The notes below the pieces were generated by a model. It was not told the origin of the DNA and searched no databases. It saw nothing but the letters and a program-made list of their open reading frames with translations. The position numbers and the translations under genes are program-made. Of a stretch of 64,000 nt of DNA, positions 1 to 64,000 are shown piece by piece. The DNA is taken from NCBI GenBank assembly GCA_965205485.1, contig OZ242180.1:4768001-4832000 (forward strand), given 5' to 3'. This DNA is from Candidatus Latescibacterota bacterium. GTDB lineage: Bacteria; Latescibacterota; UBA2968; GCA-2709665. How positions within the stretch are numbered: position 1 is the stretch's first letter; every line of letters starts with the position of its first letter.

Positions 1-2250
1 CCCGTCCCGCGCCGCCAGTTCCTCTCCCCGGATCAGGATCCAGTCCTCCGTCTGGGACACCCCGGCCGTCACCTGCGCGTTGATCCGCATCCCCAGCGGC
101 GACCGCCAGAGAAAGTCCTTAATGAAGGCCATCTCTTCGCCATTGAACGCGAACACCCAGGGACAGGACCCCTTCAGACGCTGCTGCGCCAGAATCGTCT
201 GATCGGCCGCCAGGTCGAACTCCGCCTGAACGGTTCCGTTCGGCCACTGCACCCGCACCACGTCCGCCAGGTCGTATTCGCCCAGACCGAAATGGACAAC
301 AGGCGCCCGGATCGTCCGGCGCTGCGCCAGAAGACCGGACCTCAGCAACACCTCCCCGCCCAGCGCGTATGAGTTGATCCTCCCGTCCCCCCGGACCGCC
401 CGCACACGCGGCCGCACGACCTGCCAGTGGTAGTTCCGGTCGCCCCGGTTCACGAGTAGCCGCGGCACCCCGTCGCGAGAAAGTCCCAGCAGGTCGAGGC
501 GACCGTCTCCGGTCATGTCCGAGACCTCGAAGACCCGAACGCCGTTCGGCAGGCCGTTGCGACGCCAGGAGTTCTCCGCATCGCCCAGCCAGTAAACGCA
601 TTCCGCCTCGCCGCTGGCGACCAGGTCCAGTTGCCCGTTATTGTCGAGATCGGCCAGAAACAGACGCGCCGGCGTCGAGAAAACCCGCGTGCCGACCAGC
701 TCACGGACTTTCCAGCGGCCATTGCCGCGCGAGATCGACGATATCCCGCCGCGTCTGTTCAGGATCAACAGGTCCAGGCTGCCGTCGCCGTCCACGTCCC
801 CGGACGCAAGCGCAACCGCCTCGTCCGGACCTTCGTACGAGCGCTCGAACGACCCGCTGCGCTCGTTGAGAAAGGCAACCAGCCGGCCCTGATCGTCCAG
901 GAGCGCCGCATCGGGAACGCCGTCGCCGTCGAGATCCGTCCATTCAAAGGCCCGAATGCCCGGCACGCCCTCGAAGGGCCGGACGACCGCAAACGTACCT
1001 TCGCCGTTGTTGCGCAACACCAGGCATGCTTCCGGACCTCCGAGTACCAGATCCAGGTCCCCGTCCATCTCGATGTCTGCGGGCCACGCGCCCAGATAGG
1101 CTGCCGCGGTCACGCCGGCGTCGAGCCCCGCACTGTCGGTCACATCCTGCAGCGTCCCGCTTTCGCCCCGGCTGTACAGACGAACGCCGCCGCCACCCGC
1201 AACAACCAGATCCATTTCAAAGTCGTTGTTCCAGTCCACCGAAAGCAGACCGCGCTTGCCGACGCCTCCGGATGCTGGCGCTGGCACGGTCCTTCCCGAT
1301 GCGTCCAGCCAGCGCACGGAACCATCCACAGCCATCAGCGCGACCGGCGTATCCGCCCAGGCGATGCCAAGCATCGTCCCGCCCGCGGAAACGTCAAGGT
1401 TCTCCGAAACAAACGTGAGCGACGTATCCGCCGGCGCGGGGTCCGCGGACGGACTCCGCATCTTCAGGAACCGCCGCAGCGGTTCTCCCGCCGCCTGCGC
1501 GGGCAGCCGCACACGACTCATGTCGCGGCGGAACACCGGCGTTCGCAGCAGCGCGTTGTGCAGGAATGCCGCGTGCCGCGCTGCCAGCCTGAAGTCCGTT
1601 TCCGCATTCTCAAGCGCCTGCAACTGTTCTCTCGCCGCTTCCGGCCATCCGACGGTCCGTTGGGCGATCCGCGAAACGGACACTCTCAGCCCTTCGGCAT
1701 CCTGTGCCTTTGCCGCCAGTCTGATCCGTTCGAGCAGGAGCGCCTGATTCTCCGGCGACTCACCGAGCAAACCCTCCACCGCGGCAACGGCACCCGCCGT
1801 ATCTCCTTTCCGTTCCAGCTCACGCGCCAGCGCGTAGCCCGCCTTGAGTTGCCCCGCGCTGGCCAGACTCAATGCACGCCGAAGGTGAAAAACCGCTTCA
1901 TCCGCATGGCCGCGCCGGCTCTCGAATGTCCCCATCATGAATGCGAGCTGCGCGTTCTCCGGCGCGAGTCCCTGTGCGCGCTCCATCGATCTAATCGCTT
2001 CCTCGTCCCTGCCCAGTGAGAACTGCAAAAGAGCCAGATTCGCCCACCCCGCGGGCTCCCCGGGGACGTTTTCGGTCATCCGGGTCAGCGCGGCGGCGGC
2101 GCGTTCGTGGGCCCCAACGTCAAGGGCCGCAACGCCGGCATAAAAATCGGCGACCGCCTGCCGGTATGCCTCGCTGCCTGGCTTTGGAAGGCCGGTTTCA
2201 CATCCGGCCGACAGAGCGAGAAGTACAAGCGCTATAGACGTTTTACTCAG
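1..2250 (-). CDS. TPR + FG-GAP/VCBS repeat + ASPIC/UnbV domain lipoprotein (3' end runs off the window)
   Basis: Not in the ORF track because there is no stop in the window. Manual translation of both ends in the same frame gives signal/lipobox SKTSIALVLLALSAG-C, TPR-like helices (AGWANLALLQFSLGRDEEA), DxDxDG repeats and the ASPIC/UnbV motif HFGLG...VRVQWPNG...KGSCP. The start appears to be CTG at 2248-2250. Confidence 0.85.
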   Translation of the reverse strand, partial: MSKTSIALVLLALSAGCETGLPKPGSEAYRQAVADFYAGVAALDVGAHERAAAALTRMTENVPGEPAGWANLALLQFSLGRDEEAIRSMERAQGLAPENAQLAFMMGTFESRRGHADEAVFHLRRALSLASAGQLKAGYALARELERKGDTAGAVAAVEGLLGESPENQALLLERIRLAAKAQDAEGLRVSVSRIAQRTVGWPEAAREQLQALENAETDFRLAARHAAFLHNALLRTPVFRRDMSRVRLPAQAAGEPLRRFLKMRSPSADPAPADTSLTFVSENLDVSAGGTMLGIAWADTPVALMAVDGSVRWLDASGRTVPAPASGGVGKRGLLSVDWNNDFEMDLVVAGGGGVRLYSRGESGTLQDVTDSAGLDAGVTAAAYLGAWPADIEMDGDLDLVLGGPEACLVLRNNGEGTFAVVRPFEGVPGIRAFEWTDLDGDGVPDAALLDDQGRLVAFLNERSGSFERSYEGPDEAVALASGDVDGDGSLDLLILNRRGGISSISRGNGRWKVRELVGTRVFSTPARLFLADLDNNGQLDLVASGEAECVYWLGDAENSWRRNGLPNGVRVFEVSDMTGDGRLDLLGLSRDGVPRLLVNRGDRNYHWQVVRPRVRAVRGDGRINSYALGGEVLLRSGLLAQRRTIRAPVVHFGLGEYDLADVVRVQWPNGTVQAEFDLAADQTILAQQRLKGSCPWVFAFNGEEMAFIKDFLWRSPLGMRINAQVTAGVSQTEDWILIRGEELAARDG

Positions 2251-2379
2251 GTTCCAATCCCCCCGGAACGAGAACGTACTTTCTACCTTAAATCAGAAAG
2301 GCGGAACCGTAGCAAGACGGCGCCGCTCCTGAAAACGCCAAAACAGACAATATGGAATTGAGACGAGCCGCGCCGCTAA

Positions 2380-2539
2380 CAGTCCGTTGATAAAGTCGCT
2401 CTGCAGGCGAGGCCGAGCCATTGTGGCCGAAGACAAGGCGTGCGACCGAGTCCCATCCTTCGATTCGGCGAGGGAGCACAACGCAGTATTTCGACCGCAA
2501 GGGCCGGCCGCAGCCCGGATGGACTTTTTCAACGGGCTG
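2380..2539. mobile_element. MITE (family A), IS5-like ends
   Basis: 18-bp terminal inverted repeats CAGTCCGTTGATAAAGTC / GACTTTTTCAACGGGCTG (16/18 match). CTAA direct repeat on both sides (2376-2379, 2540-2543). No credible coding capacity. Confidence 0.8.
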
Positions 2540-2998
2540 CTAAGGATCGGTAGTCCTGAAGGCACACCGATCCAGCGAAAGCGGCATATTGCGCACGAAC
2601 AACAATACCAGCGAACACGCGATCAGCAGCAGGTCCTGCACAAGCGCCGTATTGAGCGAGCCGCGAGTACCGTCCAACCCGAAGCAGCCGCAGTCGAGAT
2701 CCGCGCCCCGGTAGATGTTCACCGCAATGGCGATGCCGAACGAGGAGAGCAGCGCCAGGGCGGCAAGCGCGCCGCTCCGCGACCAGAAACCCGCCATCAG
2801 GCAAGCGCCCGCGGCGATTTCCATCCATGGCACGACAACGGCGAAGCCGTTAATGAACGCATTTGGAAGCACATTGTACGCGCGAACCGTCATTGCAAAA
2901 AGCGCCGGCTCCGAAATCTTGGCCAGACCCGCCCACATCAACACCCCGCCAAGCGCGAGCCGCAGGACGACCGGGATTCCGTACCGGACCTGATTCAT
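2540..2998 (-). CDS. MauE/DoxX family membrane protein
   Basis: RLALGGVLMWAGLAKI...PWMEI...RGADLDCGCFG motif and about 4 TM segments. The ATG at 2998 overlaps the upstream stop (ATGA). Confidence 0.85.
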   Translation of the reverse strand: MNQVRYGIPVVLRLALGGVLMWAGLAKISEPALFAMTVRAYNVLPNAFINGFAVVVPWMEIAAGACLMAGFWSRSGALAALALLSSFGIAIAVNIYRGADLDCGCFGLDGTRGSLNTALVQDLLLIACSLVLLFVRNMPLSLDRCAFRTTDP

Positions 2999-3495
2999 GG
3001 GTCGACCCCCTTCGCCACAGGATATCCCGCGCCTGCCCAAGCCCCCCACCCATCGAAGAACGCGTGTACGCGCGTAAATCCGAAGCCGTTCGCGAGCAGG
3101 TGCGCCAGCCTGACGCTGGCCTGGCACCGGGCGCCGCCGCAGTAGGTGATGATATGCGCGTCCCTGGGAACGCCTTCGAGCTTCTTCCTGCCCTTCTCGT
3201 TCAGTTCGTGCGGCGTCAGGTTGACCGCACCCGGTATATGCCCGGATGCGTAAGCGCGCGGCATGCGAGCGTCCAGGAATAACGCGGAACCGGAGTCGTA
3301 AGCCGCTTTGGCGTCGGCAAGACTTGCACGGATTCCCTCAAGGTACAGGCTCCAGTTCACGTGTTCGGCCTGCGACACGTTCCTGGGCGTCTGAAGCGGA
3401 ATGCCGGAGGCGGACAGGGCGTTGTAAGCAAGGCCCGCGCCAGAACCGGCCAGCAGAATAACGATCGCCTTCAATACAAGCCGGAATCGAACCAT
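2995..3495 (-). CDS. Membrane-anchored rhodanese-like domain protein
   Basis: N-terminal hydrophobic helix, FLDAR...YASGHIPGAVNL, active-site loop YCGGARC, and GWGAW. Confidence 0.9.
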   Translation of the reverse strand: MVRFRLVLKAIVILLAGSGAGLAYNALSASGIPLQTPRNVSQAEHVNWSLYLEGIRASLADAKAAYDSGSALFLDARMPRAYASGHIPGAVNLTPHELNEKGRKKLEGVPRDAHIITYCGGARCQASVRLAHLLANGFGFTRVHAFFDGWGAWAGAGYPVAKGVDP

Positions 3496-3512
3496 CAGAA
3501 CGGCCTCCCTTA

Positions 3513-3722
3513 GAAGCTGTCTTAAAATTCCCAGCGGTCTTCGCGCGGCTGCAAAAGCGGCGTTCGGCGTTGGTCAAACCCGCCCGTCACACGAGATCGA
3601 GGCTGCGCTTGCTCGCCTCTCATAGCCGGGTATTCCCGTCGGCGCTGCGCGCCCCTCGCGCCTCATAACCGCCGCTTTTTCGCTCGCGCTCGGGAACTCA
3701 CCGGTAATTTTAAGACAGCTTC
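3513..3722. mobile_element. MITE (family B, copy 1)
   Basis: Perfect 17-bp TIRs GAAGCTGTCTTAAAATT / AATTTTAAGACAGCTTC, TTA direct repeat on both sides, and a related copy at 23383-23544. Confidence 0.85.
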
Positions 3723-3743
3723 TTAGATGAATCGTACGGTCTA

Positions 3744-3772
3744 TATATAACGTACACCGGTACGGCTGTCAA
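3744..3772 (-). promoter_or_regulatory. sigma70-type promoter for the rhodanese-MauE genes
   Basis: TTGACA-17 nt-TATATA on the minus strand. The spacer contains the inverted repeat CGTAC-ACCG-GTACG. Confidence 0.55.
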
Positions 3773-3795
3773 GCCTCGACGGGTCACCATCCGCT

Positions 3796-3824
3796 TTGAC
3801 AATTCCCATCGCATATGCTATTAT
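3796..3824 (+). promoter_or_regulatory. sigma70-type promoter for the DegT-heparinase-hydantoinase run
   Basis: TTGACA-17 nt-TATTAT with an extended -10 TG motif. Confidence 0.65.
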
Positions 3825-3972
3825 GCAACGCGTCAAAGAGCGGCAATCGCCTTCGCGAAGTACCTGCACAGACGGCCTGTTTGCGGCGCCGAATGCCTTC
3901 CGGGTCAATCGGGAATGCATACAATGGAAACGCTGCGATTCACAGGGCAACCATTCCGGGAGAACACTGGAT

Positions 3973-5262
3973 ATGTCTAAATCGGACCTGGCGCTGGATG
4001 GCGGCCCCCGGGCCGTGACCGAACCTCAGAATGACGGCTGGAAAACGGTTACGAGCCTGGAGAAACAATCCGTAATGAACGTGCTGGAAGGCGGTCTGGG
4101 CGATTCATATTCCCAGATCGACGGTTTTCAGGAGGAGTTCCGCGCATTCACCGGCTCAAGGTTCGCCATCGCGACCTGCAACGGGACGGCGGCCATCCAC
4201 TCTGCGGTCTTCGCATCCGGCGCCCGCATCGGCAAGGAAGTGATCGTGCCCTCCGTCACGTGGCACGCCAGCATCACGCCGATTCTGCACTGCGGCGCAA
4301 CGCCGGTGTTCTGCGACGCGGACCCCGGCACCTTCTGCGCGGACCCGGGGGATGCCGAGCGCCGGATCACGGAGAATACGTGCGCGATCATCGTAACCCA
4401 CGTATACGGCAACCCCGCACATATGGACGCATTCCGCGAACTCGTCGAAGGAACAGACATCACACTGATCGAAGACGCTTCGCACGCCCACGGCGCCCTA
4501 TGGAACGGCGCACCGGTGGGCTCTCTCGGTCACGTCGGCTGCTTCAGCCTTCAGGGTAGCAAGCCGGTCACCGGGATCGAAGCCGGCGTGGTCGTGACCG
4601 ATGACGAAGACCTCTACGACAGAATGTTGGCTCTGGGCCACTATGGAAGATGTGAAAAGGCTTTTGTCACCGACAGATTCCGGGACCTTCGAAACATGGG
4701 CCTGGGCATCAAGTACAGGGCGAATCCCCTGGGCGTGGCCATGGCGCGCGCGCAGCTTGAACGGTTGCCCGGGCTGAACGAAAAGAGGCGCGCATGGTTC
4801 GGGCGGCTGAACAGTAAGCTGAAATCCGTCAAGGGTATACATCCCCAGGCGACCTACCCGCAGGCGGCGCGGGGCGGACTCCTTCTGTATACCGGCACCA
4901 TCGATGCCCGGAACATCGGCGCCCCGGTATCCGTCATCCTGAAAGCGCTCGTGGCGGAGGGCGTGGCAACCACGCCGGCGATTACGCCCTTCGGTTACGG
5001 CGTGATGCATCTGGAGCCGCTCTTCAACGATTTCCCGTTCGGCGACCTTGGCGGTCCCTGGGGCGACCTTCCTCCAGACACGAGAATCCCCTGCAGCCGG
5101 GGCGATCTGCCGGTCAGCGAACGCATCCATGATTCAAGTTTCTGGCTGTCCACGCCTGTCGACCCCAACCCCGCGTGGGTGGACCAGGTTGCCGCGGCCT
5201 TTTCAAAAGTGGCGAATCACGGCGAGCGCCTCGCGGAAATCGCGGCGGACGGTGATTCCTGA
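3973..5262 (+). CDS. DegT/DnrJ/EryC1/StrS family PLP-dependent aminotransferase
   Basis: LALDGG N-terminus, NGTAAIH, IEDASHAHGA, and FSLQGSK(PLP Lys)PVTGIEAG. Start placed at ATG 3973 after GGGAG; the track's longer start lies inside the promoter. Confidence 0.9.
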   Translation: MSKSDLALDGGPRAVTEPQNDGWKTVTSLEKQSVMNVLEGGLGDSYSQIDGFQEEFRAFTGSRFAIATCNGTAAIHSAVFASGARIGKEVIVPSVTWHASITPILHCGATPVFCDADPGTFCADPGDAERRITENTCAIIVTHVYGNPAHMDAFRELVEGTDITLIEDASHAHGALWNGAPVGSLGHVGCFSLQGSKPVTGIEAGVVVTDDEDLYDRMLALGHYGRCEKAFVTDRFRDLRNMGLGIKYRANPLGVAMARAQLERLPGLNEKRRAWFGRLNSKLKSVKGIHPQATYPQAARGGLLLYTGTIDARNIGAPVSVILKALVAEGVATTPAITPFGYGVMHLEPLFNDFPFGDLGGPWGDLPPDTRIPCSRGDLPVSERIHDSSFWLSTPVDPNPAWVDQVAAAFSKVANHGERLAEIAADGDS

Positions 5263-5328
5263 GTTGGGTGCGCACGTCCGACGGTCCGCGACGCCGTTTC
5301 TGAAAACTCGAATGGAGATCGACTGCCA

Positions 5329-8300
5329 GTGAGCCCTTCCTGGACGCCACCGGAAACCAAGGGGCACCGGGTTGTCGCGTTTCCGGACCGGCCCCACGTC
5401 TGGATCGGCACGCGTACCATCGAAGAGATTCGCAGCCGGTACGCGGCCGGAGACGAGGAGGTCCGATCGTGGGCTGACAGGTCACTTGCCCTGGCCGAAA
5501 AATGGTCCGGCAAGTCCGATGCCTGGTACCTGGATACCATCTGGCATCGCGAGCCTCGCGGCATCTATACCTGCGCCTGTCCCATCCACCCCTTCAGGGT
5601 ACGGTACTACAGCTATTTCGACTGGTCCCTGGATGACCCGTGGCGGCTTCACTGTCCTTATTGCAGGTCGGAACGCCGCGAATACGCGTACTATCCCAAC
5701 CCCCGGTACCCGGACGACGGGGACGGCTGCTTTCCCACCAACGATGTGTGGCGCGAGGACCACGACGAGGCCTGGAGCCTGGCGCACGACGGCATCCCCT
5801 GGGACCATTGGGACGGAGAAGCCCACGGCTACGTCGAACCCACCAACGCTTTTTATTTCAAAGCGCTCTGCTGGATGAATTCTCTGCGGGAGCTATCCGG
5901 CAACGTCCTCCATCGCCTGGGTAAAGCCTTCCACGCCGCAAGGCTGAGGTCGGACTCCGATACGGCGGAAAGACACGCGCGCAAAGGCCGTGTCCTGCTC
6001 GTTACGCTTTCCAGAGCCTTCCTGGGCGACGCCTATCTTGCAGCACTTCTGGAAACATCCGAATTGAATCTGCGGAAACGCCTGGCCGATTTCTACGAGC
6101 CTGGTACGCCAGCGAAATCCTATTCCGGGTATCGCCTTCACGCCCCGTTCGATCATATCGAGGGGGACCCTGAACGACCGTTGAACGCGCCGGGAGACCG
6201 CTACGGTACCAAGGGCGCCTCGATCTATCCCGGCGTGTGGAACTGGAAAGCCAGCCTCGCCCAGGATCTACTTGTCGGTTACAGCCTGATTGCCGGAACG
6301 TTCGAAGAGGCCGAGGCCGACCTGAAAGCCGCCGCACTGCGCATCGTCACGTCCGTCGAAGGCGATTCACCGAAACTGGGGGACCGCGGCCGAAAACTCA
6401 AACGCGGCATTCTGGAATACACCCTCCATCCTTATACGCTTGTCACAGGCGCCGACAACCTTTCCTCCTCTACCCAGATGCCCAGGCTGCAACTCGGCCG
6501 CATTGTGGGCGACGACCGGATCATCGAAAACGTGGCCAGAGACATACTCTACTTTCTTCATAACTTCTTTACCGGCGACGGTCTGGGCAAGGAGGGCTCG
6601 CCCTCCTACACCAGTTGGGGAATCTCAAGCGTGATGGAGGCCATTCACGGCCAGCGGGGCGCATTTGACAGGAATGCCCCCTATTACGACGGGATCCTCA
6701 ACGGGATCAACATGCTTTCCCTGCCCGTCTTCAAGCACGGACTCGGCCAGTTCCTCAAGACCGGCTTCCCCGATGGCCGCCCCATCGCCTGGGAAGACTG
6801 TGTAATCAGGGCCGCCATGCCCATGGAGCCACTCGCCCTGGCCGAGACCCACGGGGGCGGTATCCCGGATGCCTACCGCGAATACCTGAACATCGATCCG
6901 GAGGGCGATCCTGTCGTCTCGCTGAAACTCCCCATGCCCCTCCCATCCCACCTGCTGGGCCAGAACCGCAAGGCCATCCTGCGCAGCGGCCAGGGCGACC
7001 GTACCCGCACGCTCTCACTCGACTACACCGAGCGTGTCGGTCATTACCATATGGCGCCTCTAAACCTCACGCTCTTCGCCATTGGTCACGAACTGGCAAC
7101 CGACCTCGGTTACATGGGATCCACTCACTTTATGACGGTGGATTGGATCAAGACCTTTCCCGCCCACAACACCGTCGCCATCCGCACCCGGGACGGCGAT
7201 CCAATGGGCACGGACAACCTCCGGGGAGACCTTCGGTTTTTTGCAGATCTGCCCGGCTTCAAGGCGATCGATGCCGCCGAGGAGGACGCAGACGAGCTCG
7301 GCAAAGTGCCCGGGGCCTGCCGCTACCAGCGCACTGTCGCCCTCATTGACTGTGACCCCGAAAACAGCTACGTTGTTGACGTCTTCCGCGTGAGTGGCGG
7401 CCACAATCACGACTGGACGTTACACGGCAATGGGCATCGTTTTTTCACCGAAGGCGTTAACCTGACGGATCGGCCAGACCCGTCGGAATCTCTCTACGAT
7501 TTCAGCGGATTTACGTTCACACCTTCACGCCGGACACCACGTGTCGGCGCCAGGTGGGGCACTCAGCGAGTTACGCAGCTCAGCGCCGGCTACAGCAACG
7601 GACCGTGGACGGCAACCTGGGGCGACGTTTCCGAATACCCGAACCCTGACAGCTCTCCGGAGATCGACACGGAAGCATTCCTGAAACTTCACATGCTTGA
7701 CGCGCCCGGATCCGAGATCATCGCCGGCACCGGCCCCGCACAGCGCTGGCTTGACAACCGCGACCTGGGCGAGCAGATGAAGCTGGTCACCGTCCGCCGC
7801 CGGAACAGTAACCTCCCGAACACGTTTCTGGCCGTCCATGAACCCTACCGCAACAGCCCGTTCATCGAACGGGCCAGCCGCCTATCCTGTGAGAATCATG
7901 AAGCCGAAGGGTTTCAGGTGACGCACAGCCGGGGTACGGATCTGGTCCTTAGCAATCCCTCCGGCGCGCCTTGTGAAATCTCCAATGACGGCGGCGAATT
8001 GCACAGCGACGGCGAACTCGCCTACGCGTCATTCGATGCTCACGGCCTCCGCATGCTTGCGATCATCGGCGGCACTTTCGCCGAAGCCGGCGGTCGCCGG
8101 CTCCAACCCCTGCCCACCATTGAAGGGCTGCTTACCGGATTCGACGACGTCGAAAAAACCCTGACGATCCAACCGGAAGCCGAGATTGCGGACCCCAACG
8201 CACTCCCGGAAAAGACCATCACCATACGTCATCGCAAACGTGCCTCCGCATACACCATCCGATCCGCCGAAAGGAGTCCTGACGGGGCCTGTACTCTGCG

Positions 8301-8640
8301 CCTGGACGGTTATCCGCACCTGGCCGTGGGCTATCTGCTTGTGACCGCGGTCGAAAAAGACCGAGCCTGGGTCGAGCCGCCGCCGGTCATCCAGGGCAAG
8401 GAAGATAACCTGAATATCTACAAAGCAGGACGGGATCGACGCCTTGTTTTCATCCAACCCCTGAACGACCGGGTCTCGGAAGACATTCTGGATGAGCGGG
8501 GCACGCGCATCCGAACACGGTACGCCCTGCGCCTCGACGCAGCAGAACACCTGTCCGCCGGTGATGAAATTGCCTTTTCCGCCCTGCACCCGGGCGTGGA
8601 TCGATTCCGCATCTTCGGATCGGGCCACTGGCAGCGGTAG
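5329..8640 (+). CDS. Heparinase II/III-like domain protein (1103 aa)
   Basis: GHYH...L.LFAIG.ELATDLGY...AHNTV pattern typical of the heparinase II/III-like C-terminal domain, EGSPSY motif, and an N-terminal Cys/His cluster. No clear signal peptide. Confidence 0.7.
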   Translation: MSPSWTPPETKGHRVVAFPDRPHVWIGTRTIEEIRSRYAAGDEEVRSWADRSLALAEKWSGKSDAWYLDTIWHREPRGIYTCACPIHPFRVRYYSYFDWSLDDPWRLHCPYCRSERREYAYYPNPRYPDDGDGCFPTNDVWREDHDEAWSLAHDGIPWDHWDGEAHGYVEPTNAFYFKALCWMNSLRELSGNVLHRLGKAFHAARLRSDSDTAERHARKGRVLLVTLSRAFLGDAYLAALLETSELNLRKRLADFYEPGTPAKSYSGYRLHAPFDHIEGDPERPLNAPGDRYGTKGASIYPGVWNWKASLAQDLLVGYSLIAGTFEEAEADLKAAALRIVTSVEGDSPKLGDRGRKLKRGILEYTLHPYTLVTGADNLSSSTQMPRLQLGRIVGDDRIIENVARDILYFLHNFFTGDGLGKEGSPSYTSWGISSVMEAIHGQRGAFDRNAPYYDGILNGINMLSLPVFKHGLGQFLKTGFPDGRPIAWEDCVIRAAMPMEPLALAETHGGGIPDAYREYLNIDPEGDPVVSLKLPMPLPSHLLGQNRKAILRSGQGDRTRTLSLDYTERVGHYHMAPLNLTLFAIGHELATDLGYMGSTHFMTVDWIKTFPAHNTVAIRTRDGDPMGTDNLRGDLRFFADLPGFKAIDAAEEDADELGKVPGACRYQRTVALIDCDPENSYVVDVFRVSGGHNHDWTLHGNGHRFFTEGVNLTDRPDPSESLYDFSGFTFTPSRRTPRVGARWGTQRVTQLSAGYSNGPWTATWGDVSEYPNPDSSPEIDTEAFLKLHMLDAPGSEIIAGTGPAQRWLDNRDLGEQMKLVTVRRRNSNLPNTFLAVHEPYRNSPFIERASRLSCENHEAEGFQVTHSRGTDLVLSNPSGAPCEISNDGGELHSDGELAYASFDAHGLRMLAIIGGTFAEAGGRRLQPLPTIEGLLTGFDDVEKTLTIQPEAEIADPNALPEKTITIRHRKRASAYTIRSAERSPDGACTLRLDGYPHLAVGYLLVTAVEKDRAWVEPPPVIQGKEDNLNIYKAGRDRRLVFIQPLNDRVSEDILDERGTRIRTRYALRLDAAEHLSAGDEIAFSALHPGVDRFRIFGSGHWQR

Positions 8641-8749
8641 CTTTCCGCCCCTGAAGGATGAAAGGGAGCCGTCGCATCAAAAAGGGATAACACATCTCGA
8701 TAAATACCCCTTGTTTCACGCCCCGGAATACGCGTCACGGAGAAAAGAT

Positions 8750-10504
8750 ATGTCCGATCAGTCATCTCACCACGCCATGGATCCCATCACTTTCGAAGTG
8801 ATGAAGAACGCGCTGCTCAACGCTACCGAAGAGATGGCGTATACCATACGCCGGACCGCTTACTCCACGAATATCAAGACCCGGGCGGATTTTTCGTGCG
8901 CCTTCTTCGATGCTTCATTCCGGGTTGTCGCGCAGTCCTTCTCGCAGCCGGCACATCTCTCGTCCCTGAAATCCGCCGTACCGATCGCGCTCCGGGAATT
9001 CGGCGCAGAGAATCTCGCGCCCGGCGACGGCCTCATCCTGAACGATCCGCATCGCGGAAGCAGCCATCTCAACGACATCGCCCTGATCGCACCGGTCGAC
9101 GCCGGAAAGACCAGGCTGGGTTACCTCGCCAACATGGCCCACCACGTGGACGTGGGGGGAAGCACGCCATGCAGCCTGGGCGTAAACCGTGAAATCTACC
9201 AGGAAGGCATCATCATACCACCCACGAAAATCGTGCGGCGCGGTGAAATCGACGAGAACGTACTGGGCCTCGTTCTGCAAAACGTGCGCGCGCCCCAGGA
9301 GACCGGAGGCGACCTGCGCGCACAGATGGGAGCAAACCTGGTTGGCGCGCGTCGCATCGCTGAACTGATCGACCGTTATGACGTCGCTCAGGTCGTGGCG
9401 TTTTTCGACGAACTGCTCGATTACACGGAACGGTGGGCGCGCCGCGAAATCGCGTCACTGCCGACGGGTGAGTATAAAGCCACCGGATACCGCGACGGCA
9501 ACGGACTCGACGACGAACCCGTCAGGATCGCCGTCACGGTCCGAATTCGCGAAGGAAACGCCACGCTTGACGTCACCGGATCCGCCCCGCAGCAGACCGG
9601 CCCGTTGAACGCCACCCGTGCGACGACCCTGGCGGCCATCGCGGTGGTCGTCAAAAGCCTGATCGATCCGCGCATCCTGGTCAACGACGGCCTCTACCGA
9701 TGCATGGAGGTGGCGGGACCCGATAATACTGTGCTCACCGCCACGTGGCCAGCCGCCGTGGTCGGCGCGTGGGAACTCGCGCAACTCACCGCCGAACTCA
9801 CCCTGACTGCCATGCACGAGGCATTGCCCGACAGAATTCCCGCCTGCGGAAAGGGCATTATCTGCAACCTGGGTTTTGCAGGCAACGATCCGCGAAAAAA
9901 AGCCTATTACTGCTACATGGAAACCGTTGGCGGCGGCAACGGCGCCCGGCCCATGAAAGACGGCCCCGACGCCATTCAGACGACCATCCACAACACCGAG
10001 AACGCCCCGATCGAAGAAGTGGAAATCAACTATCCCATCCGCTTCGCACATTACGGCCTGATCACCGACAGCGGCGGCGCGGGCCGGTTTCGGGGAGGCC
10101 TCGGCATCCGGAGGGACTTTGAGTTTCCCGACTGCGATACCACGTTCACCGTCCTCTCCGACGGCACCCGGTTTCCGCCCTGGGGGCTCGAGGGCGGCGG
10201 GGAGGGCCTGCCCGCGCGGTTCATCCGGGACCCCGAGGACAGTGCTGAAGCGTTGCCCTCAAAGTCCAGCATCACGGTTCCCAAAGGCGGCCGCGTGAGC
10301 GTGCAGACGCCGGGCGGCGGGGGGTTCGGCCGTCCGGACGGACGCGACCCCGAGGCCGTCGTGCGGGACGTGCGGGACAGGAAAATTTCACCACGCACAG
10401 CCCGGGAGACATACGGTGTGGTCTACGATTCAGCGAACTGGACCGTGGACCACGAGGAAACCGGGGTCCTGCGTCAGCGCATCCAGGAAAGTGAAACTCG
10501 ATGA
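8750..10504 (+). CDS. Hydantoinase B/oxoprolinase family protein
   Basis: DPITFEV...EEM...RTAYS..I....DFSCA, NDPHRGSSHLND, HHVDVGG, GGAGRFRGG and TPGGGGFG motifs. Confidence 0.93.
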   Translation: MSDQSSHHAMDPITFEVMKNALLNATEEMAYTIRRTAYSTNIKTRADFSCAFFDASFRVVAQSFSQPAHLSSLKSAVPIALREFGAENLAPGDGLILNDPHRGSSHLNDIALIAPVDAGKTRLGYLANMAHHVDVGGSTPCSLGVNREIYQEGIIIPPTKIVRRGEIDENVLGLVLQNVRAPQETGGDLRAQMGANLVGARRIAELIDRYDVAQVVAFFDELLDYTERWARREIASLPTGEYKATGYRDGNGLDDEPVRIAVTVRIREGNATLDVTGSAPQQTGPLNATRATTLAAIAVVVKSLIDPRILVNDGLYRCMEVAGPDNTVLTATWPAAVVGAWELAQLTAELTLTAMHEALPDRIPACGKGIICNLGFAGNDPRKKAYYCYMETVGGGNGARPMKDGPDAIQTTIHNTENAPIEEVEINYPIRFAHYGLITDSGGAGRFRGGLGIRRDFEFPDCDTTFTVLSDGTRFPPWGLEGGGEGLPARFIRDPEDSAEALPSKSSITVPKGGRVSVQTPGGGGFGRPDGRDPEAVVRDVRDRKISPRTARETYGVVYDSANWTVDHEETGVLRQRIQESETR

Positions 10505-12606
10505 GCGATCTATTCCGCATCGGAATCGACATTGGAGGCACGTTCACCGACGCCGTGGTGATGGACGAGAAATCCGGCGACTTCCATCCCGTCAAGGTCT
10601 CGTCCACTCCCGACGATCCCTCACGCGCATTTATGGAAGCGTATACCCGCGGCCTCTCCAACCGGGGCCTCACATCCGATCAGATCCGCTTTGTGGTCCA
10701 CGGCACCACGGTGGCGACCAACACGATCATCCAGCAAAAGGGCGCACGGATCGGCCTCATCGCCTCCGAAGGCTTCAGCGATCTCTTTGAAATCGCCTGG
10801 CAGATCCGCCCCAACCTCTACGACCTGAATTACGACAAGCCGCCTCCGCTCGTGCCGCGGCACCTCTGCATCGGCGTACCCGAACGCATCGACGCCCGGG
10901 GCGCGGTGCTTGTTCCTCTGGACGAAGCCGCCGTGGCCCGTGCCGCGCGTCAATTGGCGAAAGACCGGGTTGAAGCGATTCTCGTCTGCTTCCTGCACGC
11001 CTATCGGGACCCGACCCACGAACGGCGCGCCGCCGAGATCGTCATAGATGCATGTCCCGATCTTCCAGTCTGCATCTCATCCGACATCTGCCCCGAGTAC
11101 CGCGAATACACACGGGCCAGTACGACTGCAGTCAATGCCGCGCTGCTTCCCGCGGTGGGCGCCTACGTGGAACGGCTGGAGGACCGGCTCGGCAAGGTAA
11201 ACCCCGGCTCCGGCCTGTTCCTGATGACCTCCGGCGGCGGCATCATCGCCTCAGGCACGGCCAGACAGCAGCCCGTCCAACTCATCGAGTCAGGTCCGGC
11301 GGCCGGGGTCATCGCCGCAACGTACATCGGCCAGCTCGCCGGATTCAAAAACCTGATCGCGCTGGACATCGGGGGCACAACCGCGAAGGCCGCCCTCATC
11401 GAAAACGGAAGGCCGCGGCTGGCCGCCGAATTCGAAGTTGGCGACGCCGCCGTCGCAACCACCACCAGGGACAAAGGTCAGGGATATCCGGTAAAGACCC
11501 CAGTCATCGATCTGGTCGAAATCGGTTCCGGCGGCGGCAGCATCGGCCACGTCGATCCGGGCGGCGCGCTTGCCGTCGGGCCGCAATCCGCCGGCGCGGC
11601 GCCCGGACCCGCCTGTTACGGCCAAGGGGGTTCGGAACCCACGCTGACGGACGCAAACCTCGTTCTGGGCCGACTCAATCCCGATTATTTCCTTGGCGGC
11701 GAACTTCGTCTTGACGTATCTCTCGCGAGGCAGGCGATCGAACGGCGTATCGCCGGGCCGCTGAACATGAGTACTGAAGACGCCGCCTCGGGGTTGATTG
11801 AAATCGCCAACGCCAATATGACGGGCATCCTTCAGCTCGTTTCCGTCCAGAAGGGCGTGGACCCCCGCGCGTTCGTGCTCGTCGCTTTCGGCGGCGCCGG
11901 CCCCCTCCATGCCGCCGCGCTCGCAAAGGCGCTGCATATCGGCACCGTCCTCGTGCCGCCAAGCCCCGGCGTGACCACCGCGCTGGGTCTGCTCGTTACC
12001 GATCTGCGCCACGACTACGTCCGGACCTACATTTCAGCGACGGATGAACTGAATGTGGCCGTCCTTTCAGACATCTACAGCGAATTCGAAGCGCATGCGA
12101 CCCGCCTGCTGTTGAGCGAGGGCGTCTCCCGTTCCAACATCCGGTTCATCCGGGAGGCGGACATGCGATACACGGGCCAGTCCTACGAACTTCGAGTGCC
12201 GGTCGGCCGACTGTCGGATGACCTCCCTCGAGAATTGAACGCCGCTTTCTTCACGGTGCACCGGCGCCAGTACGGGTTCGCGACTCAGGATGAGCCCACG
12301 GAGGTTGTCAATGTCCGTCTCTCCGCCGTCGGCGCCGTCCCCCGCCCCAGCCGGCGGCAGGTTCCCGAAGGTGGACCCTCCGCCCGGAACGCCCTGAAGG
12401 CGGAACGCGACGTCCGAATGCCGGGCTCCGGGGGATTGGAGACCACGGCGATCTACGACAGGTATCGCCTGGAGGCGAACAACCGCTTCCCGGGCCCCGC
12501 CATCGTCGAGGAAATCGACTCTACAACGCTTGTTCCCCCCGGGTGTACGGTCAACGTCGACGACTACGGCAATCTCGTGATCGACGTCGGCCGAGCAGAG
12601 TCGTAA
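10501..12606 (+). CDS. Hydantoinase A/oxoprolinase family protein
   Basis: GIDIGGTFTD, HGTTVATN, ESGPAAG, DIGGTT, GPQSAGAAPGPACYG and AFGGAGPLH motifs. ATGA overlap with the B subunit gene. Confidence 0.93.
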   Translation: MSDLFRIGIDIGGTFTDAVVMDEKSGDFHPVKVSSTPDDPSRAFMEAYTRGLSNRGLTSDQIRFVVHGTTVATNTIIQQKGARIGLIASEGFSDLFEIAWQIRPNLYDLNYDKPPPLVPRHLCIGVPERIDARGAVLVPLDEAAVARAARQLAKDRVEAILVCFLHAYRDPTHERRAAEIVIDACPDLPVCISSDICPEYREYTRASTTAVNAALLPAVGAYVERLEDRLGKVNPGSGLFLMTSGGGIIASGTARQQPVQLIESGPAAGVIAATYIGQLAGFKNLIALDIGGTTAKAALIENGRPRLAAEFEVGDAAVATTTRDKGQGYPVKTPVIDLVEIGSGGGSIGHVDPGGALAVGPQSAGAAPGPACYGQGGSEPTLTDANLVLGRLNPDYFLGGELRLDVSLARQAIERRIAGPLNMSTEDAASGLIEIANANMTGILQLVSVQKGVDPRAFVLVAFGGAGPLHAAALAKALHIGTVLVPPSPGVTTALGLLVTDLRHDYVRTYISATDELNVAVLSDIYSEFEAHATRLLLSEGVSRSNIRFIREADMRYTGQSYELRVPVGRLSDDLPRELNAAFFTVHRRQYGFATQDEPTEVVNVRLSAVGAVPRPSRRQVPEGGPSARNALKAERDVRMPGSGGLETTAIYDRYRLEANNRFPGPAIVEEIDSTTLVPPGCTVNVDDYGNLVIDVGRAES

Positions 12607-12607
12607 A

Positions 12608-14236
12608 ATGGACCCTACCCTGGCAACATCGGGCATTACGTGGCAGCTCGTGGTTTTCTGCGGGCTTTCTCTTTCGGTGGGATGGGGCATCCGCGGCAAC
12701 TTCGGCCACGAATACGGCGCGGCCATTCCCGGTGCACTGGCGGCAATCGCCGCAGTGCTGGTTTCAGGGCGTCCCGACTGGCTGGCTCACGTTCACTACT
12801 TCGCCATGTTCGGCGCGCTCGGCTGGTCCTTCGGCGGCAGTATGTCATACATGGGCGTGGTCGGGTACACGCACTCCGGTCACCCGCCCTCTGTGCTTTA
12901 CGGATTTGCCAACCTGTTCGTCATTGGATTTCTATGGGCGTTTATGGGCGGCGCCGGAACCGCGCTGCCTGCTTTTCTCACCGGAGACCGGCTTGCGCTT
13001 TTCTTTGTGCCGTTGGCCGCAATCTTCTCGGGATGGGCGATTCAGTCTGTACTGGTCGACCTGTTATTCTCCGGTAAAGGAGCGTCCGGCAGACCCAGCC
13101 TCTCCTGGTACGATACCGACTGGCTGGCGACCCTGGTGGCGATGGCCGCCGGGTTGATCGTCGCAGCCGTTCGCGGAGGCTTCGATATCGCCACGGCCCT
13201 CGTGCTTCACCTTGCAGTGGGGTGGTACGTATCCTTTCTGCTGCTCGTCGTCGGCTTCAAGCTCCGGATGACGCCGCCGCGGGGCGATAACTGGGCCGGT
13301 TGCGTCGGGCTCGCTGCCGGTCTGCTGATCTTCTGCTGGCGTTACGACCTGGACGGTCTTGCGCTTGCCTCGCTGATCTCGGGGTTCATCGGAGGTGTCG
13401 GCTTCAGCCTGGGTCAGTTCCTGAAACTGCTGAATATCCGTACCGGATTGCAGACGAACTGGCACAGCGTCATGGAGCAGACCCAGGGTTTATTCCACGG
13501 GATCGCAGTCGCTGTTACCATGGGTCTGCTCTCGGTTATTGCTCCCCAGAATTCCAATGCGTTACCCATGCCGGCGTGGACGGGAACGTTCGCAACGGGT
13601 TTCGTTCTGATCGGCCTGACGTACCTGAACCACCGAAAGGCATCGCGAAACTGGGTAGAAAATGTCGCCTGCCTGCCGGAGAGACCCTACGGACTACCAG
13701 TAGCGGGCTGGTTTGTGCGGTCCAGGGGCTGGATCGGGTGGCTTGAACTGATTTACATCGCCATCGGCATCGCCGTCTTCTGGTTGATGCAGATACACCG
13801 CTCGCAGCCCCTTGCGTTCATACCGGAAACCTGGCTGGGCAAGGGCCAGCTTCTTTACCTGGTCTTTCTGTGGTGGGTCGTCAATTTCAATTTCGCCCTG
13901 AAGATCGTCGAATTCAGCCCCCGGCGCCTGGTAACCGAGGGTCTGATTACGTTCAACGCCATCGTCTGCACCGTCCTGGCCGCTTCCATAGCGCTCGCCG
14001 ACCCCGGATACGGTCCCACCATGCCGCTGGCGGACGCCAATTCCGGTTGGATCCGGGACACGATCCTCATCGGCCTGGCCGCAGCGACCGCCTTCACTTT
14101 GTGCCATTGGGGGCTTACCCACGCCCTGTTCGGCCGACGCCATATCCCGTTCGCCTTCCGTCACATCCGCTTTGGACCCGACGCCACGACCGGGGAGGAA
14201 GTGACGGAGTCGGGAAAGCCCTGGAAGTCAGGGTAG
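12608..14236 (+). CDS. Polytopic membrane protein of unknown function
   Basis: 542-aa ORF with many TM segments and Gly-rich motifs (GWGIRGNFGHEYGA, GGSMSY). Starts 1 nt after the hydantoinase A stop. Confidence 0.75.
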   Translation: MDPTLATSGITWQLVVFCGLSLSVGWGIRGNFGHEYGAAIPGALAAIAAVLVSGRPDWLAHVHYFAMFGALGWSFGGSMSYMGVVGYTHSGHPPSVLYGFANLFVIGFLWAFMGGAGTALPAFLTGDRLALFFVPLAAIFSGWAIQSVLVDLLFSGKGASGRPSLSWYDTDWLATLVAMAAGLIVAAVRGGFDIATALVLHLAVGWYVSFLLLVVGFKLRMTPPRGDNWAGCVGLAAGLLIFCWRYDLDGLALASLISGFIGGVGFSLGQFLKLLNIRTGLQTNWHSVMEQTQGLFHGIAVAVTMGLLSVIAPQNSNALPMPAWTGTFATGFVLIGLTYLNHRKASRNWVENVACLPERPYGLPVAGWFVRSRGWIGWLELIYIAIGIAVFWLMQIHRSQPLAFIPETWLGKGQLLYLVFLWWVVNFNFALKIVEFSPRRLVTEGLITFNAIVCTVLAASIALADPGYGPTMPLADANSGWIRDTILIGLAAATAFTLCHWGLTHALFGRRHIPFAFRHIRFGPDATTGEEVTESGKPWKSG

Positions 14237-14351
14237 CATACCGAGCGTCAGCAAGGCAGCCTGGCCCAACAAATGTGGCGGACGTCCCGGCCCGTCGACG
14301 CCGAACCCTCCTGACCTTTCCGATATCGTCTCTGCACAGGAGACCGTTACC

Positions 14352-16704
14352 GTGAGAATTGCCGTCACAGAGAGCGTCTATTCGAACGACAGCTACGAAC
14401 CCAACCTGTGTACCCTCCAGGACGGCAAAACCTGCTGGACGGCCTGGGCGGCCTACGGCGCGGCGGGGTCGAGAACGTTTGTGCGGAAATTCGCAGGAGA
14501 AACCGCCGGTCCCATCCATCCGCTGTCCCCCAACAACGCCATGCAGACGCGTCCGATCTGCATCCCGAATGGCGACGAGGCAGTGTTTGTCTGGCTGGAA
14601 AAGATCGGCCGCCAATACGCATTCTGGACCCGCGGAAATGACGGGAACGGATTCACTTCCTGCCGGGAGCGCCACGTCCTTCCTGCTTCGGCGAAGGTCT
14701 GGGAGCCGCAGGCCCTCCTCGATGATAGCGGCGTGCTCTGGATCTGCTGGGCCCAGTCCGAAAAGGGAGAGAGCCGCATCCGGATCCTGAGAACCCTTCC
14801 TGATGGCATGACCTCGTCCTGGTCGGTCGGAGACGGGAGTCGATACAATTATCGTCCCAGGATGGTCGAATGGGGATCGGAAGGCGTCTATATTGTCTGG
14901 GACAGCTACGTCGATCGCACCTACGACGTTCTACGGCTGCGCCGTCGGTCCGGACGGCCCCCGGAAGACGGTCAGAGTCAGTTGCGACGAGGGATGGGAA
15001 AACAGGGCCAGCCTCTGCAGGGACGCGGGCGGAGCGCTCTGGGCGGTGTGGGTACACGGCGTGGACGTTATGTACCGGCGCAGCACGCTCCAGCAGATGT
15101 ACTCGCTGCGGGGCGCCCGGCTGGAAGGCCGGGAGTGGGTACCCCTGACGGGCCCTGACGGCGCGGCGGAAATTGCGCCGCTACACTACGGGCTCTTGAC
15201 GGAATTCCCCAAACCGCCCAATCTGGGACACATGGGAAGGCGGCTCTTCCCCGTCCTCAAGGCCGCGGAATCGGGCGGCGTCTGGCTCTTTTACGAGGTC
15301 AAGATGGACAGCGAGCAGGGCACGCTCACCTCCAGGGGTCGCCTCTTCGGCCACCACTGCAGGAACGGCGACTGGTCGGAACCCCTCTGCGTGGCGGAAG
15401 GGAACGTCTTCTATGAGCTTCCCCACAACGGCACGGTCGGCACCCGGGTGCACCTGATGTCCCAAGACATGATAACGGATGAACGATACCTGGAAAGCGC
15501 GCGCCTCGCCGCCGACCTCCCAGCCGTACCCGATGAAAACCGCCGAATCGACCTGACCGAATGGAACGAAGTCCGGCTGCCGTTCGAGAAACGGCGGCAC
15601 ACGACCCGGCCGCGCAATGAACTGCCCGGCGCGGAACGCGGAAAGTACCAACTCTTCTGGGTGGACCTGCACTGCCACTCGGCGGCATCCATCGAAGTGG
15701 AGGGCGAGCCGGATGAGTTGGGTCACTACGCCCGTGACAAGGCGCAGATCGACGGGCTGACCGTCTCCGACAACGACAGTTTCTGGAATCTGCCCACGCG
15801 CAGGAACGTGCGGCACCTGAAGGACTATGAGTGGGACTACGTAAAAGGCAACGCCATGGTCCTGAATGAACCCGGGCGGTTCGCCATGTTTCCGGGCTAC
15901 GAGATGACCATCACCGACCGGGTGGACTCCGGGCGGGACCACCGGTCCGTGATGTCGGACGATGACGAAATGGAAATGGACCTGCTCCACTTCAAATACA
16001 AGGAAGCCCACACGAAGGGCGAGCGGCATACCCACAAGGACACCCGGGAGTGCCTGGACTGGTTCAAGGAAAGGGGCTACCTGCCGCTCCCCCATCCCCA
16101 CAACGGAAAGTGGAACCTCTACGACACCGACGTCGAGTGGGGTGTCGACGTATGCGCCGGCTGGATGATTAACATCGACCTGTACGACGTCTATTTCAAA
16201 TACCTGAACGCGGGTCAGAAATTCGCCTTCACCGGCAGCGGCGACAGCCACCACCGCAACCCGGGCCTGAGCGGTGCGCTCACGGGCATCTGGGCCGACC
16301 GGCTGGACCGCGCCGCCTTCCTCGATGCGATCCGTGCCAGGCGCTGTTATGCAACGGCCGGCCAGAAGATCCTGATCGAATTCACGATCAACGATCGGAT
16401 GATGGGCAGTTCGGTTGTCGTCGTGGACGATCCGGTGCTGAAGTGGAGGGTCGTGGGTGAGGAGGATCGGGAGTACAACCTGCGCATCCACCGGGACGGG
16501 CGTCTTATGTACGACGAAAGGTTCACCGGGCGGACCCGGGGAGAGCGAAAGGAATTCCAGTTGCGCCGGTACCGCCCCGGAAAGCACTACTACCATCTCG
16601 AGGTCCTGTCACCCGACCCCATCCCCCAATATCCGGCCAACGTCGCTCACGCCATGGGCGCAAAGGGGTGGAGCACGCCTATCTGGGTGGAGACGTCAGA
16701 TTGA
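14352..16704 (+). pseudogene. PHP-fold (DUF3604/CehA-McbA-like) metallohydrolase with N-terminal beta-rich region, split by a +1 frameshift near 14930
   Basis: ORFs 14352..15158 and 14893..16704 join into one 783-aa frame if one T is removed from GACGTTCTAC (DRTYDV-YGCAV). PHP motifs DLHCHS, SDND and GSGDSHH. May be an assembly error rather than a true pseudogene. Confidence 0.7.
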
Positions 16705-16726
16705 CCGTCGTCGCGACCACGCCGGG

Positions 16727-16758
16727 AAAAAAAAGGACGGCCTTGACCGGCCGCCCTT
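16727..16758 (-). terminator. Intrinsic terminator between convergent genes
   Basis: Stem AAGGACGGCC / GGCCGCCCTT with an A8 run on the + strand (U-tract on the minus strand) just after the Nramp-like gene. Confidence 0.55.
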
Positions 16759-16785
16759 GAGGAATTTTTCGACTGTTGAAAGTAC

Positions 16786-18130
16786 TCAACGCGTCCAGTT
16801 CAAATATAGATTGACCGCGGTAAAGTTGACGATCGCCCAGACCGTCAAGAGCAATGCAAGTTCCGTCCAGACGGACATTCTTTCCTCGTCCGCGGCGCGC
16901 ATCGCCAGGTGGACCACGCCGTAGGCCATTGGAATCAACAGCAGGTTGTTGGCGTTTGCCCCGATCAGCACCAGCGCAAGCGGGGTATCGGGGGTTGCAA
17001 TGGTCACGCAGAGCCACAGGAACGGGAAGGCGATCTGCAGCGACCGCAGCAGCCGAAGACGCACCGCTTCGTTATCCAGACCGGCGACGCCCGTCTGCCT
17101 GAGAAAATCGACGCTGATGCGCCCGGAACTGGCCGTGAACACCAGCAGCGTGGAAAACAGCGTGCAGAAAGCGCCGAACATGAACACGTTCTTTGTCCAT
17201 GGTCCGATGCTCTGCGTAAAGATCAATGAAACCTGTTCCACGACCTCCATGCCCTGCGGGACCACGTTCAGCTTCTTCAGAATCGAGGCGCCCAGCAGAT
17301 AGTAGGCGCAGGTAATCACCAGTGCGATCCCGGTGCACACCAGCGCATCGGTTTTCAGCACACGCATCCAGCCCCGATATCGCGCGCGCCACTCCGGCGT
17401 ATCCTCCCTCGGCCCCACAAAATCCGCATACCCTTTCTCCCGCACCCAGTAGGGATACATGAACAACTCCACCGCCGTCGCGCCTACGGACCCCATCACG
17501 GCCATGGCGACGAACGCCCCGTCCGCAGGCAAGCGCGAAGCGAAATCCCGAAAGCACCTCGGCGCCTCCCACGGCGTATGGCGTGGCCTGCATCGCGATC
17601 ACGGATCCGATGACGACCAGGCTGAAGCCCGCGACCAGAATCGTGATCATCCGCTCCAGGTCGGCGTACAGGCCCCGGTACAGCAGAATCGAGATTGCCG
17701 CGAAAACCAGAATGGCCCAGACATTGTACGGGACTCCGGGAAGGAGGGTCACCATCAGTCCAGCCACCGACCCCAGTATGCCGATGACGGCAATCATAAC
17801 GGAGAAATAACCCAGCACGCACAGCCATGCCGCCCAGGAAGTCTTCGCCAGACGCATCCCCGGCACGCGGTCCAGCACCTGAATCGTCGTACTGTTGTGG
17901 AGGATGCACTGGCGCCCGAGTTCCAGCTGGATGAAGAACTTGACCAGACAGGCCAGGATCACCCCCCAGAGGAAGACGAAGCCCACCTCCGCCCCCATGC
18001 GCGTGGTCACCAGCAGCTCGCCGGACCCGACCACCGAACCCGACACGACCACGCCCGGCCCGATATTCCGCAGCAAGCCTCCGACGCCCCGCGGCGCCTC
18101 TCGAACCGGCCGTCTGGCTTCACTTTTCAT
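16786..18130 (-). pseudogene. Nramp-like (APC superfamily) transporter, split by a +1 frameshift near 17531
   Basis: IGPGVVVSGSVVGSGELL N-terminal motif and YPYWVREKGY. ORFs 17072..18130 and 16786..17532 fuse into 447 aa on removing one base (GCG-CTTG-CCT to GCG-CTG-CCT). Possibly a sequencing error. Confidence 0.75.
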
Positions 18131-18176
18131 AGACTCTTCCCGTCAGGTTTTTGACATCGCACGGTTGGCGACGGGC

Positions 18177-18280
18177 GGGCGCCCACAAGGGGCGCCCCTA
18201 CAAAACCAATCATCCACGAGTTGAATTCTCCGGGTTCCGCACCGACGTTGCATTTGTAGGGGCAACCCTTGTGGTTGCCC
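18177..18280. repeat. GTAG-family REP doublet (two inverted REPs)
   Basis: 18177-18202 is the reverse complement of TGTAGGGGCGCCCCTTGTGGGCGCCC, and 18255-18280 is TGTAGGGGCAACCCTTGTGGTTGCCC. Each has a GTAG foot plus a palindrome, with compensatory stem changes between them. Confidence 0.85.
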
Positions 18281-18320
18281 ACGCGGCGGCGCGGATATCG
18301 ACGATTCCCGGTGATCGTCC

Positions 18321-19655
18321 CTAATACACCGGCAGATAACGCTCGCGTTCCCACTGGTCGACGTGCAGATGGTACTCCGCCCACTCTTCGCGTTTGACCT
18401 GCACGTAATAGTCCGCATATTCCGTCCCGAGCGCCTCCCGGAGTACGTCGTCGGACGCCAGGTGATCGGCCGCCTCGGCCAGGGTACCCGGGAGCAGGTC
18501 GATGCCCCGCGCTCTCAATTCGCTTTCGGGCACCTCATAGAGATTGCCCTCGTTGCGTTCGCCCGGCTCCATGCGGTTTTCGATGCCGTCCAGCCCGGCC
18601 GCCAGCATGGCCGCGGTCGTCAGGTACGGATTCGCCGCCCCGTCGATCGCCCGGTTCTCGATCCGCCCCGCGTCCGGGATTCGGATCATCTGCGTCCGGT
18701 TCGATCCGCCGTAGGTGATGCAGATCGGCGCCCAGGACGCACCCGATCGGGGAGCGCCCCTCGTGAGGCGTTTGTAGCTGTTCACCAGCGGCGCGGACAC
18801 GGCGGAAATCGCCTTCGCGTGGTTGAGGATGCCCGCCATGAACCAGTAAGCCTCCTTCGACAGACCGTTTTCATCGCCGTCGTCGAGGAACAGGTTGGTC
18901 CTGTTCTCCGGGTCCCACAGGCTCATGTGATAGTGCGCTCCGCTTCCCGTGAGATGTGAAAACGGCTTCGGCATGAAGGTCGCGTGGTATCCGAGCCGCT
19001 CCGCGTTCACCTTCACCATCCATCGGAAGAACGTCTGCCGGTCGGCGGTCGTCAGGGCATCGGAAAAGGTCCAGTTGATCTCGAACTGGCAATTGGCATC
19101 TTCGTGGTCGTTTGCATAGGGTTCCCATCCCAATTCCTGCATATACCCGATGAGCGTGGTCATCACGTCCAGGTTGCGATGCAGGGTGACGAGATCGTAA
19201 CAGGGCTTCTCCAGCGTATCCATCGGATCGGCCAGCGCATAGTTCCCCTGGTCGTCTTTCTTCAGGAGAATGAACTCGGCTTCCACGCCCAGGTTCAGGC
19301 GATATCCCTTCGCCTCCGCCTTCGCGAGCTGCCGCTGCAGGATCGTCCGCGGACAATATCCGAAAGGCTCCCCCTCGACCTGGATGTTGCCCGCCACCCA
19401 CGCCGTATTCTTGCGCCACGGCAATACGGTCATCGAGTTGAAGTCCGGTATGTTCATCATATCGGAATCGTGCGGACCCTGCCCCATATTGCCCGCTGCG
19501 AAACCTGCGAAGCCCGCGCCTTCCGAGGCCATGTCGTCGAGGTGGGTCACAGGCACCACCTTGGCCTTGGGCATCCCGCTCATCTCCACAAACGAACACA
19601 GAAAGAAGTCGATTCCATTCGCGGCTACGAATTCTTTAACCTGGTCCAGCGTCAT
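18321..19655 (-). CDS. gmaS: GlnT-type glutamine synthetase family protein, probably gamma-glutamylmethylamide synthetase
   Basis: PKAKVVP...GAGFAGFA, NDHEDANCQFEIN, TFMPKPF..LTGSGAH and SGASWAP...YGGSNRTQMIR. Context with tdm, mgsC-like, amt and fhs. Confidence 0.8.
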   Translation of the reverse strand: MTLDQVKEFVAANGIDFFLCSFVEMSGMPKAKVVPVTHLDDMASEGAGFAGFAAGNMGQGPHDSDMMNIPDFNSMTVLPWRKNTAWVAGNIQVEGEPFGYCPRTILQRQLAKAEAKGYRLNLGVEAEFILLKKDDQGNYALADPMDTLEKPCYDLVTLHRNLDVMTTLIGYMQELGWEPYANDHEDANCQFEINWTFSDALTTADRQTFFRWMVKVNAERLGYHATFMPKPFSHLTGSGAHYHMSLWDPENRTNLFLDDGDENGLSKEAYWFMAGILNHAKAISAVSAPLVNSYKRLTRGAPRSGASWAPICITYGGSNRTQMIRIPDAGRIENRAIDGAANPYLTTAAMLAAGLDGIENRMEPGERNEGNLYEVPESELRARGIDLLPGTLAEAADHLASDDVLREALGTEYADYYVQVKREEWAEYHLHVDQWERERYLPVY

Positions 19656-19681
19656 CGTCAGTTCTCCCCACGAAATCTACG

Positions 19682-19912
19682 TTAGGATTTCCTGCCCTCA
19701 CGTTCAATCGCCGATACGAGCGAACCTGCCTCGGCCAACCGATCCGACTCGTCCGCATAAGTTGCATTCTCGTGTTTGATCTGCCAGATCGTGTACGCAA
19801 TCCACAGGACAACACAAACCACAAAGAGAGGAACCTCGTACCCGACGAAGGGATACATCGGTCCCACGTCGGCCGGATTCCCCGCCCACGTTTTAACCAA
19901 ACCCGTTCTCAT
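19682..19912 (-). CDS. Small single-TM membrane protein (76 aa)
   Basis: AGGAGG RBS before ATG 19912. W.G.P.DVGPMYPFVG.E followed by one TM helix and WQIKHE. Confidence 0.7.
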   Translation of the reverse strand: MRTGLVKTWAGNPADVGPMYPFVGYEVPLFVVCVVLWIAYTIWQIKHENATYADESDRLAEAGSLVSAIEREGRKS

Positions 19913-19962
19913 CTGCGTCCTCCTTTGAAGCAACTCAGAAACTGCAAACGTGGATGTATAAC

Positions 19963-20197
19963 GCGAAGAAACGAGAATACGAAACGACGAGAATACGAAT
20001 AAACGAAAGGCAAAAAAGACGAGATTACGAGACGACGAAACGACGAAACTGCGAGAAGACGAAACTACGAGACTACGAGACTACGAAAAGACGAGACTAT
20101 GAAAAGACGAGTGATGTCCACGCTCTTTCGTAGTTTCGTACATTCGTAGTTTCGCAAAGCCAGAAGACGAACAGAAGAGAAACGAATAGACGAAACG
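19963..20197. repeat. Degenerate 8-bp tandem array (ACGA[G/A]NNN) with an internal inverted block
   Basis: 19 consecutive in-phase 8-mers at 19963-20114 (e.g. ACGAGACT, ACGAAACT, ACGAAAAG), 4 inverted units at 20124-20155, then 3-4 forward units to 20197. Confidence 0.9.
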
Positions 20198-20228
20198 TCC
20201 GTGGCTGGAATCAATTCAGGTTCCGCCT

Positions 20229-21914
20229 TCAGAACAGACCGACCGTGTGTCCGGCTTCATCATAATCGATCGCCTCGGCCGACGGCCTGCGCGGAAGCCC
20301 CGGCATTGTCATGACGTCTCCGGTATACACGACCACAAAACCTGCCCCGGCGGACACCCTCACGTCGCGGATGGGCACGTCGAAACCCCTCGGTCTGCCC
20401 TTCAATCCCGGATCCGTCGAGAGCGAATACTGGGTCTTGGCCATACAGACCGGAAGCCTACCGTGCCCCGCTTCCTCGAGCTTTGCGAACCGGGCTCTCA
20501 ACCGTTTGTCCCCCATAATATCGTCGGCGCCGTAGACTTCGCGGGCAACGATCCTGGCCTTGTCCCACAGGCGAAGACTGTCGGGATAGAGAAGCTTGAA
20601 ATCACGGGACGCCGTTTCCGCGGTTTCGACGACCGTTTCCGCAAGCGCCTCGGCGCCGGCCCCCCCTTTCGCCCAGTGTTCCGAAGGAACGATCGGCAGA
20701 TCCAGGTCGGCGCACCCGTCCCGTATCAGAGCGATCTCAGCGGGCGTATCGGAAAGAAAGCGGTTCACGGCCACGACCGCGGGCAGGCCGAAACGCCGGA
20801 TGTTTTCGATGTGCTTCCTCAGGTTAACGAGACCCTTTTCCAGCGCCGCCGGGTCGGCGTCCGACAGTCGCCTGAGGGAGGCGCCGCCATGGTACTTCAG
20901 CCCCCGGACGGTCGCCACGAGCACCACCACATCCGGACGGATACCGGCCTGCCTGCATTTGATATTCAGAAACTTCTCCGCGCCCAGGTCCGCGCCGAAT
21001 CCGGCTTCGGTTACGGTATACTCGGACAGACGCATCGCCAGCTTCGTCGCGATCACCGAATTGCATCCATGCGCGATATTGGCGAACGGGCCGCCGTGAA
21101 CGATGGCGGGATTGTTCTCCAGGGTCTGAACCAGATTCGGCTTTAATGCGTCTCTCAACAGAACGGACATCGCCCCGTGCACATTGAGGTCCGACGCCGT
21201 GACCGGTTCATTGGCTCGCGTATACGCCACGATGATCCGACCCAGCCGCTCCCGGAGCTCGTCAAGCGACTCGGACAGGCAGAAAATCGCCATCACTTCG
21301 GACGCGACCGTGATTTCAAATCCCGATTCACGAGGATAGGAGTTCCCCGTACCTCCCAGACCGACGACGACTTCACGAAGCGCGCGGTCGTTCATATCCA
21401 TCACGCGCTTCCAGAGTACGCGCCGGGGATCGATTTGCAGCCGGTTCCGGTGGTGGATGTGGTTGTCGATCGCGGCGGACAGCAGATTGTGAGCGACCCC
21501 GATGGCATGGATGTCGCCCGTAAAGTGCAGGTTGATGTCCTCCATCGGCGCCACCTGGGACATCCCCCCGCCCGCAGCGCCGCCCTTCATTCCAAAACAG
21601 GGACCCAGGGAAGGCTCCCTGAGACAGATTGCCGTGCGCTTGCCCAGCCGGTTCAGCGCATCGCCCAGGCCCACGGTCGTGGTTGTCTTGCCTTCGCCGG
21701 AAGGCGTGGGATTGATTGCCGAGACCAGCACCAGCTTGCCGGCGGGATTACCGGCAAGGCTGTCGTAGAAGTCCATCGAAACCTTGGCTTTGTGCCTGCC
21801 GTAGACTTCCAACTGGTCTTCCGGCACGCCCAATGTCTGCGCGACCTGACCGATATGGCGCAGACGCGCCCGCCTCGCGATCTCGATGTCCGGCAAACCG
21901 TCGTGTTCGCGCAT
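20229..21914 (-). CDS. fhs: Formate--tetrahydrofolate ligase
   Basis: [60 protein letters not shown] and MTMPGLP motifs. Confidence 0.97.
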
Positions 21915-21923
21915 GAAACCTTT

Positions 21924-23318
21924 CTAGCCGCCCGCCTGCGCTTCGTCGATTTCCGCCTGAACGAGTTCGTCTGCATCCGCCGTCTCGTTCTGAATGGACA
22001 CGTGATCCAGGCCCGCAAGTTCTATTCGACCCGGTATGCGCAAAACGCCAAGCTTTTTGAGGATCCCACCCAGGACGTAGCAGGGAAGAAAGCCCAGCAC
22101 GAAAAACATAATGACGGCTCCGAGCGTCTGTCCCCACGGCGTAATCGGAGCGTACTCGGGATTGGCGGCGGGGTAACCCCAGAGTACGAATCCCGCGACA
22201 ATCACCCCGATAACCCCGGCATAGCCATGTACCGCCACGGCGCCCACCGCATCGTCGATCCTGAATCTCTTCTCGACCCAATTGTGCAATTTGTACATGC
22301 AGAACGTGCCGAATGCGCCGATGAGCAGCGCCTGCATCGGATGGTACAGGTCGTTGCCGGCCGATGCCGTGATGATGCCGGCAAGTCCGCCCGAGAAGGT
22401 CCAGTACGGATCGCCTTTGGACACGAAATAGCCCATGATTAATCCACCGGCGAGCGACATCAGAAAGTTGAACGTGATGGCGCTGAGCGTCGTGGGCGTC
22501 AGGTAAATCGTGGTGGCGGAAAAGAACGCGCGGTCGCCGGCGGGATCCACGTCCATGATGGGCACGTTACAGGCAGCGTAGAAGCCCCAGAACCCCGTAT
22601 AGATCAGAAACAGACCGATAATGACCAGCCAGGTGTTTTGCGGCGGGAAGTTTCTGGGAGAACCGTCGGACCTGAATCTGCCGATCCGCGGTCCCAGGTG
22701 ATAGAGGATCGCCAGCGCGGACCCGCCGCTGATCGCGTGGATCACACCGGAGGCGTATGCGTCGTGGTATCCCAGTACCTGAACCATCCAGCCGTCGGCG
22801 GACCAGCCCCACGCCGCGTCGATCACCCAGGTAACCGATCCTACCAGCACGGCGAAAATCCAGAACGCGGCGGATCGGATGCGTTCGATGACCGCACCCG
22901 AAAGAATCGACCCCGCCGTCCATGAGAACAGCAGAAACGCCGCCCAGAACACGCCGTTCAGCCGCGCCCATAGCGCGGTGTCGTCTCCGGTCAGCCCGCC
23001 GCCGTGCGGCTTGCCACCCATATGCGTCCCCATCAGCTCATTCCAGGGCGTCGCCCACGCGGCTTCGATCAGCCCACCCGTGATCCCGGGTCCGTTCTGA
23101 ACGGCGAAATAGATCCACCACCCGAAGAAATAGAACGTGATGGTGACCAGAGGAATCAACATCGCGTTCTTCATGAGGGTGTGCATCATATTCTTCCTCC
23201 TGGACACGCCGACTTCGTACAGACAGAAGCCGACGTGGATGAGGAACATGAGCACGATACATATCCAGTAATAGAACTCCGTAAACACGACGGTCAATGC
23301 GCTGAGTTCGTTGTCCAT
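21924..23318 (-). CDS. amt: Ammonium/methylammonium transporter (Amt family, divergent clade)
   Basis: About 11 TM segments, SGAVIERI, twin-His motifs (SGVIH; DDAVGAVAVHG) and LGPRIGRF. Confidence 0.9.
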   Translation of the reverse strand: MDNELSALTVVFTEFYYWICIVLMFLIHVGFCLYEVGVSRRKNMMHTLMKNAMLIPLVTITFYFFGWWIYFAVQNGPGITGGLIEAAWATPWNELMGTHMGGKPHGGGLTGDDTALWARLNGVFWAAFLLFSWTAGSILSGAVIERIRSAAFWIFAVLVGSVTWVIDAAWGWSADGWMVQVLGYHDAYASGVIHAISGGSALAILYHLGPRIGRFRSDGSPRNFPPQNTWLVIIGLFLIYTGFWGFYAACNVPIMDVDPAGDRAFFSATTIYLTPTTLSAITFNFLMSLAGGLIMGYFVSKGDPYWTFSGGLAGIITASAGNDLYHPMQALLIGAFGTFCMYKLHNWVEKRFRIDDAVGAVAVHGYAGVIGVIVAGFVLWGYPAANPEYAPITPWGQTLGAVIMFFVLGFLPCYVLGGILKKLGVLRIPGRIELAGLDHVSIQNETADADELVQAEIDEAQAGG

Positions 23319-23382
23319 CTAATCCCTCCGAATTGAGCGATAAGAATGCCCGACGCCCGCGACAGGCGCAATTCAGATCTTA

Positions 23383-23544
23383 GAAGCTGTGTTAAAATTC
23401 CCAGCGGTCTTCGCGCGGCTGCAAAAGCGCCGGTCGGCGTTGGTCAAACCCGCCCGTATAGACAAATATGCGCGGATTTTCCCGCCTTGACCGCCACTTT
23501 TTCGCTCGCGCTCGGGAACTGACCGGTAATTTTAACACAGCTTC
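23383..23544. mobile_element. MITE (family B, copy 2)
   Basis: TIRs GAAGCTGTGTTAAAATT / AATTTTAACACAGCTTC with TTA/TGA flanks. About 75 bp at the left and 45 bp at the right are near-identical to 3513-3722; the middle differs. Confidence 0.85.
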
Positions 23545-24032
23545 TGAGCCGTCCCGTCCGACATCCTGCGGTACTTTCCCTGGTAAAACAGGAGCGGACG
23601 ACCTGAACCCGCGTCGCCCGCTACGATTTCACCCACGAAAATATCGTGGTCGCCGGCCCTCAAGACGTCGGCCAGCATACATTCCACGTGGCCCAGTGCG
23701 TCCGTGAGGATGGGCGCGCCGGTCCGGATCGTCGTTGTGGCCACGTTTGTAAAGTCCTTTGGACCCGGTCTGGCAAACTGCGTTGAAACCGCTTCCTGAT
23801 CCTCGCTGAGGATATTCAATGCGAAATACCGGCTTTCCGTCAAATGGGCGTGCATCTGCGCCCCTTTGTCCACGGATACCATGACCAGCGGGGGCTCCAG
23901 CGAAAGCGAGGTCACGGCATTGGCCGTCATTCCCCTGTATTCGCCGCCTGCAACGGTCGTGACAACGGTGACGCCGGTTGCAAAACAACCCATAATCCGA
24001 CGTTGCTCCATCGGGTCGAAGGCCATTCCCAT
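23532..24032 (-). CDS. Flavin reductase (HpaC/RutF-like) family protein
   Basis: R..MG.FATGVTVVT, GMTANAVTSLSLEPPLV, GDHDIFVGEI and PLLFY.G.Y motifs. The last codons and stop lie inside the MITE TIR. Confidence 0.93.
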   Translation of the reverse strand: MGMAFDPMEQRRIMGCFATGVTVVTTVAGGEYRGMTANAVTSLSLEPPLVMVSVDKGAQMHAHLTESRYFALNILSEDQEAVSTQFARPGPKDFTNVATTTIRTGAPILTDALGHVECMLADVLRAGDHDIFVGEIVAGDAGSGRPLLFYQGKYRRMSDGTAQKLC

Positions 24033-24130
24033 TCCCTCTCAACGAGTGCGCCGTCCGCCACGAAACTTCCCCTCCCGTCCAGGCGGTTCCGCGCCGGCCG
24101 GGGAAGCATTGCCGGCCCCGGAAGCTGTAA

Positions 24131-26467
24131 TCAGGAACGAAGCCGCGTTTTGTCCGGATCGTAAAACGGAAACCGCACCACCCGCGCGGAAATGCGCTTC
24201 TGATGGCCGTCCAGCCTTCCCACCTCGACTTCCACTCCGATCGCGGCGTACCCGGTCGCGATCCGGCAGAGCGCGATGTTCCTGCCCAGAATCGGTGAGC
24301 GGGCGCCGCTGGTGATCACGCCAACGCGGCCGCGCCCGTCGTAGACGTCGTCGCCGGAGGCGACCGGTTCATTCCCGGATACCTCCAGCCCCACCAGCAC
24401 GCGTTGTGGATGCGACCGCCTTCGGATCAGCGCTTCTTTGCCGATAAAGTCGTCTTTCTTGCGCCTGAGCGGAACCGTGAAGCCGATCCCCGCCTCGAAC
24501 GGGTCCGTCTGATCGTCGAACTCACAGCCCGCGAAAACCAGACCGGCGTCGATTCGCAGCATGTCCAGGGCTTCCAGCCCCAGTGGTGTCAGGCCGTACC
24601 CCTGTCCCGCTTCCCAGATGGCGTCCCAGACCGGGTTCGCGTCGTTGGGATGGCACCATACCTCGTAACCCAGTTCACCCGTGTAGCCGGTCCGCGAGAC
24701 GACGACCGCCGGACCGTTTCCATCGCCGATTCGGCCCACCGTGAACCGGAACCAGCCCAATTCGGCCAGAGACGGGCGCGAAGGAGGGGTCCAGATGACG
24801 TCGCGAAGGATATCCCGGCTTCGGGGACCCTGAACGGCAAGATTATGGAGTTGATCGGTCGAGTTTCTGACCCACACCCGCAACCCGAGTCGACCCGCCT
24901 GTTCGCGCAGCCATTTGCCCCCGTAGTCGTCGCCGCAGATCCACCGGAAATTTTCGGGGCCCAGCCGGAACAGCGTGCCGTCGTCCAGCATGCCGCCGGT
25001 TTCGTAACACATCGCGGAATAAGTCACCTGGCCCGGAGAAAGCCGGCGAACGTCTCGCGTGAGCGTGTGCTGCAGGAGCGACTCGGCGTCCGGACCCAGG
25101 ACCTCGAACTTGCGAAGCGCGGACAGGTCCATCACCGCCGCCGCCTCGCGGCATGCGAAATACTCCTCGACGGCGCCCCTGCCGGTGTAGCACGAGGGCA
25201 GCCAGAACCCGCGATAGTCCTCGAAATGGCGGGTCAGGGCGGACGTGCGCGGGTGAAAAGCCGTCTCCCTGGTCAACCTGGGCTCGGCGTCTGCCGTCAT
25301 CCGGTGAGCAATCCCTGTGGAAAACCGGTACCGTTCAGGGTAGATGCGGACGTGAATCTCCGTTGGCTCCCAGCCGTTGGCCGGATCAATATCGTCCGGG
25401 CACGCGGACGACAGACACACAAGGTCCGTCGAGGCCTTCAACAGGACGTAGTCGCCCGGACGAGACCATGGCTCGTCCATGAACAGGACGTTATTCCCGT
25501 CGATTCTCGTATTGTAAAAGAAATTCACGGCCGGCCAGCCGCGCCGCGGGTGAATCGTATACGGGTCCAGTGCCGCGTTGAAGTTGTCCGTACAGTTGAC
25601 GTGACCCGGATAACCCATATCCTCGTAATATTTGGCGGTGCACGCAAGCGCAAACGTATCGTGCCGACCTACCGTATCCCGAACGACCTCGACCAGCGGC
25701 TGCATATCCTGGTCGTAAAACTTCGAATAGAGGCCCGGACCGGGATAGGCCGTGCCCATGAGGGTCCGCGTGGTGGTCGCATCCAGGCCACGCTCAACGC
25801 CACGCTGCAGTTGCCGGGCGTCGAACGCCAGAAAATCGGAACACTGGCGCCCGGCGACGTCGATCACCTGGATGAATTCTCCGGCTTTGACCTCAAAGGC
25901 GACGGCCGACGCCCTTTCCACCTCCAGATCCAGGCGCATGTCCCCCAGAGGCGCGGGCAGCGGGGGGCGTTCCGGCGTTTCCGCACTCGAGCGCCTGACC
26001 ACGACTTCCAGGTCCGTGGGTGGATCCTGGGCATCCACCCGCATCGGTCCGCCGGGCGCCGCAATCACGCAGACGGCGTCCCGATGCACGTCGAAGCGCG
26101 CTTCGGCGCCCGCTTCCGACGCTTCGCCGAAGACCTGCACCGCCCGCGCGCCACCCAGGTTGACGCCCCTGCGCCGCAGGGCCGCGTCGGCCGCCCGCGC
26201 GCTTTCATCCCCGCGCCGAAGCGCCTCCGCGAAACCTTCCATCGCACCGTCAGCTCGGAGACCCAGCCTGGCGGGATCGGCCCCGCCGTCAGGACCGAAT
26301 ACGCCCAGCTCGCAACGCTGGCGCCCCTCCACGTCCACGACCGCCAGCCGGTCGCCCTGCGACACCACCAAGGCGATCGCCCCGCCGCCCGGCACCCGGT
26401 AACGCTCCCTGCCCGGCGTCCATCTCAGCAGTCCCGTACCGGCCATTTGGACGTCTTCAGGCATCAC
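24131..26467 (-). CDS. tdm: Trimethylamine N-oxide demethylase (DUF1989 + GcvT-type THF-binding domain)
   Basis: 778 aa. DUF1989 region with F-x3-C-x12-H-x2-C-x25-Y-x15-W-x21-C spacing, which matches my recollection of the Zn/Fe/substrate residues of characterised Tdm. C-terminal GcvT motifs DLSALRKF, SRTGYTGELGYE and PFYDP. Confidence 0.88.
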   Translation of the reverse strand: MMPEDVQMAGTGLLRWTPGRERYRVPGGGAIALVVSQGDRLAVVDVEGRQRCELGVFGPDGGADPARLGLRADGAMEGFAEALRRGDESARAADAALRRRGVNLGGARAVQVFGEASEAGAEARFDVHRDAVCVIAAPGGPMRVDAQDPPTDLEVVVRRSSAETPERPPLPAPLGDMRLDLEVERASAVAFEVKAGEFIQVIDVAGRQCSDFLAFDARQLQRGVERGLDATTTRTLMGTAYPGPGLYSKFYDQDMQPLVEVVRDTVGRHDTFALACTAKYYEDMGYPGHVNCTDNFNAALDPYTIHPRRGWPAVNFFYNTRIDGNNVLFMDEPWSRPGDYVLLKASTDLVCLSSACPDDIDPANGWEPTEIHVRIYPERYRFSTGIAHRMTADAEPRLTRETAFHPRTSALTRHFEDYRGFWLPSCYTGRGAVEEYFACREAAAVMDLSALRKFEVLGPDAESLLQHTLTRDVRRLSPGQVTYSAMCYETGGMLDDGTLFRLGPENFRWICGDDYGGKWLREQAGRLGLRVWVRNSTDQLHNLAVQGPRSRDILRDVIWTPPSRPSLAELGWFRFTVGRIGDGNGPAVVVSRTGYTGELGYEVWCHPNDANPVWDAIWEAGQGYGLTPLGLEALDMLRIDAGLVFAGCEFDDQTDPFEAGIGFTVPLRRKKDDFIGKEALIRRRSHPQRVLVGLEVSGNEPVASGDDVYDGRGRVGVITSGARSPILGRNIALCRIATGYAAIGVEVEVGRLDGHQKRISARVVRFPFYDPDKTRLRS

Positions 26468-27858
26468 CCCTCGTCGGTTTCGGCCAGAAGCTCACGGGCG
26501 AGTTCCTTCTTGCTCCCGCCATCCATTTTCTTGAGTTCGTTTCTCAATAGCCGCTCGTTTACGGACTGGTTCCAGTAATCCAACGAGTCGAACCCAAGCA
26601 GCACGCTCTTGCCCACAAATTGGCGCAGGACCTCATTCGTGGGGCCCATCACCCAACCGGCCTTGCCGTCGCGCAGATACCGTTCGATTCCCAGGTCGGG
26701 CTTGTAACCCGTCCCCCCACAGGCATGCAGCATCTTGTCGGAGACGTTCGCCACGTTCTTCGCCGCCGTGAACTTCACCTGCCACATCCAGTGCAGCACG
26801 TCCGCCCTTGGCATACGGGAGAGATCCTCGTGGATCGACCAGTCGCACTGATTCGTAACGTCGTCCATCGCCCGGGCCATCAGGTAGACGAAGGACCGTG
26901 AGGTGTTCGTATCGATCACGGCCTCGCCCACGTAATCCTGGATGGTCGGATAGTCAGCAACCCGCATGCCCACGTCAGCGTGCCGCCTGGCGGTGGTGTG
27001 CCGCCTGGCGATATCGATCATACCCAGTGAAATTCCGTTCCAGCAGGCCGATGAGCACAACAGGAAAAACGGATCCACCGTCTCGTCGTTCGAATTCGCC
27101 CCGTCGCCCACGGGACCCACCAGCCTGCTTTCCGGCATCGTGACGTTGTCCACCTCCAGCGTGCCGGACTGATTCCCGCGCAGACCCAGGCCGTCCCAAA
27201 GGGACGGCTCCGCCTTCACCTCGTCGGCCATGACGAGAAAACAGGACAGATTCGAATAGTCACCGCCGAAATCAGGGCTTGTTGTCTGCACGATGTACCA
27301 GTCGGCAAAACCCGCGGACGTCGTCCACGACGCCTTCTTTCGCACCTTCCAGCCGCCATCCACCCGCTCCGCTCCCGACGATATCGGATACCAGAAATGT
27401 GAACCCGTTTCGGGATCCGAATAGGACAGCGTGCCCACCAGTACGTCTTTGTCGAGGCGTTTCATGAGGTCCTGAAGCGTCGTGTTGTCGTGCGCCCGGA
27501 ACATGGCGGCTGCGACAGCCCCGACGTGCATGGTATAACACATCGCCGTACTTGCGCAGCCGTAACGCGCGATCGTCTCCACCACCATCGCCGTACACGT
27601 ATGGTTCTCACCCAGTCCTCCCCATTCGCGGGGTACGTTCAGCCCTAGCAGGCCCAGAGAAGCCAGCGCCTCGAAGTTCTTCCGTGGAAACACGAGCTCG
27701 CGATCGCTCTCAACCGCATTGTCCCGCAGCGTCGTCCGGCACAGGTCGATCAGCTTCTCCTGGAGCGCCTCCTGTTCGTTCGTCAATACCCACTGGGGGT
27801 CCCAGTCGTAGTCGAGACCCCAGAACGCATCCGGACCCCACATCTTCGACTTGCTCAT
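26464..27858 (-). CDS. Acyl-CoA dehydrogenase-fold flavoprotein, candidate monooxygenase component
   Basis: ACAD motifs LGLLGL.VP.EWGGLG, SDPETGS, K.SWTT, WDGLGLRGNQS and HACGGTGY...ERYLRD. GGAGG RBS before ATG 27858. Stop overlaps the tdm start (GTGA). Confidence 0.88.
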   Translation of the reverse strand: MSKSKMWGPDAFWGLDYDWDPQWVLTNEQEALQEKLIDLCRTTLRDNAVESDRELVFPRKNFEALASLGLLGLNVPREWGGLGENHTCTAMVVETIARYGCASTAMCYTMHVGAVAAAMFRAHDNTTLQDLMKRLDKDVLVGTLSYSDPETGSHFWYPISSGAERVDGGWKVRKKASWTTSAGFADWYIVQTTSPDFGGDYSNLSCFLVMADEVKAEPSLWDGLGLRGNQSGTLEVDNVTMPESRLVGPVGDGANSNDETVDPFFLLCSSACWNGISLGMIDIARRHTTARRHADVGMRVADYPTIQDYVGEAVIDTNTSRSFVYLMARAMDDVTNQCDWSIHEDLSRMPRADVLHWMWQVKFTAAKNVANVSDKMLHACGGTGYKPDLGIERYLRDGKAGWVMGPTNEVLRQFVGKSVLLGFDSLDYWNQSVNERLLRNELKKMDGGSKKELARELLAETDEG

Positions 27859-27906
27859 AACGCCTCCAGGCTGTTTGGTACGCCGGGTTTGCAACCCGGC
27901 CATGCG

Positions 27907-28314
27907 CTATCCGCCTTCGCCTTCGAGCTTGATTCCGTACGCGTCGCCAAGCTCCATGACGGGATGTTTTTCGGACATCTGGAACTTGACGAGCAGTTCG
28001 CGCGCAATCATGTCGCGCTCCTGCTGGTTGTCGGGCAGCGCCATATCTTCGGGCACCAGCACCCAGCCGTTGATGTTCCGGTCGAATACGGCGGGCTTCC
28101 CATCTTCGTATCCCATATGCACATCTTCCAGCCAGTTCAGGTCCCGCCACCCCATCGCCTCCATGTATCGCTTCAGGAGCGGCGTCAGCAGCGTATAGTC
28201 CGGCGGAAGGTTCACGTCGTACCGATATCCGATGTGCTGACCGATCTCCTTCTCGCGGTCCGAGTCAAGCCCCGTGGACTTCAGGTAGTAATTCACGTCT
28301 CTGGCTTCGTCCAT
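27907..28314 (-). CDS. Hypothetical protein (135 aa, acidic and aromatic-rich)
   Basis: AGGAG RBS and GC3-rich codons. Lies co-oriented between the mgsC-like and ACAD-fold genes. No family recognised. Confidence 0.75.
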   Translation of the reverse strand: MDEARDVNYYLKSTGLDSDREKEIGQHIGYRYDVNLPPDYTLLTPLLKRYMEAMGWRDLNWLEDVHMGYEDGKPAVFDRNINGWVLVPEDMALPDNQQERDMIARELLVKFQMSEKHPVMELGDAYGIKLEGEGG

Positions 28315-28396
28315 CGGATTCTCCTGATTCAGTATCCCGGAAAGTGGAGCGCAAGACCGGCGGTGTGCGTTGTGGTCTTCTTCCTTCTTCCGTCGT

Positions 28397-29761
28397 TCAA
28401 TACCGGTTCATCTCCGGATGGCCCACCGTATGGCGGGTGCCCGCAAGCGGCACCTCAGCCATGGCGGATGCTTCCATGGTCAGCGCCGCAAGATCTTCCG
28501 GCTCGAGGGAATGGACGTCGGTCTTGCCGCAGGCCCTGGCGAACATCTGGCATTCGATCGCGAGGGTATGCAGGAAATTGTAGACCCGTTCGGCCGCTTC
28601 GTCCGGGTCCAGGCGGCTCCGAAGCACCGGATCCTGGGTGGCCACGCCCACCGGGCACAGCCCGGTATGGCAATGATAGCAGTAACCCGCCGGAACGCCG
28701 ACCGTCCCCTCGTAATCCGCCTCCGGGATATCCTTGTTGCAATTCAGCGCAACCATCGCCGCGGTGCCGATGGCTACCGCGTCGGCGCCAAGCGCAAGCG
28801 CCTTGGCAACATCGGCCCCGTTTCGTATGCCTCCCGCATAGACGAGCGTAATCTCACCGGTCTTTCCAACGTCATCCAGCGCCTTTCTGGCCTGCCGTAT
28901 CGCCGCGATACCCGGCACGCCCGTCTCCTCGGTGGCCAGGTGGGGACCCGCCCCCGTCGAACCCTCCATCCCGTCCATATAGATGCTGTCGGGCCCGGTC
29001 TTGGCCGCCATCCTCACATCGTCGTAGACCCGCGCCGCGCCGAGCTTCAGCTGGATGGGTATCTGCCAGTTGGTGGCTTCGCGAATTTCCTCGATCTTCA
29101 GGGCCAAATCGTCGGGACCCAGCCAGTCCGGGTGCCTGGCGGGAGAACGCTGGTCGATCCCCGCCGGCAACGAGCGCATTTCGGCCACCTGGTCCGTCAC
29201 CTTCTGGCCCATCAGGTGCCCGCCGAGGCCCACCTTGCAGCCCTGGCCGATGAAAAACTCCACGCCGTCGGCAAGACGCATGTGGTGCGGATTGAACCCG
29301 TAGCGGGACTGAATGCACTGGTACAGCCACTTCTCCGAATACCGGCGTTCGTCGGGCAGCATTCCGCCTTCTCCGGAACAGGTTGCCGTGCCCGCCATCG
29401 TGGCCCCTCTCGCCAGCGCCACCTTCGCTTCGTAAGACAGCGCGCCGAAACTCATCCCCGTGATGTAAATGGGAATATCCAGCACCAGCGGCCGTTCGGC
29501 CATCGGCCCAAGCACTGTCTTCGTTTCGCATTTCTCGCGGTACCCCTCGATGACGAACCGGGTGAGCGTGCCCGGAAGAAACGTCAGGTCGTCCCACGAC
29601 GGGATCTCCTTGAAAAGCGCCATGCCGCGCATGCGGTACCGACCCAGATTCGACTTGATGTGTATATCGTCGATCACATGAGGCGGAAACATGAAATTCT
29701 TGCCCAGGACCTGTGGATTCCGTTCGATCCCTGCATTGCCGTTGTCCGAATGTGGTTCCAT
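28397..29761 (-). CDS. mgsC: FMN-binding glutamate synthase family protein (GlxD / N-methylglutamate synthase subunit C-like)
   Basis: GMSFGALS, SGEGGM, GQGCKVGLGGHL.G.KV, IDQRSPARHPDWLGPDDL, GGIRNGADVAKALALGA and CYHCHTGLCPVGVATQD ([3Fe-4S]) motifs. Confidence 0.8.
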   Translation of the reverse strand: MEPHSDNGNAGIERNPQVLGKNFMFPPHVIDDIHIKSNLGRYRMRGMALFKEIPSWDDLTFLPGTLTRFVIEGYREKCETKTVLGPMAERPLVLDIPIYITGMSFGALSYEAKVALARGATMAGTATCSGEGGMLPDERRYSEKWLYQCIQSRYGFNPHHMRLADGVEFFIGQGCKVGLGGHLMGQKVTDQVAEMRSLPAGIDQRSPARHPDWLGPDDLALKIEEIREATNWQIPIQLKLGAARVYDDVRMAAKTGPDSIYMDGMEGSTGAGPHLATEETGVPGIAAIRQARKALDDVGKTGEITLVYAGGIRNGADVAKALALGADAVAIGTAAMVALNCNKDIPEADYEGTVGVPAGYCYHCHTGLCPVGVATQDPVLRSRLDPDEAAERVYNFLHTLAIECQMFARACGKTDVHSLEPEDLAALTMEASAMAEVPLAGTRHTVGHPEMNRY

Positions 29762-29871
29762 TACGTCTCACTCCTGATTTGGCACACGGAGATGACCCCA
29801 TCACCCGGGGCGACGCTCCGACTGGCAGGCGTTCCTGTGATTCGCATTCATTATGGATGGGATTTCGCCAG

Positions 29872-29899
29872 ATAATACGGAAAGGACGCGGGATCTCAA
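29872..29899 (-). promoter_or_regulatory. Possible sigma70 promoter of the methylated-amine cluster
   Basis: TTGAGA-16 nt-TATTAT on the minus strand, about 110 nt upstream of the mgsC-like start. Confidence 0.45.
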
Positions 29900-30025
29900 A
29901 GGAGGAAACGGTGCGGGGGCGAACGGGGATGGGTGCGTAGCCTCTGGTCAACGCAGGATCATCGAGTGGGGGTATGGATCGACATCGACAGGCGAACCGG
30001 GACGGCAAACACCGGAACCGGAGGC

Positions 30026-30772
30026 TCAATCGGCCTTCACCGAGACGTAGAGTCCCCGGCCCCGCATCAGACCGTTTTCGTCGTATCTCGGCCGCAGACC
30101 CGAATGCGCCATTATCTCGAGAAATCTCTCCCGGTCGAACAGGGCCATCTCGTGGGTGTCGCGGAAATACCGGGTGCCTTTTTTCGTAGAAAGGAGAAAA
30201 TGAAAATCGAGGACGGCCAGGTTTCCGCGGCGGCGACTCACGTTGTGCCTTGAGATTTTTACGCCGTCAGCTTCAAGCGTGGCTCCGTGGATCGATCCCG
30301 CAACGAACGTCTCTTTCGTGAAAAAGGGCTCGATAATCAGAATGCCGCCCGGTTTCAGATGTCTTGCAAAACAGGCGATCGTCCGTTTCAGGTTCCGATA
30401 CGTCCTGACGTAGGCGATCGAACTGAACAGACAGATGACCGCGTCAAAACGACGCTTGAGATTGAAGGACGTCATGTCCCGGGACAGAAATGTGACACCG
30501 GGTATTTTTCTGCGGGCTACCTTCAACATTTCCCGATTCAGATCCACGCCGGTGATATCGTAGTGGTCCCGCAGATATCGGGTATGCCCGCCGGTCCCGC
30601 ACGCGACGTCCAGCAGTGTGTTACCGTGCGACACACAATGTGAACGGATCAACTGATGAACCCGCTCCGACTCGGCCCGATAGTCCTTCCACTGATACAT
30701 GACGTCGTAAAACGGCGCCAGCTCGGCCCACATCTTCTCGGTTTCATTCAGCGTCAACCCGGCCTCCCGCAA
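30026..30772 (-). CDS. Class I SAM-dependent methyltransferase (TylM1/DesVI-like N-methyltransferase pattern)
   Basis: A.FYD.MY..KDY.AE, LLDVACGTGGH, FDAVICLFSSIAY and HLKPGG.L.IEP motifs. Exact start uncertain. Confidence 0.85.
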   Translation of the reverse strand: MREAGLTLNETEKMWAELAPFYDVMYQWKDYRAESERVHQLIRSHCVSHGNTLLDVACGTGGHTRYLRDHYDITGVDLNREMLKVARRKIPGVTFLSRDMTSFNLKRRFDAVICLFSSIAYVRTYRNLKRTIACFARHLKPGGILIIEPFFTKETFVAGSIHGATLEADGVKISRHNVSRRRGNLAVLDFHFLLSTKKGTRYFRDTHEMALFDRERFLEIMAHSGLRPRYDENGLMRGRGLYVSVKAD

Positions 30773-30807
30773 TTTGACGATATCACGCGGTGCAGCCGTT
30801 CCCGCTG

Positions 30808-31782
30808 CTACCGGGCGAAAAAGTGATACGTGGCGCCCACGTGTAGCTGATAATTGGAAGTCAGCTGGCTCTCATTCACATTCTGGTAAACAGGAAGCGG
30901 CAATCTCGCTTCCAGGCTCAGATTCTCCATCGCCCGTACGCCCAGTTTCGGCGCAAGATAGACCCAGGTGCCCCCACGTTTTCGGGCGATCTTTCCGTAT
31001 TGGAAAAAATCGCGGGCCGTGTGAACGTGGTTCAGGCTGAGACCCGCAATGAGCTTGTCCCCGTGGAGATAATCCATGGAAAAGATGCCTTGAAACTCGT
31101 TTCCGTATTTGTATCCGTATACATTCTCGCGGGAAATAATGCGGGTGAACAGCATGCCGGAGAAGAACAGGTTGTCGAACGAGCGCGAAAGACTGACAGA
31201 GAGAATGGGGTCCATGCTTCCGGAACCCACCTGCAGCAGATCGGCGAACCGCTCGCCGTACTCATCGACCGCGTGGGTCGACCCGTTCGCGAGCTTGACG
31301 CCTGCTGAAAAGAGCAGCCCGGGCAACGCTTCCGGCAGAGGCGGAGCAAAGTTCAACATCAGAACGACGTCGCCGAGACCGGCGGCGTGCCGGACGTACT
31401 CGCCGCCCAGATACTGGTTGTCGTACTGACCTGGAAGGAGGATTTTATCGTTGGTTATGGAACGAAACGGAAGCACCACGGCGGCGCCGAACCATTCCGT
31501 GACCCCGTAACTCGCGAATACGGATACCGTTGACATGCTGGTCACTTCCTGGTTGATGTTGGGTATCGGTCCGGTACCGAACTTCGCATCGCCCAGATAC
31601 TCGTATTCGTAATTCATGCTCAGAACCAGAAGGTCTTTCGAAATCAGACTGCCCTGCAGCATTCTCCCGCCCGGGAGCACGGGGCGGCGTCAACTCACGC
31701 CCGGCTGCGCCAGTACGAGCTGTTCCGTGAGAATCAGCTGGGCGAACAGAATCAGCGGAAAAACGTGTAACGAGCGTCTCAT
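30808..31782 (-). CDS. Exported outer-membrane beta-barrel 'transporter'-like protein with an in-frame UGA at codon 31 (putative selenocysteine)
   Basis: GGAGG RBS plus ATG at 31782 gives signal peptide MRRSLHVFPLILFAQLILTEQLVLA-QPGVS-[TGA 31690-31692]-RRPV, in frame with ORF 30808..31680. GLGDV..., VKLANG, LQVGSGS.D and a C-terminal YHF strand fit a MetA-pathway/phenol-degradation-type barrel. Confidence 0.75.
31664..31677 (-). promoter_or_regulatory. Putative bacterial SECIS hairpin
   Basis: CUCCC-GGGC-GGGAG stem-loop starting 12 nt after the UGA. The apical loop starts with G at the 18th nt after the UGA. Confidence 0.55.
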
Positions 31783-31814
31783 GGTCGTGGATCCTCCAGC
31801 GACGTTATTTGCAG

Positions 31815-32318
31815 CTAACCCTTCAACGACTTTTCCAGAATTTTCCTGTATGTCCGAAACGAACGGTAACCCGAAAAAAGGACCTCGCCACGGGCATTGA
31901 CAATGACAACCGTGGGCGTCAAACGCGTCTCGAAGGCTTCGAACACCCTGCCATCCGAATCAATGTAGCTGTGCAGCGTTTCCTTTCTGTCCGCGAAGAA
32001 GGTCTGGATTTCCTCCGCGCTGTTCTTCCAGGCAATGCCGAAGACCTGGACCCTGTCGCCGAATTTCTTCCTCAACTTGAAGACGTTCTTCAAATCCTTC
32101 TTGCAGGACTTGCACCAGGTTGCCCACAAGTAGACGAAGGATGGCTTGCCTACGCAGACGTCGGCAAGATTCAGCGTATCACCTTCGAGCGTGACAACCT
32201 GCACACGCGGCACGGGACCGGGTTTTCTATCCTTTGCCGCCCCGACATCCGGAACACAGCAGATCAGACACGTTACCAGCGCAACACCGGTGATCCGGGC
32301 CAGTTTTGTCCTGCCCAT
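31815..32318 (-). CDS. TlpA/ResA-family thioredoxin-like disulfide reductase, exported
   Basis: Signal/anchor followed by LWATWCKSC and TPTVVIVN..G.V. GAGGTG RBS before ATG 32318. Confidence 0.9.
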   Translation of the reverse strand: MGRTKLARITGVALVTCLICCVPDVGAAKDRKPGPVPRVQVVTLEGDTLNLADVCVGKPSFVYLWATWCKSCKKDLKNVFKLRKKFGDRVQVFGIAWKNSAEEIQTFFADRKETLHSYIDSDGRVFEAFETRLTPTVVIVNARGEVLFSGYRSFRTYRKILEKSLKG

Positions 32319-32383
32319 AGACATCACCTCAATGAACGGTATCTGTACCCGACAACCGTCTCGCCCGATAGTCGATTGAAAGG

Positions 32384-33577
32384 TCATCTCTCTACGGCAT
32401 ACTTGTAGACCACGCGGATGCGATGATTGAACGTATCCGCGATATACAGATTCTCTTCCCTGTCGAGCGCGACTCCGAACGGACTCCTGAGTTTTCCCCA
32501 CCGGGGATGGTCGCTGTCGCCCTTGAAACCGGGCTCGCCGCACCGGCCGGCAAGCGTGGTGATTGTCCCCTCCGTATCCACCTTCCGGATACAATGGTTG
32601 CCTGTGTCAGCAATATACAGGTTGCCCTCCGCGTCGACGGCCACGTCGCTCGGGCGCGACAGGCTGGCCTGGGTCGCCGGCCCGCCGTCTCCGGAATACG
32701 TACCGGCGGTTGCGCCAATACTGCCGCCGCCGGCCACTGTGCTGATCCTGCCGCTGGTATCCACCATGCGTATCCGGTTGTTGAACGTATCGGCGATATA
32801 AAGGTTGCCCCGGCCATCCATCGTGATCCGGCCGGCAGGCTGCGCGGCGTCACCCGTGGGCGCATACAGGTCGGCCAGGGTCGCAGGACCGCCGTCCCCG
32901 GAAAACCCCTCCCGTCCGGTGCCCGCAACGGTAGAGATGATTCCGTTCAGATCAACCCTTCGAATGCGGAGGTTTCCCTGATCGGAGATATACATGCGGC
33001 CGGACGGATCGAAAACCGTGGAGCTCGGCAGATTCAGAGAGGCATCCAGAGCGGGGCCGCCATCGCCCCTGAACCCGCGATCGCCCCGGCCGGCGATGGG
33101 TTCGACGCGGCGCGAGGTAGCGTCGTATCGCAGGATCCTTGAGTTCTGCCAGGCCGACAGGATCAACCGCCCCTGCGGATCGAACGAAATATGTGCCGGA
33201 TGATCAACGCCTACCTCGAGCGCGGAACCCGCGGGCGCCGCGCCCGGTTCGCCGTTGCCGATCAGAGGGCGCAGGGTTCCGTTGTCGATCACGACAACCC
33301 GATTGTTGTTCCAGTCCAGAATGTACGTCCGGCCGTCGGGGCCGACGGCCATATCCTGAGGGAAATATAACTCCGAGTCGAGAGGACCCGATCCGGAGGC
33401 ATTCCTCCCCGGATCTCCGGTGCCGGCGATGGTGATCATGATTCCATAGGGCAACCCGGGATACGCTTCGTAGAGATCATCGTCCACGGTGGGCGGCGTC
33501 TTCCCACAGGCCGCCACGGCCACGGACGCCCAGATTATGAACGCCAGCCGGACCGAAATTTGTCTCAGGTTTCTCAT
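32384..33577 (-). CDS. NHL-repeat beta-propeller lipoprotein
   Basis: Lipobox VAA-C and repeated G..GFSGDGGPA..A.L..P.DVAVD..GNLYIADT.N.RIR.VD units. Confidence 0.92.
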   Translation of the reverse strand: MRNLRQISVRLAFIIWASVAVAACGKTPPTVDDDLYEAYPGLPYGIMITIAGTGDPGRNASGSGPLDSELYFPQDMAVGPDGRTYILDWNNNRVVVIDNGTLRPLIGNGEPGAAPAGSALEVGVDHPAHISFDPQGRLILSAWQNSRILRYDATSRRVEPIAGRGDRGFRGDGGPALDASLNLPSSTVFDPSGRMYISDQGNLRIRRVDLNGIISTVAGTGREGFSGDGGPATLADLYAPTGDAAQPAGRITMDGRGNLYIADTFNNRIRMVDTSGRISTVAGGGSIGATAGTYSGDGGPATQASLSRPSDVAVDAEGNLYIADTGNHCIRKVDTEGTITTLAGRCGEPGFKGDSDHPRWGKLRSPFGVALDREENLYIADTFNHRIRVVYKYAVER

Positions 33578-33703
33578 CCTGGTAAAAATAGGTACAAGCG
33601 TGCCGCGATTCAACCCTGAAGATGTTTTAGTTACCGGAATCCCGTATTACAGCGCAACCCCTGAACCTCGCGGTAAACCGTCCAAGGACGATCGTTCAGA
33701 CGG

Positions 33704-34594
33704 TCACCGTCCACCTTCCTCAAACGCCCGATAGTACGCCAGGGGCTGGGACAGGTCCTCATCGAGCTCCGTCAACACCAGCCGCATCCTGACCGTGCGA
33801 CGGCTGCCGGGCACCAGGTCGTCGCCGAACAGCGAAAAATCGAACGCGCTGTAATCCGTCATTCGATCGGCTTCGTCATCCACGTGATACCGGGTACTGA
33901 TGGCATAGCAGTCCGCCTCCGTCGACATCAGCACAACGCCCAGACGATTCCCGACGTCGGTCAGAAACGAGAACGGATAGCCATAGTACCGGACCGGGCA
34001 CATCTGCACGGTAGGCGAGTTGCTCTCACTGCGGTTCCACCGTCCGTCGACGCAGCGCCTCGCGGCGTGCGGGTCCCTCGGAAACACGATGACGGTCCCG
34101 CGAAAGACGTCATTCACCATGGGAACAACCAGCTCGGGGGCCTCGCTCGCCCGGCCGTAACGGCTTCCGTGCAGATAGATGTGGGGCAGCAGCGTCTTGT
34201 CGAAATAGTTCGACAGGAAGAGCTCATATCCCGCATAGGTCCCTTCGCACGATACCGTCACCGCCAGGTCGATGCAATTCGGCTCGACGACCTCGTAGCG
34301 GGCGGTCAGCGCGCCCTGATGGGTTTCGGTAGCGGGCCAATGTATTTCAATAACGTTGTCCCGGACGTCGACGGACCGGTCCATCAGACGAGGTTGATCC
34401 AGACCCTGGTGAACCGCGAACAACCGGAACAGGTTCAATGCCGAAAATTCGGGATGGATCACCTGCCTGCCGGTGACCTTATGCGTAAGCGTCCACACCC
34501 CGTGATAGTTTCCCGACGCGCGGATTTCGCCGGTCATCGCCTCCGTTTCGAAATGATACGCGCCGGCAGCCGGACGATATACGAACTCGGCCAT
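33704..34594 (-). CDS. Hypothetical protein (beta-rich, soluble)
   Basis: 296-aa ORF with GGGGGAG RBS, co-oriented with its neighbours. No family recognised. Confidence 0.65.
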   Translation of the reverse strand: MAEFVYRPAAGAYHFETEAMTGEIRASGNYHGVWTLTHKVTGRQVIHPEFSALNLFRLFAVHQGLDQPRLMDRSVDVRDNVIEIHWPATETHQGALTARYEVVEPNCIDLAVTVSCEGTYAGYELFLSNYFDKTLLPHIYLHGSRYGRASEAPELVVPMVNDVFRGTVIVFPRDPHAARRCVDGRWNRSESNSPTVQMCPVRYYGYPFSFLTDVGNRLGVVLMSTEADCYAISTRYHVDDEADRMTDYSAFDFSLFGDDLVPGSRRTVRMRLVLTELDEDLSQPLAYYRAFEEGGR

Positions 34595-34616
34595 TTTCAC
34601 TCCCCCGTCCTGGAAT

Positions 34617-36065
34617 CTATTCGGCGGTGATCTCTTCAATTCGTTCCGCGACCGCCCCGGTCAGGATCTCCAGACAGCCGGGCGCGAGACTCGACGGCTC
34701 CTCCTGGTAGAGACCCTTGCCGTAAGCGTCCTTCCGCAACAGGTAAGCGACCTGCACATTGCCCGCCAGAGGAGAAACCAGAATCGCGAACCGGGGAAAC
34801 CGCCGGCGCAACACCACCTGAAGATCGCTGTAGGGTTCCCCGCCGCATGTCACCCAGACCGCGTCTCCCATACGGTATACGGAGAATCGATACGGGTAGG
34901 TCTCGCCAGGCGGCAGGTTCGCAATTCGCGCGAGCCAGCGCCTGGCGCGCTCCGCCCGGGCGCCGCAGGTTCGGGCCTCCGCAGCGTCGCCGGCCGCAGA
35001 GGCGGCCCGTTCGGCTTCCGACCATCGCGCCAGCTCGTCCCGGAGCGATTCCGGGTCGCGGCGTTTTTTCATCGGCAGGTCCACGGAATACACGCCGCCG
35101 TCGAAAATGGAAGCCTCGCGCAATCGCTCCCGTCCAAACGGCGCGTGCGCCCACGCGCCAATCGTGGCCCCTGAGATTACGGGACCCTGATACTCGAAGT
35201 CCGTGCCCGGCGGCCCCATCGACATCAGAACGGAAAGCGCCGCAAACCCCAGCTGGCGCCCGTTCTTCTCCGCGACGTCGACGTCACCCACGAATCCGTG
35301 TTTCGGACCCAGGTCCCCGCACGGCGCCAGCGCGAACGTGCAGGGCGCCCCGGTTACCCGCTCGACTTCCTCCCGCATCGTACCCACGTAATCCGGGCTG
35401 ATCAGCGTATTTTCCCATGCAAGCGTGGTCGGGTGGCACGCGTAATTCACCACCGTCGCCACGGTCCTGCCGTCTCCTTCCGTCAGGCGTCCCACCAGCA
35501 GGGTATCGTCGCCGTTGCCTTCCGGATTGTACCCGCAGACATATCCGTCGAACACCTCGTCCCGGTAGTCCCTGTCGGCCGCCATATCGCAAAAACCGGA
35601 TGCATAGGTAATCAGCACCTCCCGCACTCCTGACATCGCCTCTCCGCAAGCCTCCGCCAGCTGATTCCCCACGTCCTCAAGAAACGGCTCGATCAGCTCG
35701 CCTCCGGGCATGCCGAAACGATCCGGCGCGTACCATCCGGAGGCGTGGGTGTGCGAGAACGTCACGTCCACCCGATCCCGATCGACCCCCGCCGCCTTGG
35801 CGAGCGCCTTCACCAGCGCCGCATACTGTTGGGCGACAAGGCCGACCAGGTCCAGATGCGCCCGAACCAGCCGAATCTCCGCCGGTGCGTCCACTGATTC
35901 AAAAACCGACACGTCTCCAAGAATCGGGCGATGAACGCCCGTGGCCCTGTCGTGCCTGGCCGCGCCCCACATGCGGTGATAGATTCCCACCGGCGGCGTG
36001 ATGTCCACGCGCGCGAAGCCGAAGCGCACGCGTGAGGTTGGCGCACGCTGTTTTCTTCGAACCAT
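34617..36065 (-). CDS. Neutral/alkaline ceramidase-like (creatininase-related) metallo-amidohydrolase
   Basis: GFARVDITPPVG, SHTHAS, NYACHPTTL, ISPDYVG and GD..P motifs. Confidence 0.7.
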   Translation of the reverse strand: MVRRKQRAPTSRVRFGFARVDITPPVGIYHRMWGAARHDRATGVHRPILGDVSVFESVDAPAEIRLVRAHLDLVGLVAQQYAALVKALAKAAGVDRDRVDVTFSHTHASGWYAPDRFGMPGGELIEPFLEDVGNQLAEACGEAMSGVREVLITYASGFCDMAADRDYRDEVFDGYVCGYNPEGNGDDTLLVGRLTEGDGRTVATVVNYACHPTTLAWENTLISPDYVGTMREEVERVTGAPCTFALAPCGDLGPKHGFVGDVDVAEKNGRQLGFAALSVLMSMGPPGTDFEYQGPVISGATIGAWAHAPFGRERLREASIFDGGVYSVDLPMKKRRDPESLRDELARWSEAERAASAAGDAAEARTCGARAERARRWLARIANLPPGETYPYRFSVYRMGDAVWVTCGGEPYSDLQVVLRRRFPRFAILVSPLAGNVQVAYLLRKDAYGKGLYQEEPSSLAPGCLEILTGAVAERIEEITAE

Positions 36066-36155
36066 ACTGACCTTCTCCACAGCAACAATGCCGGATGCAG
36101 ACCTATCCCCATCCCGGGCCAGGTTCCCCATTCGAGCCTTCGACGTCTCCGGCCA

Positions 36156-36878
36156 CTACCGCAACTGATACGCGATCGCGTAGGCCGTCTTGTGCTCGCC
36201 CGAACGGTTCACCTCGGAACGATGCCACGTGTAGTTCGAGAAGAACGCGGCGTCTCCTGGCCGCATCGGTAACACCACTTCGCCGGACAGGTCCACGCCG
36301 TCCGTTGGAATCCGCCAACGGCTGAACGCTTCCCCCGTCCGCGCAGCGTGATAGTTCGGTTCGTCGTAATAACGTTCGTGGGTCGTCAGTGTCCAATCCC
36401 TGTGGGTCCCGGGCAGAATTCCCAGCGCACTGGCGTCCACGCCCACTTCGTCCAGCGCGATCCAGGTATTGCACCCTCGTCCCGGCTCGATCTTCCAGTA
36501 GTAGGAATCCTGGTGATAGAATGAATGCCCGTCGATCTCACGGTGCTTGATGAGCGCCTGATCCGTAAATCGCTTCACGGGGCCGCCCAGGATTTGCGAC
36601 ATCGCAGCTTGCAGATTGTCGTGGTCCGCAATCTCCCGGAAGACGGCCTCCTGTCTCGCGGGCCTCTGGACGCCGACTGGCAGGAAACCACCCTTTTTGT
36701 TTCGAAACTTCCCGGGATCCAGCACCTGAAAATGCAGATCCGGCCAGTCGTGCCCACCCTCCATCAACTCCATAAGCCGGTTCCGCACCGCGGCCGCCTC
36801 GGCTGGTGATATCAGGCCATCCACCGTTGTATATCCGTCGTACTCATACTGCCGCAACTTCGACTCGTCCAGCTTCAT
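36156..36878 (-). CDS. Phytanoyl-CoA dioxygenase family Fe(II)/2-oxoglutarate oxygenase
   Basis: Y..DGY, HQD..YW, WIALD, L.ILPGTH and GDA.FF...TWH.S..N.S motifs. Confidence 0.92.
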   Translation of the reverse strand: MKLDESKLRQYEYDGYTTVDGLISPAEAAAVRNRLMELMEGGHDWPDLHFQVLDPGKFRNKKGGFLPVGVQRPARQEAVFREIADHDNLQAAMSQILGGPVKRFTDQALIKHREIDGHSFYHQDSYYWKIEPGRGCNTWIALDEVGVDASALGILPGTHRDWTLTTHERYYDEPNYHAARTGEAFSRWRIPTDGVDLSGEVVLPMRPGDAAFFSNYTWHRSEVNRSGEHKTAYAIAYQLR

Positions 36879-36912
36879 GGGGCAATCTCCCGGTTTTCCC
36901 ACAATGACACCT

Positions 36913-37077
36913 AGTGTCCTGTCCCAAAAATTCCTCACCATTCGACCGCCGATTCATCCAGTCTCGCTGCGTTCCCCTCGCTCGCCGACCATACGCAGGT
37001 CGCCTGCGCTCGGGCGCCTTGCGAGCCAGGCGACTCGGCGGTCGAATTTTGGCAACTTATTTCCGGGACAGAACACT
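36913..37077. mobile_element. MITE (family C)
   Basis: 19-bp imperfect TIRs AGTGTCCTGTCCCAAAAAT / ATTTCCGGGACAGAACACT (16/19), CTAG/CTGG at the junctions, and a nested perfect 12-bp inverted repeat TTCGACCGCCGA (36941) / TCGGCGGTCGAA (37035). Confidence 0.75.
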
Positions 37078-37143
37078 GGTTGTGACGATCATTGACGTCA
37101 TGCAGGCCCGACCCGTCGAATCCGCATCGGAAATACCCGGCCG

Positions 37144-38154
37144 TCACTCGCCCTCGAACCTGCCCACCGCGTAACCCATCCCGGTAGCGCCGAACCTGTT
37201 GCCCGTATACCAGCACCGGAACTCCTCGCCACACTTGACGATACTCACGTAGCACCGCTGTCTGTCGTCGAACGTACCCGGCCTCCCCACTCCGAACTCC
37301 CCTTCCGGTCCGCTGTCGCACCAGCGCCAGTTCCGGAGGTCAGGTCCGACCAGACTCCTCATCCGATAGGCCGTGCCGAAGGTGTTCACCCACATCCGGT
37401 AGCCGCCGGGTTCCTGCAAGACGAAGGGCTTTGAGCAGATGTACTCGTAGGGTTCGGTGTCGAAACCCCTTGGCCCGACCATCAGATCATTCACCGGCTT
37501 CGTCCATGCGATCCCGTCCGGCGACGCCGCATAGGCAATGCCGATGCGGGGAATCACGTCTCCGTGGCCCGTGATCGCGCCGTCGGGACGGTTGAAGTAG
37601 GCCCCGATGGACGTATAGTACATATGGTAGCCGTCATTGGCCCGCAAGACACATACGCTTCCGGTTCCCTCCCGGTCCCAGTCCCGGTCCAGCGGCAGGA
37701 TCGGTTCCCGTTTCGGATAGCGGAAGCGGTAGCCACCGTCGTCGCTGACTGCCACGCCCGTGGTATTGGAAAGCTTGCCGTCCTCCCTGGGTTTTCCCCA
37801 TCCGCAGAAATACAGGAGCCATGGGCCGTCGTCCCTCGGAACCACGAACGGAAAACCCGGCCCCTCGTCGTTATAGGCCGTGTCACGCTGCCGGCTGAGC
37901 GCGACGCCCACGGGCTCCCAGTCGTTGGGATCATCCACCGGGCTCTCGGCGATCAGAATGCGGTGAAACCCGTTCGCTCCCGTTCCCCAGTAATACATCC
38001 GGTACCGGTCCCCAAGCTGCAGGACGTGGGCGGCGCCCGCGCGGCGGCTGTCCATATCCGCGTGCAACTGACCCGGGGCGATCACCGGGTTCTTGTCGCT
38101 GAACCTCCAGTGGATCCGTCCTGAAATCGAGTGTCGACCCATGGAATTCCTCAC
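37144..38154 (-). CDS. Five-bladed beta-propeller glycosidase-like protein (GH32/43/130-type fold)
   Basis: NPVI.PG, repeated YRMYY/YHMYY/YRMW/FRCWY.G blades, A.S.DG..W, and C-terminal GN.FG.TGMGYA. Confidence 0.75.
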   Translation of the reverse strand: MRNSMGRHSISGRIHWRFSDKNPVIAPGQLHADMDSRRAGAAHVLQLGDRYRMYYWGTGANGFHRILIAESPVDDPNDWEPVGVALSRQRDTAYNDEGPGFPFVVPRDDGPWLLYFCGWGKPREDGKLSNTTGVAVSDDGGYRFRYPKREPILPLDRDWDREGTGSVCVLRANDGYHMYYTSIGAYFNRPDGAITGHGDVIPRIGIAYAASPDGIAWTKPVNDLMVGPRGFDTEPYEYICSKPFVLQEPGGYRMWVNTFGTAYRMRSLVGPDLRNWRWCDSGPEGEFGVGRPGTFDDRQRCYVSIVKCGEEFRCWYTGNRFGATGMGYAVGRFEGE

Positions 38155-38198
38155 TTCCCGTTCAAGTACAGCGAAAAACGCAGGCGATGCAAAATCAA

Positions 38199-39788
38199 TC
38201 AGGCGCGCCGCAACACCCGGCCGTACCGTTGTCCCGTCAGGACGCCGTCTTTCACCGCAACGCCGCCACTTACCAGCACGTGACGCATGCCAACGGCCGT
38301 CCGGTTCGGCTCGAACGTGGTTCCCCGCTCGGCGAACACGTTCGGATCGAAAACGGCCAGGTCCGCATGCGCCCCATTTCGAATCACGCCCCGGTCCGTC
38401 AAACCCAGCCGGGAAGCGGGCAGCCCCGTCAGCCTGCGCACGGCCTCCTGCGGGCTGAACAACCGCCGGTCCCGGACGAAATGCCGGAAGAACCAGGATG
38501 CCCAGGTATAGGCGCCGTGAAACGTGTCGTCCTTCAACGGCCCGTCCGTCGCGAGCGCCGTCGCGTCGGAGCCGACCATACAGAACGGGTGTTCGAATGC
38601 CGCCCGGACGTCCGTCTCGCGATAGCTGAATGCGATCACCATAATCTCGTGCATCCGGTCAGATGCCGCAATCAGAATGTCGCAGATGGCGTCGAAGGCG
38701 TTTTCGGTTCCGGCGGCGGCAAGTTCGGCAATGCTCTTTCCGCAAAGCTCCGGCTGCACGGGCGAGTGGAAGACGACGATCCGACTCCAGTCCCCCTGCG
38801 CCAGAGAGGCAACGATACTGTCGCAGTTTTCCATTTCACGGCGAATGGATGGAACCCGCAGCCGACTCGCGACTTCCTCCGAACTGCCCTCCAGCGCCCG
38901 AAGCGGAAGCGCCGCGCTCAGGTTGGTTGTCCCGAAGAGCCGCGTGTGCATGTCGAATTGAACGTCCACCCCCCTGCCCCGCGCCCGGTCGACCTGTTCG
39001 AGCGCACGATCGACCGCCCGACGGCCGTCGTCCGCCAGCCTGGCAACGGAAGAAATATGCGAGATCTGCAGGGGCGCATCGGCTGTTTCGGCCGTTCGGA
39101 TCGATTCTGCGATGGCTTCGTCCGCCTCGCCCATCCGATTGCGCGTATGCGTGGTGTAGATTCCGCCGTATTTTGCGGCGACCGCACATAGCTCTGAAAT
39201 CTCGTCCTCGGGGCAATCCCGTTCCGGACCGTATTCGAGGCCCGTGGAATACCCCACCGCGCCTTCCTCCAGGCCCTGCGCCAGCAGGCGCTTCATCTTC
39301 CGCCGTTCGTCCGGCGTGGACGGACGGTCCAACGCCTCGCAGGCTGCGAGTCTCAGGTTGCCGTTGGGCACGAGAGTCATCACATTCACGGCCGGGCGCC
39401 GTTCCCCCAGGCGATCCAGATACTCGCCCACGCTGCGCCAGTCGATCTCATATCCGGTTCTGCATCCGTATATATTCGCCCGCGTGCGCGCCGGATCGCC
39501 GATGGGTGCGCTTCCGTGCCCGCAGTTGCCCGCCACCTCCAGCGTCACCCCCTGCATGATCGAGCTCACCGCCCGGGGATCGACCATCAGGGTAAAGTCC
39601 GAGTGACTATGGATGTCGATAAATCCCGGCGTCACGTAGCAACCGGACGCATCCAGGTGCGGAACGCCGTCAGGCCGCGGGATCCGGCCGACGCCGACGA
39701 TCCGCCCCTCCGCCACGGCCACGTCGCCGTGGACGGGAACGGCGCCGGTCCCGTCAACCACGGTTCCGCCAGAGATGACAAGATCCAC
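38199..39788 (-). CDS. N-acyl-D-amino-acid deacylase (D-aminoacylase)
   Basis: GGTVVDGTG, PGFIDIHSHSD, QGVT.EV.GNCG, STGL.Y.P, GSDA and ADLAVFDP motifs. Confidence 0.92.
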   Translation of the reverse strand: MDLVISGGTVVDGTGAVPVHGDVAVAEGRIVGVGRIPRPDGVPHLDASGCYVTPGFIDIHSHSDFTLMVDPRAVSSIMQGVTLEVAGNCGHGSAPIGDPARTRANIYGCRTGYEIDWRSVGEYLDRLGERRPAVNVMTLVPNGNLRLAACEALDRPSTPDERRKMKRLLAQGLEEGAVGYSTGLEYGPERDCPEDEISELCAVAAKYGGIYTTHTRNRMGEADEAIAESIRTAETADAPLQISHISSVARLADDGRRAVDRALEQVDRARGRGVDVQFDMHTRLFGTTNLSAALPLRALEGSSEEVASRLRVPSIRREMENCDSIVASLAQGDWSRIVVFHSPVQPELCGKSIAELAAAGTENAFDAICDILIAASDRMHEIMVIAFSYRETDVRAAFEHPFCMVGSDATALATDGPLKDDTFHGAYTWASWFFRHFVRDRRLFSPQEAVRRLTGLPASRLGLTDRGVIRNGAHADLAVFDPNVFAERGTTFEPNRTAVGMRHVLVSGGVAVKDGVLTGQRYGRVLRRA

Positions 39789-39903
39789 TGTCGATTCCCG
39801 CTAGTGCCGAATCCGGTTACTCGATTTGTTCATACAAAAAACGGTCTCGTAGACTCAGGCTGCCACGAGACCGATTCTCTGGGCCAAGAACCCTTCCGGG
39901 TTC

Positions 39904-40704
39904 CTATCTTGAACTCGATGAGGCCCTTCCCGTGCCGGCTGTGCGTAGAAAGTCGACGACGTCAGTGTGCCCATTCTCCTGCGCCAGATCCAGTGCGGTC
40001 TTTCTGTCCGTTGAGTCGTAAAACCGCCGGGGATACCCGTGATACTCGCTGGCTGGAAGTCTGCCCGCGTAGTCCTCCGGGCCAGCATACCCTCCCGCCG
40101 TCCGACGACCTGAGCTATACGCAGGAGGGGGCTCTTCCGGCATTTTCAGGAATTCAGGCGAGTTAAAACTCTCCTTTTCCGGCTTTGTGTCGAACAACCA
40201 ATAGCCGCCGCTTGTCAGCTGCACATTGGCGCCGCCGTCGACGAGCGCCTTGACAACTTGCAAATGACCCCTCTCCGCTGCGAGCATCAGCGGGGTCTTT
40301 CCGTCTTTCAACACCCAGTCGACGTCAATTTCAGTGCGTTCCGCCATGAACTGGGATTGCGGGCCTGAACTGTCTGCATTGACAAATCGTTCCCTCGTAA
40401 GTGCGGACCCCTGATGGCGATACGCGCGCGTGCGCGGATGGGTGCTCAACGACCATGCCACCGCGTCCAGGTGCGCGCCGGCCTGAATCAGAGCCTGTAC
40501 GACCTCAAGGTGACCCTCCCTGGCCGCCAGCGTTAGAGGCGAATGCCCCTGAACCGTCCTGACATTCACGCCGCTGCCACGATCAATGGACCGCTGAACG
40601 CCGTCGACGTCTCCACGTTTTGACAGATCCATTAGCGAGGCACCGCAAGCCGCCGCAGCCGACAGAAGAATTATCGCCACAAAGCGCTCAATTGTTCGAG
40701 ACAT
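39904..40704 (-). CDS. Ankyrin-repeat lipoprotein (paralog 2)
   Basis: Lipobox AAA-C. Ankyrin repeats GHSPLTLAAREGHLEVV, GKTPLMLAAERGHLQVV and KTALDLAQENGH, separated by long inserts. Confidence 0.9.
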   Translation of the reverse strand: MSRTIERFVAIILLSAAAACGASLMDLSKRGDVDGVQRSIDRGSGVNVRTVQGHSPLTLAAREGHLEVVQALIQAGAHLDAVAWSLSTHPRTRAYRHQGSALTRERFVNADSSGPQSQFMAERTEIDVDWVLKDGKTPLMLAAERGHLQVVKALVDGGANVQLTSGGYWLFDTKPEKESFNSPEFLKMPEEPPPAYSSGRRTAGGYAGPEDYAGRLPASEYHGYPRRFYDSTDRKTALDLAQENGHTDVVDFLRTAGTGRASSSSR

Positions 40705-41527
40705 CGGTCGCGTCCTCAGGTGTGGATGGAAGTTCACGTTTCAGACTCGACGGGGTCATCCCGGCCCCGGATTCCAGGAGGAAGTCGATGATTTCCTTAT
40801 GTCCGTTCATGTAAGCCAGGTCCAGCGCCGTGTTGCCCCCGATCGCCCAGGATGGACGGTCGGAATCCACAATATCGTAATGTAGAACGCGGCCATGTTC
40901 CGGACCGTAGTAACTGCCGCCGTGTTTGTCCTCTTCGCGACCGATATCTTCCGGCGGCGCGCCGGTATAACCCGCGAGGATCCCGTCGTAGTCCCTGTAC
41001 GACGGCATACCGGGGGTCACGACTTCGCCGCCGCTGGTGGCGAACAGGGCGGAGCCGCCTTCTACAAGGGCTTTTACCACGTCCAGGTGGCCGGCCTCGG
41101 CAGCAAGCATCAACGCCGTCTTTCCGTCTCTCAACACCCAGTACGCCGAACCGCGCGTACGCTGCGCCATGAACCTGGACTGGGGCCCGGAACTGTCGGG
41201 GTTGGCATACCGTTCCCTGATGAACGCGTAGCTGCCGTGACGGTCCTGGCTTTCGACGGTGTGGGCGCCGACCGTCCAGGCCACCGCGTCGACGTCCGCG
41301 CCTTCACGGAGAAGGGCGAGGACGATTTCGAGATGACCCTCTCTGGCAGCCAGCGTCAATGGGCTGTGGCCCTGCGGCGTCCTGGCATTCACGTCGTTTC
41401 CGCGATTAATGGATCGCCGAACGCCGTCGACGTCTCCGCGCCGCGACAGTTCCGTAAGCGGGGCGCCGCAGCCCGCGAACACCAACAACAGCAGGACCGG
41501 CACAAATTGTTTGATTTTTATGGACAT
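40688..41527 (-). CDS. Ankyrin-repeat lipoprotein (paralog 1)
   Basis: GGAGG RBS, lipobox FAG-C, and the same repeat/insert layout as 39904-40704. Confidence 0.9.
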   Translation of the reverse strand: MSIKIKQFVPVLLLLVFAGCGAPLTELSRRGDVDGVRRSINRGNDVNARTPQGHSPLTLAAREGHLEIVLALLREGADVDAVAWTVGAHTVESQDRHGSYAFIRERYANPDSSGPQSRFMAQRTRGSAYWVLRDGKTALMLAAEAGHLDVVKALVEGGSALFATSGGEVVTPGMPSYRDYDGILAGYTGAPPEDIGREEDKHGGSYYGPEHGRVLHYDIVDSDRPSWAIGGNTALDLAYMNGHKEIIDFLLESGAGMTPSSLKRELPSTPEDATDVSNN

Positions 41528-41601
41528 AGGCTGCCTCCGAAATGAATTGGTCCAAGCTTCTCTCAGTCCCCGTACAAATATATCACCAATCCGCGTTCGA
41601 G

Positions 41602-43368
41602 TCAACCCGTGTTGCCGCTGCCGGGCCTGGTATCCTGTCCGGCCATCCGCCGCCTCACGTCCGCGGTTTCTGTCATGTCCACATCAAGCGTACAGGGATC
41701 GATCACCACGCTGTACTGCTCCCGCGCCTGGTTCACCGAAACCTTATCGTTCCTGACGTCCCGCGCGACAGCGGCAGGATCGCGTTCCGTCGCATCGCCC
41801 CAGCCACCGCCGCCCGCCTGCCGGTGGTAGATCCGGTCGCCCGCCGACATCGACGTCGATATCATGGTCGGCAACTCCTCGCGGCCGTCTCGGCTGTAGA
41901 GAACATTGGTGGACCCCGTCGCCGGTTTACCGCCATAGAGGCCGTACGGCAGGTGGTCTCTCCGATCGGACCGGATCGCCAGGTGCGCCTCACCCGAGAG
42001 CAGGGTCCACTCCCGATCGATCGCCATTCCTCCCCGAAAACGTCCCGCGCCCCCGCTGTCGCAAACCAGCCCGTACCGGTCGATTCTCACCGGATATTCG
42101 CATTCCGCCTGTTCAACGGGAATGTTGCTGGCCACGTTTGCCGGATTGCAAAGCCCGTCGTTTCCGTCCCGGTCCGGACGGGCGCCCCAGGTCCCGGAGA
42201 GCAGCTCATAGTAAACATAGTGCGACCTGTCCTCTCGCTGGCCGCCGATGATCACCAGCGTATTGCCCCCCTCGCCCGCGGCCAGCACACGGTCGGGCAG
42301 CAGCCCGGACAGCGCGCCGAACACCACGTCCGTCATCCGGAACCCCGTCACGCCGCGCATCGACGACGCGCCCGGCATCCGTACGTTCACGAGCGTCCCC
42401 TCGGGCGCGATGATCTCCAGCGGCCTGAACAACCCTTCGGTATTCGGAATGTCCTCCCTCATCACGGCGCGCACGCACAGGGCAACCACGGCCGCCGTGA
42501 ACGAGAGCGTACTGTTGACGGCCCCGCGCACCTGGGGGTCCGTCCCCATGAAATCGGCCGTCAGCGAGTCTCCCCGCACGGTAATCTTCACCCGGATTCG
42601 CACCCGGGGTCCGCCCACGCCGTCGCTGTCCAGATAGTCCGTAAAGGAATGCGATCCATCGGGCCACGACGCAATCTCCGAACGTACCAGCCGTTCCGTG
42701 TAGTCGATCAGGTCCTGCGAGCCCGCCTGGAACGTCTCGTGCCCGTACCGTTCAATCAGCGAATGCACCGCCCGCTCGCCGATGTGGCAGGCCGCCAGTT
42801 GCGCCCTGATGTCCCCGATCGTCATCTGGGGCACCCGCACATTCGACCGGATCAGGGAGAAGATGGACTCGTCCGGCTCGCCGCGGCGATACAGCTTCAG
42901 CCACGGAATCCGGATGCCTTCCTGAAAGATCTCCGTGTTATCGCAGGCGGAACTGCCGGGCAGGCGTCCGCCCAGGTCCAGGTGGTGCGCCGTACTCACC
43001 GCAAAGGCCGCCCGCCGCCCCTTCCAGAAGATCGGCTGCACAATAAAAATATCCGGAATGTGCATTCCGCCGTCGAAGGGATCGTTCAGGATAAACACGT
43101 CCCCGGGGTCGATCTCATCGCCGAAGCGCTCGAACAGCGCGGCCATCGCATACGGGACCGATCCCAGATGCAGCGGTATCGTCACGCCCTGTGCGATCAT
43201 CTGCCCCTCCGCGTTGCACAGCGACGTGGAATAGTCAAGGCAGTCGCGCACGATGGTTGAATAGGCCGTGCGATAAAGCGCTGCGCTCATTTCATCTGCG
43301 GCGGAGGCAAGCGCGTTTTGCATGATCTCGCGCGTTATGGGGTCAATCTGCTTCATCGTTCTCTGCAT
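41602..43368 (-). CDS. Hydantoinase B/oxoprolinase family protein (second copy)
   Basis: DPITREI...DEM...RTAYS.IVRD..DYS, NDPFDGGMHIPD, HHLDLGG and GGAGRFRGG motifs. Confidence 0.93.
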   Translation of the reverse strand: MQRTMKQIDPITREIMQNALASAADEMSAALYRTAYSTIVRDCLDYSTSLCNAEGQMIAQGVTIPLHLGSVPYAMAALFERFGDEIDPGDVFILNDPFDGGMHIPDIFIVQPIFWKGRRAAFAVSTAHHLDLGGRLPGSSACDNTEIFQEGIRIPWLKLYRRGEPDESIFSLIRSNVRVPQMTIGDIRAQLAACHIGERAVHSLIERYGHETFQAGSQDLIDYTERLVRSEIASWPDGSHSFTDYLDSDGVGGPRVRIRVKITVRGDSLTADFMGTDPQVRGAVNSTLSFTAAVVALCVRAVMREDIPNTEGLFRPLEIIAPEGTLVNVRMPGASSMRGVTGFRMTDVVFGALSGLLPDRVLAAGEGGNTLVIIGGQREDRSHYVYYELLSGTWGARPDRDGNDGLCNPANVASNIPVEQAECEYPVRIDRYGLVCDSGGAGRFRGGMAIDREWTLLSGEAHLAIRSDRRDHLPYGLYGGKPATGSTNVLYSRDGREELPTMISTSMSAGDRIYHRQAGGGGWGDATERDPAAVARDVRNDKVSVNQAREQYSVVIDPCTLDVDMTETADVRRRMAGQDTRPGSGNTG

Positions 43369-43389
43369 CTCCTCTGCCGCGGAGCATTT

Positions 43390-45483
43390 CTACGACCCTG
43401 TCCTGTTCAGAACCACGAAGTCCTGCCGGTCCCGATTTACGCGGACCCCCGGCGGCACCACGATCGTGGAATCGTATTCGTCGATCAACAGGGGACCAAG
43501 CCGGGGCCCGGTCAGCTCCGTGCGGTCGATAACGGGTGTCTCCACCATGCCCCGCTTCTTTCCAAAGTACGCCGGACGCGAGGGCATCTCTCGCACGCGC
43601 CGCCGGTCAGCGCGCATTCGCCCCCCCGTTTTGCGGTGACCGGTGCTACCGATCAGACGGACGGCGACCACCTCAACCGGATTTTCGGGGTCCGACGTAT
43701 GCCCGTAAAGCTGCCGGTGCTCGCGTTCGAACGCTCGACCCAAGCTCTCTATCGCAGCCTCCGACGCCGGCGACTCGGGCATTGGGATCCGGATTTCCGA
43801 TGCCTGGCCTCTGAAGCGCACGTCGACACTTTGGGCAAACGCTACCCTTTCAGCCGAATAACCCTCCGCCCGGAACCGGGAGAGCATCTTTCGTTTCAGG
43901 TCCGACTGGATGCCGCCCAGCGTTTCCGCGGTCAGTCCGTCGCCGGAAAGCAGACAACTGTAGACTTCGTGATGTTCCACGCCGGAGAACAGAAGCCCAA
44001 GCGCGCTGAACAACCCGGGCAACGGAGGTACGATGACTCTGGGGCTCAGAAGTTCGCCGGCCAGCCCCGCGGCGTGAATCGGACCGGAACCTCCGAATGC
44101 GATCAGGGAGAACGACCTGGGATCACGGCCCCGCTCCGTGGACACGGACCGGAGCGCCCGCATGCACCGGGCATTGGCAATCCGGTGTATGCCCTCGGCC
44201 GCTTCGAGCAGATCCAGACCCAGAGGGGTCGCGATCCGGTCGTGGACGATCCTTCTCGCGGCCTCCGGGTCGACGGAGACCTCTCCGTCCGCCAGTTCCC
44301 CCGGCCGGATATACCCCAGCACGACATTGGCGTCCGTAACGGTGGGCTCGTTTCCTCCCCGGCGGTAACAGGCGGGACCGGGTACGGCTCCCGCGCTTCG
44401 GGGTCCGACCCGCAATCCGCCCGCCCCGTCCAGCCAGGCGATGCTGCCGCCACCGGATCCCACCTCCGCGATGTCGATACTGGGCGCGCGAATCAATTCG
44501 CCGCCCCCGCCCACCAACCTGTTTCCGGCCGACACGGATGCGCCGACCTCGTATTCCGGGCTGTAGGAAATCTCGCCGTCTTCGACAATGGACGCCTTGG
44601 CCGTGGTTCCTCCCATATCGAACGTGATGAGATCGTCGATACCCAGTTGTTCCCCCGCGGAACGGGCCGCAAAAACCCCGGCCGCGGGTCCGGACTCGAG
44701 AACGTACACCGGTCGCCGCGCCGCGTCGGCCTCGGGGGTCAGGCCCCCCGCGGACTGCATGATCAGCACGGGCGCGATAATGCCCCGATCCGTCAGACCG
44801 TCCCGCATCGCCCTGAGATAACGCTGCATGACGGGACGCACGTACGCATTCAGCACGGTCGTGGCCGTGCGCTCGTACTCCCGCCGTTCGGGCAGAATCT
44901 CGGTCGAGAGGGATACAGGCAAGTCCGGAAATGCGCCCTGGAGGAACTCGCCGATCGCGTGTTCGTGGCGTGGATATGCGTAAGAGTGAAGCGTGCAGAC
45001 CGCGATCGACTCTACCTGCTCCTGTACCAATACGTCCTTGACCGCCTCGAGGTCCGCAAAGTCCAGCGGCGCCAGCACGTCACCGTCGGCGGCGATGCGC
45101 TCCTTCACTTCCAGCCTCAGATGCCGCTCCACGATGGGTTCGGGCTTGTCGAAGAACAGATCGTACATCTGCGGCGCCCTGACGCGCCGCAATTCCAGCA
45201 CGTCGCGAAATCCGCGCGTGGTAACAAGCGCGGTCCTGGCGCCCCGGCGTTCAAGGACGGCGTTGGTCGCCACGGTGGTCCCATGCGAGACGTCTCCGAT
45301 CGATTCGCCTGTTACGCCGGACTCCCGCAGCAGGCGGCCGATCGCGTCCAGTACAGCACGTTCGAAATCGGGCGGGGTAGAGGGGATCTTATGCGTCCAT
45401 ATTTTCCCGGATACGTCCATGAGGATGACGTCCGTGAACGTTCCACCGACGTCTGCACCGATTCGAAACGATGGTTCATTCAT
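43390..45483 (-). CDS. Hydantoinase A/oxoprolinase family protein (second copy)
   Basis: GADVGGTFTD, HGTTVATN, ESGPAAG, DMGGTT and GPRSAGAVPGPACY motifs. Confidence 0.93.
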   Translation of the reverse strand: MNEPSFRIGADVGGTFTDVILMDVSGKIWTHKIPSTPPDFERAVLDAIGRLLRESGVTGESIGDVSHGTTVATNAVLERRGARTALVTTRGFRDVLELRRVRAPQMYDLFFDKPEPIVERHLRLEVKERIAADGDVLAPLDFADLEAVKDVLVQEQVESIAVCTLHSYAYPRHEHAIGEFLQGAFPDLPVSLSTEILPERREYERTATTVLNAYVRPVMQRYLRAMRDGLTDRGIIAPVLIMQSAGGLTPEADAARRPVYVLESGPAAGVFAARSAGEQLGIDDLITFDMGGTTAKASIVEDGEISYSPEYEVGASVSAGNRLVGGGGELIRAPSIDIAEVGSGGGSIAWLDGAGGLRVGPRSAGAVPGPACYRRGGNEPTVTDANVVLGYIRPGELADGEVSVDPEAARRIVHDRIATPLGLDLLEAAEGIHRIANARCMRALRSVSTERGRDPRSFSLIAFGGSGPIHAAGLAGELLSPRVIVPPLPGLFSALGLLFSGVEHHEVYSCLLSGDGLTAETLGGIQSDLKRKMLSRFRAEGYSAERVAFAQSVDVRFRGQASEIRIPMPESPASEAAIESLGRAFEREHRQLYGHTSDPENPVEVVAVRLIGSTGHRKTGGRMRADRRRVREMPSRPAYFGKKRGMVETPVIDRTELTGPRLGPLLIDEYDSTIVVPPGVRVNRDRQDFVVLNRTGS

Positions 45484-47147
45484 TCGGGAATCACCGGCAA
45501 ACGCAGATATGAAGCATATTGTCCACTGTGATAAACCGTCTGGCGGGCGACCTTCATTTCATCGTCCAGACCGGGTGTATTGCCCGTATTCAGATTCCGG
45601 TCGAAACGGGGGAAGTTGCTGCTGGAGACCTCCAGTCTGATCCGATGGCCTGCTTTGAACACATTGCTGGTCTCCCAGAGGACGATCCTGTATTCCACCA
45701 CCTCCCCCGGACGGACGAGATCCGGCCTGCGAAAGGACTCGCGGAATCGCGCCCGCACGATGCCCTCCGTTATATGGATCGCCCTGCCATCGGGATGCAC
45801 GTCGACCAGAGTCGCCGTAAAGTCCGTATCCTTCGAATCCGATGCGGCAAACAGCGTGAGCGCCACCGGGCCTGTTACCTCCACGTCCGACACCAGTGTT
45901 TCCGTCGTGTATACCAGCACGTCTTCACGGCATTCCACACCCCGCCGGTCGCGGGGACCCGTGTTGGCGGGTGACAGACTCTGCCCGCCCTCCGTGGGCA
46001 CCGGATCACCGGGATCGTAGTCGAAGCGGTCCGCGGGCTCGTCTCCCGGCGCCTCGAGGCTGAGTTCACCGTCGCCCCGAAGCGAATTGGCACAGCCACC
46101 GCCGCGGAGATAGTACGCCGTGTAATTCGTTCGTGCCAGCGGCCACTCGTTTTCCCATCGCCACGCGTTCCTGCCCATCACGAAAATCCGGATGGGCGGT
46201 TCCTCGTCGATTCCCGTATCGATCCCGCGCAACCGCTTGTCGTACCACCGCAGATGTTCACCGGGAATATCCACCTCCGCATTCGATCCGAAGTCGATGT
46301 CTCCGAAGGGCTCGGCGCTCCCGATCTGCGAGTGCGTCCAGGGCCCGACCATCAGACGGGTCAGTTGCCGGGTACGGGCGTCTCCGGCTTCCGTGCGCCA
46401 GCCGCGAAAACACTTGAAACCCTCGTGGACCAGATTATCGTACCATCCCGACACGAAATAGGCCGGCGTATTCACTTCCCCGTACCGGCCTTTCATGCTG
46501 TACGAGGACCAGAATGCGTCGAATTCGTTGTGCCGGACCATCTCCCTGAAGAACGGCCGGTCCGCGATGCCGTCCATCGCCGAGACCAGCGGCAGCCGGC
46601 GGTAGATCCGGTCCCAGTCCAGCAGGTCCCGCGGCGCGTGCTGTCTGGTCCGCCCGCCCAGCCAGATCCAGTTCATCGCATTCTGCAGCTGGAGCACGCC
46701 GTTATAGCGCAGGTGCCCGTAGTTGTCCTCCTGGTTCGCAATGGGCATCAGCCCCTTCACGAAGGGACTCCGGAACGGGGCCGGAAGAATCTGTGTGAAA
46801 CCCGGATAGGAAATCCCGAACATCCCGATGTTGCCGTCGCACCACGCCTGCGCCCCGATCCACTGCTGCGTGTCGTATCCATCCTGCGCCTCGTCCACGT
46901 ACGCCCGCCACTCGCCTTCGGACTCGTAGCGCCCGCGGCTGTCCACCATCACAGCCGCGTATCCCGACGCGGCGAAACGCACGGCCCATTCCACGTACCT
47001 GGGGTGCTGTGTGCTGTATGGCGACCGGATCAGCAGTACCGGAAACCGCTCTCCGCGCGGCGGGAGGTATGCCGCGCCGTAGAGCTTCACCCCGTCTCTC
47101 ATCGGGATTCTGTGGTCGAGTTGAATTCGAACAGCCGTATCCGACAT
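45480..47147 (-). CDS. CocE/NonD family serine hydrolase
   Basis: IPMRDGVKL, RSPY, DSRGRYESEG, GISYPG nucleophile motif, GWYD, GPWTH and SSSNFPRFDRN.NTG. Confidence 0.93.
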   Translation of the reverse strand: MSDTAVRIQLDHRIPMRDGVKLYGAAYLPPRGERFPVLLIRSPYSTQHPRYVEWAVRFAASGYAAVMVDSRGRYESEGEWRAYVDEAQDGYDTQQWIGAQAWCDGNIGMFGISYPGFTQILPAPFRSPFVKGLMPIANQEDNYGHLRYNGVLQLQNAMNWIWLGGRTRQHAPRDLLDWDRIYRRLPLVSAMDGIADRPFFREMVRHNEFDAFWSSYSMKGRYGEVNTPAYFVSGWYDNLVHEGFKCFRGWRTEAGDARTRQLTRLMVGPWTHSQIGSAEPFGDIDFGSNAEVDIPGEHLRWYDKRLRGIDTGIDEEPPIRIFVMGRNAWRWENEWPLARTNYTAYYLRGGGCANSLRGDGELSLEAPGDEPADRFDYDPGDPVPTEGGQSLSPANTGPRDRRGVECREDVLVYTTETLVSDVEVTGPVALTLFAASDSKDTDFTATLVDVHPDGRAIHITEGIVRARFRESFRRPDLVRPGEVVEYRIVLWETSNVFKAGHRIRLEVSSSNFPRFDRNLNTGNTPGLDDEMKVARQTVYHSGQYASYLRLPVIPE

Positions 47148-47206
47148 AGGTGGTACCCGGTTTGAAGTTGGCGAAATTGATGCCGCCGAATCCTGACACA
47201 CGCGCG

Positions 47207-48577
47207 TTACGTCGCCAGCCTGTTCAATACATTGCGCGTGATCGTAGCCACCGCGCTTCCGTCCCGGTACAACCCATGGGCCCATTCGATCGTGGCGGCG
47301 TTGAAGACCGTACCCTCGAACTCAGTCTCGTTGACGGCCACGGTCCCGTAGCAGGGGGCAACGCCCTCGTTCCCCCCTTCCTTGACCAGCCGGTGGCCTT
47401 CGGGGACCATACAATCGGCAATGGCCACGATCCGATATTCAGACGACACGCCGTCGGCGCCCGTGTAACGCGGCCGACCGTTCTCGAATATCAGGTCCGC
47501 CGCATCCGCTTCCACGCCGACGATCGAGTCCTCCCGTCCGAATTCGTCCCCCTCGGCGAGTCCTGTACCTTCGAACACCCAGTGGTCCGGATCGCACACG
47601 CGATAATAGCCCCAATCTCCGGTCGTCGGCGCCAGAAACACATTCGGATCGGGCGTCTTCGTATGGACGAACGAGGTGTAGAAGACGCCTATTGTCCGCT
47701 GCCGCAAATCATCGATATAGCTGAGAAACGACGTATCCGGACGCTCGGACGTCGGATGATCGTGATAATGGGGCTTCGCGCAATAGATCTGCCTCCCATC
47801 GTTTCTCAACTCGATCTCCTGGCAGAAGCAGTTCCCCCCGAACAGAACGAGATTGCCGCCGTTCTGAACGAATCTGTGCAGTTGTTCGCACTCGTTCCGG
47901 CTGTTGTACTCATCGTGACAGAAGCGTACGTTAGCCCGGTAGCCGTTCAGAATATCGGGTTCCGCGTCGTGGTCGCCGTTTACACAATAGTCGGCGCCAT
48001 ACCCCTCGGCATCCAGCCAGGACGTGAAGAACTGGTCCCAGATGTAGAAGTTGCCCAGGCATTCCATCTGCAGCGGGCGTTCGAAACTCAGCAGCTTGGC
48101 GTGTTGCCGATCGGTGGAAATGTAGTCGTAGAAGCACTTGCCGCCCACGTTGTTGTATGCCTGGTAGGTATTCGTGGCAACCGTCAGCAACATCGGCGAT
48201 TGCGGCGACCCGGGCCTTACCACGAAAAATATCTCCCGCAACCCCTGTCCGGTGGGGAATGTTGCAATATAGATTCCGCTCTTCCACGTATCCGGAACCA
48301 CGAACGTCGCCGCCGGCTCCCACCCGTATCCATCCTGATAGCCCAGTTCCGGGACCTCCTGAAGCGTACCGCGCAGGCCCTCGATCGTCTTGACGAGTTC
48401 CCGTCTTGCGCCTTCCCGGAAGATGAAGATTTCGTAATAGGACCTGGAGTTCGAAATGTGAAACGTGATCTCCTCGCCCGGCTTCACGCTCTGGAGATTG
48501 GCATAGCCGCCCTCCATCAACTTCCAGTTGATCGTCGCGTCCCACTCATGATGGGCCCAGATGTGTTCTCTTTTCAT
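47207..48577 (-). CDS. N,N-dimethylformamidase large (beta) subunit-like domain protein
   Basis: EGGYA...SV.PGE, W.SGIY, TYQAYN..GG, SFERP, HDEY, G.EAD and GTVFNAATIEW motifs. Confidence 0.75.
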   Translation of the reverse strand: MKREHIWAHHEWDATINWKLMEGGYANLQSVKPGEEITFHISNSRSYYEIFIFREGARRELVKTIEGLRGTLQEVPELGYQDGYGWEPAATFVVPDTWKSGIYIATFPTGQGLREIFFVVRPGSPQSPMLLTVATNTYQAYNNVGGKCFYDYISTDRQHAKLLSFERPLQMECLGNFYIWDQFFTSWLDAEGYGADYCVNGDHDAEPDILNGYRANVRFCHDEYNSRNECEQLHRFVQNGGNLVLFGGNCFCQEIELRNDGRQIYCAKPHYHDHPTSERPDTSFLSYIDDLRQRTIGVFYTSFVHTKTPDPNVFLAPTTGDWGYYRVCDPDHWVFEGTGLAEGDEFGREDSIVGVEADAADLIFENGRPRYTGADGVSSEYRIVAIADCMVPEGHRLVKEGGNEGVAPCYGTVAVNETEFEGTVFNAATIEWAHGLYRDGSAVATITRNVLNRLAT

Positions 48578-48661
48578 CTTTCAGGCCGCCTTTCCATATG
48601 TGGTTTGTGTACCGGAAACCCGCCTCGCCTGCAGAGCGACTCTATCAGCGGACTGTTGTCC

Positions 48662-48691
48662 TTGACACCGGTGTTCATTCCTGGCCATATT
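48662..48691 (+). promoter_or_regulatory. Possible sigma70 promoter for the isochorismatase gene
   Basis: TTGACA-18 nt-CATATT in a divergent intergenic gap. Confidence 0.35.
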
Positions 48692-48736
48692 GCATTTGGA
48701 AAATGGCTCGGAAACAGACAAGCTGAAAGGTCCCGT

Positions 48737-49522
48737 ATGAAGACCATCCAACTGGACGTCCGTTACTATCACCTCACACGGAGAGCAAGCGTAACCGAAG
48801 GTGAATTCCACCTCCGGACCCTGCGGCGCGACTATCCGGCGGACAGGATCGCGCTGGTACTCGTAGACGTGTGGAGCGAACACTATGTAAGCACGCACCT
48901 GCAGCGCGGGAGAGAGATCACCCTCGAACGCATCATTCCCGTTGCCGAAGCCTTCCGGTCGGTGGGCGCCGCCGTGATCCACGCGCCCAGCCCCGACTGC
49001 GCCAAACGCTACGAGGCGTGGACCCGTTTCGCGGGCGACGAGGAAGTCTTCGGAGGTTCGTCTCCTGCACCCGACGACTGGCCGCCCGCGGAATTCCGGT
49101 CAAGAACTGGGGAATACGAAGCGTGGGCGCAGCCGAAGGACCCTCACGATCAGGTCTTCGAGGACACCATCAGGAACCGCCGCATCATTCCCGAGGCCGA
49201 ACCCCGCGACGGCGACGACGTTGTCGTAACCGGCGGCCAGCTGCACCGCCTCCTGAAACACCGGGGCATCCTGCACCTGTTCTACGCAGGCTTCGCCGCC
49301 AACATGTGCGTACCGTTCAGGGACTACGGGATGAGGGCGATGAAGGACCGGGGCTACGACATCATCCTCGTCCGGGACTGCACGACGGCCATTGAAGTCG
49401 CGGATACATCCGAAAACCTGGAACTGTCCCGCGCGGCAGTCATCGACACGGAAGTCAATATCGGATACACAACGTCCCACGGCGACCTCGTTGCCGCCTG
49501 CCGACGGGCATTGAAGACGTAA
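48737..49522 (+). CDS. Isochorismatase/cysteine hydrolase family protein
   Basis: ALVLVDVW, VIHAPS, GFAANMCV (catalytic Cys) and LVRDCT motifs. The real start is ATG 48737; the track's 47150 start is an antisense shadow extension. Confidence 0.85.
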   Translation: MKTIQLDVRYYHLTRRASVTEGEFHLRTLRRDYPADRIALVLVDVWSEHYVSTHLQRGREITLERIIPVAEAFRSVGAAVIHAPSPDCAKRYEAWTRFAGDEEVFGGSSPAPDDWPPAEFRSRTGEYEAWAQPKDPHDQVFEDTIRNRRIIPEAEPRDGDDVVVTGGQLHRLLKHRGILHLFYAGFAANMCVPFRDYGMRAMKDRGYDIILVRDCTTAIEVADTSENLELSRAAVIDTEVNIGYTTSHGDLVAACRRALKT

Positions 49523-49567
49523 ACAGCCGGAAGGCGTGGGTTCTCACCAGTACGGTTCTCGGGCGAA

Positions 49568-50557
49568 TCACGTCTGTCCGAGAACGAAGCTCGCGGCCCG
49601 TCGTATCACTTCCACCCCGGATCCGGGCCTATGGGCGTTCTCGCTCAGATGACGGCGCCAGGCGCGGGCTCCCGGCATTCCGTGAAAGAGCCCCTGGATG
49701 TGCCGCGTCATGCCGACAAGCGGCATCCCCTGCCGCAGCTGATCCTCGACATAATCGCAGAAACGGCCCAGAATCTCCCCGCGGCCGGCCACGGCGCGCG
49801 AATCGCCGTAGAACATCTGGTCCATCGACGCCAGGAAGTAGGGGTTCTGATAGGCCTCGCGCCCGATCATGACCCCATCCACATATTCCAGGTGCCGGCG
49901 CACCTGCTCGCTGGTTGTGATTCCTCCATTGAGGACGACCGTCAGATCCGGGAAGTCCTGTTTCAACCGATACACCACGTCGTATCGCAGGGGCGGTATC
50001 TCCCGGTTCTTTTTCGGACTCAACCCCCGAAGCCAGGCCTTTCTGGCGTGAATCGCGAAGACCCGGCATCCGCCGTCGGAAACGGTCCGCACGAAATTGA
50101 CCAGGTCCTCGTACGAATCCCGGTCATCGATCCCGATCCTGGTCTTCACGGTGACCGGAATTTCAACGGCCTTGCGCATCGCCTCCACGCAACGGGCAAC
50201 CCGTTCCGGCTCCGCCATGAGGCACGCGCCGAAGCGACCGGCCTGTACCCGGTCGCTGGGGCAGCCCACGTTCAGATTGATTTCGTCGTATCCGAATTCC
50301 GCGCCGATCCGCGCGCAGCGCGCCAGCGATTCCGGATCGCTGCCGCCCAGCTGAAGCGCCACCGGATGCTCACGACGATGGTACGTCAGAAGTTGCTCCC
50401 GCGGACCGCGGAGGACGGCGTCCACGGCAATCATCTCGGTATACAGCAGGATGTGCCGGGAGAACAGCCTCAGGAAATACCGTTCGTGCCTGTCCGTCCA
50501 GTCCATCATCGGCGCAACCGACAGGCGTCTGTCGAGCGTCTCTTCCACCGGCAACAC
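49568..50557 (-). CDS. dusA: tRNA-dihydrouridine(20/20a) synthase
   Basis: SVAPMMDWTDRH.R, QLGGSDP, NLNVGCPSDRVQ.G.FGACLM and HARKAWL.GLSPK.NREIPPL.Y motifs. Confidence 0.95.
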   Translation of the reverse strand: MLPVEETLDRRLSVAPMMDWTDRHERYFLRLFSRHILLYTEMIAVDAVLRGPREQLLTYHRREHPVALQLGGSDPESLARCARIGAEFGYDEINLNVGCPSDRVQAGRFGACLMAEPERVARCVEAMRKAVEIPVTVKTRIGIDDRDSYEDLVNFVRTVSDGGCRVFAIHARKAWLRGLSPKKNREIPPLRYDVVYRLKQDFPDLTVVLNGGITTSEQVRRHLEYVDGVMIGREAYQNPYFLASMDQMFYGDSRAVAGRGEILGRFCDYVEDQLRQGMPLVGMTRHIQGLFHGMPGARAWRRHLSENAHRPGSGVEVIRRAASFVLGQT

Positions 50558-50621
50558 ACTCCATGAAGACCGCGCGGACCCCGCGCCTCAACAAACGTCC
50601 ATTCAAACGGAGACACCGACA

Positions 50622-51479
50622 ATGCACGTTGAACGCCTTCCGAACAACCCCATTATCCGCCCGCACATGGACTCCCGGATGGGCGCCAACATCAACGGAC
50701 CCTCGCTCGTCCGGACGCCCGACTGGCTGCCCAACGCCCTCGGAAAGTACTACCTCTATTTCGGCCACCATCAGGGCGAGTACATCCGCCTTGCCTGGTC
50801 GGACCGTCTCACCGGTCCGTGGACCACCTACGAACCGGGCGTGCTGCACCTGAACGACGCCTACACGACCGGCCATCTTGCCTCGCCGGACGTCCACGTG
50901 GACGACAGGAATCGTGAATTCAGAATGTACTATCACGGACCCGTGCCCGGCCGGGGCCAACAGTCCAAAGTCGCGCTATCAGCCGACGGGGTTCATTTTA
51001 CAGCACGGCCGGAAAACCTGGGCAATTCCTACTTCAGGGTCTTCAAATGGAAAAGTGCAACATACGCTCTGGGGATGCCCGGGACCTTCTATCGATCGCA
51101 GGATGGCCTGACGGAATTCCGGCAGGGTCCCGTGCTGTTCTCCGAAGACCAGCGCCACACCGCGTTGAAGCTGGACGGCAACACCCTCTTGGTCTTCTAT
51201 TCCAACGCCCACGACTGCCCCGAACGCATTCTGCTGTCCCGAGTCGAGTTGACGCCGCAATGGATGAACTGGCGTGCGTCGGAAGCCGAGGTCGTCCTCG
51301 AGCCGGAAGCCGATTACGAAGGCGCGGACCTTCCCCTGCAGCCCTCCCGCCGCGGATGGTCGCCCGAGCGGGTGCGGCAGCTTCGCGATCCGGGAATCTA
51401 CCGGGAGGGCGCCGACACCTATCTCCTCTACTCCGTGGCGGGTGAATCCGGAATCGCCATTGCAAAGATAACGGACTGA
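50622..51479 (+). CDS. Hypothetical beta-propeller glycosidase-like protein
   Basis: NPII, NINGPSL...PDWL.N.LGKYYLYF.HH.G.YIRLA, H.ASPDV and QLRDP.IY motifs. GGAG RBS. Confidence 0.7.
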   Translation: MHVERLPNNPIIRPHMDSRMGANINGPSLVRTPDWLPNALGKYYLYFGHHQGEYIRLAWSDRLTGPWTTYEPGVLHLNDAYTTGHLASPDVHVDDRNREFRMYYHGPVPGRGQQSKVALSADGVHFTARPENLGNSYFRVFKWKSATYALGMPGTFYRSQDGLTEFRQGPVLFSEDQRHTALKLDGNTLLVFYSNAHDCPERILLSRVELTPQWMNWRASEAEVVLEPEADYEGADLPLQPSRRGWSPERVRQLRDPGIYREGADTYLLYSVAGESGIAIAKITD

Positions 51480-51504
51480 CCGGCGGCGTGCCACGATAAA
51501 ACGA

Positions 51505-51545
51505 GCGGCGGGATTTCACGCCTTGTTCGCGCGGAACCCCGCCGC
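51505..51545. terminator. Hairpin between convergent genes
   Basis: GCGGCGGG...CCCGCCGC inverted repeat with an AAAA run shortly before it. Confidence 0.35.
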
Positions 51546-51580
51546 CGTATAGTAGATTTCCGGCATCGGTACCGGTTCAG

Positions 51581-52726
51581 TTATCCGGCCACCGGCAGTC
51601 CCAGTGCTTCTGCATTCACGATACTCGGACACGCGTCCGGGGCGTCGTCGCCCAGGAACGGCAGGATGTCGTCCTGGTCCGACCACGCGGGAAGGCCTCT
51701 CAGGACGCCGGCCACGTTGCTGGCGGCGAGCGTTGCCATACCCTCACGCGTCCAGCTTGTCGCCGATGCAATGTGGGGAACGATAACCACGTTGTTGAGT
51801 TCATTCAGACCGGGCTTCATTTCGGGCTCGTCTTCGAAGACGTCGAGCCCGACGCGGAAGTCCGGGTTTTTCCTGCAGTGGGCCACGAGCGCGGTTTCAT
51901 CGATGACCGGCCCGCGGCTGGCATTTACGAGAATCGCGTCAGGCTTCATCAGGTTCAGACGTTCCTCGTTCATCAGGTGGTGGGTGGTCGGATCCAGAAG
52001 CGGATGCAGGCTGACCACGTCGGCCTCGCGCAATACCTCGGCTTCTGAGTTTGCTCTGGTCACCGTCACCGGCTCTTCGCCCTGCCGCTCCAGGAACGCG
52101 CCGTAGTCCCGAATGTAATTCTCCAGCCGTTCGTTGGGATAGGGATCGTAATAGATAAAGTCCATCTTGAACCCTTCGACCATCATCCGCGCGTACGTCG
52201 CGCCAATCCGCCCGGCGCCAATCACACCGACGGTCTTCCGGTTCAGCAACTGCCCCAGAAACAGGGTGGGCAGCCATCCTTCGTACCGCCCACCCCGCAT
52301 GTACTCGTCGGCCTCCACCACGCGGCGCGCGGCGGAAAACGTCAGCGCAATCGCCATCTCCGCGGTGGTCTCCGTCAACACGCCAGGCGTGTTTCCCACG
52401 GGAATACCATTCTGTGTGGCCGCATCCACGTCCACATTGTTGAAACCGACCGCATAGTTGCTGTAGGCTTTGCCGCCTGCCGCTTTCAGCGCAGAGAAGA
52501 GCGGTTCGCCCCAGTCTTCCGTGAGCTGTCCGATCACGCCGTCGCACCGATCGCCGATCGCCGTCCTGATTTCATCCACCTGCAGAATCCGGGTGGAGGT
52601 GCTGTATTCGACGCGGCAACCCGCCTGTTTCAGAATACTCAGCCAGCGGTCGCCCGGAAGCTCCTTTGTAACCACCACGCGCAGATTTCCCGAAGCATTG
52701 AACGTCGTCCACTCATTTGCAGCCAA
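51581..52726 (-). CDS. D-glycerate dehydrogenase / hydroxypyruvate reductase (plant HPR1-like clade)
   Basis: CDGVIGQLTEDWGE.LFSAL..AGG, GNTPGVLTETTAE, GVIGAGRIG..YARMMVEGFKM and VPHIASA..WTREGMATLAA motifs. TTG start after AGGAGG. Confidence 0.92.
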   Translation of the reverse strand: MAANEWTTFNASGNLRVVVTKELPGDRWLSILKQAGCRVEYSTSTRILQVDEIRTAIGDRCDGVIGQLTEDWGEPLFSALKAAGGKAYSNYAVGFNNVDVDAATQNGIPVGNTPGVLTETTAEMAIALTFSAARRVVEADEYMRGGRYEGWLPTLFLGQLLNRKTVGVIGAGRIGATYARMMVEGFKMDFIYYDPYPNERLENYIRDYGAFLERQGEEPVTVTRANSEAEVLREADVVSLHPLLDPTTHHLMNEERLNLMKPDAILVNASRGPVIDETALVAHCRKNPDFRVGLDVFEDEPEMKPGLNELNNVVIVPHIASATSWTREGMATLAASNVAGVLRGLPAWSDQDDILPFLGDDAPDACPSIVNAEALGLPVAG

Positions 52727-52890
52727 AACGCCCTCCTTGAAAATTGAAGACGGGATCCTGCGTTACCGGCCCGCCTGGCGCCGGCCGGACCCGTCTCATA
52801 AAATCCGCGTGATTGTCCGCGGAATCTACCCAGACGCCCCGATCGATTCAAGAATACGAACGTGAATCGGGCAGATGGCGCCGCCATGCC

Positions 52891-53940
52891 TCAATGGACC
52901 CTGTAATCCGGGACCTCAACAGGCACGCCGCCCTGTTGGGCCGACCGGTGCGCGCACAGGCCGGGTACGGAGAAGTCCAGAGACCGGTATACGTCTATTG
53001 GTACGGGACCACGACCGGTCGCTGCCTGCACGAACCGGTCGACCATATAGTATTCCGATGTGCCGTGTCCGCCCGCCAACGCCTCAGCGGGCGCATCGGG
53101 ATCCGAGTCTTCCGCGGGAAACGCCGCCATCGGTCCTTTGCCCGAACGGAAAATCTTGGCGTCTTCCCACGGCGCCCGCCTGTTTTCCAGGGTGCCCTCG
53201 GTACCGTAGAAAATCTGCCAGTGCATCCCGGGTTCCCGGGTCACGGTGAATCCGCAGAGGATCTTGACGACGCTTCCCTTCTCCGTCCGAAACAACCCCA
53301 CCTGCATGTCTATCGAACCGATATCGGGGGCCGTATGCGTGCCGGTGGACATGCCCACCGCGGTAACGCAACGGTCGTCCAGGATATCCAGCACCGGTCC
53401 CAGGCTGTGCGTGCAATAGTAGATCGGCGGCATGGATGCCCGCCACGTCAGTTCCCCGCCAGGACCCCGCATCAGTTTCCGGCAATCGTGTATATACTCC
53501 GCTTCAGCATAGAAGACGCGGCCGATCGCGCCTGACCGGATTTTCGATTTCCAGTCCTGAACATAATGGTAGAAGTTCATATTTTCTGCCATCATGTAGA
53601 ACTTTCCCGTACGACGGACGGCCTCGGCAAGGGCCTCGCATTCCTCCAGCGTCCAGGCGGCCGGAACCTCGCTCAGCACATGCGCACCGGCTTCCATTGC
53701 CAGAATGGACTGCGCCGCATGCAGGGGCGCCGGGGTTGCCACGACAACCACGTCCATGTCCGCCGAAAGAAACGCGTCAAAATCCGCGAACGCCTGTTTA
53801 ACGCCGAAAGTCTCCGCCGCCTGCTCCCGCCGGTCCGCAACCGGATCGCAGATGGCGGCAAGGCGGGTTTGCGGATGGTTCTGAAATGTATTTGCGAGGC
53901 CTCGTCCACGCCTCAATCCGGCGACTCCGACTTTTAACAT
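52891..53940 (-). CDS. Gfo/Idh/MocA family oxidoreductase
   Basis: KVGVAGL.RG, VVVATP...H, HVLSEVP, YMMAEN and Y.THSLGP motifs. Confidence 0.9.
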   Translation of the reverse strand: MLKVGVAGLRRGRGLANTFQNHPQTRLAAICDPVADRREQAAETFGVKQAFADFDAFLSADMDVVVVATPAPLHAAQSILAMEAGAHVLSEVPAAWTLEECEALAEAVRRTGKFYMMAENMNFYHYVQDWKSKIRSGAIGRVFYAEAEYIHDCRKLMRGPGGELTWRASMPPIYYCTHSLGPVLDILDDRCVTAVGMSTGTHTAPDIGSIDMQVGLFRTEKGSVVKILCGFTVTREPGMHWQIFYGTEGTLENRRAPWEDAKIFRSGKGPMAAFPAEDSDPDAPAEALAGGHGTSEYYMVDRFVQAATGRGPVPIDVYRSLDFSVPGLCAHRSAQQGGVPVEVPDYRVH

Positions 53941-54003
53941 ATCTCATTGCCTGACCGTGCGGAGCGCAATCGGGAGGTTTCGACCCCTCCGCCACGTCTC
54001 GAA

Positions 54004-57000
54004 TCAGACCCGTTCGACAACGGGCTCAATCGAAAGATAGGGTTCGGCAGACCGGGCGCGTCCGTTGCCATCCATCATCGCCGCCGCCGCCTGATACGCG
54101 GCCTCGATCTTGGGACGGATGACCTCGCGGTATCCACGCACTTCGTCGGGCATCCGGAACACCCGCACGTAGTCGCCGTACCTCTCTTCGTGATCGAACT
54201 CGAACCGATCGACAAATTCGGTATACCAGTCGCGGTAAGCCTTTTCCTCCTTGTGCCACGACGGCATCAGTTTGCGCAGGAATTTCAACCGTTTCATCAG
54301 CTTCAGCATCCAGTCCCGGGTGGTCAGCTTGAGATACACGTTGAACCCGAGGATATTGAAATTGCCGCGGTTGAAGTGGCGATACGATATACGGTCTCCA
54401 CGCTCGGCGGACACGTTGTATCGCTCGCAGTCGCGCCGGTATTTTTCTTCGCTCGTCAGCAGATGGGCGACGTACACTTCGTCCTTGTAGGCCATCACGC
54501 GCGGCAGGTAGCGAATGACCGCGCGCGTTGCCTCGTACCCCTCCTCGGGCCGGTCCTTTTCGTACACCTTGCGCACCCGCCGCACATAAGTCCCGGCGTA
54601 CCGTGCGCCGTCCCACTGCATCAGATCGTAAACGCCCAGGGCAAACTGCAGCCGATCCTCTTCAGCAAGGCCCAACAGCGCGGCGTCGGCCGTAAGCTCG
54701 AGGTACGCAGCCCTCGCTTTCCTGCCCTTTCCGCGTTCCAGAATGCCGGCCTTGTCTTCGATCAGTTCGCTGCAGGAAAGCAGCGGTTTCTCCTGCGCGA
54801 CGACTTCAGGTTCAATGGCGATTTTGCGGCCGAGATCGAAGGCTTTCAAATTGGGATCGAGGTCGCTGCTCTTGATGTTGCGCTGCATCGACCACTTTAT
54901 GTTTCCCAGATCCAGCGGCAGCACGCCCCGCTGAAAGGCAACCCCGAGAAGGATGCTGTTTGCGTAGATCTTGTTGCCCAGGAAACGCTCCGAGATCTCC
55001 CCCAGGTCCATCCCGAAATACCCCTCGGACTTAGTGTGCCGTTTGAGCACTTCCTCCAGTTCCGCGGTATCGAATTCGTCCTGCCCGGTAAGTGTAAGTA
55101 CCGTATGCCGCTTCCCCGTCTCCACCACCGCGGATGTATGCCTCGGACTGGCGACGCGTCCGTTTCCCATCGACTCCAGTCCCCGCACCGCCTCCAGGAT
55201 ATCCAGGCCGAGAAGCAGATCGGCATGGCCGTACGGGGTAATCTGGGAAATAACGCGGTCACCCTTCGTAAAACTGACGTGGGAATATACGGCCCCGTTT
55301 CGGATGGCCAGCCCTTTCTTATTCGTGAATCGCACGGCATAGCCCTGCCTCGCGCCGGCCACGGAGAGAATCGCGGCGATGGTGTTGATGCCCATGCCGC
55401 CCACCCCGGCAATGTACGCGTACCACGTGGCGTCGAAGGAATTCACTTTGGGCGCCGGCAGGTCCGACAGGTCGATGGCTTCCGTCTGTCTCTGCGCCGG
55501 CCGGGTTCGCCTGACGATAACCTCCTCGAACGACGGGCAGGTGCCATCGCCATTGGAAACGGTCACCCTGGTACAGGCGCCGTCCGCCACGCACAGGGAA
55601 AGATCGGTGGCGATCTTGGGACCGTGCAACGTCTCCTCCACGGTCAATCCGCTGCAACCGGTCGCCCGTGTGCACTCCAGGCAATATTCGCAGACCTCCG
55701 GCGTGATGTTGACGTGACGTTCCTCCGGCAGGTATCCTGTATCCTGGACGATCTCGTTCTGCATCGCGCGCTGCCTGCGGTGAAACGTAATCCCGCATTC
55801 CTTGTCGGCGATGACGATCTTGACGCCGTCCTTCAACAGCGCACGTTCCAGTGTCTGCCGGTATGGCGTGCGTTCCGCAGGATTCATCCTTGCAATGAAG
55901 ACGCTGTCGCCGTCGCCCGCCATGCCTCGCACAACCTGTTCGATGTCCTGCGCGAACGTCGGCTTGCCCAGAATATCCACGTCGACGCCAGGCGTGGGCT
56001 GGTGGCCGGTCATTGCCGTTGTCTTGTTGTCCAGGATGACGTAGGTAATGTCCTGTCCGTGCTTTATCGAATCGGATATCGCCGCCATTCCGCTGTGAAA
56101 GAAGGTCGAGTCTCCCATGAAGACAAGCTGCTTGTTGTCGATGTAGGGATCGATCCCGGCTCCCGTGCCTCCGCCCAGCCCCATCCCTGACAAATTGTGC
56201 ATCAGCCGGTCGAAGGGCTTGTATTTCAAAAGGGAATAGCATCCGATATCGCCGTGAAACACCAAGTCGGCCGGATCTCTCTGATGGTGTTTCCGCATAT
56301 AGTCCGCACTGCCGAAATCGTCGATGACCCGGTTCAGCACGCTCGCGGAATCCCGGTGCGGACAACCGGGACAGAATGAGGGGGTGCGTACGGCCGCCTG
56401 CACCTGGTAATCCGCCGTTTCGTCGACAAGGTCGACCTCCTGCGCAATCCGCTCTCGGTCTACAGGTACCGAGGGGTCGTCCAGGTCCAGCAGGACGGGC
56501 GCGAGCGCTTTGAGCAGGATGGACGGGTTCATCCCCTTGCTGTCCGGAAACCCCGGTTGACCGCCTGGAAAACGCTTGCCCCAGATACGGAACGGGCCGA
56601 TCTCTCCATCCTGGTGCAATCCCTGCAGCGCGGCCGTAACCTGCCCCTCCAGAAACCCGCGCTTCTCTTCAACGACGTATATATCGCCGACATGTCCCAC
56701 GAATGCCTTCAGGATTTCCGGGTCTACCGGATGCGTCAGCCCGTATTTCAGTATGGGGATGCTGCCTTCCAGCCCCAGCATATTCATCACATGTTCAAGG
56801 TAGCAATACGCGAGGCTGGAACTGATGAATCCAATGCGTCTCTTCCCTGATGCCGGCGGGTAGAGAATGCGGTTCAGATTGTATTCGCGGGCGTATTCCA
56901 GCAGTTCCGGCATCCGCCTGTGCAGTACGTCTTCCTCCTTGATGGCGGTGCTTGGGGGGATGATCACCCTGTCGTCGAGCGGAATCGTCCCGCTGTCGAT

Positions 57001-57639
57001 GGTTACGGGGCTGTGCGGCGTCAGGTGGGGAAAACGATTGGGCGCTACCGTAACCGTGCCCCCGCCGTCCGCCTGGTTGGAGGTGATGAGATAGGCCACA
57101 TAGAGGCGTGTCTTTTCCGAAAGATCGAACGCAACTCCGATCCAGTCCTTGACTTCCTGGAACGTACTCGGCTCCAGAATGGGCATATACAGGTGTTTCG
57201 CGATAAACCGGGAATCGGCGGGAACCTGGGTGCCTTCCGACCACGTATCGTCACCGAACACGGCCACCGCCGCGCCGCCCGGCGCCGTTCCCGCCATGTT
57301 GCCGAGGGCAAGCCCGTCGGAAGCCACGTGGGCGCCCACGCTCTTCATCACCGCCATCGCGCGTACGGGCGTCATCTGGGAACCGTTGAGACGCGCGGCG
57401 CTGAGCGCTTCGTTGTTGGCAATCTGCACCACCACGCCCTGTTCCACGAGCAGTTCCCGGATGCGCTCAGCGGCATCGAAGACCTCGGCGACGGGAGAAC
57501 CGGGGTAGCCGGTAAGCATACCCATGCGGTGCTCCAGGCCGCCCTTGACGATGAGCTCATTGCCGGTAAAGATTCCTACGCCTTCTTCAAGGAGAAATCT
57601 TGGATCCACCGCGATTCCCCTGGATGGTTCTGCGCCCAA
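54004..57639 (-). CDS. Fused indolepyruvate:ferredoxin oxidoreductase family protein (alpha + ferredoxin + beta/gamma + C-terminal domain)
   Basis: GYPGSP, ANNEA, R.PSFCPGCPH, GDIGC, MGDSTFFHSG..N.TTAMTG.Q (TPP), VCEYCLEC/CVADGAC, GVGGMG and MAYKDE..VA motifs. Confidence 0.92.
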   Translation of the reverse strand: MGAEPSRGIAVDPRFLLEEGVGIFTGNELIVKGGLEHRMGMLTGYPGSPVAEVFDAAERIRELLVEQGVVVQIANNEALSAARLNGSQMTPVRAMAVMKSVGAHVASDGLALGNMAGTAPGGAAVAVFGDDTWSEGTQVPADSRFIAKHLYMPILEPSTFQEVKDWIGVAFDLSEKTRLYVAYLITSNQADGGGTVTVAPNRFPHLTPHSPVTIDSGTIPLDDRVIIPPSTAIKEEDVLHRRMPELLEYAREYNLNRILYPPASGKRRIGFISSSLAYCYLEHVMNMLGLEGSIPILKYGLTHPVDPEILKAFVGHVGDIYVVEEKRGFLEGQVTAALQGLHQDGEIGPFRIWGKRFPGGQPGFPDSKGMNPSILLKALAPVLLDLDDPSVPVDRERIAQEVDLVDETADYQVQAAVRTPSFCPGCPHRDSASVLNRVIDDFGSADYMRKHHQRDPADLVFHGDIGCYSLLKYKPFDRLMHNLSGMGLGGGTGAGIDPYIDNKQLVFMGDSTFFHSGMAAISDSIKHGQDITYVILDNKTTAMTGHQPTPGVDVDILGKPTFAQDIEQVVRGMAGDGDSVFIARMNPAERTPYRQTLERALLKDGVKIVIADKECGITFHRRQRAMQNEIVQDTGYLPEERHVNITPEVCEYCLECTRATGCSGLTVEETLHGPKIATDLSLCVADGACTRVTVSNGDGTCPSFEEVIVRRTRPAQRQTEAIDLSDLPAPKVNSFDATWYAYIAGVGGMGINTIAAILSVAGARQGYAVRFTNKKGLAIRNGAVYSHVSFTKGDRVISQITPYGHADLLLGLDILEAVRGLESMGNGRVASPRHTSAVVETGKRHTVLTLTGQDEFDTAELEEVLKRHTKSEGYFGMDLGEISERFLGNKIYANSILLGVAFQRGVLPLDLGNIKWSMQRNIKSSDLDPNLKAFDLGRKIAIEPEVVAQEKPLLSCSELIEDKAGILERGKGRKARAAYLELTADAALLGLAEEDRLQFALGVYDLMQWDGARYAGTYVRRVRKVYEKDRPEEGYEATRAVIRYLPRVMAYKDEVYVAHLLTSEEKYRRDCERYNVSAERGDRISYRHFNRGNFNILGFNVYLKLTTRDWMLKLMKRLKFLRKLMPSWHKEEKAYRDWYTEFVDRFEFDHEERYGDYVRVFRMPDEVRGYREVIRPKIEAAYQAAAAMMDGNGRARSAEPYLSIEPVVERV

Positions 57640-57696
57640 CGTTAGTATACACCGCGAACCCTGAGCCTCGCCGGCCCCCGGGCCCCCGTCCGGGCG

Positions 57697-59073
57697 CTAC
57701 TCCATCATCCGCCAATTCGGGTTGTACGTTTCCGCGGGATGCGTTGAGTGTACGAGTTCGAATACGCCCGCGCCGCGCCGATCCACGAAGATGAACCTGA
57801 CGCCGCGCTGCTCTTCGTAAGTCCAGACTTCAAAAGGCTTTTCGTTGGAGGCCGCCAGGTTGTATTGAATATCGCTCGGTTCACCGAACTTGATATAGAT
57901 TCGCCCCTTGTCCGTATCCGACCCCCGCTTGCCCCGTCCCGCCGCGTAGTTGTTCTCCGCGAAGCGCATTCGCTGGATATGCTGGATCAGGCGCTCGTTT
58001 TCATCGGTCGCCGGGGTCGGGTCAAGCTCCTTCCAGAAGACCTTCAGGAACGCCATCTGGTCCATTCGGTTCTTCAGATTCCGGTACTCCTTCCACCGAG
58101 AACCTTTGGCGATATATCGAATTTCTCTGTAGTATCGAATGTTGTCGCGTTCCTCCTGCGACAATTCCACGACTTCCCGCTGACGCGCCAGAGAAATCAT
58201 CCGTCTCGTTCTGTGGACGGTGCGGTTGCTCCGGTCCAGCGCCTCGACCTGGAAAAAGTACCGGCCCGGCGACAGTTCGCCGGTACTGAAGATTTCCGTC
58301 TTTACGGCGCTGGTGCCCGGTTTCATCAGCCGCTGGTCCGCAAACTTCGCCACCACCGCGCCGGCGGTATCCAGCACGCTGTATCCCAGCAGAAACGTAT
58401 TGTCCGCACCCTCGACAGGCGCCGAGAGGTGATAGATCTCGAAATAGACTTCGATATCCCCGCCGGCGGGATAGGTCCGGGTCACGTTGGGCGTCACCGT
58501 CCAGCCGTATCTCGAAAACCTGCTTTCGGTGTCGGTTCTGGACAGTCCGGATGCGAACAGGAGATCGCTGGATTTCAATGTCTGCTCCTCGAAATCCCGG
58601 ACCCGCAGGTCCCCCTCCGCCACGGCCTTCTTTTTCTCTTTGAGGTCTCGAACCGACAGGGTCATTCGATACGTGCCAGGCTTCAGATCGAATCCGATCA
58701 TATCGCGAAAGGGCAGTCCCGCGCCTTCGACGTCGTCGGCCTCTTCGACCCAGACCTTGCGCTTCCATGTCTCATCGTTGACGACGAGACCCGCGGAATC
58801 GGTCAGCGAGACGGACAATTCCATTTCCGCCTCGTATCGTTTTCTCTTTCGCCTGAATTTCAACTGACTCGCGTCCAGCAGGACGTAAATCTCCTGTCGT
58901 GTGAATCCCACGGACGCCTGAAATCCGGCGGTGTCGGTGAAGAACGCCAGGTCTCCCTCGCCCATGAACGGCAGGTCCAGCGGCTCCGACCCGGCGCAGT
59001 GCCCCTTCGCGCCCAGGAACAAAACGCCCGCAATCAGCAGGAAGCCCATGCAAAGCCGATCCCTGTTTCTCAT
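57697..59073 (-). CDS. GWxTD domain-containing exported protein
   Basis: Signal peptide, then FW..LDPTP.T.ENE...H..R..FA...Y followed by G-S-DTD-KGRIYIKFGEP and E.W.Y. Confidence 0.85.
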   Translation of the reverse strand: MRNRDRLCMGFLLIAGVLFLGAKGHCAGSEPLDLPFMGEGDLAFFTDTAGFQASVGFTRQEIYVLLDASQLKFRRKRKRYEAEMELSVSLTDSAGLVVNDETWKRKVWVEEADDVEGAGLPFRDMIGFDLKPGTYRMTLSVRDLKEKKKAVAEGDLRVRDFEEQTLKSSDLLFASGLSRTDTESRFSRYGWTVTPNVTRTYPAGGDIEVYFEIYHLSAPVEGADNTFLLGYSVLDTAGAVVAKFADQRLMKPGTSAVKTEIFSTGELSPGRYFFQVEALDRSNRTVHRTRRMISLARQREVVELSQEERDNIRYYREIRYIAKGSRWKEYRNLKNRMDQMAFLKVFWKELDPTPATDENERLIQHIQRMRFAENNYAAGRGKRGSDTDKGRIYIKFGEPSDIQYNLAASNEKPFEVWTYEEQRGVRFIFVDRRGAGVFELVHSTHPAETYNPNWRMME

Positions 59074-59160
59074 TTGCCAATTCTCCGAGAGTGTACGTGG
59101 TCATTCGCCGCGCGGAGTCGGCCCCAGGCGGAAGGTCTGCCATCCCGGGCCGAAACAGGC

Positions 59161-59189
59161 AATGTATTGAACTCCAATATTCAAGTCAA
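59161..59189 (-). promoter_or_regulatory. sigma70-type promoter for the GWxTD gene with an overlapping inverted repeat
   Basis: TTGACT-17 nt-TACATT. TTGAA-N8-TTCAA spans the spacer. AT-rich island in GC-rich DNA. Confidence 0.55.
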
Positions 59190-59211
59190 CTCCAAAGCGC
59201 CCGGCAACACC

Positions 59212-59517
59212 TCAGCCCTTTGCGCCGGGAGACACGTAGATCTCCTGCTCCCGGACACGCACGGGGTACTTCCTGATTCTGAAATGAGGCGCCTCTGTGC
59301 AGGTCCCGGATTCGAGGTCGAACGTCAGGTTGTGCCAGAAGCAGGTCACGGCGCCGCCTCTGATCCCGTCCGTCCCGATGGGTCGCTGGTTGTGCGGACA
59401 GGTATTGTCAATCGCCTCGATCTTGCCGCCCACGTTGAACAGCCCGATTTCGCGGCCCATCATCGTAACGAGCTTCCCGGTACCCGGCGGGACTTCATGC
59501 ATCGAAGCCACCCGCAT
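59212..59517 (-). CDS. Rieske [2Fe-2S] ferredoxin
   Basis: CPH...C.WH..FDL.SG motifs. The start could alternatively be GTG at 59604. Confidence 0.88.
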   Translation of the reverse strand: MRVASMHEVPPGTGKLVTMMGREIGLFNVGGKIEAIDNTCPHNQRPIGTDGIRGGAVTCFWHNLTFDLESGTCTEAPHFRIRKYPVRVREQEIYVSPGAKG

Positions 59518-59608
59518 GAAACCAGGGTTTCGTCCTCCGCCCGCGTCGGCGGTCTGAACGGTCCGGCGCCGGCCCTTCGGACGCCGTCGAATCAAACTGA
59601 ACACGGTC

Positions 59609-60496
59609 TCATCCCGCAACAGCGTGGTTTGCGGCGTGGTAGGAACTCCGCACAAGCGGACCCGATTCCACGTGCCGGAATCCTCGCATCTCCGCAAAGA
59701 GCCGGATCTTCTCGAATTCGTCCGGATGGTAGAATCTGGCAATGGAAACATGTGCCGGCGAAGGCTGCAGGTATTGACCCACCGTGAGTATATCCGTTCC
59801 CTGTTCGGCGATGTCGTCGATGGTCCGGTAGACTTCTTCCACGGTTTCTCCCGCGCCGACCATGATGCCGGATTTCGTTGGGATAACCGGACGGGCGGTT
59901 CCGGCGCGCCGGAGCAATTCGAGGGATTGGGCATAGTTGGCTTGGGGGCGCATCAGACGATAGAGCCGGGGCGGCGTCTCTACGTTGTGGTTCAGAATAT
60001 CGGGGCCGGCCGACATCACCCGATCCAGCGCCTCCCAGTTACCCTGGAAATCCGGAATCAGCACCTCCACGCGGGTCTCAGGCCGCAATCGGCGGATTTC
60101 CCTGATGGTGGCCGCGAATATCGACGCGCCTCCGTCCGGCAGCTCGTCACGGTTTACCGATGTCACCACGGCATGTCTCAGACCCAGCCGCACGACGGCC
60201 TCGGCGACCCGGCCGGGTTCATCCGTGTCGAGACCCTGCGGCCGTCCCGTCTTTACCGCGCAAAACCCGCAGCTGCGAGTACAGATGTCCCCCAGAATCA
60301 TGAATGTAGCCGTGCCTGCGCCCCAGCATTCACCGATATTCGGACACTTCGCGCTCTCGCAAACGGTGTGCAGTTCCAGTTCCCGCATGAGGCGCTTCAA
60401 TTCCAGGTACCCCGCGCTGCCCGGCGCAGGCACCCGGAACCAGTCCGGCAATCGGCGGTTTCTTCTCGGATTCTGGTTTTCGATCTGCAGCATCAT
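59609..60496 (-). CDS. lipA: Lipoyl synthase
   Basis: [33 protein letters not shown] and [10 protein letters not shown] motifs. Confidence 0.97.
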
Positions 60497-60542
60497 GTAG
60501 GCATGCCGGCAGGACGTCGCCAGTCAGGTCGCGTACAGCTTT

Positions 60543-61919
60543 TCAGTGTTCCTGGCGGCCGATCAGCGTGTGAGAGGTCGCGTCGGTGATTCTGATATCC
60601 ACGAACGTGTTGGTCCTGACCCCGTTTTTCGGAAACACAACCGTCTTGAATCCGTCCGATTTTCCTACTGCCTGTCCCTTGCCGCGCCGCGCGTCGCCCT
60701 CCACGAGCACCTCCAGCAGTTGTCCGACACAGCGCCGGTTGATCTCGCCGGATATTCTCGTCTGCTGGGCGATTACGGCCTGGAGCCGCAGCGCTTTTTC
60801 GGCCTCCGGGACCGTATCGGGAATCTCCCTGTAGGCTACCGTACCCTTCCGCGGCGAATATTTGAACATGAAGGCCGAGTCGTACCGAATGCGTCTCATC
60901 AGCGCCATGGTCGACTCGAAGTCCGCATCCGCCTCGCCCGGAAATCCGACGATGATATCGGTGGACAGACACAACCCGGGCAGGGCCGACCGGAGACGGT
61001 CGACCAGATCGAGATAACGGCCGGCTGTATAGGTCCGCTTCATATCCTTCAGGACCCTGTCGGAACCGGACTGAACCGGCAGATGGATGAACCGGCAAAT
61101 CTTCTCTTCTTCCGCCAGCGTGCCGATCAGCTTGTCCGAAAAATCGCTCGGGTGCGGCGACGTATAGCGAATTCTGCGTATACCCTCCACGCCGGCGACC
61201 ATCTTCAGGAGATCGGCAAAATCGGTCTCGCCGTCATTGTAGGAGTTCACCGTCTGACCGAGCAGGGTTACTTCCCGGAATCCTTCCGAAGCAGCCATCC
61301 GCACCTGTCGCAACACGTCGCCCGCGGGTACGCTCCGCTCCCGACCGCGCACGTAGGGCACGATGCAGAACGTGCAGAACTTGTCGCATCCCCGCATGAT
61401 CGTGATCCAGGCATTGGTGCCCTCCTGGCGAACGGGATCGAGTTCCAGATAGTCCTCGTGCCGGTCGAGCCGGACGTCCAGCGCGGGATTCCCGGCAGCT
61501 TCTCCGATCAACTCGGGAAGGCGCCGGTAGGAATCCGGCCCGACCACGAGATCCACGTACGGCAACTGATTCAGAAGTTCCTCGGCGAGGTGCTTGGCCA
61601 TGCATCCGCTCACGCCGAGCACGAGGTCCGGTCGCGCCCGTTTTTCCCTGCTGAGCTGGGAAAGACGCCCAACGACCCGCTCCTCCGCACGCTCTCGAAT
61701 GGCACAGGTATTCAACAGCACAACGTCCGCGTCGTCGACGCCGGATGCCCGGCGGAATCCGGCCTTCTTCAGCACGCCCATCATCAGTTCGGTATCGGAC
61801 ACGTTCATCTGACAGCCGTAGGTTTCGATAAAGATCCGGCGTCCCGCGCCGGAAACCGGCAGGCCTGCGCCGTTCGCCGCGGCGACGTCCTGCTGGCGTT
61901 CAATGTCGAGAAGCTGCAT
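60543..61919 (-). CDS. miaB: tRNA-2-methylthio-N6-dimethylallyladenosine synthase
   Basis: TYGCQMNVSD, NTCAIRE.AE, GCMA, GCDKFCTFCIVPY.RGRE.S, YTSPHP and a C-terminal TRAM domain. Confidence 0.96.
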   Translation of the reverse strand: MQLLDIERQQDVAAANGAGLPVSGAGRRIFIETYGCQMNVSDTELMMGVLKKAGFRRASGVDDADVVLLNTCAIRERAEERVVGRLSQLSREKRARPDLVLGVSGCMAKHLAEELLNQLPYVDLVVGPDSYRRLPELIGEAAGNPALDVRLDRHEDYLELDPVRQEGTNAWITIMRGCDKFCTFCIVPYVRGRERSVPAGDVLRQVRMAASEGFREVTLLGQTVNSYNDGETDFADLLKMVAGVEGIRRIRYTSPHPSDFSDKLIGTLAEEEKICRFIHLPVQSGSDRVLKDMKRTYTAGRYLDLVDRLRSALPGLCLSTDIIVGFPGEADADFESTMALMRRIRYDSAFMFKYSPRKGTVAYREIPDTVPEAEKALRLQAVIAQQTRISGEINRRCVGQLLEVLVEGDARRGKGQAVGKSDGFKTVVFPKNGVRTNTFVDIRITDATSHTLIGRQEH

Positions 61920-63150
61920 GCGGCACCCCGGAATAATCGTCCGCTTTCGATGGTTCGGAAATATCCCGCCCGCGGTCGGGGCGGCTCACCCGCCTGGCCC
62001 CCAGGTCGATCTCGTCCAGTGCCATCCCGATTTCCTCGCGGACGGCCTCGTCGGACTCGGCGGCGCCCGCATCGGAAAGCGCGCGCCGCGCATCGGGCCC
62101 GCCGATGCGGCCGAGCGCCCAGGCCGCATGGCCGCGGACGAGGGGTTCAGCATCGGACAACGCAGCCGTCAACGCGGGAATATCGGCGGCGGCGCCGCGA
62201 TTGCCCAGAGCCACGGCGGCGTTGCGCAGCAACCCGCGCCGTTTGGCGCGTTTGATCGGGCTTCCGCGAAATCTCCGGCTGAACGCCCTCTGGTCCATGG
62301 AGAGTAATTCGGCGAGTTCGGGCGCTTCGAGACCCGCACGGGCCTTCAGCGCCGGCTCCCCGGACGGCCTGCTCTGTTTTCTGTTCCACGGACAGACTTC
62401 CTGGCAAATATCGCATCCGTAAATCCAGTCATCCATCCGTTCCCTGTAGGGCCTTGGAATCCCGCCCTTCAACTCGATGGTCAGGTACGAGATGCACCGG
62501 TTGGAGTCCAGCACATAGGGCTGTGGTATCGCATCGGTGGGGCAGGCGTCCATGCATAGGGTGCAGGTCCCGCAATGGTCGGCAACGGGGCGGTCGTAAG
62601 CCAGAGGCAGGTTCAGCAGAATCTCACCGAGAAAGAACCACGAACCTCTTCGCTTATGGATGAGGTTGGTGTGCTTCCCAAACCATCCCATGCCGGCGCG
62701 GGCGGCGAAATCGCGTTCGAGTACGGGTCCCGTGTCGACGTATGCCCGGCCCTTCACGCCGGATCCCAGGGTCTGAATCCATTCCAGCAGTTTCTTCAAC
62801 CGGGCGTTCATCAGGTCATGGTAATCGTCGCCCCTGGCGTACCTGGAGATCCTGCCCGTGGCGCGCGCACCTGCCGGCGGCGCGCCGTTCTCCTGATCGT
62901 AATTCATCCCCACGCAAAGGACCGTTCTTGCGCCCGGCAGCACGTTCCCGGGATGGGACCTCCGGTCGAGATTCCGGCGAAGATAGGCCATCTGGCCGGC
63001 ATACCCCTTCGCCAGCCAGTCCAGATAGAAGCCCCAGTGCTCGGGCGGCCCCGCGGGGGCGACGCCCACAGGGCTGAAACCCATGCCGCGGGCCTTTCGC
63101 TTGATCCGCGCCGTTAATTTTCGCCGGTCGTCTTCGGTATGCGTAGACAT
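61900..63150 (-). CDS. queG: tRNA epoxyqueuosine(34) reductase with C-terminal HEAT repeats
   Basis: ISRYARG.DYH, VDTGPVLER, CGTCTLCMDACPT, CISYLTIE, GCDICQEVCPWN and RNAAVALGN motifs. Confidence 0.96.
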   Translation of the reverse strand: MSTHTEDDRRKLTARIKRKARGMGFSPVGVAPAGPPEHWGFYLDWLAKGYAGQMAYLRRNLDRRSHPGNVLPGARTVLCVGMNYDQENGAPPAGARATGRISRYARGDDYHDLMNARLKKLLEWIQTLGSGVKGRAYVDTGPVLERDFAARAGMGWFGKHTNLIHKRRGSWFFLGEILLNLPLAYDRPVADHCGTCTLCMDACPTDAIPQPYVLDSNRCISYLTIELKGGIPRPYRERMDDWIYGCDICQEVCPWNRKQSRPSGEPALKARAGLEAPELAELLSMDQRAFSRRFRGSPIKRAKRRGLLRNAAVALGNRGAAADIPALTAALSDAEPLVRGHAAWALGRIGGPDARRALSDAGAAESDEAVREEIGMALDEIDLGARRVSRPDRGRDISEPSKADDYSGVPHAASRH

Positions 63151-63167
63151 GGACTCCAAACAAGCCC

Positions 63168-63201
63168 AAAAGGACAGGGAACGGACGTACCCTGTCCTTT
63201 T
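63168..63201. terminator. Intrinsic terminator-like hairpin
   Basis: Perfect 12-bp inverted repeat AAAAGGACAGGG / CCCTGTCCTTTT downstream of the IscU-like gene. Confidence 0.65.
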
Positions 63202-63227
63202 CAGTGCGTTCGAATCAATCCGTCACG

Positions 63228-63608
63228 TCAGGCCCCGGCCCGGGACCTGAAATCCGCAATTGCCTCCCTGACCGCATCCCGTGCCAGCGCGACCGCGTGC
63301 TTTCTTGTGGGTGGCAGTCCGCCCAGCCTGGTCTCCACGTCCGCCCGTGTTACCGCGACCGCAGCCGCAACCGGGAGGCCCGACACCATTTCCGTTATTG
63401 CCGAAGCGGCGGCGATTGTGGCCGTGCAGCCCTGAGCCTGAAACTTCGCGCGCACGACCCGTTCGTCGACGATTCTCAGTTGAAGCGACACGACCGCGCC
63501 GGACGCCGGATTCTCGACCGTGGCGGCGCCGTCCGCATTCTGCATGGTACCTGCGTTGCGCGGATTCCTGAAATGATCGAGCGCAGTCTCGCTGTAGACC
63601 TCGGCCAT
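63228..63608 (-). CDS. IscU/NifU N-terminal-like protein, degenerate (one Cys)
   Basis: YSE..LDHF.NPRNAG, KF.A.GC.A.IA.AS.ITEM..G and LGGLP..RKH motifs. Confidence 0.85.
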   Translation of the reverse strand: MAEVYSETALDHFRNPRNAGTMQNADGAATVENPASGAVVSLQLRIVDERVVRAKFQAQGCTATIAAASAITEMVSGLPVAAAVAVTRADVETRLGGLPPTRKHAVALARDAVREAIADFRSRAGA

Positions 63609-63630
63609 GGTCGCCCAACCACCCCTCGGC

Positions 63631-64000
63631 TTATCGGGTGTTTTCGAGTGGCCTTCGAGGCGGCGTAAGCGTCACACGGTCTTCTACGGCCAGCAGTTTC
63701 TCTTTCGTGTAAATCAACTCGGCGCGGCTTTCCGCCACCAGTTCGGTTCGCTCGGTCATGACGATCGCGTCTTCAGGACAGGCCTCAACGCACATGCCGC
63801 AGAAAATGCACCGCAGCATATCGATGTCAAACCGCTTCGGATGCTTCTCGCGATCCTCCCAGGGCGCTTCCTCTGCCTCGATGGCGATGCATGCGGCCGG
63901 ACAGGCCGTGGCGCACATGTAGCACGCGACGCACTTCGGACGACCTTTATCGTCCTTCGTTAGCTTGTGCAGCCCTCGGTATCCGCTGGGTTTTGTCCAG
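63631..64000 (-). CDS. nuoI: NADH-quinone oxidoreductase subunit I (5' end outside the window)
   Basis: Manual extension gives YRGLHKL...[17 protein letters not shown] and [22 protein letters not shown], then LIYTKEKLL. Confidence 0.93.

Follow-up and report, generated by a model that had tools for sequence, protein, structure and literature searches.

A selenoprotein candidate among COG4313-like outer-membrane barrels of Latescibacterota and other bacterial phyla

We analyzed a window of 64,000 nts (the whole stretch of DNA presented here) from a Candidatus Latescibacterota genome. A gene in this window that encodes a predicted outer-membrane beta-barrel is very probably a selenoprotein gene (probability of about 0.96), in which one UGA codon is read as selenocysteine (Sec). 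Sec insertion into the barrel, as proposed by the first-pass annotation of this DNA, is supported by the presence of the Sec machinery in the host genome, conservation of the TGA codon among relatives, and covariation of the SECIS hairpin.

Gene structure and reading frame

The features of the gene are listed below.

30808..31782, minus strand: Sec barrel gene read through TGA, precursor of 324 aa, COG4313/FapF-like outer-membrane barrel; full length kept in its kin
31793..31797, minus strand: Shine-Dalgarno-like GGAGG, 10 nt ahead of ATG 31782 (basis: sequence)
31708..31782, minus strand: predicted Sec-pathway signal peptide, codons 1-25, ending V-L-A (basis: sequence)
31690..31692, minus strand: in-frame TGA, inferred selenocysteine, codon 31 (mature residue 6), within S-U-R-R-P-x-L-P-G-G
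31664..31677, minus strand: SECIS hairpin, stem 31677-31673/31668-31664, loop GGGC 31672-31669, 17 nt after the UGA (basis: covariation)
31633..31707, minus strand: N-terminal segment of the mature protein, residues 1-25 (basis: model and fold match)
30811..31632, minus strand: predicted 12-stranded beta-barrel (basis: profile search, model, and fold matches)

The list of open reading frames starts the gene at GTG 31680, 34 codons past an in-frame ATG (31782) preceded by GGAGG (31797-31793), just as the first-pass annotation had described. In most homologues from Latescibacterota and KSB1, the corresponding start codon likewise follows a motif of the GGAG/GAGG type. The extended protein has a signal-like N-terminus with a predicted cleavage site, which is consistent with the proposed signal peptide ending VLA, and translation confirmed a single in-frame TGA (31692-31690) at mature residue 6 (QPGVS-U-RRP). 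The mature protein has 299 residues and ends at the stop codon TAG (30810-30808); Cys is absent from it, as had been noted, and from the whole Sec barrel protein. Promoter and terminator scans gave matches at chance level only.

Among 66 distinct Sec loci, which were chosen on having the TGA, the 24 codons ahead of this codon are open in all 66, each with a hydrophobic core, and the next 24 codons further upstream are open in 18. The first ATG or GTG after the TGA is codon 4 in 20 loci, codon 10-11 in another 20, and codon 36-93 in 17, and nine loci have none within 100 codons; a downstream restart codon is not conserved. This argues against taking the TGA for a genuine stop, an error, or a Trp codon, with the barrel a pseudogene or restarting at GTG 31680; we consider that reading largely refuted. 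Database copies of the Sec barrel begin at least 40 codons late and have lost their signal peptide, and this annotation is corrected here.

TGA codon and Sec machinery

The TGA was checked in other assemblies. The codon is covered by contigs from runs X4, X5, and X6, which have 1, 11, and 12 listed differences, respectively, none of which is at the TGA; the runs represent three studies, and that of X4 may be the study of the source assembly. Because these contigs agree at the codon, the TGA is not a sequencing error.

The four genes proposed as a check, selA, selB, selC, and selD, are all present in the host genome (G000; one contig, 97% complete). selA (547.6 bits), selB, and tRNA-Sec (73.4 bits) lie side by side at C1 3225171-3228699, and selD itself has one in-frame TGA. 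The idea of a Trp codon is disfavored by the finding that, at default settings, tRNA-Sec is the sole tRNA with a TCA anticodon in G000. TGA is also the codon that most often closes long open frames here (1,200 of the 2,116 with at least 400 codons), and it terminates the barrels at L072 and L073. On the other side, Trp occupies the site in two database proteins on contigs of 634 and 738 bp (P0043 and P0159); both differ little from TGA forms (L227-L229), and they probably come from gene calling under code 4. Co-occurrence with SelA was rejected as evidence for Sec since it did not discriminate TGA carriers (23 of 25 with SelA) from carriers of the other type (14 of 15). A TGA form without a SelA match was seen in G018, G696, and G585, which are incomplete or small assemblies.

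Other frames of G000 also have a TGA with SECIS geometry. One (C1 4605772, plus strand; L246:170-1270) encodes a secreted redoxin with a U-x-x-C motif (H-N-U-D-L-C) and a choice-of-anchor D domain, and is probably of the catalogued UxxC redoxin type. Another (C1 5003318, plus strand; L247:203-1126) is TlpA-like with an ordinary CxxC domain, and its frame extends upstream through a TGA (F-P-U-K-I-P) that follows a hydrophobic stretch; it could be an unlisted selenoprotein or a chance stop. We also observed a small protein with Y-P-U-P-A-D-Q and no NCBIfam match (C1 703819, minus strand; L248) and a peroxiredoxin-like protein with G-T-W-U-R-R-T (C1 1258026, minus strand; L250).

Conservation of the TGA codon

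The Sec barrel was matched in 17 of 41 related genomes, and each of the 33 matches spanning the N-terminus has exactly one TGA. G000 and each of its 14 congeners have two copies. The paralogue in G000 (C1 4221057-4222016, plus strand; L054, L083:8145-10107) is about 52% identical, keeps the TGA and has the same SECIS; it adjoins tRNA-His and tRNA-Arg and is followed by a conserved propeller lipoprotein. When a genome collection was searched, 21 of 26 loci had the TGA (titled Latescibacterota or Gemmatimonadota, KSB1, Calditrichaceae, Fidelibacterota, and uncultured), and five Flavobacteriaceae loci at 26-29% identity had a CC motif instead. S-U-R-R-P was found in 10 of 80 metagenome loci retained from 155, five of them at 36-39% identity.

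Phylum-wide searches gave matches in 36 of 168 genomes of the window's phylum, which added, from another family, the distant Sec form of G057 (A-U-R-R-P), in 8 of 167 genomes of the phylum of G042, which added G315, and in 44 of 401 genomes of Marinisomatota (around G044). In Marinisomatota, one TGA was present in 26 of 26 close matches and in 0 of 18 distant ones. No close-clade match was found among 401 sampled genomes of a Bacteroidota-centred phylum. A weak TGA-containing match (G104:C415) was set aside, as its TGA is at an unrelated position in a distant barrel.

A motif scan for x-R-[RIH]-P-x-L-P, with the site itself left free, found TGA at x in 58 of 58 distinct segments, which cover Latescibacterota, KSB1, Calditrichota, and Marinisomatota down to ~30% identity. 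The relatives in all of these counts are kin and hence statistically non-independent. Since the TGA is kept in four phyla and over 30-98% identity, with an unbroken frame before and after it, little room is left for errors or pseudogenes.

SECIS element

The CUCCC/GGGC/GGGAG hairpin was confirmed 12 nt past the TGA, with a loop G at +18. [quoted passage not shown] Set against the consensus in the same part of that source, most members of the barrel family have GGGC or AGGU loops, and the family has no conserved lower stem. The offset of the hairpin is the same as after the selD TGA in G000 (offset 20, loop GGUC), and equal stem-loop geometry and offset follow 81 of the 140,087 TGA trinucleotides of the genome (0.06%).

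RNA folding, the check suggested for the hairpin, left its geometry and covariation standing and showed an unremarkable energy. The SECIS region folded no better than shuffles (z -0.33 to 0.74), so folding energy was rejected as SECIS evidence, and the hairpin was within the MFE structure in two of four windows. That it is not thermodynamically special is a further point for the true stop or Trp reading.

Covariation provides the case for a selected SECIS. The synonymous stem pair, formed between third codon positions (of Leu and of the second Gly), is paired in all 58 segments (CG 32, UA 18, UG 3, AU 3, and GC 2), where 67% would be expected if the bases were independent, and the loop-closing pair (first and last loop bases) is paired in 55. 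In a codon alignment of 35 sequences, these pairs rank first and second, respectively, of 1,275 pairs of variable fourfold sites. The covariation score was reached by none of 500 shuffles, and the real register was 98.6% paired as against 27-79% (maximum 78.9%) for slid controls. The Leu codon is CTN in 21 of 21 Marinisomatota segments, and TTR makes up 262 of the 599 other Leu codons of those genes. These patterns indicate that the hairpin is a selected SECIS element, a case that stands on covariation and not on stability. The distant Sec member at L186 (G057:C2 1379187-1380071) has its hairpin register shifted by one base and a 5-nt loop (CGGGC), and the lipoprotein downstream of it is of the carboxypeptidase-regulatory/cytochrome c type.

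An alternative is that Sec has no chemical role and that the early UGA, 31 codons into the gene, forms with the SECIS a selenium-dependent translation switch for the channel, governed by selenium or SelB-charged tRNA. The hairpin does explain much of the conservation after the UGA (L-P-G-G-S), and where Sec has been lost its place is taken by Ser, Glu, Ala or Pro and not by Cys, with a Ser pair nested in the Sec clade. However, S-U-R-R-P and its distance from the cleavage site are fixed over ~30-98% identity, including the R-R-P codons, which lie outside the stem and whose third positions vary freely. The switch, which we regard as unlikely, also has against it that distant relatives carry Cys pairs of a redox or metal type in this segment and that the thioredoxin linkage fits chemistry.

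Predicted fold and plug segment

The exported beta-barrel proposed by the first-pass annotation is supported by the signal-like N-terminus and a predicted 12-stranded barrel. An AlphaFold model, built with Cys replacing Sec, has a pLDDT of 86.9 overall, 54 for residues 1-10, and 54-66 for residues 1-20. Its top fold match is Pput2725 (4rl8; Z 25.6, rmsd 2.4 over 254 residues, Foldseek E 7e-12) and the second is FapF (Z 23.7); except for autotransporters (Z 19.5), these two are far above all other barrels. In a search with the family profile, FapF was also the one PDB entry matched by sequence (E 8.8e-7). The window protein has no Pfam match at E 0.01 and no NCBIfam match at E 0.1; PF13557 was matched by 8 of 36 alignment members, with precomputed matches on the close members P0014, P0016, and P0019, and 36 family members were unmatched in NCBIfam at E 0.01.

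Model residues 14-296 superpose on residues 1-268 of 4rl8, whose first 14 residues plug the lumen (PMC4493636, accessible part). Residues 14-25 match this luminal plug, and residues 1-13, including Sec, form a low-confidence extension. Autotransporter matches align from model residue 1 with their pore-spanning linker, a hint that the model may run the Sec-bearing extension up the lumen, where the pLDDT is 54. In FapF, the chain ahead of the plug helix bends back to the periplasm (PMC5557850, accessible part). In view of the low N-terminal pLDDT and this turn-back, Sec may sit on either side.

Like Pput2725 of COG4313/PF13557 (Phenol_MetA_deg), the Sec barrel is predicted to have 12 strands, is similar in size, and has an N-terminal segment ahead of strand 1 (accessible part of PMC4493636), and like COG4313 channels it has a signal peptide and a mature length within 270-320 residues. 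It differs from Pput2725 in having ~11% identity, 13 extra N-terminal residues with Sec, A-N-G for the P-T-G motif, and no aromatic-degradation context seen. With FapF (5o65/5o67) it would share a plugged 12-stranded barrel and a short plug helix (model helix 14-19), whereas it has neither a periplasmic coiled coil nor fap genes, and FapF has no Sec (accessible part of PMC5557850).

Residues replacing Sec and Cys-pair relatives

Homologues were aligned for Cys or a conserved TGA at the site, the absence of both, along with the hairpin, having been named beforehand as counting against Sec. Half of this was found: Cys is absent from close homologues, and Sec and the hairpin are conserved. The six full-length non-Sec members of the clade have Ser (P0013, P0017, and P0056), Glu (P0053), Ala (P0084), or Pro (P0035) at the site. 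As such non-thiol residues are tolerated, Sec chemistry is not needed for the fold. No clade member found with the queries used has Cys at the Sec site; a protein search for Cys forms with the N-terminal region returned only five truncated copies among six candidates and is a weak test.

We built a tree of 81 rows hand-picked from search matches, with a midpoint root. On one side of a branch with 100/98 support are 22 Sec, 10 thioredoxin-fusion, five other headless, and six full-length non-Sec rows, the Ser forms P0013 and P0017 being nested within the Sec forms, and 32 Cys-pair rows lie apart from this side. A Cys pair near the mature N-terminus is present in 67 of the 79 full-length proteins with a signal-like N-terminus among 150 representatives, all of them distant. 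These COG4313-like barrels (CC, CxC, CxxC, and CxxxxC types), which occur in Bacteroidota, KSB1, Proteobacteria, and others, resemble the Sec barrel in having the same barrel and thiol groups among the first mature residues, and have thioredoxin-like neighbours at L124, L133, and L147. Unlike it, they have two Cys instead of one Sec, belong to separate clades, and are less than ~32% identical. There is no exact match of Cys and Sec columns; MAFFT aligns Sec with the CxxxxC type only, with gaps. Three tested Cys-pair barrels had no NCBIfam match. CC-type barrels of Flavobacteriaceae at L077:3220-4287 and L080 are followed by a DUF3179 lipoprotein, and both genomes are without SelA; DUF3179 is a catalogued selenoprotein family in other bacteria.

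Gene neighbourhood and thioredoxin link

Two genes precede the barrel in the window, in the order lipoprotein, thioredoxin, barrel.

32384..33577, minus strand: NHL-repeat beta-propeller lipoprotein with a lipobox-like A-A-C, upstream, probably co-transcribed
31815..32324, minus strand: TlpA/ResA-like thioredoxin with a signal-like N-terminus, CxxC as C-K-S-C (32114-32103), stop 32 nt before the barrel ATG

The upstream lipoprotein was also found at L060, L068, L071, and L088. A CxxC TlpA lies upstream in 31 of the 66 Sec loci (17 of 17 orthologues of the window copy and 14 of 49 others); no adjacent TlpA was present at the other 35, including the paralogue in G000. The barrel is also found fused to a C-terminal thioredoxin-like domain. 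Such fusions fall in the same clade as the Sec barrels (100/98 support), as a sister clade, and comprise 10 representatives (P0038, P0040-P0042, P0047, P0060, P0063, P0086, P0112, and P0130) and eight more (P0204-P0211, with two thioredoxin-like domains in P0206). As with the Sec forms, the gene calls of all of them lack a signal peptide, and named members belong to Poribacteria, Armatimonadota, Acidobacteriota, and KSB1. They represent a candidate hidden Sec clade. Fusion genes were not found in the 167 genomes of the phylum of G042 or the 168 of the window's phylum.

A different, seven-bladed-propeller-like lipoprotein lies directly downstream in 48 of the 49 loci outside the orthologue group of the window copy (loose motif scan), and in 0 of 17 for the window copy and its 16 orthologues. 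It has no conserved Cys beyond the lipid anchor (C212 in 19 of 35). FG-GAP/ASPIC proteins with a secretion tail recur near Sec loci. The barrel might be a FapF-like pore for exporting or anchoring a cargo (the lipoprotein encoded with it, or the FG-GAP protein) that Sec would hold covalently, a reading consistent with the downstream linkage and with FapF as the sole sequence-level PDB match and second match by fold. We consider it highly improbable; the Sec barrel has no coiled-coil or passenger region, the downstream lipoprotein is absent from the orthologue group of the window copy, and no free Cys is conserved in the lipoprotein.

A SAM-dependent methyltransferase (30026-30772, minus strand) lies immediately downstream of the barrel and is kept at this place only in the window's genus. 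Further along (20229-29761, minus strand) are what we take to be formate-tetrahydrofolate ligase-, ammonium-transporter-, flavin-reductase-, aminomethyltransferase-, acyl-CoA dehydrogenase-, and glutamate-synthase-like ORFs, a cluster presumably suggestive of methylamine or C1 use.

Proposed function

We give about even odds to the reading that the protein is an exported channel whose Sec, the only residue of a thiol kind in it, lies on the N-terminal plug segment and is a redox-cycled nucleophile reset by the neighbouring thioredoxin. SelB would very probably bind the SECIS and insert Sec. The signal peptide would then be removed and the barrel, judging from its predicted fold, would in all likelihood assemble in the outer membrane. 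Residues 1-25 would probably lie in the pore or cover it, kept in place by the two Arg that follow Sec, which would also stabilize the selenolate. The last step is speculative and, as a whole, has slightly less than an even chance: a disulfide, persulfide or thiol of a passing substrate or partner might be bound briefly by the selenolate through an Se-S bond; this bond might be reduced by the CxxC TlpA of the periplasm, or by the fused thioredoxin in the case of the sister clade, which would open or reset the gate; and the co-encoded beta-propeller lipoprotein might act as a surface lid or receptor.

The first-pass annotation had suggested a metal-binding or redox-gated channel as an inference, and the evidence leans towards its redox half, in view of the thioredoxin neighbour and fusion. 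Redox cycling is favored because thioredoxins are adjacent or fused, and because a single Sec next to two Arg would, lacking any His, Met or Cys partner, be a poor metal site. In Sec-clade barrels no Cys and no His or Met cluster is conserved, only H200 being common (26 of 35), which argues against a multi-ligand metal site. The competing proposal is that the selenolate is a soft-metal ligand by which the channel captures a scarce thiophilic ion, e.g., Cu(I), and that the thioredoxin only keeps this ligand reduced. Its support comes from the distant relatives that carry a Cys pair in the same segment, some of which have a gene for a copper chaperone or a heme/cobalt gene beside them (PCu(A)C copper chaperones at L126 and L147, DUF2946 at L124, and HmuY with a CbiX-like gene at L103), and from metal-related transport selenoproteins in the accessible part of the catalogue (PMC13188914). 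The Sec barrel, however, has no second Cys and no His-rich loop as in the CxxxxC relatives, and no metal-handling neighbour was seen at the Sec loci inspected, where only thioredoxin, propeller lipoprotein, FG-GAP/ASPIC, and sugar-handling genes were found. Metal capture thus appears doubtful, and redox cycling is preferred.

For the family as a whole, which spans several phyla and has no Cys counterpart in its own clade, we tentatively suggest, with the odds somewhat against it, that the lone plug Sec and a dedicated thioredoxin make up a redox-gated channel and that its hidden Sec members also include the headless fusions found in Poribacteria, Armatimonadota, Acidobacteriota, and KSB1.

Novelty and significance

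The 2026 catalogue of 119 families (PMC13188914 Table 1) has no Sec-bearing COG4313 barrel. The outer-membrane entries of that table are a GSU2204/MtrB-PioB-type family (NF041027) and an FCYXU TonB-dependent receptor (NF049945). Like them, the Sec barrel is an exported or outer-membrane protein predicted to have one Sec; unlike them, it has another fold and another motif, and neither NCBIfam model matched it. We found no description of a Sec-bearing COG4313 protein in the literature, although the BSepDB online list, paper supplements, and the groundwater deep-Sep candidates could hold one; the accessible parts of a 2022 review, the Haft and Gwadz preprint, and the BSepDB and deep-Sep papers do not mention such a barrel. 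Nothing was found in the literature on Cys-plug COG4313 proteins and metals.

In its decoding the Sec barrel works like any bacterial UGA/SECIS selenoprotein, and it folds like COG4313. It apparently represents an uncatalogued family of predicted outer-membrane pore selenoproteins whose members are cut short by gene callers. According to the accessible part of the deep-Sep paper (PMC12013277), Cys homologues seem to exist for every known selenoprotein, and the filter used there may miss any that lack them. With Ser, Glu, Ala or Pro but not Cys in its close relatives, the Sec barrel is of the kind that such screens discard, and it tests the Cys-homologue rule. The 14-nt SECIS covarying over 58 sequences is a clean natural data set on SelB recognition. 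The finding adds a selenoprotein family to a compartment (the outer membrane) and a fold (COG4313), a family absent from the catalogue of PMC13188914, and its hosts are abundant uncultured marine and sponge-associated lineages.
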